NCBI GenBank assembly: GCA_030600085.1
Contig: JAUVMT010000003.1
Location: forward strand, 1-35,116
From: Gemmatimonadales bacterium
GTDB lineage: Bacteria; Gemmatimonadota; Gemmatimonadetes; Palauibacterales; Palauibacteraceae
Reading direction: 5' to 3'
Length of the DNA stretch: 35,116 nucleotides
The notes below the pieces were generated by a model. That model did no database searches. It was not told the origin of the DNA and saw only the letters and a list, made by a program, of their open reading frames with translations. A program made the translations under genes and the position numbers. Below, one piece after another: positions 1 to 35,116 of the stretch. Every line of letters begins with the position of its first letter. Position 1 is the stretch's first letter.

Positions 1-137
1 ACCGAGGGGGCCCAGTCGTCCGCTTCGGCAAGGCGCGACGACGAGGCGTAGCAGCGCTACTTCGAGGAGGAGCAACGCCGCCGAGCGGAATGAATCGGCC
101 CCCGAATGACAGCGTGACTTCTGAGACGGTACACTAG
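1..137. mobile_element. Palindromic MITE/REP-like element, left end truncated by the window edge
   Basis: Nested inverted repeats: GGGGGCC 6-12/GGCCCCC 97-103, CCGCTTCGGC 20-29/GCCGAGCGG 80-88, GTAGC 48-52/GCTAC 56-60. Its right end (111-137, ...GGTACACTAG) recurs at 2870-2896 with 26/27 identity. Confidence 0.6.
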
Positions 138-165
138 ACCGGACCAGGCAGCCGCAGGGAAGAGG

Positions 166-624
166 ATGACCGAAACGAGCTCGAGCCAGCCGACGATGGA
201 CGTTCAACAGATTCTCGAGTTCCTGCCTCACCGCTATCCGATGCTTTTGGTGGACCGCATCCTCGAGGTCGAGGAGGGAGAGCGAATCGTGGGGCTCAAG
301 AACGTGACGATCAACGAACCGTTCTTCAGCGGCCACTTCCCGGGCCATCCGATCATGCCAGGTGTGCTGATCGTGGAGGCGATGGCGCAGACCGGCGGAT
401 TGCTGATGATGAGTGAGATGGAGAATGTGGCGGAGAAGGTCATCTACTTTATGTCGCTGGACGACGTGAAGTGGCGAAAGCCGGTGGTTCCGGGCGATCA
501 GTTGATCTTCGAGGTCGAGCTCGTCAAGCGGCGCCGAACGATCCTGAAAATGCATGGCGTGGCCAAGGTCGATGGGGTGACAGTGGCGGAGGCCACGATG
601 ATGGCGACGGTGATGGATCGGTGA
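166..624 (+). CDS. fabZ: 3-hydroxyacyl-ACP dehydratase FabZ
   Basis: [12 protein letters not shown] and [23 protein letters not shown] motifs; purine-rich RBS (GGGAAGAGG) before the ATG. Confidence 0.95.
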
Positions 625-657
625 GCCGAGACCTCGGCGTTCGTGTCGGAGTCTGAC

Positions 658-789
658 GTGCCACTCCACAAGCTGCGTGAGCAGCGCAAGAAGCTGGGCG
701 CGGGCGCCAAGCGCGCCCCCCGCACGGTAACGCTCCTGGTGCTTCTCGTCCTCGTGTTCCTTCTTATGTACTACCTCGGGAGTGTCTAG
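658..789 (+). CDS. Small (43 aa) basic protein with a C-terminal transmembrane helix
   Basis: GTG...TAG ORF MPLHKLREQRKKLGAGAKRAPRTVTLLVLLVLVFLLMYYLGSV, with GGAG upstream of the start and mostly G/C third codon positions. It fills the fabZ-nadB gap and is below the ORF-track cutoff. Confidence 0.7.
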   Translation: MPLHKLREQRKKLGAGAKRAPRTVTLLVLLVLVFLLMYYLGSV

Positions 790-844
790 CGAGACGCACT
801 CCACCCATCCGCCTCACGTTGCGCGGCGCGCGGAGGATTCGAAA

Positions 845-2419
845 GTGACCCGGATCCACACGGATGTGCTCGTCGCCGGCAGCGGAATCGCCGGTCTCAC
901 CTTTGCGCTCAAGGCCGCCGAGTTCGCCCGCGTGGTTCTCGTGACGAAGAAGAACCGGGTGGAATCCGCGACCAACTATGCCCAGGGTGGCGTGGCGGCG
1001 GTGTTCGCGAAGGAGGATGCGTTCGCGCTTCACGCCGGGGATACCCTTCTCTCCGGTGCCGGCCTCTGCCACCGTCGCGCGGTCGAGGAGCTCGTGCGCG
1101 AGGGCCCCGAACGAGTCCGGGAGCTGATCGAGTGGGGCGTCAGGTTCAGCCGGGACGGGGTGTCTTTCTCGTTGGGACGAGAGGCGGGACACAGCGCACG
1201 CCGCATCGTTCACGCGGAGGACCTGACGGGAAGCGAGATCGAGCGCGCCCTTCTGGCGGCCGTGTCGGCGAAGCCTCAGATCCAGATGTTGCAGGACCAC
1301 TTCCTCTGGAAGCTCGCGGCGGTCACGGAGCCCAGTACCTTGAGACCTCGTTGCGGAGGGGCGCTCGTCCTCGATGTGTCGAACCAGCAGTGGATAGAGG
1401 TGGAGTGCCGGGCCGTCCTGCTGGCGACGGGCGGGTGTGGCAGACTCTACCGGCACACGACCAACCCCGAGATAGCGATGGGCGACGGAGTGGCCATCGG
1501 TTGGGAGGCCGGGGCTGCCGTGGCGAACCTCGAGTTCGTGCAGTTTCACCCGACCGCCCTCTATCCGACGGGCGATCAGGCCTTCCTGATCTCGGAAGCC
1601 GTGCGCGGAGAGGGAGCGGTGATCCGGAACCGCGGCGGCGACCCGTTCATGGATCGCTACCATCCGGCGGGGTCGCTGGCCCCCCGGGACATCGTGGCGC
1701 GTGCCATCGACGCCGAGATGAAACGCAGCGGGGAGCCCTACGTCCACCTGGATCTGAGTGATCTGGATGCCGAGCGTGTGCGCGCTCGCTTTCCGAACAT
1801 ACTGCGCGGATGCGCGGAGCGAGGAATTCGAATTCCCGAAGAGCCAATTCCGGTCGTGCCTGCGGCGCACTACCAGTGCGGCGGCCTCTTGGCGGACTGG
1901 GACGGCCGTACCTCGCTCGCCGGACTGTATGCAGCGGGCGAGGTGGCCTGCACCGGAGTACATGGCGCCAACCGTCTCGCGTCGAACTCGCTGCTGGAGG
2001 CCGTCGTCTACGCGGAGCGGGCGGCCCGGCGGGTGGAAGCCGATCTGCACGCAGTATCAGGCGTACCCCTTCCTTCGGCGACGAGTCTACCCGGGCTCCG
2101 TGCGGAGGGCGAGGATCCGGCCTCGATCGAGGAGCGGGTACGGGATGTCATGTGGGCGAACGTGTCGATCGTCCGATCAGATGAGAGGTTGAGCGTCGCT
2201 CGCAGGGAGTTGGATGGGCTCGTGAAACTCCCGCTCGCGCGCGACGGAACAGCTTCCGGGGCGATGTACTCCCGCCAGGTCGAGTTCGCCCGCGAGGTCG
2301 CCCGCCTCATCGTGCGCTGCGCGCAGCGGCGTCGGGAGAGCAGAGGTCTCCACTTCACGGAGAGCTATCCGCACCGGGACAGCGAGCGATACTTGCGAGA
2401 TACCGTCCTGGCGCGGTGA
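845..2419 (+). CDS. nadB: L-aspartate oxidase
   Basis: FAD-binding GSGIAGL, ATNYAQGGVAAV, EAGHSARRIVH, EFVQFHPT, LAPRDIVARAI, TGVHGANRLASNSLLEA, RRESRGLHF. Start moved to GTG 845 behind GGAGG (track start 782). Confidence 0.95.
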   Translation: MTRIHTDVLVAGSGIAGLTFALKAAEFARVVLVTKKNRVESATNYAQGGVAAVFAKEDAFALHAGDTLLSGAGLCHRRAVEELVREGPERVRELIEWGVRFSRDGVSFSLGREAGHSARRIVHAEDLTGSEIERALLAAVSAKPQIQMLQDHFLWKLAAVTEPSTLRPRCGGALVLDVSNQQWIEVECRAVLLATGGCGRLYRHTTNPEIAMGDGVAIGWEAGAAVANLEFVQFHPTALYPTGDQAFLISEAVRGEGAVIRNRGGDPFMDRYHPAGSLAPRDIVARAIDAEMKRSGEPYVHLDLSDLDAERVRARFPNILRGCAERGIRIPEEPIPVVPAAHYQCGGLLADWDGRTSLAGLYAAGEVACTGVHGANRLASNSLLEAVVYAERAARRVEADLHAVSGVPLPSATSLPGLRAEGEDPASIEERVRDVMWANVSIVRSDERLSVARRELDGLVKLPLARDGTASGAMYSRQVEFAREVARLIVRCAQRRRESRGLHFTESYPHRDSERYLRDTVLAR

Positions 2420-2871
2420 AGGTGCTCATCCTGGCGGTAGGAAAACCGGGAGCGCTCCTCGTGTCCGCGATCAGGGAGTACGAGACTCGGGCAGGTCGTT
2501 ATTTCTCCTTGGACGTGATCGAGGTGCCGGCCGGCAAGGGGGAGCATGGCCCGGAAGCGGAAGCCCAGAGGCTTCTCGACCGAGTACCGGAGGGCTTCGA
2601 CGTCGTGGCGCTCACGCGAGAGGGGAAGAGGATGAGCTCGAAGGGCTTGGCGCGATATCTCTCGGCTCTCGGTCTGCATCGGCGGCCGGGCGTGGCCTTT
2701 CTCGTTGGCGGCCCGTTCGGGCTCGCGGAGTCGGCTCTCTCCAGCGCGGAGCACAAACTCTCGCTTTCCGCCATGAGCTTGCCACGCGATCTCGCCCGTC
2801 TGCTTCTGGCCGAACAGGTCTATCGCGCCGGGACGATTAGTCGCGGACAGCCCTACCACAAGGGGAGCTAG
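2416..2871 (+). CDS. rlmH: 23S rRNA m3Psi1915 methyltransferase RlmH (SPOUT)
   Basis: ILAVGK, VAFLVGGPFGL, LSLSAMSLP, EQVYRAGTISRGQPYHK; GTGA overlap with nadB. Confidence 0.92.
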   Translation: MKVLILAVGKPGALLVSAIREYETRAGRYFSLDVIEVPAGKGEHGPEAEAQRLLDRVPEGFDVVALTREGKRMSSKGLARYLSALGLHRRPGVAFLVGGPFGLAESALSSAEHKLSLSAMSLPRDLARLLLAEQVYRAGTISRGQPYHKGS

Positions 2872-2896
2872 CGTGACTTCTGAGACGGTACGCTAG
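2868..2896. repeat. 29-bp CTAG-bounded collapsed copy of the element at 1-137
   Basis: CTAGCGT-GACTTCTGAGACGGT-ACGCTAG: 7-bp inverted ends, 26/27 identical to 111-137. The left CTAG contains the rlmH stop codon. Confidence 0.8.
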
Positions 2897-2905
2897 GTCG
2901 AGCAC

Positions 2906-3649
2906 ATGGGGGATCCTGGGAGGGCGGAGTGGTTCCGCCATTGGTTCGGCGAGGAGTATCTGCGACTGTACCCTCACCGCGACCAGGCCGAGGCGGCGGC
3001 GGCCGTGCGGCTGTATCTCGAGGTCTCCGGTCCGCCCCGGGGGCGGTCGCTCGACCTGGCCTGCGGCGAGGGAAGGCATCTGCGGGAGCTCAGGCGGGCG
3101 GGGGTCGATGCCGTGGGCCTCGATCTGTCGCTGCCGCTCCTTCGCCTTGCCCGCCGCTCCGAGACGCCGCCCTTCCTCCTCGTTCGGGCGGACATGCGGA
3201 GACTGCCCTTTCGGGATGCGTCGTTCAGCGCCGTGACCAGCTTCTTCACATCCTTCGGCTACTTCGCCGCCGCGGAGGAGGACGTGGAGGCGGCGCGTGA
3301 GATTCGGCGAGTGCTGGCGCCTGGGGGCCGGTTTCTTCTCGACTACTTGAACGCGGCGCACGTGAGGGCGGCTCTGGTGCCGGAGGAGATGTTGGACTTG
3401 GATGGAGGCTCGGTGCACGTGACTCGGAGCATCGAGGGCGACGTGGTGGTGAAGCGGATGCGGATCTCGAGCGGGGAGGGCGGTCGGCCCAGCGAGCACG
3501 TGGAGCGTGTTCGGCTGTACGCGCCGGAAGAGCTCGAGACGCTCCTGGCCTCCGCAGGGCTCGTCCCCACGGATCGTTTCGGCGATTACGAGGGCGCTCC
3601 CTTCGCGCCGTCATCGACTCGCCTGGTACTGGCGGGACACGCCGAATGA
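2906..3649 (+). CDS. Class I SAM-dependent methyltransferase (candidate bacillithiol N-methyltransferase)
   Basis: Motif I LDLACGEGRH, GLDLS, RADMRRLPF, FTSFGYF, LAPGGRFLLD; N-terminal WFRHWF-YLRLYPHRD; ATGA overlap with bshC. Confidence 0.85.
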   Translation: MGDPGRAEWFRHWFGEEYLRLYPHRDQAEAAAAVRLYLEVSGPPRGRSLDLACGEGRHLRELRRAGVDAVGLDLSLPLLRLARRSETPPFLLVRADMRRLPFRDASFSAVTSFFTSFGYFAAAEEDVEAAREIRRVLAPGGRFLLDYLNAAHVRAALVPEEMLDLDGGSVHVTRSIEGDVVVKRMRISSGEGGRPSEHVERVRLYAPEELETLLASAGLVPTDRFGDYEGAPFAPSSTRLVLAGHAE

Positions 3650-5277
3650 GCGGGCAGCCGCGGCTCGAGCACGCAGCCTTCGGGGCTACGGGCTCTCTGG
3701 GGTCGCGCTTTGCGGCCGGCGACGCGGCGGCCGTGGACCTCTTCCCGCCGTCGCTGCGCGGACGGAGTGAGTCCGGGGACGGTGCGGGGTCGCCCGCCCT
3801 TCCGCCCTCCTGCGAAAGCCCGGCGCTGACGGCCGACGTCTTCAACGCCTCCTCGCCCGCCGCCGCCGCCAAGCTGCGCTCCATCCTCGCCGGAGAAGGG
3901 GCGCTCGTCACGACCGGACAGCAGCCGTGCCTCCTCCTCGGCCCGCTGTTCGTCCTGTACAAGGCGATAACGGCGATCCGGCTGGCTGCGGTGCTCGAGC
4001 GGGAACTCAGGTGCCCGGTGCTCGCGCTCTTTTGGGTGGCCTCGGACGATCACGATTGGAAAGAGTTGGGCACCACACACCTGATCGACACATCCAACGC
4101 GCTTCGGAGTTTCCGGCTGAGCCCGCCCGAGGGGCGAGAGCAGCTGTCGGTCGGCCAGACAACGCTGGATGGCTCGATCCATGACTTGCTGGCAGAAGTT
4201 CGTGAAGTGCTTCCGCGGTCTGAGTTTATCAATCAGTATCTGGAGTTGTTCGGAGATACATATCGACCGGGCCGAAGCGTCGGCCGCGCGTTCGGCGAAG
4301 CGCTGACGGGAGTGCTGGAGGGACGCGAGCTGGTCTGGCTGGACTCGGCGGCGCTCGAGGTCAAGCGCGCCTTGGCGCCCCTTCACACACGCGCGCTGCG
4401 GCACGCCGCCTCGGCGGCGGCGGCGGTGACGAGCTCCACCGAGCGGGTACGGGAGGCAGGCTTCGAGCCTCAACTGGCCCTCCCCGACGGCGCCAGCAAC
4501 GTGTTCTACGATGACGGCCGCGCGCGCCGGCGGATCTACGTGGCGGGCGATGTCGCGCGACCGGGGAAAGAGGGCGGCGAGCGCCAGCTGGCCGAGCTGC
4601 TCGCTGAGGTCGAGCGATCTCCGGAGTCATTCGGGCCGAGCGCCGCACTGCGCCCGGTTGCGGAGTCCTGTCTCCTGCCGGTCTCTGCCTCGGTGCTCGG
4701 ACCGGCCGAGGTCGCGTATTGGGCCCAGCTCCCGGGTCTGTTCGAGTGGGCGGGTATCGGCATGCCCCGAACCGTGCCTCGCACGGGCTGGACGGCGATC
4801 GAGGCCAAGGTGGCCAAGGTCCTGGATGCGCTCGAGCTGGACCCTGGTGAGCTGTCGGATGGTGGGGCGGAGGTCGTGGAGCGATCCGTGCGCGGGGGAA
4901 GGCCTGAAGCAGTGGCTCGAGCCTTGGAGGAGGCGGAAGCGGCCCGAGAAGGCGCATTCGACCGCATCCTCGAGGCCCTCTCGGCTGAGATTCCCGGGAT
5001 CCGCGCCACGGCGGAGAAGGCACGGGCAGGTGCGCGAAAAGCTGCCCGGCAGCTCGAGAAAGCGGTGGATGCGAGCGTGCTCGAGCGGCAATCCGTGTTG
5101 CGCCGCAAGATCGAGAAAACGGCCCTCCATCTCTATCCGGCTGGTGCTCCCCAGGAGCGGATCTTGAATCCGCTCTACTATCTCGCGCGCTACGGTCCGG
5201 CCTTCCTCGAGAGCCTGGACCGGGAGGTGGAGACCGCGGTAGAAGAGTACGTTGCCCAGCTCGACAGGGCGCTCTAG
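3646..5277 (+). CDS. bshC: Bacillithiol biosynthesis cysteine-adding enzyme BshC
   Basis: VTTGQQP...GPLFVLYKAITAI, FWVASDDHDWKE, GPAEVAYWAQL, coiled-coil region, C-terminal PQERILN; 543 aa. Confidence 0.9.
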   Translation: MSGQPRLEHAAFGATGSLGSRFAAGDAAAVDLFPPSLRGRSESGDGAGSPALPPSCESPALTADVFNASSPAAAAKLRSILAGEGALVTTGQQPCLLLGPLFVLYKAITAIRLAAVLERELRCPVLALFWVASDDHDWKELGTTHLIDTSNALRSFRLSPPEGREQLSVGQTTLDGSIHDLLAEVREVLPRSEFINQYLELFGDTYRPGRSVGRAFGEALTGVLEGRELVWLDSAALEVKRALAPLHTRALRHAASAAAAVTSSTERVREAGFEPQLALPDGASNVFYDDGRARRRIYVAGDVARPGKEGGERQLAELLAEVERSPESFGPSAALRPVAESCLLPVSASVLGPAEVAYWAQLPGLFEWAGIGMPRTVPRTGWTAIEAKVAKVLDALELDPGELSDGGAEVVERSVRGGRPEAVARALEEAEAAREGAFDRILEALSAEIPGIRATAEKARAGARKAARQLEKAVDASVLERQSVLRRKIEKTALHLYPAGAPQERILNPLYYLARYGPAFLESLDREVETAVEEYVAQLDRAL

Positions 5278-5320
5278 TGCTACACGCGCGGCTGTCACAA
5301 CTCCAAGGGTATTCGGATCG

Positions 5321-5620
5321 ATGACGCTCTTTTGGGCCCTCATGGTCGTCGTATTGATTCTGCTGATCCCGCTCCTGGCGATCGTGATCGACTCGCAGAT
5401 CGGTCAGGCGCTCGCCCGGCGCATCTCTCGCGAACCGCCGCCGGGTGAGCTCGAGGCTCGCGTGGATGCGCTGGAGGGCGAGCTCAGATACCTGACGGAG
5501 TCGGTCGAAGGCTTGCGTGATGAGTCGGTCTTCATCCGTGCTCTCGTGGAGGGCAGAGGCGAGCCGCGGGATGCGCTGCCGCCCGGGGGGCAAGGAGCGG
5601 CGCGCGAATCCGGTGACTGA
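5321..5620 (+). CDS. Small membrane protein (N-terminal TM helix plus coiled coil)
   Basis: MTLFWALMVVVLILLIPLLAIVI followed by heptad-like LEARVDALEGELRYLTESVEGLRDE; overlaps the murJ start. Confidence 0.75.
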   Translation: MTLFWALMVVVLILLIPLLAIVIDSQIGQALARRISREPPPGELEARVDALEGELRYLTESVEGLRDESVFIRALVEGRGEPRDALPPGGQGAARESGD

Positions 5621-7181
5621 GGGAGCCGGACGCTCCTCAAGCCGGGAAAGCCGGAGCGCCGCTTCAGTCGGCGCGGGAATACTCGTCAGCCGCCTGACCG
5701 GCTTCCTTCGCGATCTCGTCATTGCCCGCTTCTTCGGTACGATGGTGGCCGCTGACGCCTATGCGGCGGCAATCAAGATCCCCAACGTGCTCCGCAACCT
5801 CCTCGGCGAGGGCTCTCTCTCGGCCGCGTTCGTGCCGGTCTACAGCTCGCTCCTGGAAGGCGATCGGGCCGAGAGCGAAGCGCCCGCCCTTCTGGCGCGG
5901 CGAGTGCTCGGCCGGTTGGTGCTGCTGGCCGGCGTTCTCTCCGCGCTCGGCGTGGTGCTGGCGCCGTGGCTGACTCGTATCGTGGCACCCGGCTTCGACG
6001 CCGAGACGTCGGCCCTCACGACCCAGCTCGTGAGGATCCTGTTCCCGATGGCCGGGGTCATGATCCTCGCGGCCTGGTGTCTCGGTGTGCTGAACAGCCA
6101 TCGCCGGTTTTTCCTCCCGTTTGCGGCTCCGGTGCTGTGGAACCTCGCTCAGGTAGCGGGACTCCTCCTGGGTGCCCGTTTCGGCTGGAGCCCGCTGATT
6201 CAGGTCCTTGCCTGGTCGACGCTGGCCGGGAGCCTGCTCCAGCTGGGTGTGCAGGTGCCGACGGCGCGCAGACTGGCCCGGGGCGTTCGTCCGCTGCTGG
6301 ATCGCGGTTCGGAGCCCGTTCGGCGAGTCATGCGCAACATGGTACCGGTGGCCGCGAGCCAGGGGATCTTCCAGGTCGCCAGTTTTGCGGACGTGATCCT
6401 GGCGAGCTTCCTGCCCGCCGGGGCGGTTGTCGGCCTGTACTACGCCCAGCGCCTGGCGTATCTGCCGTTGAGCGTCTTCGGCGTCTCCGTCGCGGCAGCG
6501 GCGCTTCCGGAGATGTCCCGGCAGACGGGACCCGAAGCGCTGCGCCCCAGGCTCGTGAACGGGTTCTTCCAGATCCTCTACTTCGTGCTTCCCGCGGCGA
6601 TCGCCCTGATCCTGTTCGGTGATCTGGCGGTCCGTATCGTCTTCCAGCGCGGGGCGTTCGACGAATACAGCACGCAGCTCGTGAGCGGAATCCTAATCGC
6701 GTATTCGGTCGGACTCGTCGCCACGAGCTCGGTCAAGCTCTTCGCCGGGGGCTTTCACGCCATGCAGGACACCAGGACGCCGATGCGCTTTGCTGCGATC
6801 TCCGTCGCTTCAGGGATCGCCCTCGGGGCCTCGGCGATGCTGCTGATGCGCGGTGCCGGCTACGGGGCGCTGTCAGCGGCCGGGCTGGCGCTCGGAGGCT
6901 CGGCGGGCGCGTGGCTGAACCTGCTCCTGCTGTGGTCAGGTCTCCGCCGCCGCGTGGGCGTCCTGTTCGGAGCCGCAGCGCTCCGGCCGCTCGTACGCCT
7001 CTGCGTAGCGGCGCTGGCGGGCGCGGCCGCCGGATCCGTAGCCAGGCTCGCGCTGACCGCGAGGATCCACCCGGAGACCACGATCGGGGCGGCGGCCGTG
7101 CTGACCGGAACGCTACTCGCTGCCGGTGTAGTGTACCTGTCGATCGTCCGTAGGCCCCCCCGTCCGATCTCCGATGGCTGA
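5613..7181 (+). CDS. murJ: Lipid II flippase MurJ (MviN)
   Basis: SRLTGFLRD, ADAY..A.KIPNVLRNLLGEGSLSAAFVPVY, many TM helices, FHAMQDTRTP. Start set at GTG 5613, which overlaps the upstream ORF. Confidence 0.93.
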   Translation: MTEGAGRSSSRESRSAASVGAGILVSRLTGFLRDLVIARFFGTMVAADAYAAAIKIPNVLRNLLGEGSLSAAFVPVYSSLLEGDRAESEAPALLARRVLGRLVLLAGVLSALGVVLAPWLTRIVAPGFDAETSALTTQLVRILFPMAGVMILAAWCLGVLNSHRRFFLPFAAPVLWNLAQVAGLLLGARFGWSPLIQVLAWSTLAGSLLQLGVQVPTARRLARGVRPLLDRGSEPVRRVMRNMVPVAASQGIFQVASFADVILASFLPAGAVVGLYYAQRLAYLPLSVFGVSVAAAALPEMSRQTGPEALRPRLVNGFFQILYFVLPAAIALILFGDLAVRIVFQRGAFDEYSTQLVSGILIAYSVGLVATSSVKLFAGGFHAMQDTRTPMRFAAISVASGIALGASAMLLMRGAGYGALSAAGLALGGSAGAWLNLLLLWSGLRRRVGVLFGAAALRPLVRLCVAALAGAAAGSVARLALTARIHPETTIGAAAVLTGTLLAAGVVYLSIVRRPPRPISDG

Positions 7182-9036
7182 GTCGAAGAGAGAGCAACTC
7201 AAAAGCCAGATAGGCCGCCTTCCCACCGGGGCCGGCGTTTACATGTTTCGGGACTCCCGGAGCAGGGTTCTCTACATCGGCAAAGCGAAGTCTGTGCGCG
7301 CGAGGGTGAGGAGCTATCTGAGCGCCGAGCGGGACCCCTCTCCGAAGCAGCGACAAATGGCGCGCCGCATGGCTTCGGTGGAGAGCTATGTGGTGGAGTC
7401 AGAGGCCGAGGCGCTTCTGCTGGAGTGGAATCTGATCCGGGAGTACCATCCGCCGTTCAACATCCAGCTCAGGGATGACAAGAGCTATCCCTACATCCGG
7501 GTGACGCTCGGAGAGCCCTTTCCGAGGGTTTTGGTGACGAGGCGTCTCATCCGGGATGGGAGCCGGTACTTCGGTCCCTATACGAACGTCGGCGCGATGA
7601 GGAGCGCGCTGCGCGCGATCAAGGAGCTCTACACCGTCCGAAGCTGCCACTACGAGCTTCCCAAGAAGCTGCCGCCCCGTCCATGCCTCGACTACCACAT
7701 CGGCCGCTGCAAGGCGCCGTGCGCCGGCTACCAGACGGAGGAAGACTACCGGGGCATGATCGAGGAAATCCTGGAGGTTCTGGGTGGCCGCACCGGCGCG
7801 GTTCGCCGCCGCGTTCGCGACAAGATGAAGGGGGCGGCGGACGCCATGGAGTACGAGCGGGCAGCCGAGCTCCGAGATGTGTTGCGGGGGCTCGAGACGA
7901 TCGAACGGCGGCAGGCCGCCGTCGACCATCGCGGGGGTGAGCACGACGTCGTGGGGCTCCGCCGTGAGGGCACCCTGGCGTGCGGCGTCATTCTTAAGGT
8001 GAGGGAAGGGCGCCTTCTCGGACGCGAGATCCATTTCCTCCAAAACGTGGGCGACGAAGAGGACTCGGAGCTCACAGCCGTTCTGGTGAGCGGCCATTAC
8101 CTCCGGCGGCAGGACCTTCCGGCCGAGCTCCTCGTCCCGGAAGACTTTCCGGACCGGGAGCTGATTCAGGAGCACCTGTCCGCGCGGCGAGCCGGCCCGG
8201 TGCGCGTGCACGTGCCTCAGCGGGGCACCAAGCGCCGCCTCGTCGAGCTGGCCGCCGCCAACGCCGCCGACCTGCTGAGGGAGGAGCGTCTTCGGCTCGA
8301 CGCGATGGGGGAGGCGGGCACGCCGAGCGACAGCGCCGCGGGCGTTCCGGCAGCGGCGAGCCGGCTGGCGGAATCATTGGAGCTTCCCGCCCCCCCGCGG
8401 CGGATCGTATGCTTCGACATATCCACCCTCGGCGGCTCGGCGTCGGTAGGCAGCGCGGTGTGGCTCGAGGATGGAAAGCCCATCTCGGATGAGTACCGGA
8501 GGTTCCGAATCCGCGAAGTGCCCGACGGCGAGACGGACGATTACGCGATGATGCAGGAAGTGGTCGGACGCTACTTCGATCGTAGAGTAAGGGAGGCTCG
8601 GGACCTGCCCGACCTCGTGCTGGTGGACGGCGGCCGCGGCCAGCTCGCCGCAGCCATGCAGGCGATGGAGGCGGCCGGCGCATCCGATCTGCCAGCGGTG
8701 GCGCTCGCCAAGCGTGAAGAAGAGGTGTACCGTCCGGGCGAGCCGGAACCGCTCCGACTCGATCGACGCGACCCGGGCCTGCACTGGCTCCAGCGCGCTC
8801 GGGACGAAGCGCATCGGTTCGCTCTCGCCTACAACCGCACGCTGCGGCGACGCCGGCTTCTCAGATCCCGTCTCTCCGAGATCCGCGGTGTCGGACCGGC
8901 CCGTGAGCAAGAGCTGCTCCAGCGCTTCGGCAGCCTCGAGGCGATTCGGGGTGCGACGCTCGACGAGCTGGCGGCCACGCCGGGCGTCGGTCCGGGCACG
9001 GCCGAGCGCATTCTCGCGGAACTCGCGGAGGGATAG
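7174..9036 (+). CDS. uvrC: Excinuclease ABC subunit C
   Basis: GIY-YIG GVYMF...LYIGKAK, LRDDKSYPY, CLDYHIGRCKAPC, FDIST, PDLVLVDGGRGQL, RDEAHRFA, C-terminal HhH motifs. Confidence 0.97.
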   Translation: MAESKREQLKSQIGRLPTGAGVYMFRDSRSRVLYIGKAKSVRARVRSYLSAERDPSPKQRQMARRMASVESYVVESEAEALLLEWNLIREYHPPFNIQLRDDKSYPYIRVTLGEPFPRVLVTRRLIRDGSRYFGPYTNVGAMRSALRAIKELYTVRSCHYELPKKLPPRPCLDYHIGRCKAPCAGYQTEEDYRGMIEEILEVLGGRTGAVRRRVRDKMKGAADAMEYERAAELRDVLRGLETIERRQAAVDHRGGEHDVVGLRREGTLACGVILKVREGRLLGREIHFLQNVGDEEDSELTAVLVSGHYLRRQDLPAELLVPEDFPDRELIQEHLSARRAGPVRVHVPQRGTKRRLVELAAANAADLLREERLRLDAMGEAGTPSDSAAGVPAAASRLAESLELPAPPRRIVCFDISTLGGSASVGSAVWLEDGKPISDEYRRFRIREVPDGETDDYAMMQEVVGRYFDRRVREARDLPDLVLVDGGRGQLAAAMQAMEAAGASDLPAVALAKREEEVYRPGEPEPLRLDRRDPGLHWLQRARDEAHRFALAYNRTLRRRRLLRSRLSEIRGVGPAREQELLQRFGSLEAIRGATLDELAATPGVGPGTAERILAELAEG

Positions 9037-9041
9037 GCCTC

Positions 9042-9245
9042 GTGAGGAGCGCGGGTCTTTGCGGAGCCTGCCGCTTCGGCCGGCCGATCCGAAGCGACCG
9101 TGGCTCGAAGTTCCTTCTTTGCGAGCGATCGCGGAATGACCCGCGCTACGTGCGCTATCCGCGGCTGCCGGTCCATCGGTGCCCGGGTTACGCCCCCGAC
9201 GTCTCCGAGGAGGCCTCGCGACGCCTACCGCTCGAGGACGATTGA
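9042..9245 (+). CDS. Small cysteine-rich hypothetical protein (67 aa)
   Basis: GLCGAC...RGSKFLLC...DPRYVRYPRLPVHRCPGY; GGAGGG upstream; TGATG overlap with gltX. Confidence 0.75.
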   Translation: MRSAGLCGACRFGRPIRSDRGSKFLLCERSRNDPRYVRYPRLPVHRCPGYAPDVSEEASRRLPLEDD

Positions 9246-10693
9246 TGGTCCGCACCCGATTCGCCCCTAGTCCGACCGGCTCGCTTCACCTCGGCAACGC
9301 CCGTACGGCGGCACTCAACTGGTTATACGCACGCCAGCAGGGCGGTGCCTTCATCCTCCGTTTCGAGGACACGGACCTGGAGCGCCACGTGGAGGGCGCC
9401 GAGCGCGACATCCAGCACGCGCTCGAGTGGCTGGGGTTATTTCCAGATGAGGGACCGTTCGCCGGCGGGGAGCATGGGCCGTATCGGCAGAGCGAGAGGG
9501 TGGAGATCTACCGCGAGCATGGCGAACGTCTGCTCGCCGAAGGCCGGGCGTATCGTTGCTACTGCACGCCGGAGGAGCTGGAGGCCCGCCGAACGGAAGC
9601 GAGAGCCGGGAAGCGTCACGTGCGCTACGACGGCCGCTGCAGAAAGCTGTCGTCCGAGGAGAAGGCACGCCTCATCGCCTCCGGACGCCCCGCTTCCCTC
9701 CGTTTCCGGGTCGAGCCGGGCGTTATTCACTATCGAGATCGCGTGCGCGGCGAACTGACGGTGGAGGGTGAGCAACTCGGAGATCAGGTCATCCTCCGTT
9801 CCGATGGGAGGCCCACCTACAACTTCGCGGTCGTTGTCGACGATCTCCACATGGGGATCACGCACGTGATACGCGGGGCCGGTCATCTCTCCAACACGCC
9901 CAAGCAGGTGTTGTTCTACGAGGCCCTAGGGGCCGTCCCTCCCGAGTTCCTTCACCTGCCGTCGGTCTTGGCTCCGGGCGGAGGTAAGCTCTCGAAACGT
10001 GCCGGCGCGCCTGGGCTGCTGGAATACCGTGATCAGGGATACCACCCGGAGGGTCTCCTCAACTACCTCTCCCTCCTCTCTTGGTCCAGCTCCAGCGGGA
10101 AGGAGGTGCTGTCGCGAGATCAGCTGATCGCGGAGGTCGATCTGGGTCGGATAGGTGCCGCCAATCCGGAGGTCGATCCTGAGAAGCTGCGTTGGTTGTC
10201 CGGCCAGCACTACCGGCACGAGTCGATCGACGTGCTGGAACGAGGCCTCCGCGACCGATTGGCGGGCCGGTTCGAGCTGGAGGCTCGGCAGCTTCGGGCG
10301 CTCGCGGAGGTTCTGCGGGAGCGCATACAGATCCTCGCCGACGCCGATCCTGTCTGTGAGCTCGTTCTCCCGGAGCCGGATCTCTCGAGCTCGGACGCCG
10401 TGGAGGCGTTCCGGGAGCGGATGGCGGGTCGGGCGCTGCGCCAGGTGGCGCAGCGGTGGGAAACCGTACAGAGCTGGGCACGGGCTGAGCTGAAGGAAGA
10501 GCTCGCCGCCGCGGGACAGGAGGCGGGTCTCAAGGGCCGTCCCCTCTATCACCCGGTCCGTGCCGCGCTGACCGGCGCCGTCCAGGGTCCGGATGTCCCC
10601 GACGTGGCCTACATCCTGGGCCGGGAGACGACGGCCGCGCGTCTGGCGGCCGGGCTTGCAGCTGCGGAGGACGGCGCGGCCGGGGGACCGTGA
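9245..10693 (+). CDS. gltX: Glutamate--tRNA ligase
   Basis: RTRFAPSPTGSLHLGN (HIGH), RFEDTD, PYRQSER, CYC zinc site, KLSKR (KMSKS), C-terminal anticodon-binding domain. Start at ATG 9245. Confidence 0.93.
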   Translation: MVRTRFAPSPTGSLHLGNARTAALNWLYARQQGGAFILRFEDTDLERHVEGAERDIQHALEWLGLFPDEGPFAGGEHGPYRQSERVEIYREHGERLLAEGRAYRCYCTPEELEARRTEARAGKRHVRYDGRCRKLSSEEKARLIASGRPASLRFRVEPGVIHYRDRVRGELTVEGEQLGDQVILRSDGRPTYNFAVVVDDLHMGITHVIRGAGHLSNTPKQVLFYEALGAVPPEFLHLPSVLAPGGGKLSKRAGAPGLLEYRDQGYHPEGLLNYLSLLSWSSSSGKEVLSRDQLIAEVDLGRIGAANPEVDPEKLRWLSGQHYRHESIDVLERGLRDRLAGRFELEARQLRALAEVLRERIQILADADPVCELVLPEPDLSSSDAVEAFRERMAGRALRQVAQRWETVQSWARAELKEELAAAGQEAGLKGRPLYHPVRAALTGAVQGPDVPDVAYILGRETTAARLAAGLAAAEDGAAGGP

Positions 10694-11835
10694 CCTCCTT
10701 CTCCCTCGAGTGCGGCGCGTGTGGAGAGAGGATGGAGGCCGCGCCCGGCGCATCGGTCTGCCCGGCATGCGCGAAGCCTCTTCTCGTACGCTATGCCCTC
10801 GATGGAATGGATGGGCCGGCGCTCATCGAGAGATGGAGCCGGCGGTTGTGCGACGTCGGCATGTGGCGCTTCCGCGAGATCCTCCCCATCGCCCCCGGTG
10901 AGACGCCGGTGAGCCTCGGAGAGGGCGCGACGCCACTTCTGGCTCTCCGCGGTATCGACGGCCTGCAGGGGTTGCGCGCGTACGTGAAGGACGAGGGACG
11001 GAATCCCACAGGAAGCTTCAAGGATCGCGGGCTTTCGGCAGCTGTTACGCGGGCCGTTCTGGGCGGAGCCTCATCCTTCGTCATCCCGAGCGCGGGAAAC
11101 GCCGGAGTCTCGCTGGCGGCCTACGCGAGCCGGGCGGGGAAGAGGGCCCGCGTCTACCTTCCGGAGGACACCCCCGAGATGGTCGTGAGGCGAACGCGGG
11201 CGGCGGGTGGTGAGGTGCGGCCCGTCGATGGCCTGATTACCGACTGCGGTGCGAAAGCACGTGAATACGCGGCCCGCACCGAGGCCTTGGATCTCTCCAC
11301 CCTGCGCGAGCCCTACCGAATCGAAGGCAAGAAGACGATGATGCTCGAGATCGTGCAGGCGCTCGGCTGGAGTGCGCCTGACGCGATCGTCTATCCGACG
11401 GGCGGCGGAACCGGATTGATCGGTAGCTGGAAGGCGCTCGGCGAGTTGGCGGCGATGGGCATCGCGGCGGCCACCACGCGCTGCTACGCGGTGCAGGCGG
11501 ATGGTTGCGCCCCGATCGTTCGAGCCTTCGGCAAAGGTGCGCTCGCGGCCGAACCGTGGATTGGGGCGCGGACCCGGGCCTATGGCCTCAGGGTTCCGTT
11601 CGGGTTGGGCGATTCGTTGATCCTGAAGGCGCTGCGGGAGAGCGGAGGAGAGGCGCTCGCCGTCTCCGACGAGGAATCGGAAGCGGCCGCCGTCGAGCTG
11701 GGGAAGGCCGGCGTCAGCGCTTCCGTCGAAGGCGGCGCGACGCTGGCGGCCGCGCTGCGCCTGAGGGAAGAGGGAAAACTCGTCGATGGCGAGACGGTCG
11801 TTCTCTTCAACACGGCGCACGCCCTCGTCTACTGA
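10690..11835 (+). CDS. thrC: Threonine synthase-like PLP enzyme with N-terminal zinc ribbon
   Basis: CGAC/CPAC, SLGEGATPL, KDEGRNPTGSFKDRG (PLP lysine), PSAGNAG, EPYRIEGKKT, YPTGGGTG. Confidence 0.82.
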   Translation: MTSFSLECGACGERMEAAPGASVCPACAKPLLVRYALDGMDGPALIERWSRRLCDVGMWRFREILPIAPGETPVSLGEGATPLLALRGIDGLQGLRAYVKDEGRNPTGSFKDRGLSAAVTRAVLGGASSFVIPSAGNAGVSLAAYASRAGKRARVYLPEDTPEMVVRRTRAAGGEVRPVDGLITDCGAKAREYAARTEALDLSTLREPYRIEGKKTMMLEIVQALGWSAPDAIVYPTGGGTGLIGSWKALGELAAMGIAAATTRCYAVQADGCAPIVRAFGKGALAAEPWIGARTRAYGLRVPFGLGDSLILKALRESGGEALAVSDEESEAAAVELGKAGVSASVEGGATLAAALRLREEGKLVDGETVVLFNTAHALVY

Positions 11836-12007
11836 GGAGCAGGTCTACCGGGGAGCAGCGCTGACACGGACGGGCAGCTGCCGAACCCGGGTGCGGGAAC
11901 CGCGTCCGCAGCGGATCCGCGAGGCGAGGCGGCGGGTAGGAGGAGCCTGGTAGTGTGGGCCGACCGGGGTACTGGCGTGGGGGACGGATGCGGTCGAAGT
12001 TGCCTGC

Positions 12008-12027
12008 CGGCGGCCACGTGGCCGCCG
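12008..12027. promoter_or_regulatory. Perfect 20-bp palindrome, possible operator or hairpin
   Basis: CGGCGGCCAC|GTGGCCGCCG in the intergenic region 43 bp upstream of the TPR gene. Confidence 0.35.
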
Positions 12028-12070
12028 ACCGGCGGGATTACATGAACTCGAGACAGGGAAGTCCCAGCAA

Positions 12071-13420
12071 ATGAACAACTCAGGAGCGACCGTTCGGTCT
12101 CTCGCCATCGCCATGGCCCTGGCGGCTGGCGCCGTCGCCCCCGCCGACCTTACGGGACAGGAGGACGAGTGCCGGCTCGTGTCAAACGCTTCGACCGAGG
12201 GGGCCGTCGAGAAGCTGACGACGGCCGGCGAGACGCCGGACCCGGCGGCCCAACGGGCGCTGTTCGCGGAGGCGCTGGGGGACCTGCAGTCGGAGATTCA
12301 GGACGACGACGATCCCACGGCGTTGTGGCTGGCGGCCGAGGCGAATATCGGGCTGGGCGACTTCGAGGCGGCCGATGCCCTGTTGAGCCGATTTGTCGGC
12401 ACGAACCCGGCCTGCCAGGAACGCTCGGACAACTCGAGATTCAACGCCTGGGCGACGGCGTACAACGAGGCGATCCAGCACTACCAGGCGGGTGACACGG
12501 ACGAAGCGCTCGCCGCCTTCGTCAGTGCGAACGCGATCAAGAAGGACTCGCGGGCCTTCAACAACGCCGGGCTTCTGTATCAGAACCTCGATGACGAGGC
12601 AGCCGCGATCGAGCAGTTTCGGGGTGCCGTCGAGGCGGACGATCCCAGCGATCAGGCTCGGGACGCGTCGCTCAACCTGGCCGAGGCGCTGCGATCAGCC
12701 GACCGGGGCGCCGAGGCGATCGAGATGCTGCGGCTCTTTGCCGAGGCGCACCCGAACGACTTGATGGCCGAGATGAACTACGCCGTGGCCCTTACGATAG
12801 AGGGCGATCCGGCCTCGGCCCAGCCGACGTTCACCAAGCTCCTGTCACGCGACGACCTCACGGTCGAGCAGTGGAACCAGGTGGGAGTGGGACTCTACGA
12901 GGCCGAGTCTTTCGGAGACGCAGTCACCGCCTTCCAAAAGGCCCGTGCCTTGAATCCGTACGATCGTGATGCCCTCAACAATACGGCCACCTCGGCGCTC
13001 GAAGCCGGTGAGGTGGAGCTCGCGGCAGAGCTCAGCGGGTTGCTCGTCGAGAGGTATCCGTACGACTTCGATGCCTACACGCTGCTGGCCAACACGGCCA
13101 GCCAGACGGACAATGCGGCCTTCGCCCTTCAGGTCATTCAGGAGCGCGGCAGCCTGGTCTTCAGCCTCGAGAACGTCCAACTCCGGGAGCGGGGGGAGAA
13201 CGCGTACGTGGTGGAGGGTCTGGTCATGGGGCGAAGTGAGGAGGCCGGCGGCCAGGTCACCGTACCGATCGAGTTCCTGGACGAGCAGGGGGAGGTAGCC
13301 GGTACGGAGCACCTTCAGCTCGTCATTCCGGCCAACGGGGAGACCGAGATCTTCCAGGTAGAGCTGACGAGCGGCGTGCCCATCGCGGGCTTTCGCTTCC
13401 AGAAGGTCGCGAGCGGCTAG
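12071..13420 (+). CDS. Exported TPR-repeat protein with a C-terminal beta-rich domain
   Basis: Signal peptide (RSLAIAMALAAGAVAPA), repeated helical TPR-like units, beta-rich tail YVVEGLV...VTVPIEFLDEQGEV. Confidence 0.8.
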   Translation: MNNSGATVRSLAIAMALAAGAVAPADLTGQEDECRLVSNASTEGAVEKLTTAGETPDPAAQRALFAEALGDLQSEIQDDDDPTALWLAAEANIGLGDFEAADALLSRFVGTNPACQERSDNSRFNAWATAYNEAIQHYQAGDTDEALAAFVSANAIKKDSRAFNNAGLLYQNLDDEAAAIEQFRGAVEADDPSDQARDASLNLAEALRSADRGAEAIEMLRLFAEAHPNDLMAEMNYAVALTIEGDPASAQPTFTKLLSRDDLTVEQWNQVGVGLYEAESFGDAVTAFQKARALNPYDRDALNNTATSALEAGEVELAAELSGLLVERYPYDFDAYTLLANTASQTDNAAFALQVIQERGSLVFSLENVQLRERGENAYVVEGLVMGRSEEAGGQVTVPIEFLDEQGEVAGTEHLQLVIPANGETEIFQVELTSGVPIAGFRFQKVASG

Positions 13421-13451
13421 TCGCCACGCCTCTGCTCGGGTCCAGCGGCGG

Positions 13452-13931
13452 ATGACCGGCAACGGGCGACGAAGCCGCAGGGTGGCGTCCACCCACGACG
13501 GGACGTCGCAATGCGAGTCGTGCGGGCGGGAGCGGCCCGAGGCATCGACCTACTGTCCTTGGTGCGGCCTGCTCGATCATCCACAGGTCTGCTCACGTCA
13601 TCGGAGCAACATGGCGTTCCACCGGTGCGCGGTATGCGGGTTGAACCTGTGCTCCGAGTGCCGCCGCGGAAGGCGGCGTACGGCATTATGCCGGGACCAC
13701 GAGCAGGTGCGGCTGATCTCCGGGTGGGCCGAGGCCGCACGGCGCACGGACGAGGCCGAGGCCGAGGTCCTGGCTGGTCGGCTGAGGGTGGCGGACGTGG
13801 ATGTTCAGGTCTTCTCCCAGAAGGACCATGCCAACGTCGTGGCATTGGGCGCGCTGGCCCTTGTAAGGGTGCTCGTTCCAGTCTTCCAGCTCCAAGAGGC
13901 TCAGCGGGTTCTGACCTCGGAGACCTCCTAA
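13452..13931 (+). CDS. Multi zinc-finger (zinc ribbon plus B-box-like) protein with a DUF2007-like C-terminal domain
   Basis: CESC..CPWC, CSRH..CAVC..CSEC..CRDH, then EAEVLAGRL...VRVLVP...EAQRVL. Start codon uncertain. Confidence 0.7.
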   Translation: MTGNGRRSRRVASTHDGTSQCESCGRERPEASTYCPWCGLLDHPQVCSRHRSNMAFHRCAVCGLNLCSECRRGRRRTALCRDHEQVRLISGWAEAARRTDEAEAEVLAGRLRVADVDVQVFSQKDHANVVALGALALVRVLVPVFQLQEAQRVLTSETS

Positions 13932-13994
13932 CCTCGCCATGCAAAGCCGGATCGGAAAGACGAGTTGCGGGCTCGCCGCCGCCGGCCCTCCGGA

Positions 13995-15275
13995 ATGATC
14001 CGGGTCGCACAGGTCCGAAAGGGCTCCATCGGAGCCAACCTCGACATCCAGGTCGGTTCGAGTCTTCTCCGCCTCAACGGAGAGAGACTGCGGGACGCCC
14101 TCGATCTCCAGTACCTGGAAGCCGCCGAGCTCGTGGAGCTGGAGGTGGAGTTGCCCGGCGGCCGGCGCATCACGTACGAGATCGAGAAGGACGACTCGGA
14201 GTCTCTCGGGTTGGTGCCGGAAGCCGATCCGATCCGGCGCTGCACGAACGCATGCCCTTTCTGCTTCGTCAAAGGGAATCCAAAGACAGAGAAGCTGCGG
14301 ACCACCCTCTACATCAAGGACGACGACTACCGGCTTTCCTTCATGTACGGGCATTACGTGACGCTGACGAACCTGAGGGAGGAAGACTGGGAGCGGATCG
14401 AGGAGCAGCGTCTGTCGCCCCTTTTCGTAAGCGTGCATGCGACGGATCCGGAAGCGCGAGCGAAGATGCTCGTGAACCCGAGGTCTCGGGAGATCAACGA
14501 ACAGCTGGATCGGCTCGAGGCCGCCGGGATCGCCATTCACGCCCAGGCGGTGCTCTGCCCCGGCGTCAACACCGGTCCGGTGTTGGACCGGACGATCCTC
14601 GAGTTGTACGAGCGCGGCGATTCGGTGCTCTCGCTCTCGGTCGTGCCGGTAGGCCTCACTCGGTTCAACCAGAATTCGGGCGTCCGGCCCATGGACCCGG
14701 AAGAGAGTGCGCGCGCGCTTCGCCAAACAGCCCCGATCCGTGGACGAGCGCTCGAGGAGCGTGGGTACGCCTGGTGTTACGCATCCGATGAGATGTTCCT
14801 CTCGGCCGGGCTGGATGTGCCCGGACGGGAGTACTTCGACAACGAGGAGCTGGTCGGCAACGGTGTCGGAGCGATCTCGGGGCTCCGCGAGGCCGTCCGT
14901 GCCGACCTGCCGCGCCTTCCCAACCTCACCGGGCGCACGATCCTCCTCGCCACCGGCACCGCGATGGAGCCGACCCTCGTGGAGCTCGGCCGTGAGCTGC
15001 AGGCTGCGTGCGGCGTGGAGGTCAGAACGGCCGCCGTCCCCAACTCGATGTACGGGCCACAGGTGACGAGCGCCGGCTTGATCTCTGGAACCGACTACCT
15101 GGACGCGCTGCGTGCCAGCGAACCGTACGATCTGGCGATTCTCTCCCAATCGGCGGTCAACGAGCGCGGCTTCTTTCTCGACGATGTCTCGCTGGACGAC
15201 GTTCGAGCCGGCGTCCCGGGCGCCGAGATTCGCGCGGGTGACCACGTGACGGACGTTCTGCTGAGATGGCACTGA
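13995..15275 (+). CDS. DUF512-family putative radical SAM / Fe-S protein with N-terminal PDZ-like segment
   Basis: CxxxCxxC (CTNACPFC), TLYIKDDDYRLSF.YGHYVTLTNL, SPLFVSVHATD, LCPGVN, VVPVGLT, YASDEMF, NGVG. Start set at ATG 13995. Confidence 0.85.
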   Translation: MIRVAQVRKGSIGANLDIQVGSSLLRLNGERLRDALDLQYLEAAELVELEVELPGGRRITYEIEKDDSESLGLVPEADPIRRCTNACPFCFVKGNPKTEKLRTTLYIKDDDYRLSFMYGHYVTLTNLREEDWERIEEQRLSPLFVSVHATDPEARAKMLVNPRSREINEQLDRLEAAGIAIHAQAVLCPGVNTGPVLDRTILELYERGDSVLSLSVVPVGLTRFNQNSGVRPMDPEESARALRQTAPIRGRALEERGYAWCYASDEMFLSAGLDVPGREYFDNEELVGNGVGAISGLREAVRADLPRLPNLTGRTILLATGTAMEPTLVELGRELQAACGVEVRTAAVPNSMYGPQVTSAGLISGTDYLDALRASEPYDLAILSQSAVNERGFFLDDVSLDDVRAGVPGAEIRAGDHVTDVLLRWH

Positions 15276-16630
15276 GCCCCGCCCCGCCAAAGGCTGGACT
15301 CGCCGAGGTTGCGACCGTGGCGATCGTCGGACGACCCAACGTCGGGAAGTCGACGTTGTTCAACCGAATCGTAGGTCGGCGAGTGGCGATCGTGGCCGAA
15401 GAGCCGGGGGTGACGCGCGACCGCCAATTCGCCACGGCCGAGTGGGGAGGCTGTTCCTTCTTGCTCGCGGACACCGGCGGCGTCACGGATGCGCCCGGGC
15501 GGGGGATCGATGCGGAAGTCCAGCAGCAGGTGCTCGCGGCCATCGATCATGCGGACGTCATCCTTTTCGTCGTCGACGGCCTGGAGAGCGTGACGCCGGT
15601 CGACCTGCACGTCGCCGACCTCCTTCGGACCTCGGGCACGCCAGTGCTGTTGGCGGTGAACAAGGTGGACGAGCCCGTCGGATCGCTCGCTCACATCGAG
15701 TTCTACGAGCTGGGGCTCGGCGAGCCCGTGCAGGTGGCGGCGCTCTCCGGCAAGCAGAGCGGCGACCTCCTCGACCGGCTGATCCGACTGCTCCCGGAGA
15801 GCAGGGCCGAGGCCGAGCAGGCCTACGATGTGAGCCTGGCGGTCATCGGCAAGCCGAACGTGGGGAAGTCCAGCTACGTGAACCGGCTTCTGGGCCAGGA
15901 TCGCGTGATCGTCGCCGAGGAGGCTGGGACGACGCGTGACGCGATCGACACGTACCTGGATCTCGAGGGCGTCCGGGTCCGTCTGGTCGATACGGCGGGC
16001 CTCCGGCGTCGCTCGCGGGTGCAAGGCGAGCTCGAGTTCTACAGTCGCCTTCGTGCGGCCCGGGCGATCGAACGCTCGGACGTCTGTCTCCTGATGGTCG
16101 ATACCCCAGCCGGCGTGACGAACCAGGATTTCCGGATCGGAGAGCAGGCGTGGGAGGCGGGATGCGGACTGGTGCTCGTGGCCAACAAGTGGGACCTGGG
16201 AGAGGATCGCGGGCCCGCCATTCACGCCCAGTTCGAGCGCGACCTTCGCGAGCGCGCGCCTTTTCTCCGCAAGCTGCCGATCATCACGACGTCGGCCTTG
16301 ACCGGTCTCCGTGTCCGAAAGGCCGCGGAGGTGGCGCTCGAGGTGCAGAAGCGACGCCAGCAGCGAATCCCGACGGCCGAAGTAAACCGGGCGCTCGCGG
16401 AGCTCGCGCGACACCTCCAGCCGCCCCAGAGCTCGCGGGGCGAAGTCAAGATCCTGTACGGCACCCAGGTGTCGTCGGCGCCGCCGTTCTTCGTGCTGTG
16501 GCTGAACCGACCCAAGGATCTGGCTACGCACTACATTAGGTACATCGAGAACGGCTTCCGTAATGCTTGGGACTTCCTCGGGACGCCGATCCGGTTCCGC
16601 CTGAAGAGACGGGAAGAGGCACGTAGGTGA
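15266..16630 (+). CDS. der: Ribosome biogenesis GTPase Der (EngA)
   Basis: Two G domains (GRPNVGKS/DTGG/NKVD and GKPNVGKS/DTAG/NKWD) plus a KH-like tail ending GTPIRF. Confidence 0.97.
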   Translation: MALSPAPPKAGLAEVATVAIVGRPNVGKSTLFNRIVGRRVAIVAEEPGVTRDRQFATAEWGGCSFLLADTGGVTDAPGRGIDAEVQQQVLAAIDHADVILFVVDGLESVTPVDLHVADLLRTSGTPVLLAVNKVDEPVGSLAHIEFYELGLGEPVQVAALSGKQSGDLLDRLIRLLPESRAEAEQAYDVSLAVIGKPNVGKSSYVNRLLGQDRVIVAEEAGTTRDAIDTYLDLEGVRVRLVDTAGLRRRSRVQGELEFYSRLRAARAIERSDVCLLMVDTPAGVTNQDFRIGEQAWEAGCGLVLVANKWDLGEDRGPAIHAQFERDLRERAPFLRKLPIITTSALTGLRVRKAAEVALEVQKRRQQRIPTAEVNRALAELARHLQPPQSSRGEVKILYGTQVSSAPPFFVLWLNRPKDLATHYIRYIENGFRNAWDFLGTPIRFRLKRREEARR

Positions 16631-17277
16631 GACCCGCGCTACTTGTCATCGCCGCGTATCTGCTGGGTTCGATCCCGTTCGGTTACGCCGCCGGCCGGCT
16701 GGCGCGCATCGATCTCCGGGCTACGGGCAGCGGAAACACGGGGGCGACGAACGTCTATCGATCACTCGGGCTGTGGGGAGCGGTGCCCGTCATTCTGCTG
16801 GACGTGCTCAAGGGCTTCCTGCCCGTGTGGCTGTTTCCGATGTGGGACGGAAAGGCGTGGCCCTATCTGGCGATCGTCTACGGAATCGCGGCTGTGGCGG
16901 GACACGTCTGGTCCGTTTTCCTGCGCCTGCGCGGCGGCAAGGGGGTGGCAACGGCGGCCGGCGTCATGCTGGCATTGGCCCCGATCGCGGCGACGATCGC
17001 AATGCTCGTGTGGGTCGGTCTCGTCCTCATCACCGGGTTCGTGTCCGTCGCATCACTGATCGCCGCCACGCTGATTCCCGTTCTGGCCTACTTCGAGGAC
17101 GCGCCGATCGAGACGATTGTCTTCTCGCTGGGAATCGCGAGCTTCGTCTGGTGGACGCACCGCTCCAATCTGGTTCGCCTCGTCCATGGCGAGGAGCTCG
17201 GATTTCGAGCGGTGCGCCCATTGCGGAGGGCCGGTCGGGAGAAGCCGCGCGAGCCCCCGAAACGGGAGGAGTCGTGA
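16627..17277 (+). CDS. plsY: Glycerol-3-phosphate acyltransferase PlsY
   Basis: YLLGSIPFG, GSGNTGATNVYR, DVLKG, GH...GGKGVAT, HRSNLVRL. Confidence 0.95.
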   Translation: MRPALLVIAAYLLGSIPFGYAAGRLARIDLRATGSGNTGATNVYRSLGLWGAVPVILLDVLKGFLPVWLFPMWDGKAWPYLAIVYGIAAVAGHVWSVFLRLRGGKGVATAAGVMLALAPIAATIAMLVWVGLVLITGFVSVASLIAATLIPVLAYFEDAPIETIVFSLGIASFVWWTHRSNLVRLVHGEELGFRAVRPLRRAGREKPREPPKREES

Positions 17278-18281
17278 GCCGGCCGGTTTGCGTTCTCGGA
17301 GCCGGAAGCTGGGGCACGGCGCTGTCTCACGTGCTGGCCCGAAACGGAGCCAGCACAACCAGCTGGGCTCACAGCGCGGCCGTTGCCGAGGAGATCAACG
17401 GGGACCGTCGCAACACGAAGTACCTGCCAGGGGTCGAGTTGGCGCCGTTCAGAGCTACGACCGTGATCTCCGATGCGGTGGCCGATGCGGGCGTTATCGT
17501 GTGCGTGGTCCCCTCCCACCACGTGCGAGAGGTGCTGGGTCGAGCGAAGCCCGACCTGGCAGGCGAGCTGATCCTGGTGAGTGCATCCAAGGGCATCGAG
17601 GTCGGGACCGACCTGCGGATGAGCGAGCTTTTCTCGGAGGTGCTCGGCGAGGGCACGGCAGCGGATTGCGTGGTGCTATCGGGTCCGAGCTTCGCTGAAG
17701 AGCTTGTGCGGGGACTGCCGACCGCCTGCGCCGCCGCCTCCTCTTCCGAGGCGAACCGACATGAGGTTCAGCGGCTGTTTCAGAACGATCACTTCCGCAT
17801 CTACACGCTTGCCGACGTGGTGGGAACCGAGCTGGGTGGATCGCTCAAGAACGTGATCGCGCTCGCCGCGGGGATTAGCGACGGGCTCCGGTTGGGAAAC
17901 AATGCCCGAGCGGCCTTGATCACACGCGGGCTCGCCGAGATCATCAGGCTGGCGACGCGCCTCGGCGCCGAGGAGCATACTCTGGCTGGCCTCGCCGGGA
18001 TCGGGGATCTTGTCCTGACATGCACCGGCGATCTGAGCCGCAACCGCACGCTGGGCCTGGCAATCGGGGCGGGGCGCTCACTGGACGAGGTGCTGGCGGG
18101 GATGCACAACGTGGTCGAGGGAATCCGAACCACGAGGGCGGCGGTTGAGCTCGCCGGCCGTTATGAAGTGGAGATGCCGATCGCGAGCGCTGTTTACTCG
18201 ATACTATACGAGGGTGTCGCGCCCGCTCAGGCGTTGACGAACCTGATGGCACGGGATCCGAAACCCGAACGCTGGAGCTGA
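17274..18281 (+). CDS. gpsA: NAD(P)H-dependent glycerol-3-phosphate dehydrogenase
   Basis: GAGSWGTAL, SKGIE, LSGPSFA, GGSLKNVIA, GDLVLTC..SRNR. GTG 17274 overlaps the plsY stop and follows GGAGG. Confidence 0.96.
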   Translation: MSRPVCVLGAGSWGTALSHVLARNGASTTSWAHSAAVAEEINGDRRNTKYLPGVELAPFRATTVISDAVADAGVIVCVVPSHHVREVLGRAKPDLAGELILVSASKGIEVGTDLRMSELFSEVLGEGTAADCVVLSGPSFAEELVRGLPTACAAASSSEANRHEVQRLFQNDHFRIYTLADVVGTELGGSLKNVIALAAGISDGLRLGNNARAALITRGLAEIIRLATRLGAEEHTLAGLAGIGDLVLTCTGDLSRNRTLGLAIGAGRSLDEVLAGMHNVVEGIRTTRAAVELAGRYEVEMPIASAVYSILYEGVAPAQALTNLMARDPKPERWS

Positions 18282-18286
18282 GCACG

Positions 18287-18640
18287 TTGAACGACCGAAT
18301 CGCAGCCAAGGAGTACTACTCGATCGGCGAGGTGTGTGGGATCACCGATCTCAAGCCGCACGTCCTGCGTTACTGGGAGAGCCAGTTCCCGGTGCTTAAG
18401 CCGACAAAGAACGCGGCCGGAAACCGCGTGTACCGGCGCCGGGAGATCAAGCTCATCCAGCTCCTTCGGCATCTCCTCTACCGCGAGAAGTACACGATCG
18501 ATGGAGCCCGTCAGAAGCTGGATCAACTGCGGAAGCAGGGCAAGTTGGCGAAAGCCTCTCGACTTGCCATGGACGCGGAGATGGTGCGTGATGTGCGCCG
18601 AGAAGTGGATTCACTGGTCGAGGTGCTCGGCTCGGTTTGA
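18287..18640 (+). CDS. MerR-family HTH transcriptional regulator
   Basis: YYSIGEV..PHVLRYWESQF..P.KNAAGNRVY...YTIDGARQKL; TTG start. Confidence 0.9.
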   Translation: MNDRIAAKEYYSIGEVCGITDLKPHVLRYWESQFPVLKPTKNAAGNRVYRRREIKLIQLLRHLLYREKYTIDGARQKLDQLRKQGKLAKASRLAMDAEMVRDVRREVDSLVEVLGSV

Positions 18641-19449
18641 TCTCGCACCAGACATCCCCGCCGGAAGGCGCCCGTGACGAGGACGCGCGCCCCCTGTTCC
18701 TCTGCACGAACGACGACGGGATCCATGCGTTCGGGCTTGAGCTTCTCATCCAGGCTGCAGGGAAGCTGGGCGAGGTCTTCGTGGTGGCCCCCGACCGTCA
18801 GAGAAGCGCTTCGAGTCAGTCGCTGACGCTGCGCAGCCGCATAACGAAGACAGAGGAGTCCGCCGGTCGGCTCGCGCTGAGCGGCACTCCGACCGATTGC
18901 GTCCTCATCGCCGTCGAGAAGTTGTGCGAGCAGCTATACGAGCGTCCGCCGAAGTTCGTTCTCTCCGGCGTGAATCACGGCCCCAACATGGGCGAAGACG
19001 TTCTCTACTCCGGCACCGTGGCGGCCGCGATAGAGGGCACGATCCTCGGCGTTCCGTCGATCGCCGTCTCCTTCATGGGTCAGGATGACGACCGTTTGGC
19101 CGGCTACGCCGACTTGCTGGAACGCCTCCTGCGGGGTCTCGTCACGAGAGATGACTTTCCCGAGGAGACGCTGTTGAACATCAACCTGCCCGACCTGCCG
19201 GCGAGCGAGGTTCGAGGGTCCCGCGTGACGGTTCTCGATAGTCGCCAGTACGTGGGTTCGGTCAACCGGCTCGATCCGGCCGGCCGTGACGAGTTTTGGA
19301 TCGGGGATGGCACGCCGGACTGGAAGGGGCGCGCCGATTCGGATTTCAGTGCCGTGGATGCGGGGTACGTATCGATCACGCCGCTGCACCTCGATCTCAC
19401 GAACTTTCGGCTCATCGAAAAGGTGAGGAATTGGCCGCTCGAGCTCTGA
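18637..19449 (+). CDS. surE: 5'/3'-nucleotidase SurE
   Basis: TNDDG, VVAPD, GTPTDCV, SGVNHGPN, YSGTVAAA, GYVSITPL. Confidence 0.95.
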   Translation: MISHQTSPPEGARDEDARPLFLCTNDDGIHAFGLELLIQAAGKLGEVFVVAPDRQRSASSQSLTLRSRITKTEESAGRLALSGTPTDCVLIAVEKLCEQLYERPPKFVLSGVNHGPNMGEDVLYSGTVAAAIEGTILGVPSIAVSFMGQDDDRLAGYADLLERLLRGLVTRDDFPEETLLNINLPDLPASEVRGSRVTVLDSRQYVGSVNRLDPAGRDEFWIGDGTPDWKGRADSDFSAVDAGYVSITPLHLDLTNFRLIEKVRNWPLEL

Positions 19450-20081
19450 CCGGCGCCTATCAGAGGGATCGGCACCGCCTCGTCGAGCGATTGCAGGCAT
19501 CCGGCATCGAAGATCTGGCGATCCTGCACGCCTTCGCGTCGGTTCCTCGCCACCGTTTCGTGCCGGAGGCGGTCCGCCAGCGGGCCTACGACAACGCCGC
19601 CTTGCCCATCGGCTACGGACAGACGATCTCCCGGCCAGGAGTGCACGCACTGCATCTTGCGTTCTGCGAGCTCGGTGGCGACGAGCGCGTGCTCGAGATC
19701 GGTACCGGATCCGGCTTCCAGACCGCGCTGCTGTCATTGCTTGCGGGCGAAGTGTACAGCATTGAGCGGGTTCCTGAGCTGGCGGAATCCGCTCGGCAGG
19801 CGCTGCAGGAATCGGGCGTGGATGGCGTGCACCTGGCGATCGGAGATGGAAGCGCCGGCTGGCCGGAGGCCGCGCCCTTCGACGTCATCCTGATTGGGGC
19901 GGCCACTCCCGAGCCTCCCGCCCGTCTATACGGGCAGCTGGCGCCCGGCGGTCGACTCCTGGTGCCGGTCGGTGATCCCGCGCATCAGGAGCTGGTTCGG
20001 GTCCGGGCCCGGGGGGGATCTTTCGACGTGGAGACGATCGATCGCGCGCGCTTCGTGCCGCTCATCGCCGAGTGCAGCTGA
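19431..20081 (+). CDS. pcm: Protein-L-isoaspartate O-methyltransferase
   Basis: VPRHRFVP, ALPIGYGQTIS, VLEIGTGSGFQ, GDGSAGWPEAAPFD, QLAPGGRLLVPVG, RFVPL. The TTG 19431 start is approximate. Confidence 0.93.
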   Translation: MAARALTGAYQRDRHRLVERLQASGIEDLAILHAFASVPRHRFVPEAVRQRAYDNAALPIGYGQTISRPGVHALHLAFCELGGDERVLEIGTGSGFQTALLSLLAGEVYSIERVPELAESARQALQESGVDGVHLAIGDGSAGWPEAAPFDVILIGAATPEPPARLYGQLAPGGRLLVPVGDPAHQELVRVRARGGSFDVETIDRARFVPLIAECS

Positions 20082-20722
20082 TGCCCGCCGTGGGTTCGAG
20101 TGCTGGGGCAGGGGAGGCGAGGGGCAAGCCTGGCCCCTTTCGTAGGCTCTATCATTGGGTGCTGGATTGGGCCCACCGTCCCGGCGGCCCCATAGCGCTG
20201 TTCGGCATTGCGGCCGCCGAGTCATTCATCTTCCCGATTCCGCCCGACGTGCTGCTGATTCCGCTTTGTCTCGGAAACCCTCGGCGGGCGCTACGGTTCG
20301 CGGCTTTGTGCACGGTGGGGTCGGTGCTCGGTGCCATGCTGGGCTACCTCATCGGCCTCGGGCTTTACGAGAGCGTCGGACGGCCGATCATGGAGTTGTA
20401 CGGGTACGCCGACGAGTATGCGGCGATCGGCCGGGCCTACCGACAGAACCTGGTCCTCGCGCTGGGTACCGCGGGCTTCACGCCGATTCCGTTCAAGGTG
20501 TTCACCATCGCGGCCGGTGGCTTCCAGGTGCCGTTTCTCCCGTTCGTGGCCGTCACGGCGGTGAGCAGGGGGATGCGCTTCTTTCTCGTGGCCGGCCTGA
20601 TTCGGGCCTTCGGCGAGCCGATTCGGGAGTTCATCGAGCGGTACTTCAATCTCCTCACGCTGGTCTTCACGGTGCTCCTGATTGGTGGCTTCGTGGTTCT
20701 CGGAGTCCTCTCCGCGCGTTGA
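20081..20722 (+). CDS. YqaA/DedA-family (VTT) membrane protein
   Basis: ESFIFPIPPDVLLIPL, GSVLG...GY, AGFTPIPFKVFTI, SRGMRFF; TGATG overlap with pcm. Confidence 0.88.
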   Translation: MPAVGSSAGAGEARGKPGPFRRLYHWVLDWAHRPGGPIALFGIAAAESFIFPIPPDVLLIPLCLGNPRRALRFAALCTVGSVLGAMLGYLIGLGLYESVGRPIMELYGYADEYAAIGRAYRQNLVLALGTAGFTPIPFKVFTIAAGGFQVPFLPFVAVTAVSRGMRFFLVAGLIRAFGEPIREFIERYFNLLTLVFTVLLIGGFVVLGVLSAR

Positions 20723-20748
20723 CGCTTCCTTCCTTCGGCCGGTAGCTT
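20719..20748 (+). promoter_or_regulatory. Putative sigma70-type promoter giving a near-leaderless apt mRNA
   Basis: TTGACG-N18-TAGCTT ends 9 bp before the apt ATG; no Shine-Dalgarno sequence. Confidence 0.5.
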
Positions 20749-20757
20749 CCTGAGCCT

Positions 20758-21360
20758 ATGAACCAGAGTGAGACGGCCGGCGACCCGCCGGCAGGGGCCG
20801 AAGAGGCCGAAGCGGCGTTCACGCCCGCGCGGGCGGAGGAGGTCGCAGAACGCGTCAGGCAGCGGCTGCGCGACTATCCGGATTTCCCGCGGCCGGGAAT
20901 TCTCTTCCGGGACGTGATGCCCCTGTTCCAGGATCACGTTCTGTTCTCCGACGTGATCGATGTCCTCGCGGATCATGCCAGCGCGGTCCGCGCGGAGAAG
21001 ATCGCCGGCATAGAGGCTCGCGGCTTTCTATTCGGGGTTCCCGTCGGTCTGCGGCTAGGCGTCCCGTTCATCGCCGTGCGGAAGAAGGGCAGGCTGCCGG
21101 GTGAGACGATCGCCGCCGAATACGCGCTCGAGTACGGCAGCTCCCATCTGGAGCTCCAGGCCGATGCGATCAGGCCCGGCGAGCGTGTTCTGATCATCGA
21201 CGACCTCCTGGCGACGGGCGGAACGGCAGCGGCCACCGCTTCGCTCATCGAAGAGCTCGGCGGCACCGTGGCTGCGCTCCAGGTTCTCGTCGAGCTGGCA
21301 GCTCTCCCCGGAAGAGAAGCGATGAACTCGTACAACATATTTGCGTTACTTACCTTATAA
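20758..21360 (+). CDS. apt: Adenine phosphoribosyltransferase
   Basis: PDFPRPGILFRD, GIEARGFLFG, RKKGRLPG, YALEYG, PRPP motif VLIIDDLLATGGT. Confidence 0.96.
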   Translation: MNQSETAGDPPAGAEEAEAAFTPARAEEVAERVRQRLRDYPDFPRPGILFRDVMPLFQDHVLFSDVIDVLADHASAVRAEKIAGIEARGFLFGVPVGLRLGVPFIAVRKKGRLPGETIAAEYALEYGSSHLELQADAIRPGERVLIIDDLLATGGTAAATASLIEELGGTVAALQVLVELAALPGREAMNSYNIFALLTL

Positions 21361-21394
21361 TCAGTTATCTAACCCTGATAGAGAAGTAGGATAG
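21331..21394 (+). promoter_or_regulatory. AT-rich putative promoter region for the downstream gene
   Basis: Exact TATAAT at 21356-21361 inside an unusually AT-rich patch; AGTAGG RBS-like sequence before ATG 21395; no clear -35. Confidence 0.4.
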
Positions 21395-22222
21395 ATGCCC
21401 GGAGCCCTAGCCAAGAAGAAGCGGAAGGACGAGCTCTCCCAGGAGGACCGATTCCTCCAGTCCATCGAAGAGGTAAGCGCGTGGATGAAGGCCCATACGC
21501 GTGCCGTCCTCATGATCTCGGTCGGCCTCGTACTCTTCGTGGGCGGCGTCCTGTATTACCGGAGCTATCGCGAGAGCCTGCGCACGCGAGCGGCGATAGA
21601 GCTGAACCAGCTTCGCGCGACGCTTACGGTCGCTGACGCCGTCCCACGATTGACCGGTTTCGTGGCGCGATTCGACGGGACCCCCGCCGCGACGGAGGGT
21701 CGCTTGCTCCTCGCCAAGATCCAGCTACAAAGCGGACAGCCCCAAGCGGCGCTCAGTATCCTCGGTCCGATCACCTCAGAACCCGTGGATGTCCCGAGTG
21801 GCTACGCCGTCAAGCTCCTTCTCGCCGAAGCGTACAAGAGCGCCGGGGAGTACGAGCGGTCCCTCGACGAGCTGGACGCGATTATCGGCGGCGCCTACGT
21901 GCCCTATCAGCGGCACCGCGCGCTGGCAGAGCGGGGAAGGCTGCTTGCGGCCCTCGGCCGCCTCGAGGAGGCTGCGGTGGCCTACCAGCGCCTCGTGGAC
22001 GACGACAGCGCCACGGATGACCTCTATCGGGTGCGTCTCGGCGAGATCCAGGCCATGATCGCATCGGGCGCGACGCCTCAGCCGACGACGTTCTCGGCGC
22101 CAGCGTCAGCTCCTCCCGAGGAGGGCGTTGGGTCTCTAATGCCGGGAGCGGATGGCGTCGATACGGTATCCACCCCCGACTCCGTGGCCACCGACTCGGC
22201 GCCGGCTGGAGGCTCCGGCTAG
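21395..22222 (+). CDS. YfgM-like membrane-anchored TPR protein
   Basis: Basic N-terminus, EDRFL...W, single TM helix ending VLYYRSY, TPR-like helices, low-complexity tail. Confidence 0.75.
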   Translation: MPGALAKKKRKDELSQEDRFLQSIEEVSAWMKAHTRAVLMISVGLVLFVGGVLYYRSYRESLRTRAAIELNQLRATLTVADAVPRLTGFVARFDGTPAATEGRLLLAKIQLQSGQPQAALSILGPITSEPVDVPSGYAVKLLLAEAYKSAGEYERSLDELDAIIGGAYVPYQRHRALAERGRLLAALGRLEEAAVAYQRLVDDDSATDDLYRVRLGEIQAMIASGATPQPTTFSAPASAPPEEGVGSLMPGADGVDTVSTPDSVATDSAPAGGSG

Positions 22223-22455
22223 CGCGGGCCCAGCGATCCGGTCCGACCTGCAACGACCATCCCCGATCCCTTCGACGCCTTTTCACGCCTCTCTGCGCTC
22301 CCAGGGCCTCCGGGTCCGCCCCTAGGCCCCTAGCCCTCGGGGATCTCGGTTTCGCCGTCCTAACGCCTTCTGAGGGCTTTCTTCCTGTCTCGCGCCTGCC
22401 CTCGAGCCTTCCTTTCAAAAGCGGCGCCCGTTCGGTCTTGCATCCCCGTTGGCGA

Positions 22456-22483
22456 ACGGCGCATAATGTACATTATGTAAACT
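22456..22483 (+). other. dif site (XerC/XerD chromosome dimer resolution site)
   Basis: ACGGCGCATAA-TGTACA-TTATGTAAACT versus E. coli dif GGTGCGCATAA-TGTATA-TTATGTTAAAT; intergenic, at the point where gene orientation flips. Confidence 0.92.
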
Positions 22484-22616
22484 AGCGGTAGGCGACGGTC
22501 CCCAACGGTCCGTCCCTTGATGGAAGGTCACATTCCCTTCTCCGGCCTTCTCCGATGCTTCTCACGTCACCTGAGTCGACTCGAGCTAGCTGGTAGTGCG
22601 CGTTGTGAGTTAGAGC

Positions 22617-23447
22617 TCAGAGACGGCCGACGATGCCCTTGAAACGAAGCCACCAGACGCGCCAGATCGCCTCGCGCACGATCCGGCCGGACATCTTGCT
22701 CTCCCCCTCGGCGCGCTCGACGAAGACGATCGGGATCTCGGCGATGTCGAAGCCGGCCTTCCAGGCCCGAAAGTTCATCTCGATCTGGAAGGCATAGCCG
22801 GTGGAGGCGACACGATCGAAGTCGATCGCCTTGAGGACCTCTCGCCGAAAGCACTTGAAACCGGCCGTGCTATCCGTGAGACGGAGGCCGGTGACCCACC
22901 TGGCGTACTTGTTGGCGCCATAGCTCAGCAAAAGCCTGGACATCGGCCAATTCACGACGTTGACCCCTCGGAGGTAGCGGGAGCCCACGACAACGTCGTG
23001 GGACTCGATCGCGCTCAGGAAGTCGCTCAGATAGGCGGGATCGTGCGACAGATCGGAATCCATCTCGAAAAGGACGTCGTATCCGCGCTCCAGGCCTTCG
23101 CGGAAGCCGGCGAGGTAGGCCGAGCCGAGGCCCAGCTTCCCGGAGCGGCGAAGGACGAAGATCCGGTCGCTCCGCCCCGCCATCTCCTCGGCGAGATCCC
23201 CGGTCCCGTCCGGAGAGGCGTCATCGACGACGAGCACGTCGAGTCGGTCGTCTTGCTCGAGGATTCGGGGCACGATCTTCCCGAGGCTCTCCCGCTCGTT
23301 GAACGTCGGGAGCACCACGAGCCCCCTTCCCCCTCCGCTCGCCCCCGTTCGGAGCTCGTCGGGACGTGACTCTCCGGAGCGGGGCTCGCCCGTCGAGGGC
23401 GTCATCCGCTCGTCGACCACGTCGTTCGAGGTCGCGTCTTCACGCAT
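22617..23447 (-). CDS. Polyprenol-phosphate mannose synthase-like GT2 (DPM1/Ppm1 type)
   Basis: LPTFNE, VVDDASPDGTG, KLGLGSAY..GF, EMDSDLSH, GSRY, DSTAGFKCFRR, GYAFQIE, EIPIVFVER..GESKMS. Start 23447 or 23405. Confidence 0.88.
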   Translation of the reverse strand: MREDATSNDVVDERMTPSTGEPRSGESRPDELRTGASGGGRGLVVLPTFNERESLGKIVPRILEQDDRLDVLVVDDASPDGTGDLAEEMAGRSDRIFVLRRSGKLGLGSAYLAGFREGLERGYDVLFEMDSDLSHDPAYLSDFLSAIESHDVVVGSRYLRGVNVVNWPMSRLLLSYGANKYARWVTGLRLTDSTAGFKCFRREVLKAIDFDRVASTGYAFQIEMNFRAWKAGFDIAEIPIVFVERAEGESKMSGRIVREAIWRVWWLRFKGIVGRL

Positions 23448-24417
23448 CGTCCGGCGTCTTTCCTTTACCGAGGCCGCCGCGCAGGAGCACGGCGATGCCG
23501 AACGCCGCCAGCTCGGAGACGATCGTCCAGAGGCGCGCGAGCACGGCGATCCCCATCGCGGCTGCCGCCGGAAGCGGCGTTGCAATCGTGAGCAGCAGCG
23601 TCATCGCACCCTCCCGAACGATGAGGCCGCCTGGCGTCACGATGGCGAGGTAGCCCGCCACGTAGCTGGCCGCGAAGACCCCGGTGAGCGTCCGGATGTC
23701 ACCCACCGGCGCCTCCGACACCCCCGCGATCAGGAACCAGAGGCCCGCCCCGTAAACCCACCAGGCCAGCAGGAGTGCCACCCCGAGCGTCCAGGAGTAG
23801 GCACCGCCGGTCGGGCGCTCGCGCTCGATCACGGAGGAGACCGCGGGGCCGTCCTCTCGCAGCAGCTTGGCGAGTGCAGCGGTGGCTCGACGAAGGACCG
23901 TCGGGTGAAGGGTCAGGGCGAGCCCGACGGCGAGGCCGATCGGCAGCAGGATAGAGCCTCCGAAGGCGTCTCCGATCCGATTCCCGAGCGTCAGGAGAGC
24001 GGCGGCGATCCCGCTCACCAGCACCACGATCTGGAAGACGAGCGCCGACACGAGCGCCACGGAGCCAGATCGGCCCGTGCTCCGCATGAACGCCGCCAGC
24101 CCCGCCAGCTGCCAGACCTTCCCGGGGATGTAACGTCCCAGGTTGCTGCCGACCCAGGCCGCCACTCCCTCCGGATACCGGACGTCCTCGCCCAATCGGC
24201 GAGCGAGCCAGGTCCACAGGGCCGCCATGCCGAGAAGGTTCACCGTACCAAGCCCGAGGGCGGCGAGAAGCCATCCCGGCCGGGCGCTCCAGGTGCCGCT
24301 CGTCGATCCCCCAAGCTCGGCGAAGGCGCTCCACTGGCCCTGGAGGACGAGCAGGATGAACACAAGCGCCGCGAGCAGGAAGGCGGCGAGCGCGAACCGT
24401 TTCCACCGATCGGTCAA
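23440..24417 (-). CDS. UPF0104 / lysylphosphatidylglycerol-synthase-TM-like membrane protein (putative flippase)
   Basis: About 8 TM helices, SNLGRYIPGKVW and TPGGLIVREG motifs; TTG start. Confidence 0.8.
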   Translation of the reverse strand: MTDRWKRFALAAFLLAALVFILLVLQGQWSAFAELGGSTSGTWSARPGWLLAALGLGTVNLLGMAALWTWLARRLGEDVRYPEGVAAWVGSNLGRYIPGKVWQLAGLAAFMRSTGRSGSVALVSALVFQIVVLVSGIAAALLTLGNRIGDAFGGSILLPIGLAVGLALTLHPTVLRRATAALAKLLREDGPAVSSVIERERPTGGAYSWTLGVALLLAWWVYGAGLWFLIAGVSEAPVGDIRTLTGVFAASYVAGYLAIVTPGGLIVREGAMTLLLTIATPLPAAAAMGIAVLARLWTIVSELAAFGIAVLLRGGLGKGKTPDDA

Positions 24418-24438
24418 GGGGACCCCGTGACCCTCTTA

Positions 24439-26784
24439 CTAGGCGGTTTCGGGTCGCCGCCGGAGCAGCAGCCAGGCGGCGGCGAGCAGGGTGAGAGTTG
24501 CCGTGACGGCGGAGATGATGGCGGAGGCGAAGAACGACGTCGAGCGGAACCTGAAGACCAGCTCGTGTTCCCCTGCGGGCACCTGCACACCGCGAAACGC
24601 GACGTTGGTGCGGTGGATTGGGACCGGACTTCCGTCGATCAAGGCCTGCCAGTCGGGATGGTACACCTCGCTCACGAAGAGAAGGCCGGGTTGCTCGGCG
24701 GACACCGAGAAGACGACCTCGTTCGGCGTGTAGGATCGAACGCTCGCGACTCCGCTGCCGGCCGAGATCTCGCCGTCTTCGTCCGCATCTCGAGATCCCG
24801 ATGGAGAGCCGGCGTACGCCCAAGTCTCCACCACCGCTCGTTCTAGCGGGTCGACGAGTCCCAGGGTGGCGTCCAGCGCAGCCGTCGAGTCATCGACCGT
24901 CACGACGCTCCTCGGGAAGAAGGCGTGCGGCGTCGTGTCCGAGATGCGATAGACCCGACCTTTCCTCGCCTCGGCCGCTTCCGTCAGGAAGGGGAGGTTG
25001 ATCTGCTCGGCCGTGGTGAGGTACTTGAGGTCGAGCAGCGACCACAGGACCCGGCGGCCTCCCAGGTTGGCGTAATCCAGCCCGCCCACCAACCGTTCGT
25101 ACCACTTGAGTCTGAAGTTCTGGCTGCCGGTGACGGCCGGAATCGCGAAGTACATGAGCTCGTTGGGCCGGTAGGAGTCGGGCAGCGGCCATGCCCGTGC
25201 GCCGGGCGCCAGCTGGGTGGCCAGGCTACGCAGCGCCGGGTCTTCCGGAAGCAGCTGTTCCGCGGGGAGCGCGATCAGGTAGCGTCCCGCCACCCGGCCC
25301 ATGTCCAGCGCGCCCAGGATCAGGAGCGCGGCGCAGATCCATTCTCCGATCCGGCGCCGTTCCACCGCTCGAGCGGTGCCCAGCGTGGCGGCCCACACCA
25401 CCAGCCCGATCGTCGCCCCGAAACGCAGTGCCCCGAGAACCTCCGCGGGCGGCTCTCGCGTCCAACCGACGGGAAACCAGGCGTGAAAGGCCCAGCGAAT
25501 CAGGCCCTCCGGCGCGAGTGCGGCCGCGAGCAGAGGCAGCGCCAGCACGCCGGAGCCCAGGAGGATTCTCGGCCAGGGCAGTCCCCCGCCCTCCCTGGAG
25601 TCCGCGATCGCCTGCCATCCGAAGCCGGCGAGCAGAGCCACTGCAAACGTCACGGGACCGAGCATCATCGCCGGGGCTCGAAAGCGTCCGATCAGGGGGA
25701 CCACCGCGTAGGCCAGACGGTGGAGGGGCGTCGCCGCTCCGAGGGCGAAGAGAAGGCCCAGCACCGCCGCTGCGGCAAAGAACCACTGCCGGGGGTCCCT
25801 CCGGCTGCTCAGCAGCCCGATCGCCGCCAGAAGAAGCGGCAGGACTCCGAGGTACTCCGTGTGCAGCTTGAAGGGGTTCGTCCCCCAGTAGAGATCGAGC
25901 GAACCGATCAGGTCGGGAAGCAGGAAAGCCGAGAGCTCCTGAGGCGGCAAGGCCCAGGAGCTGGCGAACGCGTACCCTTCCTGGCCCGGCACGCCGCGTA
26001 CGGCCAACTCCAGCAGCCCGGCCGTGGGCCAGAGCTGCACCGCGCCGACGAGGGCGGCGATGAGGAACGCGAGCGCGTACAGACCTGCGGTGGACAGTAC
26101 GGGGCGCAGCGACCGAGCGTCCCGATACCTGGTCCAGAGGGCGAAGAGGGCGTAAGCGGAGAGTGCCAACGAGGAGAAGTACATCACCTGCACGTGTGGC
26201 GTGAAGATCTGCGCGCCGACGACAAGGCCGAGGAGCAGGAACCAGACCGTTCTCCCACTCCGCATCCCGCGCTCCAGCAAGCCGAATGCGAGCGGGATCA
26301 GGACCATCGCGAACAGGCGCCCGTCGTGACCGCCGTACAGCGTAGAGAGGAGATAGCCACCGAACATGAAGGAGACGCCGGTCACCGCCGAGGCCCACCG
26401 CCCCAGGCCGAACGAGCGTCCCGCGAAGTAGCCGAAGGCGCCGGAGAGGAAGGTGTGGGCCACGAACGTCCAGCCGATGGCGCGGTAGAGCGGCATCGCC
26501 AGGTAGAGCAGGCTTGTCGGATAAAAGACGGGTCCGGGGAGCACGGCGAGGAACGGGAGGCCGCCGTAAACGAACGGGTTCCAGAGGGGCAGGCCTCGCC
26601 CCGCCCTCAGCTCGTCCACCGCGAACTTCCTGAGCTGATAGGCCTGATCCAGCATGTCGGTGCCGAAGAGCATCCGATCGCCGTAGAACACGAACTCGCG
26701 GTAGAGGAAGACGGTCGCGGCCGCCGCCGCGAGCAGGAATCCGACGGTTCCCCACCGACCGGGACGCCGATCGCCGGCGGTCAC
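24439..26784 (-). CDS. YfhO-like GT-C membrane glycosyltransferase
   Basis: PLWNPFVYGGLPF, YPTSLL, more than 10 TM helices, C-terminal LFVSEVYHPDWQA.IDG...NVAFRGV.VPAGEHELVFRF plus a final TM helix. GTG 26784 overlaps the upstream stop. Confidence 0.85.
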   Translation of the reverse strand: MTAGDRRPGRWGTVGFLLAAAAATVFLYREFVFYGDRMLFGTDMLDQAYQLRKFAVDELRAGRGLPLWNPFVYGGLPFLAVLPGPVFYPTSLLYLAMPLYRAIGWTFVAHTFLSGAFGYFAGRSFGLGRWASAVTGVSFMFGGYLLSTLYGGHDGRLFAMVLIPLAFGLLERGMRSGRTVWFLLLGLVVGAQIFTPHVQVMYFSSLALSAYALFALWTRYRDARSLRPVLSTAGLYALAFLIAALVGAVQLWPTAGLLELAVRGVPGQEGYAFASSWALPPQELSAFLLPDLIGSLDLYWGTNPFKLHTEYLGVLPLLLAAIGLLSSRRDPRQWFFAAAAVLGLLFALGAATPLHRLAYAVVPLIGRFRAPAMMLGPVTFAVALLAGFGWQAIADSREGGGLPWPRILLGSGVLALPLLAAALAPEGLIRWAFHAWFPVGWTREPPAEVLGALRFGATIGLVVWAATLGTARAVERRRIGEWICAALLILGALDMGRVAGRYLIALPAEQLLPEDPALRSLATQLAPGARAWPLPDSYRPNELMYFAIPAVTGSQNFRLKWYERLVGGLDYANLGGRRVLWSLLDLKYLTTAEQINLPFLTEAAEARKGRVYRISDTTPHAFFPRSVVTVDDSTAALDATLGLVDPLERAVVETWAYAGSPSGSRDADEDGEISAGSGVASVRSYTPNEVVFSVSAEQPGLLFVSEVYHPDWQALIDGSPVPIHRTNVAFRGVQVPAGEHELVFRFRSTSFFASAIISAVTATLTLLAAAWLLLRRRPETA

Positions 26785-27548
26785 GAGGCGGGCCTTTCCA
26801 GCATGAAGAACCACTGCGGGGAGAGGGCTCGCAGAGCGCCGTCGACGACCGAAGCCGGAAGGGTGCGGAACGACATCCAGGTTCGCTCCCAGGCCGAACC
26901 CCACGTCGTGGAGATCAGATCGTCGATCGCCCGGCGCGTGATGTCTCGCACCCGGAACCCCGGACCTGACATCGCCTGCTGAAGCCGTCCGTAGGAGAGG
27001 TAGCGGATCTCATCGTATCGTCGTCCTCTTCCGCTCGAGCGCAGATAGGCGTTGGCGGCGGCGCTTGGCAACCAGCTCAGAAGCGGGAGCCGGTAGTGGG
27101 GTTCCATGAGGACGTACCGGTTGCCCGCCGACACGAAGGCCTGCCCGCCCGGTCGGAGCACGCGATGAGCCTCCGCGAACAGGTGCCCGTGATCGCTGAC
27201 GTGCTCGTACACGTGGTTCATGATCAGGAAGTCGAGCGCCTCGTCGGCTATCGGGAGGCGAAGGATGTCTCCGCGGACCATGCCCCTGCGCTCAACGATC
27301 GCGTGTTCTGATATCTCTATACCTAAAATAGGCTTAGCGATAGCGGTTTCTAGTATATTCTTGATGATGCCGGTCCCGGACCCGAGGTCGGCGATGCGCT
27401 CGGCCGCGGCCAGCTCGTTCAGGCAGAGCTCGGCGATCACTCGCGCCTTCCGGCGTCGACCCTCGAGGTAGGCGGCGCTGCGCAGTCTCGCCTCGTACCA
27501 GTCGCCGGCTCGCTCCCCTTGGGCCTCCAACGCCGGATCTCGACTCAC
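26781..27548 (-). CDS. Class I SAM-dependent methyltransferase
   Basis: ADLGSGTG, GDILRLP, NHVYEHV, RVLRPGG, EPHYRLPLLSWLP; GTGA overlaps at both ends. Confidence 0.88.
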   Translation of the reverse strand: MSRDPALEAQGERAGDWYEARLRSAAYLEGRRRKARVIAELCLNELAAAERIADLGSGTGIIKNILETAIAKPILGIEISEHAIVERRGMVRGDILRLPIADEALDFLIMNHVYEHVSDHGHLFAEAHRVLRPGGQAFVSAGNRYVLMEPHYRLPLLSWLPSAAANAYLRSSGRGRRYDEIRYLSYGRLQQAMSGPGFRVRDITRRAIDDLISTTWGSAWERTWMSFRTLPASVVDGALRALSPQWFFMLERPAS

Positions 27549-28795
27549 GAGCTTCGTTCGCGTGCCTGCGAGCGCGTCGAGAGGCCTGCGTGATATACGG
27601 TCTCGAGCTCCTCCGTGACACGCTCGAGAGAGAAGCGCTCCTCGACGATGGCGCGCCCACGGCGGGCGACGTGGCGCGCCCGCTCCGGGTCACCCGCGAT
27701 CTCGAGGATGGTCTCCGCAAGGGCCTTCGGGTTCGCAGGCGGAACCAGCCAGCCCGTCTCCCCGGGCCGGACGATGTCGGGGATGCCTCCCACAGCGGCT
27801 CCGATCACCGGCCGCTCGAGGCCGAGGGCCTCGAGGAGCACGACACCGAGACCTTCGGTGTCTCCCTTCGCGTCGATCACCGCCGGAAGCACAAAGATGT
27901 CGCACGCCTCGTAATACCCGCGAAGATCACGCTCCGGAACGGACCCGGCAAAGCGGACGTGCCGTTCGACTCCCGCTCTCTGTGCGGTCTCCTGGATCGT
28001 GCTCCTCCACTCTCCTTCGCCGACGATGGTCAGCTCCGCCGGTCTGGCCTCGCGAACGAGAGCGAGCGCTTCAACCAGATACTCCACGCCCTTCCGCTGG
28101 ACCAGACGCCCGACGAATAGCAGGCGCAACGGTCCCGCGCCCGTCAGCGCGGGGCGCCCTTCCCCGCCGGTTGCCGTCAAGCCGGCTGCGAACGGAACCA
28201 CGCTGACGTCGCGGTCGACCAGCGTCCGGACCCTGGCGGCGGTGGCGGAGGAGATCGCGGTGACGGCATCGGCGGTCCGAGCGCTCCAGACGAGGAACGG
28301 GCGGAGCCAGCGAGCGCGGCGTTCTACCCAGTTGATCTCGACGCTGTAGAAGGTGCAGACGAGGGCCGCACGGCCTCCCGACGCGAAGCGGGCGGCGGCG
28401 CCGAACAGGGCGTGAGGCACGGGCCAGTGTACATGCACGACGTCCGGATGCCGCCGTCCCGAACGAGCGGAAGCCCACAAGCCGCCGGCTAAGTACGAGG
28501 GTAGGAGGGCCGCGTGTGCCGGCGAGCGTCTCAGCCGATCCGGCACCGTCTCGTCGTGAGTGAGCGTCTCGCACGATCGAGGCGCGTAGCGAAAGCGCTC
28601 GACCGGTACGCCGCCGATGTGCTGCGACCCGAGCCCCCGGTAGGACGGCGCCAGAATCGAAGCGTCCATTCCGCGCGCCCGTTGGGCGGAGACGAGCGCC
28701 GAGAGCCAGGGTGTGATGACGTCCTCCTCGTAACGCTGAAAGGCCGTGACGATGTGGACGACGCGCAGTCCCTCGACCCGTCCTGGCTCATCCAT
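27545..28795 (-). CDS. GT4-family (GT-B) glycosyltransferase
   Basis: DVVHVHW, LFVGRLVQRKG, DIFVLPA..EGLGVVLLEA (Ex7E), GGIPDIV..TGWLV. Confidence 0.92.
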   Translation of the reverse strand: MDEPGRVEGLRVVHIVTAFQRYEEDVITPWLSALVSAQRARGMDASILAPSYRGLGSQHIGGVPVERFRYAPRSCETLTHDETVPDRLRRSPAHAALLPSYLAGGLWASARSGRRHPDVVHVHWPVPHALFGAAARFASGGRAALVCTFYSVEINWVERRARWLRPFLVWSARTADAVTAISSATAARVRTLVDRDVSVVPFAAGLTATGGEGRPALTGAGPLRLLFVGRLVQRKGVEYLVEALALVREARPAELTIVGEGEWRSTIQETAQRAGVERHVRFAGSVPERDLRGYYEACDIFVLPAVIDAKGDTEGLGVVLLEALGLERPVIGAAVGGIPDIVRPGETGWLVPPANPKALAETILEIAGDPERARHVARRGRAIVEERFSLERVTEELETVYHAGLSTRSQARERSS

Positions 28796-28796
28796 G

Positions 28797-30404
28797 TCAG
28801 TCAGCCGCCAGCGGCTCGGGATCGAAGCTCAGCACGAACGTGGGGGGTTCCCCGCCCTCGTAAACGATCTCGAACATCGGCAGGTTCTCGCGCAGCGCCG
28901 GGATCAGGTAGCGCGACGTCGTGCCGCTGATCGCGTCCACCACGACGTAGTCTGCTCCGATCCGCCTCATCCCCTCCAGCACCACCCGCGAGTCCGTCGA
29001 GTACGGATAGAGGTCGCCGCGCCGCCCCGATATCCAGAAGAAGATCCGCGGCTTTCGGCTGACCGCGATGGCATCGGGCGACGTGTTCACGGCCGCCCAT
29101 TCGGCGGCAGCGTAGAAGCTGGCGAACTCCGGTGGGTCACACGGAGCACCGGCCCGGTATTCCGCGAGGCAGCGGACGCTGTCCGGAGTTCGGACGACCG
29201 CGGTGATGGCCGCTCCGATTCCGACGGCCGCAGCGAGGGCTCCCGTCGCCAGGGCGGGCGTCCGGGCGCCCTGCCTACCCCCGGTGAGCCGCCGCCCGAG
29301 CTCCCAAGCGCCGGAGCCGGCATAGGCGAGAATCAGAGGGAGAAGCGGCAGGAGGAATCGCTGGTCCGTCCAAACCACCGGCCACAGAGCCAGCATGAGG
29401 GCGTAGAGCACGGTGAAGAGCTCCGCCGGGCCCAGCCGGCTCATCGAGCGCCGGACCCAACCGCCGAAGGCCAGCCCCGCTACCGCCAGCCCCAGGGCCG
29501 TTAGCACGGCCTCGCCACCCGGGACGGCGCTCCATCCACCGGCGATCGCCCGAGGCAGAATCTCGGAGACGTAGCTCCAGAGGTTCTCGATCCCGCGGAT
29601 CGCAAGGGCGCCGGGACCGGCGGATCCGGCCGCCGGGTCGTACGGGTTTCTCAGCAGCATCTCCTTCAGATAGGTCGGCTGCGAGACGGCTTGGCCGGGG
29701 GCGGCGGAAGCCCAGCGCTGGTAGAGCCACCAGCCGCCTGCCGAGGCCGAGGCGACCGCGGTGGCCAGCGCGAGCCGCCGGGGCTTCCGCTCGAGCGCGA
29801 AGAAGAGGGCGGCCGCTGCAAGGAGTGGGAGTCCGGCTGTGCGTGTCAAGAAGGCCGCCCCTGCCGCCGCAAGACCGAGGAGCAAGGCGGGAGTGATCCC
29901 GTGCCGCCCGTCCTCTCCCGTCGATCCCTGCGCCGCCTGCTCGATCCACAGCAGAGCCGTCAGGACCAAGACGACGAAGAGAGCCTCCGAGAGCACGTAG
30001 TGTGAGTACTCCAGGAGAACTGGTGAGAGGGCGAGCAGACCGGTCGCGACGACGGCAGGGCCACGCCCGACCAGCCGATCGGCCAACCGGTAGCTGAGCC
30101 ACACCGCCAGGGTCGTCAGGATGAGAGACGTAAGCTTGAGCAGCTGAAGCGACCCGAGCGGAGTGAACGCGGCCAGCAGCAGCGGATAGAGCGGTGGATA
30201 CTTGGTGTGGAGAGGCCCGAGGGGGAGGTAGATATCTCGATAGCCCTGCCCGGAGGCCAAGGCCTCGCCGAGAATCATGTATCCCGCGTTGTCGCCTCCG
30301 GAAAACAGCGTGGGGTCGTAGAGAAGGAGGCCCATGACGACGTGCAGGCTCGCGATAGCCAGGCCGATCCGTGAGTCCGTGCTCAGCCGACCGGCCGAGC
30401 TCAC
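28797..30404 (-). CDS. ArnT/PMT-like GT-C membrane glycosyltransferase
   Basis: First-loop GGDNAGY, YPPLYPLLLA, LSEALF, FLTRTAG, RFLLPLLP, many TM helices and a soluble C-terminal domain. GTG 30404 overlaps the upstream stop. Confidence 0.82.
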   Translation of the reverse strand: MSSAGRLSTDSRIGLAIASLHVVMGLLLYDPTLFSGGDNAGYMILGEALASGQGYRDIYLPLGPLHTKYPPLYPLLLAAFTPLGSLQLLKLTSLILTTLAVWLSYRLADRLVGRGPAVVATGLLALSPVLLEYSHYVLSEALFVVLVLTALLWIEQAAQGSTGEDGRHGITPALLLGLAAAGAAFLTRTAGLPLLAAAALFFALERKPRRLALATAVASASAGGWWLYQRWASAAPGQAVSQPTYLKEMLLRNPYDPAAGSAGPGALAIRGIENLWSYVSEILPRAIAGGWSAVPGGEAVLTALGLAVAGLAFGGWVRRSMSRLGPAELFTVLYALMLALWPVVWTDQRFLLPLLPLILAYAGSGAWELGRRLTGGRQGARTPALATGALAAAVGIGAAITAVVRTPDSVRCLAEYRAGAPCDPPEFASFYAAAEWAAVNTSPDAIAVSRKPRIFFWISGRRGDLYPYSTDSRVVLEGMRRIGADYVVVDAISGTTSRYLIPALRENLPMFEIVYEGGEPPTFVLSFDPEPLAAD

Positions 30405-31336
30405 TTCCGCATGTCCCGTCTCAGCGCCTCCACCTCGGCCCTCAGCCCGGCGATCAGCTCGGCGAGGAAGCCGAGCACGAAGAGTCCGAGACCGACGAGC
30501 ACGAGAAGCAGCACGAGGGTGAGCAGCGGCCGGTAGCCCTGACCGAGCACGAATCGGAGGTAGATGGCGATGGCACCGGTGATCGCACCGAGCCCCAGGA
30601 GCGCGAGGCCGGTCATCCCGAAGAAGAGCAGCGGCTTGCGGCCGAAGACGAGCTGAAACCAGACTGCGACCAGGTCCAGTGTGCCGATCAGGATTCGCTG
30701 CCTGCCACCGTATTTCGAGACACCATGCCGTCGGGGATGAAGCTCGACGTCGATCTCCCGCAGGCGGAAGCCGCGATCGTGTGCGAGCACGACCATGTAT
30801 CGATGCCAATCATCCCGCAGCTCCATCTCGTCGATGACGCTTCTGCGAAATGCCTTCATGGAGTTCAGATCGTGCACGGGGACCTGGAAGATCAGACGTG
30901 AGAGCCAGTTGTACACGCCCGACACAAAGCGTTTTTCGTATCGGCCGACCTTGCGGCCGGTGACCAGGTCCGAGCCCTCGTCGAGGGCCCGGACGAAGCG
31001 CGCGATCTCCTCGGGTGAGTGCTGGAGGTCCGCGTCGAAGAGAACCAGGTACTCGCCGCTGGAGGCCTCCGCCCCGGTCAGCAGCGCGTCGGTCTTTCCG
31101 CGATTGGAGCGGTGCGACAGGAAGCGAGCATTGGTGAGGCCGGCCGCCGCGGCGGCTCGGCGTGCCGCCTCCAGCGTTCCATCGGTCGAGCCGTCGTCGA
31201 CGAGTACAACCTCTACGTCGAGGTCGGCGTCGCGCAAAGCGGAGGCGAGCTCGGAGAACAGATCGGGCATGTTGTCCGCCTCGTTGAAGGCGGGCACGAT
31301 CACCGAGGTCTTCGTTTCCGTCTGAGGCTGCGTCAC
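30401..31336 (-). CDS. GT2 polyprenol-phosphate glycosyltransferase (ArnC/GtrB-like)
   Basis: VIVPAFNE, VDDGSTDGT, NRGK, FDADLQH, RRHGVSKY, two C-terminal TM helices; GTGA overlap with the rpoN stop. Confidence 0.9.
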   Translation of the reverse strand: MTQPQTETKTSVIVPAFNEADNMPDLFSELASALRDADLDVEVVLVDDGSTDGTLEAARRAAAAAGLTNARFLSHRSNRGKTDALLTGAEASSGEYLVLFDADLQHSPEEIARFVRALDEGSDLVTGRKVGRYEKRFVSGVYNWLSRLIFQVPVHDLNSMKAFRRSVIDEMELRDDWHRYMVVLAHDRGFRLREIDVELHPRRHGVSKYGGRQRILIGTLDLVAVWFQLVFGRKPLLFFGMTGLALLGLGAITGAIAIYLRFVLGQGYRPLLTLVLLLVLVGLGLFVLGFLAELIAGLRAEVEALRRDMRK

Positions 31337-32769
31337 ACCCGCTTGCGCATGCGTGCGGAAAGGATACCCAGCTGATCTCGGTACTTGGCCACGGTCCGGC
31401 GGGCGATCCGCACACCCTCACTTTTGAGGATATCCACGATCGCCTGGTCCGTCAGCGGTCGCCTCGGGTCTTCGTCATCTACCAACTTCTTGATGCGGAC
31501 CCGGATGCCCCGGGCCGAGACATCCTCGCCATAGTCGGTCGAGAGGCCGCTCGAGAAGAAGAACTTGAGCGGATAGACGCCACGAGGCGTCTGCACGTAC
31601 TTCCCGTTCGTCACCCGCGAAACGGTGGACTCGTGCATGTCGATGTGCTCGGCCACCTCTCGCAGCGTCAGCGGCTTCAGGTGCTCGACCCCCTTCTCGA
31701 AGAACTCGCGCTGCCGGTCGACGATGAAGTTCATGACCTTGAGCATCGTCTGCCGGCGCTGCTCGATCGCCTGGATCATCCACTGGGCGCTGTTCAGCTT
31801 TTTCGCGATGAACGTCTTGTTGTCGCCCGTGAACTGGTTCTTGTCGCGTGCCACCTCGCGGTAGGACTGCGAGAGCTTCAAGCGAGGAAGGGACGTGTCG
31901 TTGTGGAAGACATAATACTGATCGTCGATCTTCTCGACGACCAGATCGGGGGTAACGTAATCATTTCCAGCTTCGGCGTGCTTGAGGCCCGGCTTGGGAT
32001 CCAGCTTCGCGATCTCGTCCGCGGCCGTCTGGACCGCCTTGGGAGAGATCCCGTGCTCCTTGGAAAGCTCGCTCCACCTGTGGTTCACGAGCTCCTCGAA
32101 ATGGTCGCAGACGAGGCGGAACGCGAGGCCGTCGATCTCCTCGCGGTCACGCAGCTGTAACAGCAGGCACTCGCGCAGGTTCCGCGCGCCTACCCCGCTG
32201 GGCTCGAACAGCTGAATCATCGCGAGTAGCCGCTCGACCTCCTCGATCGTGAACGGCTCGGTCCGTTCGTCCTCGCCCGCCTCGGACTCGGAGAGATAGC
32301 TGTTGAGTGACTCGACGACCTCTTCCAGAGAGCAGGAGAGGAAGCCTTCGCGGTCGATATTGCCGATGATCTCTTCGCCGAGGAGCAGATCCCGCGGATT
32401 CAGGGGGAGAAGCTGGACCTGGTCCCTCAGGAAGTCCCATAGGTCACGCGAGCTGGCAGGAGTCGGCCTGTAGTATTCGCGCTCCTCGTACTCGGCGCGG
32501 CGGCCGCCGACGTCGAAGCCGTTCAGGAGGATCTCTTCCCAGTCGATCTCGTCGTCTGGTTTTTCGGGGGTTTCCTCCTCCTCCAGCTCCTCTTCCTCCT
32601 CCTCGGTGAGATCGAGGAACGGGTTGTTCTCGAGCTCCTGCTTCAGGTGCTGTTGAAGGTCCAGGAGCGGCATGTACAGGAGATCCATCGCCTGGTAGAG
32701 GCGAGGGTTGACCCTCATCTCCTGTCGCAGGCGCGGTAGTTGGCTCAGACCTATTCGGGAATCGACCAT
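31333..32769 (-). CDS. rpoN: RNA polymerase sigma-54 factor
   Basis: Region I LYQAMDLL...ELENNPFL, GVGARNLRECLLLQL, HESTVSR, RpoN box ARRTVAKYR. Start at ATG 32769 after GGGAG. Confidence 0.97.
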   Translation of the reverse strand: MVDSRIGLSQLPRLRQEMRVNPRLYQAMDLLYMPLLDLQQHLKQELENNPFLDLTEEEEEELEEEETPEKPDDEIDWEEILLNGFDVGGRRAEYEEREYYRPTPASSRDLWDFLRDQVQLLPLNPRDLLLGEEIIGNIDREGFLSCSLEEVVESLNSYLSESEAGEDERTEPFTIEEVERLLAMIQLFEPSGVGARNLRECLLLQLRDREEIDGLAFRLVCDHFEELVNHRWSELSKEHGISPKAVQTAADEIAKLDPKPGLKHAEAGNDYVTPDLVVEKIDDQYYVFHNDTSLPRLKLSQSYREVARDKNQFTGDNKTFIAKKLNSAQWMIQAIEQRRQTMLKVMNFIVDRQREFFEKGVEHLKPLTLREVAEHIDMHESTVSRVTNGKYVQTPRGVYPLKFFFSSGLSTDYGEDVSARGIRVRIKKLVDDEDPRRPLTDQAIVDILKSEGVRIARRTVAKYRDQLGILSARMRKRV

Positions 32770-32884
32770 GGTCTCCCGGTGGCGCTGAAAGCGCCCTCTT
32801 GGGTTGTTGTTTCCGGCCCGAAACGCCGGTCGGATCCGCTGCAACTGCCGCTCCGTGCAAGAAAATATGGCATTGCGCACGCCG

Positions 32885-32900
32885 CGGCACGTCCCTTGCT
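32885..32900 (+). promoter_or_regulatory. sigma54 -24/-12 site oriented away from rpoN
   Basis: CGGCACGTCCCTTGCT matches YGGCACG-N4-TTGCW. Confidence 0.75.
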
Positions 32901-32918
32901 GCGCCGGGCGTAAACAAG

Positions 32919-32934
32919 CGCAAGTCGGGTGCCG
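32919..32934 (-). promoter_or_regulatory. sigma54 -24/-12 site oriented toward rpoN
   Basis: Minus strand CGGCACCCGACTTGCG matches YGGCAC-N5-TTGC. Confidence 0.7.
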
Positions 32935-32942
32935 GGCCGCGC

Positions 32943-32979
32943 GGGTTCGGAGGTTTCGGGCAGGTTCGGGGGGCTCGGG
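32943..32979. repeat. Four imperfect direct repeats of about 10 bp
   Basis: GGGTTCGG AGGTTTCGGG CAGGTTCGGG GGGCTCGGG; YTCGG cores start at 32946, 32955, 32965 and 32974. Confidence 0.5.
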
Positions 32980-32993
32980 TCGTTACAAGGACG

Positions 32994-33965
32994 CTAGAGG
33001 CGGAAGTCCTCGCCCAGGTACTTCTGTCTCGCTTTCGGATCGTTGACGAGCTGCTCGGCTGAACCCTCGATGTGGATCTGGCCGTTGAACATGATGTAGG
33101 CGCGGTCGGTGATCGAGAGCGTCTCCCTCACGTTGTGATCGGTAATCAGCACGCCGAGTCCCCTCGCACGCAACTCCGCCACGATACGCTGAATGTCATC
33201 GACCGCGATCGGGTCCACTCCCGCAAACGGCTCGTCGAGAAGCATGAACTTCGGGTTCGTGACCAGCGCCCTGGTGATCTCGAGGCGGCGCCGCTCACCG
33301 CCGGAGAGGGCGTAGGCCTGCTGATCGCGCAGGTGGGCGAGGCCGAGCTCGTCCAGCAGCTGCTCCAGCTGGCGCTCCGCCTCCTTGGGCGCGAGATCGA
33401 GCGTCTCCAGGATCGCCATCACGTTATCACGGACGGAGAGCCGGCGAAAAACGGAGGGTTCCTGCGACAGATAGCCGATCCCGTCCCGTGCCCGTCGGTA
33501 CATCGGGACTGAAGTGATATCGCGTTCGTCGAGGAAGACCTTGCCTTCATCGGCGGAGATGAGGCCCACGATCATGTAGAAGGTGGTCGTCTTCCCCGCC
33601 CCGTTCGGGCCCAACAGGCCGACGATCTCTCCCTGCTCGAGACGAAGGTCTACGTCGTCCACGACTCGGCGGCGCTTGAACGCCTTGACGAGGCCCTGGG
33701 CTCTCAGGACGCTGGCCCCGGCCACACGTTGGGCGGCTCGTAGATCCGCGGTTGGCGAGCCCTCCGGTGCGGCCGCGTCGGGTGGTGGGGGTCGGACCTC
33801 GAGGTCCCGCTCCCGCAGCCGCACTCGCGGCCTCGGAGCTACCGTCACGTCTTCGGCAGGAGCGACGTAGGGTTCGGGCAGGAAAGGTGGTGGTTCGGCG
33901 ACCTCCGTGGATGCGCCAAGCCTCTCCGGATCAAGTGGCGCGAAGGGGTCGAAGGGGAAGTTCAC
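32994..33965 (-). CDS. lptB: LPS export ABC transporter ATP-binding protein LptB
   Basis: [70 protein letters not shown]. Start 33965 (overlaps the upstream stop) or 33725. Confidence 0.95.
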
Positions 33966-35116
33966 GCGTCTCCTCCCTCCGGCGGGCCGGCTGGGATGGA
34001 ATCCGTCGGGGCCGGCGGCGACGAGTCCGGCTCGGCCTCGGCCTCCCCGCCGGGCGAGGCAGGGCCGGGGGCACCAGGCTCGAGGTAGACGCCGATCGCC
34101 CGCACCGCTCTCACCCGTCGAGCCTTCCCCTCCCGGAACTCCACGTCGATCTGCTCCCCGATGAGGTAGTTGCGCGAGAGCGGCCCGCTCGGGCCGGATT
34201 CACCTTCCACCAGGTAGAGCGACCGTGCATCGCCGATGGCCAGCAAGCGCTCGATTGTTTGCTCGGCGGCTGAATCCTCGGGTGACGCGGGGATCGCCTC
34301 CACGCCCGCAGGGACCGGCGCGCCGTCCCCCTCCAGGGCGGATGGTTCGCCGGCGGCCCCCTTAGCGAAGAGGATGATCAAGGTGTCGCCGACGACCCAG
34401 TTGCCCCCATCCGTCGTCCGGGCCGGCTCCCCGAGCGACAGATCGGGGGTCTCGACCTCTACCGCACTGCCCTGCCCGACGGCGACGATGGAGTCGAGTC
34501 GCCCGGCCGTCGCGCCGATGCGGAGCGAGTCCGCGCCCAGAACGTACGACGCGGACGTCGCGAGGGAGCGCCCGGGGCCGAACGCCCAAACTTGGTCCAG
34601 CTCACTCGCGACGAGCTGCGCTCGGATCTCCTCCGAGAGGATCTCGAACCCCTCCCCGACCGCTCGGCCCGAGCCCAGCGCCCGCACTTCATCCAGCTCA
34701 TCATCCGTGAACCGGAGGCGGATGCTGTCGCCCTCGAGCTCGAGGTCCTGCTGTCGAGCGAAGGCGGACCCATAGAGGACACCGGCGCCGGCATCCATGT
34801 CGAAGAACGCGCTGTCCGCCTCAGCGTAGACGTCCGATCGCTCGATCACGACGCCTCCCCAGGCCCAGGCGACGCGCTCTCCGAACATATCGACCCGGTC
34901 AGCGTCGATATCGACGGGCTTTCCCTCTTGGCCCGGCTCCGGGAGGAGGATCATGTGCGGGCGGCCGGTCGCCGTGGTCCGCTCGGCGATGCCGGATACG
35001 GCGCGGAGGAAGGTGACATGCGGGCCGCGAAGGGTGGATCCGGACGCGAGGCGTGTGAGGAGGACATCCCTCCTGGCGATCATGCGGTCGTCGTCCTCGA
35101 AGAAGTCGAGTCGATC
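33962..35116 (-). CDS. OstA/LptA-like beta-jellyroll protein, 5' end outside the window
   Basis: The frame is open to the window edge. Repeated beta-strand units ([47 protein letters not shown]); directly upstream of lptB. Confidence 0.72.

Follow-up and report, generated by a model that had tools for sequence, protein, structure and literature searches.

A conserved antisense sigma-54-type site overlaps the candidate -35 box of rpoN in a family of uncultured Gemmatimonadota and may serve negative autoregulation

How the level of sigma-54 is set in cells is poorly understood. The dose matters because the factor competes for core polymerase and forms silent closed complexes on promoters. This question is raised by the region upstream of rpoN, the sigma-54 gene, in a genome of 2.25 Mb and 279 contigs assembled from a marine sediment metagenome. 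The stretch of DNA analyzed here, called the window, is one entire contig of 35,116 bases from this genome. A preliminary description of the window had reported two head-to-head sigma-54-type motifs in front of rpoN and proposed that they form an autoregulatory switch, in which one site could drive rpoN together with the following glycosylation genes, while the other blocks it or gives rise to an RNA antisense to the lptB 3' end. We asked what these motifs are, how far they are conserved in relatives, and how they may act on rpoN.

The features of the locus are compiled in Table 1. Since the family match of the lptB open reading frame spans residues 87 to 323 only, the true start of this gene is probably near 33710. 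The RpoN translation contains the RpoN box ARRTVAKYR. In this window, rpoN is followed by a glycosyltransferase gene and a PMT_2-like gene in place of the usual hpf-ptsN. Directly upstream of lptB, at a spot that is a frequent location of lptA or lptC, a 373-aa open reading frame is found (33962-35083, minus strand), which had no Pfam or NCBIfam match. Relatives were gathered via the RpoN protein and nearly all of them carry the Gemmatimonadota label; those of the same family include Candidatus Benthicola and Candidatus Carthagonibacter (Ca. Palauibacteraceae). In one single-contig genome of the genus (G009), the RpoN match is split into two parts located approximately 250 kb apart (2378236-2379117 and 2125134-2125829), which reflects either a rearrangement or a misassembly.

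Table 1. Coordinates of genes, sites and boxes discussed in the text (positions refer to the window unless another contig or a set of loci is named).
Feature	Position	Strand	Remarks
lptB open reading frame	32994-33965	minus	TIGR04406 368.9 bits (cut-off 240), residues 87-323; Pfam ABC_tran
lptB stop codon TAG	32996-32994	minus	
lptB-rpoN intergenic spacer	32770-32993	minus	224 nt
Site A, CGGCAC-CCGAC-TTGCG	32934-32919	minus, sense to rpoN	GG 32933-32932, GC 32921-32920
Site B, CGGCAC-GTCCC-TTGCT	32885-32900	plus, antisense to rpoN	GG 32886-32887, GC 32898-32899
Candidate -35 box GTGCCG	32890-32885	minus	reverse complement of CGGCAC of site B
Candidate -10 box TATTTT	32867-32862	minus	start expected at ~32855, 5' UTR ~86 nt
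rpoN start codon ATG	32769	minus	Shine-Dalgarno GGGAG at 32777-32773
rpoN (sigma-54)	31333-32769	minus	478 aa; Pfam AID, CBD, DBD; TIGR02395 442 bits (cut-off 277)
Family-2 glycosyltransferase	30401-31336	minus	overlaps rpoN stop codon
PMT_2-like protein	28797-30809	minus	beyond glycosyltransferase
dnaK sigma-54-type motif	contig C237 of the same genome (G000), ~5312-5325	minus	
TGGTACGATTCTTGTG motif	L014-L016, L059, L076, L078, L080-L082, L086, L088, L089, L093, L095, L097	sense	~95-125 nt before rpoN ATG; 53 nt in L016

The sequences and coordinates of the two facing motifs, and the 18-nt gap between them, were all confirmed. Because lptB and rpoN are both encoded on the minus strand, site A points at rpoN and site B back into lptB, an orientation that was only implicit in the preliminary description. 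The TTGC end of the sense-oriented site A lies 150 nt ahead of the rpoN ATG, and site B aims at the lptB 3' end, on the strand opposite to that of the gene. In both sites, GG and GC are exactly 10 nt apart within (T/C)GGCAC-N5-TTGC. Using the usual sigma-54 distance of 12 nt from GC to +1, transcription starts are predicted at approximately 32908 (minus strand, from site A) and 32911 (plus strand, from site B, towards lptB). When both strands of the 35,116 bases were scanned, GGCACN5TTGC matched exactly twice, at sites A and B. In shuffled windows the mean was 0.26 matches, and two matches were reached in 4 of 100 shuffles. By manual count, site B agrees with the extended sigma-54 consensus TGGCACG-N4-TTGCW at 11 of 12 positions and site A at 9 of 12; relatives such as L022 carry TGGCACGCCCCTTGCA, which matches at all 12. 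Site A is the weaker match, because the base following TTGC is G or C in the genus alignment and not A as in every dnaK site (29 sites; see below).

Sigma-54 use in this lineage was assessed with the same kind of motif. Such a motif was first found 48 nt upstream of dnaK and then served as a positive control. The form (C/T)GGCA(C/T)-N5-TTGCA was located 60 to 160 nt upstream of dnaK at 29 of 30 loci (L112-L141) from two families, always in sense orientation, and in the family of this genome it mostly begins with CGGCAC, like the rpoN sites. Thus, the sigma-54 regulon in this order appears to include dnaK, which points to a role in stress or at the envelope. The genome encodes two proteins with strong matches to the activator family PF00158 (233 and 230 bits); three weaker matches (25-33 bits) are probably other AAA+ proteins. 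The RpoN box, the two activators and the dnaK motif together indicate that the lineage uses the canonical sigma-54 motif. This motif was not enriched genome-wide (17 matches with the N5 spacing and 12-23 with other spacings). Motif counting therefore cannot define the regulon, which is small, and the case for the rpoN sites rests on location and conservation. The same sigma-54-like site, in an identical context of 42 nt, is present on two other contigs of this genome, C94 (~15950) and C102 (~80); this duplicate context may be a repeat or a split assembly.

Together, sites A and B make up an imperfect 24-nt inverted repeat with 71% complementarity. It could thus be read as an RNA hairpin in lptB read-through transcripts that acts as a terminator, attenuator or processing site. 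The predicted hairpin has an energy of -35.8 kcal/mol, and a weak terminator-like site is present nearby, with a 5-bp stem (32883-32869) followed by ATATTTTCTT. However, 52 of 200 shuffled sequences folded as well as the native one (z -0.60), and downstream of the A/B stem there is no U-tract. Complementarity of the arms is confined to the -24 and -12 bases, with the five spacer pairs mostly unpaired, and a check for covariation as an RNA stem over 10 genus sequences found 0 of 15 pairs covarying. An Rfam scan of positions 32600-33100 with E values up to 1 gave no match. In 54 relatives, the stretch preceding a T-rich, -10-like box (see below) folded no better than shuffled sequences (median z -0.11). 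On the basis of covariation, fold energy and Rfam, we rejected the hairpin or terminator reading of the inverted repeat, which we consider very improbable. The same results uphold the earlier view that the motifs are of the protein-binding type.

Other small palindromes are present in the spacer. The GC-rich GGCGCT-TTC-AGCGCC (32781-32795, minus strand) is located just upstream of the Shine-Dalgarno sequence, in the putative 5' UTR of rpoN. Its stem is preserved in 8 of 10 genus sequences, with a single T-A pair replaced by C-G, as read by eye from the alignment. A second palindrome, likewise GC-rich, CCGGC-N7-GCCGG (32813-32829, minus strand), is also contained in the putative 5' UTR, and relatives from other genera have CGGCC-N4-GGCCG soon after the -10 box. 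The palindromes at 32781-32795 and 32813-32829 and a third one at 32831-32838 lie upstream of site B, where activator-binding repeats would be expected, but they may equally be RNA hairpins.

All 10 distinct lptB-rpoN spacers from the genus keep both sites, and two further metagenome contigs (L142 and L143) retain them as well. The alignment shows that GGCA and TTGC of both sites are invariant in the 10 spacers, while the flanks are variable, with many indels. The inner bases of site A vary among CCGAC, CCGAA, CCGAT, TCGAC and CCTCC, with TTCGAC following GGCA in addition. In L142, L143 and 9 of the 10 genus spacers, the two sites are offset by 34 bp; in L007 the offset is 44 bp, and in L064, a locus outside the genus, 24 bp. 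These three independent values differ by one-helical-turn steps and hint at a geometric requirement. The 14-mer GCAARGGRYGTGCC, which covers site B, adjoins rpoN in 12 of 12 genomes of the genus. With 0 to 2 copies per genome, similar to a reversed control, it does not behave as a repeated element, and this explanation of site B was rejected.

For a comparison across the family, 103 loci containing both genes were collected, which yielded 66 distinct spacers (60 nt or longer; together 11,663 nt). The motif GG[CT]A[CT]N5TTGC had 51 matches in these spacers, in sense orientation in 13 of them and in antisense orientation in 38, and a single match in the 272,793 nt flanking them. Site B is thus found in 38 of the 66 long spacers; 28 are without it and 9 are without any sigma-54-like site. 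Outside the genus, site A was detected only in L012 (as a weak GGTAC form), L023 and L064. The lptB-rpoN spacer is 87-351 nt long in the family of this genome and 4-23 nt in the other Gemmatimonadota lineages sampled. Among 18 distinct short-spacer loci (79,482 nt), the motif matched once, inside rpoN of L030, and no sigma-54-like site was detected up to 1.5 kb upstream of rpoN in the short-spacer lineages (L024-L030, L098-L110). The glycosyltransferase has a homologue in the same locus at all 18 short-spacer loci and at 64 of the 66 long-spacer loci. The long spacer with a putative promoter of its own is a family-level innovation, and the short-spacer relatives must express rpoN via read-through from lptB.

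In a quick IQ-TREE version of the RpoN tree, the long-spacer family splits into three clades: the genus (10 of 10 with both sites), a clade of 29 (antisense site only in 25, both sites in two, none in two) and a clade of 25, in which the antisense site is found in none. Over the rows of the tree, 25 spacers have the antisense site only, 12 have both (the genus accounts for 10) and one has the sense site only. The antisense label is explained by approximately four changes on this tree, and relatives are therefore not to be counted as independent. Judged by this distribution, site B is older and occurs more widely, and site A is essentially an addition at the genus level. The pair of sites is likewise a genus-level addition, because only the antisense site is widely kept outside the genus. 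The expectation that both sites would be conserved in the spacers of relatives was thus borne out within the genus; outside it, only the antisense site is widespread.

The clade lacking the antisense TTGC half carries a sense motif, TGGTACGATTCTTGTG, a few bases past a TATCTT box and approximately at the expected transcription start (Table 1); three spacers (L020, L067 and L084) have TGGCATATATTTTGTG where their clade-mates have TGGTACGATTCTTGTG. Motifs of this type, which resemble a sigma-54 site but have GT instead of GC, are present in 18 spacers in total. We considered and rejected TGGTACGATTCTTGTG as a third type of sigma-54 operator, since GC is broken in 18 of 18 and the C of GGCAC in 12 of 18. 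Because of these departures from the motif, it was not counted as sigma-54 evidence.

Read in the direction of rpoN, site B is GCAAGGG[A/G]CGTGCCG, and it always stands in the same register with a downstream -10-like box, which is invariant in the genus alignment. The pattern [GA]TGC[CA]N, followed after 15-19 nt by TAnnWT, was detected in 54 of the 66 spacers, with a gap of 16 nt in 15 spacers and of 17 nt in 36 (51 of 54). The commonest hexamers in these anchored spacers were GTGCCG (29) and GTGCCA (19) for the upstream box, and TATCTT (25) and TATTTT (15) for the downstream box. The bases between the two boxes are not conserved. A fixed geometry of 16-17 nt around an unconserved, non-folding interval argues for a -35/-10 promoter and against a terminator, and GTGCC[G/A]-N16/17-TATCTT/TATTTT looks like the own promoter of rpoN. 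A strict sigma-70 scan of the window called no promoter at the lptB-rpoN spacer, where GTGCCG/TATTTT agrees at 7 of 12 positions; the rpoN promoter is therefore proposed from comparison only. Contigs assembled from four RNA runs were also inspected. One piece of 189 nt (32652-32840), from one RNA library, covers the start of rpoN and part of the candidate 5' UTR, and none of these short contigs bridges sites A and B.

The candidate -35 box is the reverse complement of the CGGCAC half of site B, an overlap with a putative promoter element that the preliminary description had missed. The housekeeping promoters of this genome follow TTGACN-N17/18-TAnnWT (17 and 17 hits vs 0-4 at other spacings), a pattern that is also seen in tRNA upstream regions. 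GTGCC[AG]-N16/17-TA[TG][CTA]TT occurs in the genome a single time, at rpoN, and an alternative-sigma regulon defined by GTGCC-N17-TATCTT was rejected on this ground. That an atypical -35 box is frozen family-wide suggests a second constraint on those bases, and an opposite-strand sigma-54 site would impose such a constraint through its -24 element.

The conserved block GCAAGGGG[C/T]GTGCC could also be an ordinary -35 box with an upstream element, or the site of an unrelated regulator, with its likeness to sigma-54 sites being coincidental. The inner bases of site B, which are C-rich (GGGG on the sense strand), are more conserved than sigma-54 binding alone requires; GGGG-GTGCC[A] is kept 17 nt before TATCTT in the clade without the TTGC half; and GTGCCA agrees with TTGACA at 4 of 6 positions. 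Some of the conservation of site B could stem from another factor or from a plain promoter element. As an account of the whole block, coincidence is quite unlikely. Of the 12 positions specified in the bipartite sigma-54 consensus, the block matches 11-12, and its spacing is exact; site A is an independent second match that has different inner bases and is conserved alongside in the genus. More sense matches are present in L023 and L064. In addition, the block lacks the symmetry of a typical dimeric operator, and the -35/-10 form, being unique in the genome, marks no regulon.

On -24/-12 sites, the sigma-54 holoenzyme sits as a stable closed complex, and opening of the DNA depends on an AAA+ activator. 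We propose, with a probability of about 0.5, that the holoenzyme at site B blocks the rpoN promoter and thereby exerts negative autoregulation. When bound to site B, the holoenzyme would cover approximately positions 32877-32906, including the -35 box and the DNA upstream of the candidate promoter, and this occupancy would keep the housekeeping polymerase away. More sigma-54 would then result in less rpoN transcription, constituting a homeostatic negative feedback. The fixed register of site B with the -10 box fits such a coupling, because a free-standing antisense promoter would not need it. Site A, which is specific to the genus and faces site B from 34 bp upstream, would most likely add occupancy or block lptB read-through; alternatively, it could be an activator-dependent promoter giving a conditional boost of rpoN. 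We infer from sequence comparison the promoter identity of the -35/-10 pair, the binding of sigma-54 at the sites and the direction of the regulation. The earlier idea of autoregulation is supported in outline, and autoregulation is the best reading. Its logic is likelier to be repression by occupancy than a switch between two promoters, because site B coincides with the conserved candidate -35 box.

The two-promoter arrangement would consist of two working, activator-dependent, facing promoters: site A would drive rpoN and the glycosyltransferase genes in a positive feedback, and site B would produce an antisense RNA to the lptB 3' end or interfere with site A. It is consistent with the CGGCAC...TTGC form that both sites share with the conserved dnaK promoter, with the two activator genes, with the sense orientation and distance of site A from the rpoN ATG, with the overlap of the predicted starts and with the stepwise A-B offsets. 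However, no activator-binding repeat was identified upstream of site A or B. Site A is limited to one genus and three scattered spacers and has G or C after TTGC instead of the A present in the 29 dnaK sites. Site B is not aimed at any gene, and the sequence downstream of it is unconserved in the genus or codes for lptB. Moreover, the fixed -10 register would be needless for a free-standing antisense promoter. Considering all this, we regard two facing promoters as unlikely. A combined device is tentatively conceivable, although we are rather doubtful of it: a dedicated rpoN promoter whose -35 box doubles as a reverse-oriented sigma-54 operator would be complemented, in the genus, by a facing site at helical-turn spacing, giving a two-state arrangement in which site B represses and site A, together with an activator, drives transcription.

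Negative autoregulation of rpoN as proposed here has precedents, Bradyrhizobium japonicum rpoN2 being one of them. Further rhizobial cases on record are R. leguminosarum rpoN and Rhizobium etli rpoN1, according to secondary accounts (PMC3538637, PMC3916325). In the rhizobial cases, similarly to our proposal, sigma-54 lowers the expression of its own gene, and the operator is presumed to be a -24/-12-type site close to the rpoN promoter. Unlike the rhizobial cases, which were addressed by genetics in Alphaproteobacteria, the present one concerns Gemmatimonadota and draws on comparative evidence only. It also differs in that the operator would be antisense, fused to the -35 box of the candidate promoter of rpoN itself, and located in a spacer that is absent from related lineages.

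A 2025 survey takes predicted sigma-54 promoters ahead of rpoN in a number of classes as a sign of autoregulation; the groups named in its relevant sections are Bacilli, Clostridia, Erysipelotrichia, Verrucomicrobiia, Planctomycetia, alpha-, beta- and gamma-Proteobacteria, Geobacter and Dokdonia (PMC12316311). The string "Gemmatimonad" has 0 occurrences in its text. In these sections, the survey regards the sites as rpoN promoters, whereas in the family studied here the dominant site points away from rpoN. In Salmonella, sigma-54 holoenzyme sites that are antisense, or that overlap another promoter or adjoin one, were proposed to repress or interfere, as stated in the pertinent part of the study (PMC3844500). 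According to that part, those sites are mostly intragenic and were mapped by ChIP in one species, while in the present case one site is kept family-wide in a fixed -10 register. The dnaK promoter offers a comparison within the same genomes. It has the same form as site B, CGGCAC-N5-TTGC[A/T], but all 29 dnaK sites are sense to their gene, and all 38 copies of site B at rpoN are antisense. Full-text literature searches combining Gemmatimonadota with sigma-54 or rpoN found nothing on regulation among the matches listed. The regulation proposed here is likely of a known kind, rpoN autoregulation, while an antisense operator fused to the rpoN -35 box, in an unstudied phylum, would likely be new.

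If the proposed role of site B is true, sigma-54 polymerase and the housekeeping polymerase compete directly for the promoter of rpoN, the gene of the alternative sigma factor itself. A family-wide operator over the rpoN -35 box would then represent a simple form of sigma-factor homeostasis by promoter competition and, for the uncultured Palauibacteraceae-like Gemmatimonadota, the first regulatory element to be described.
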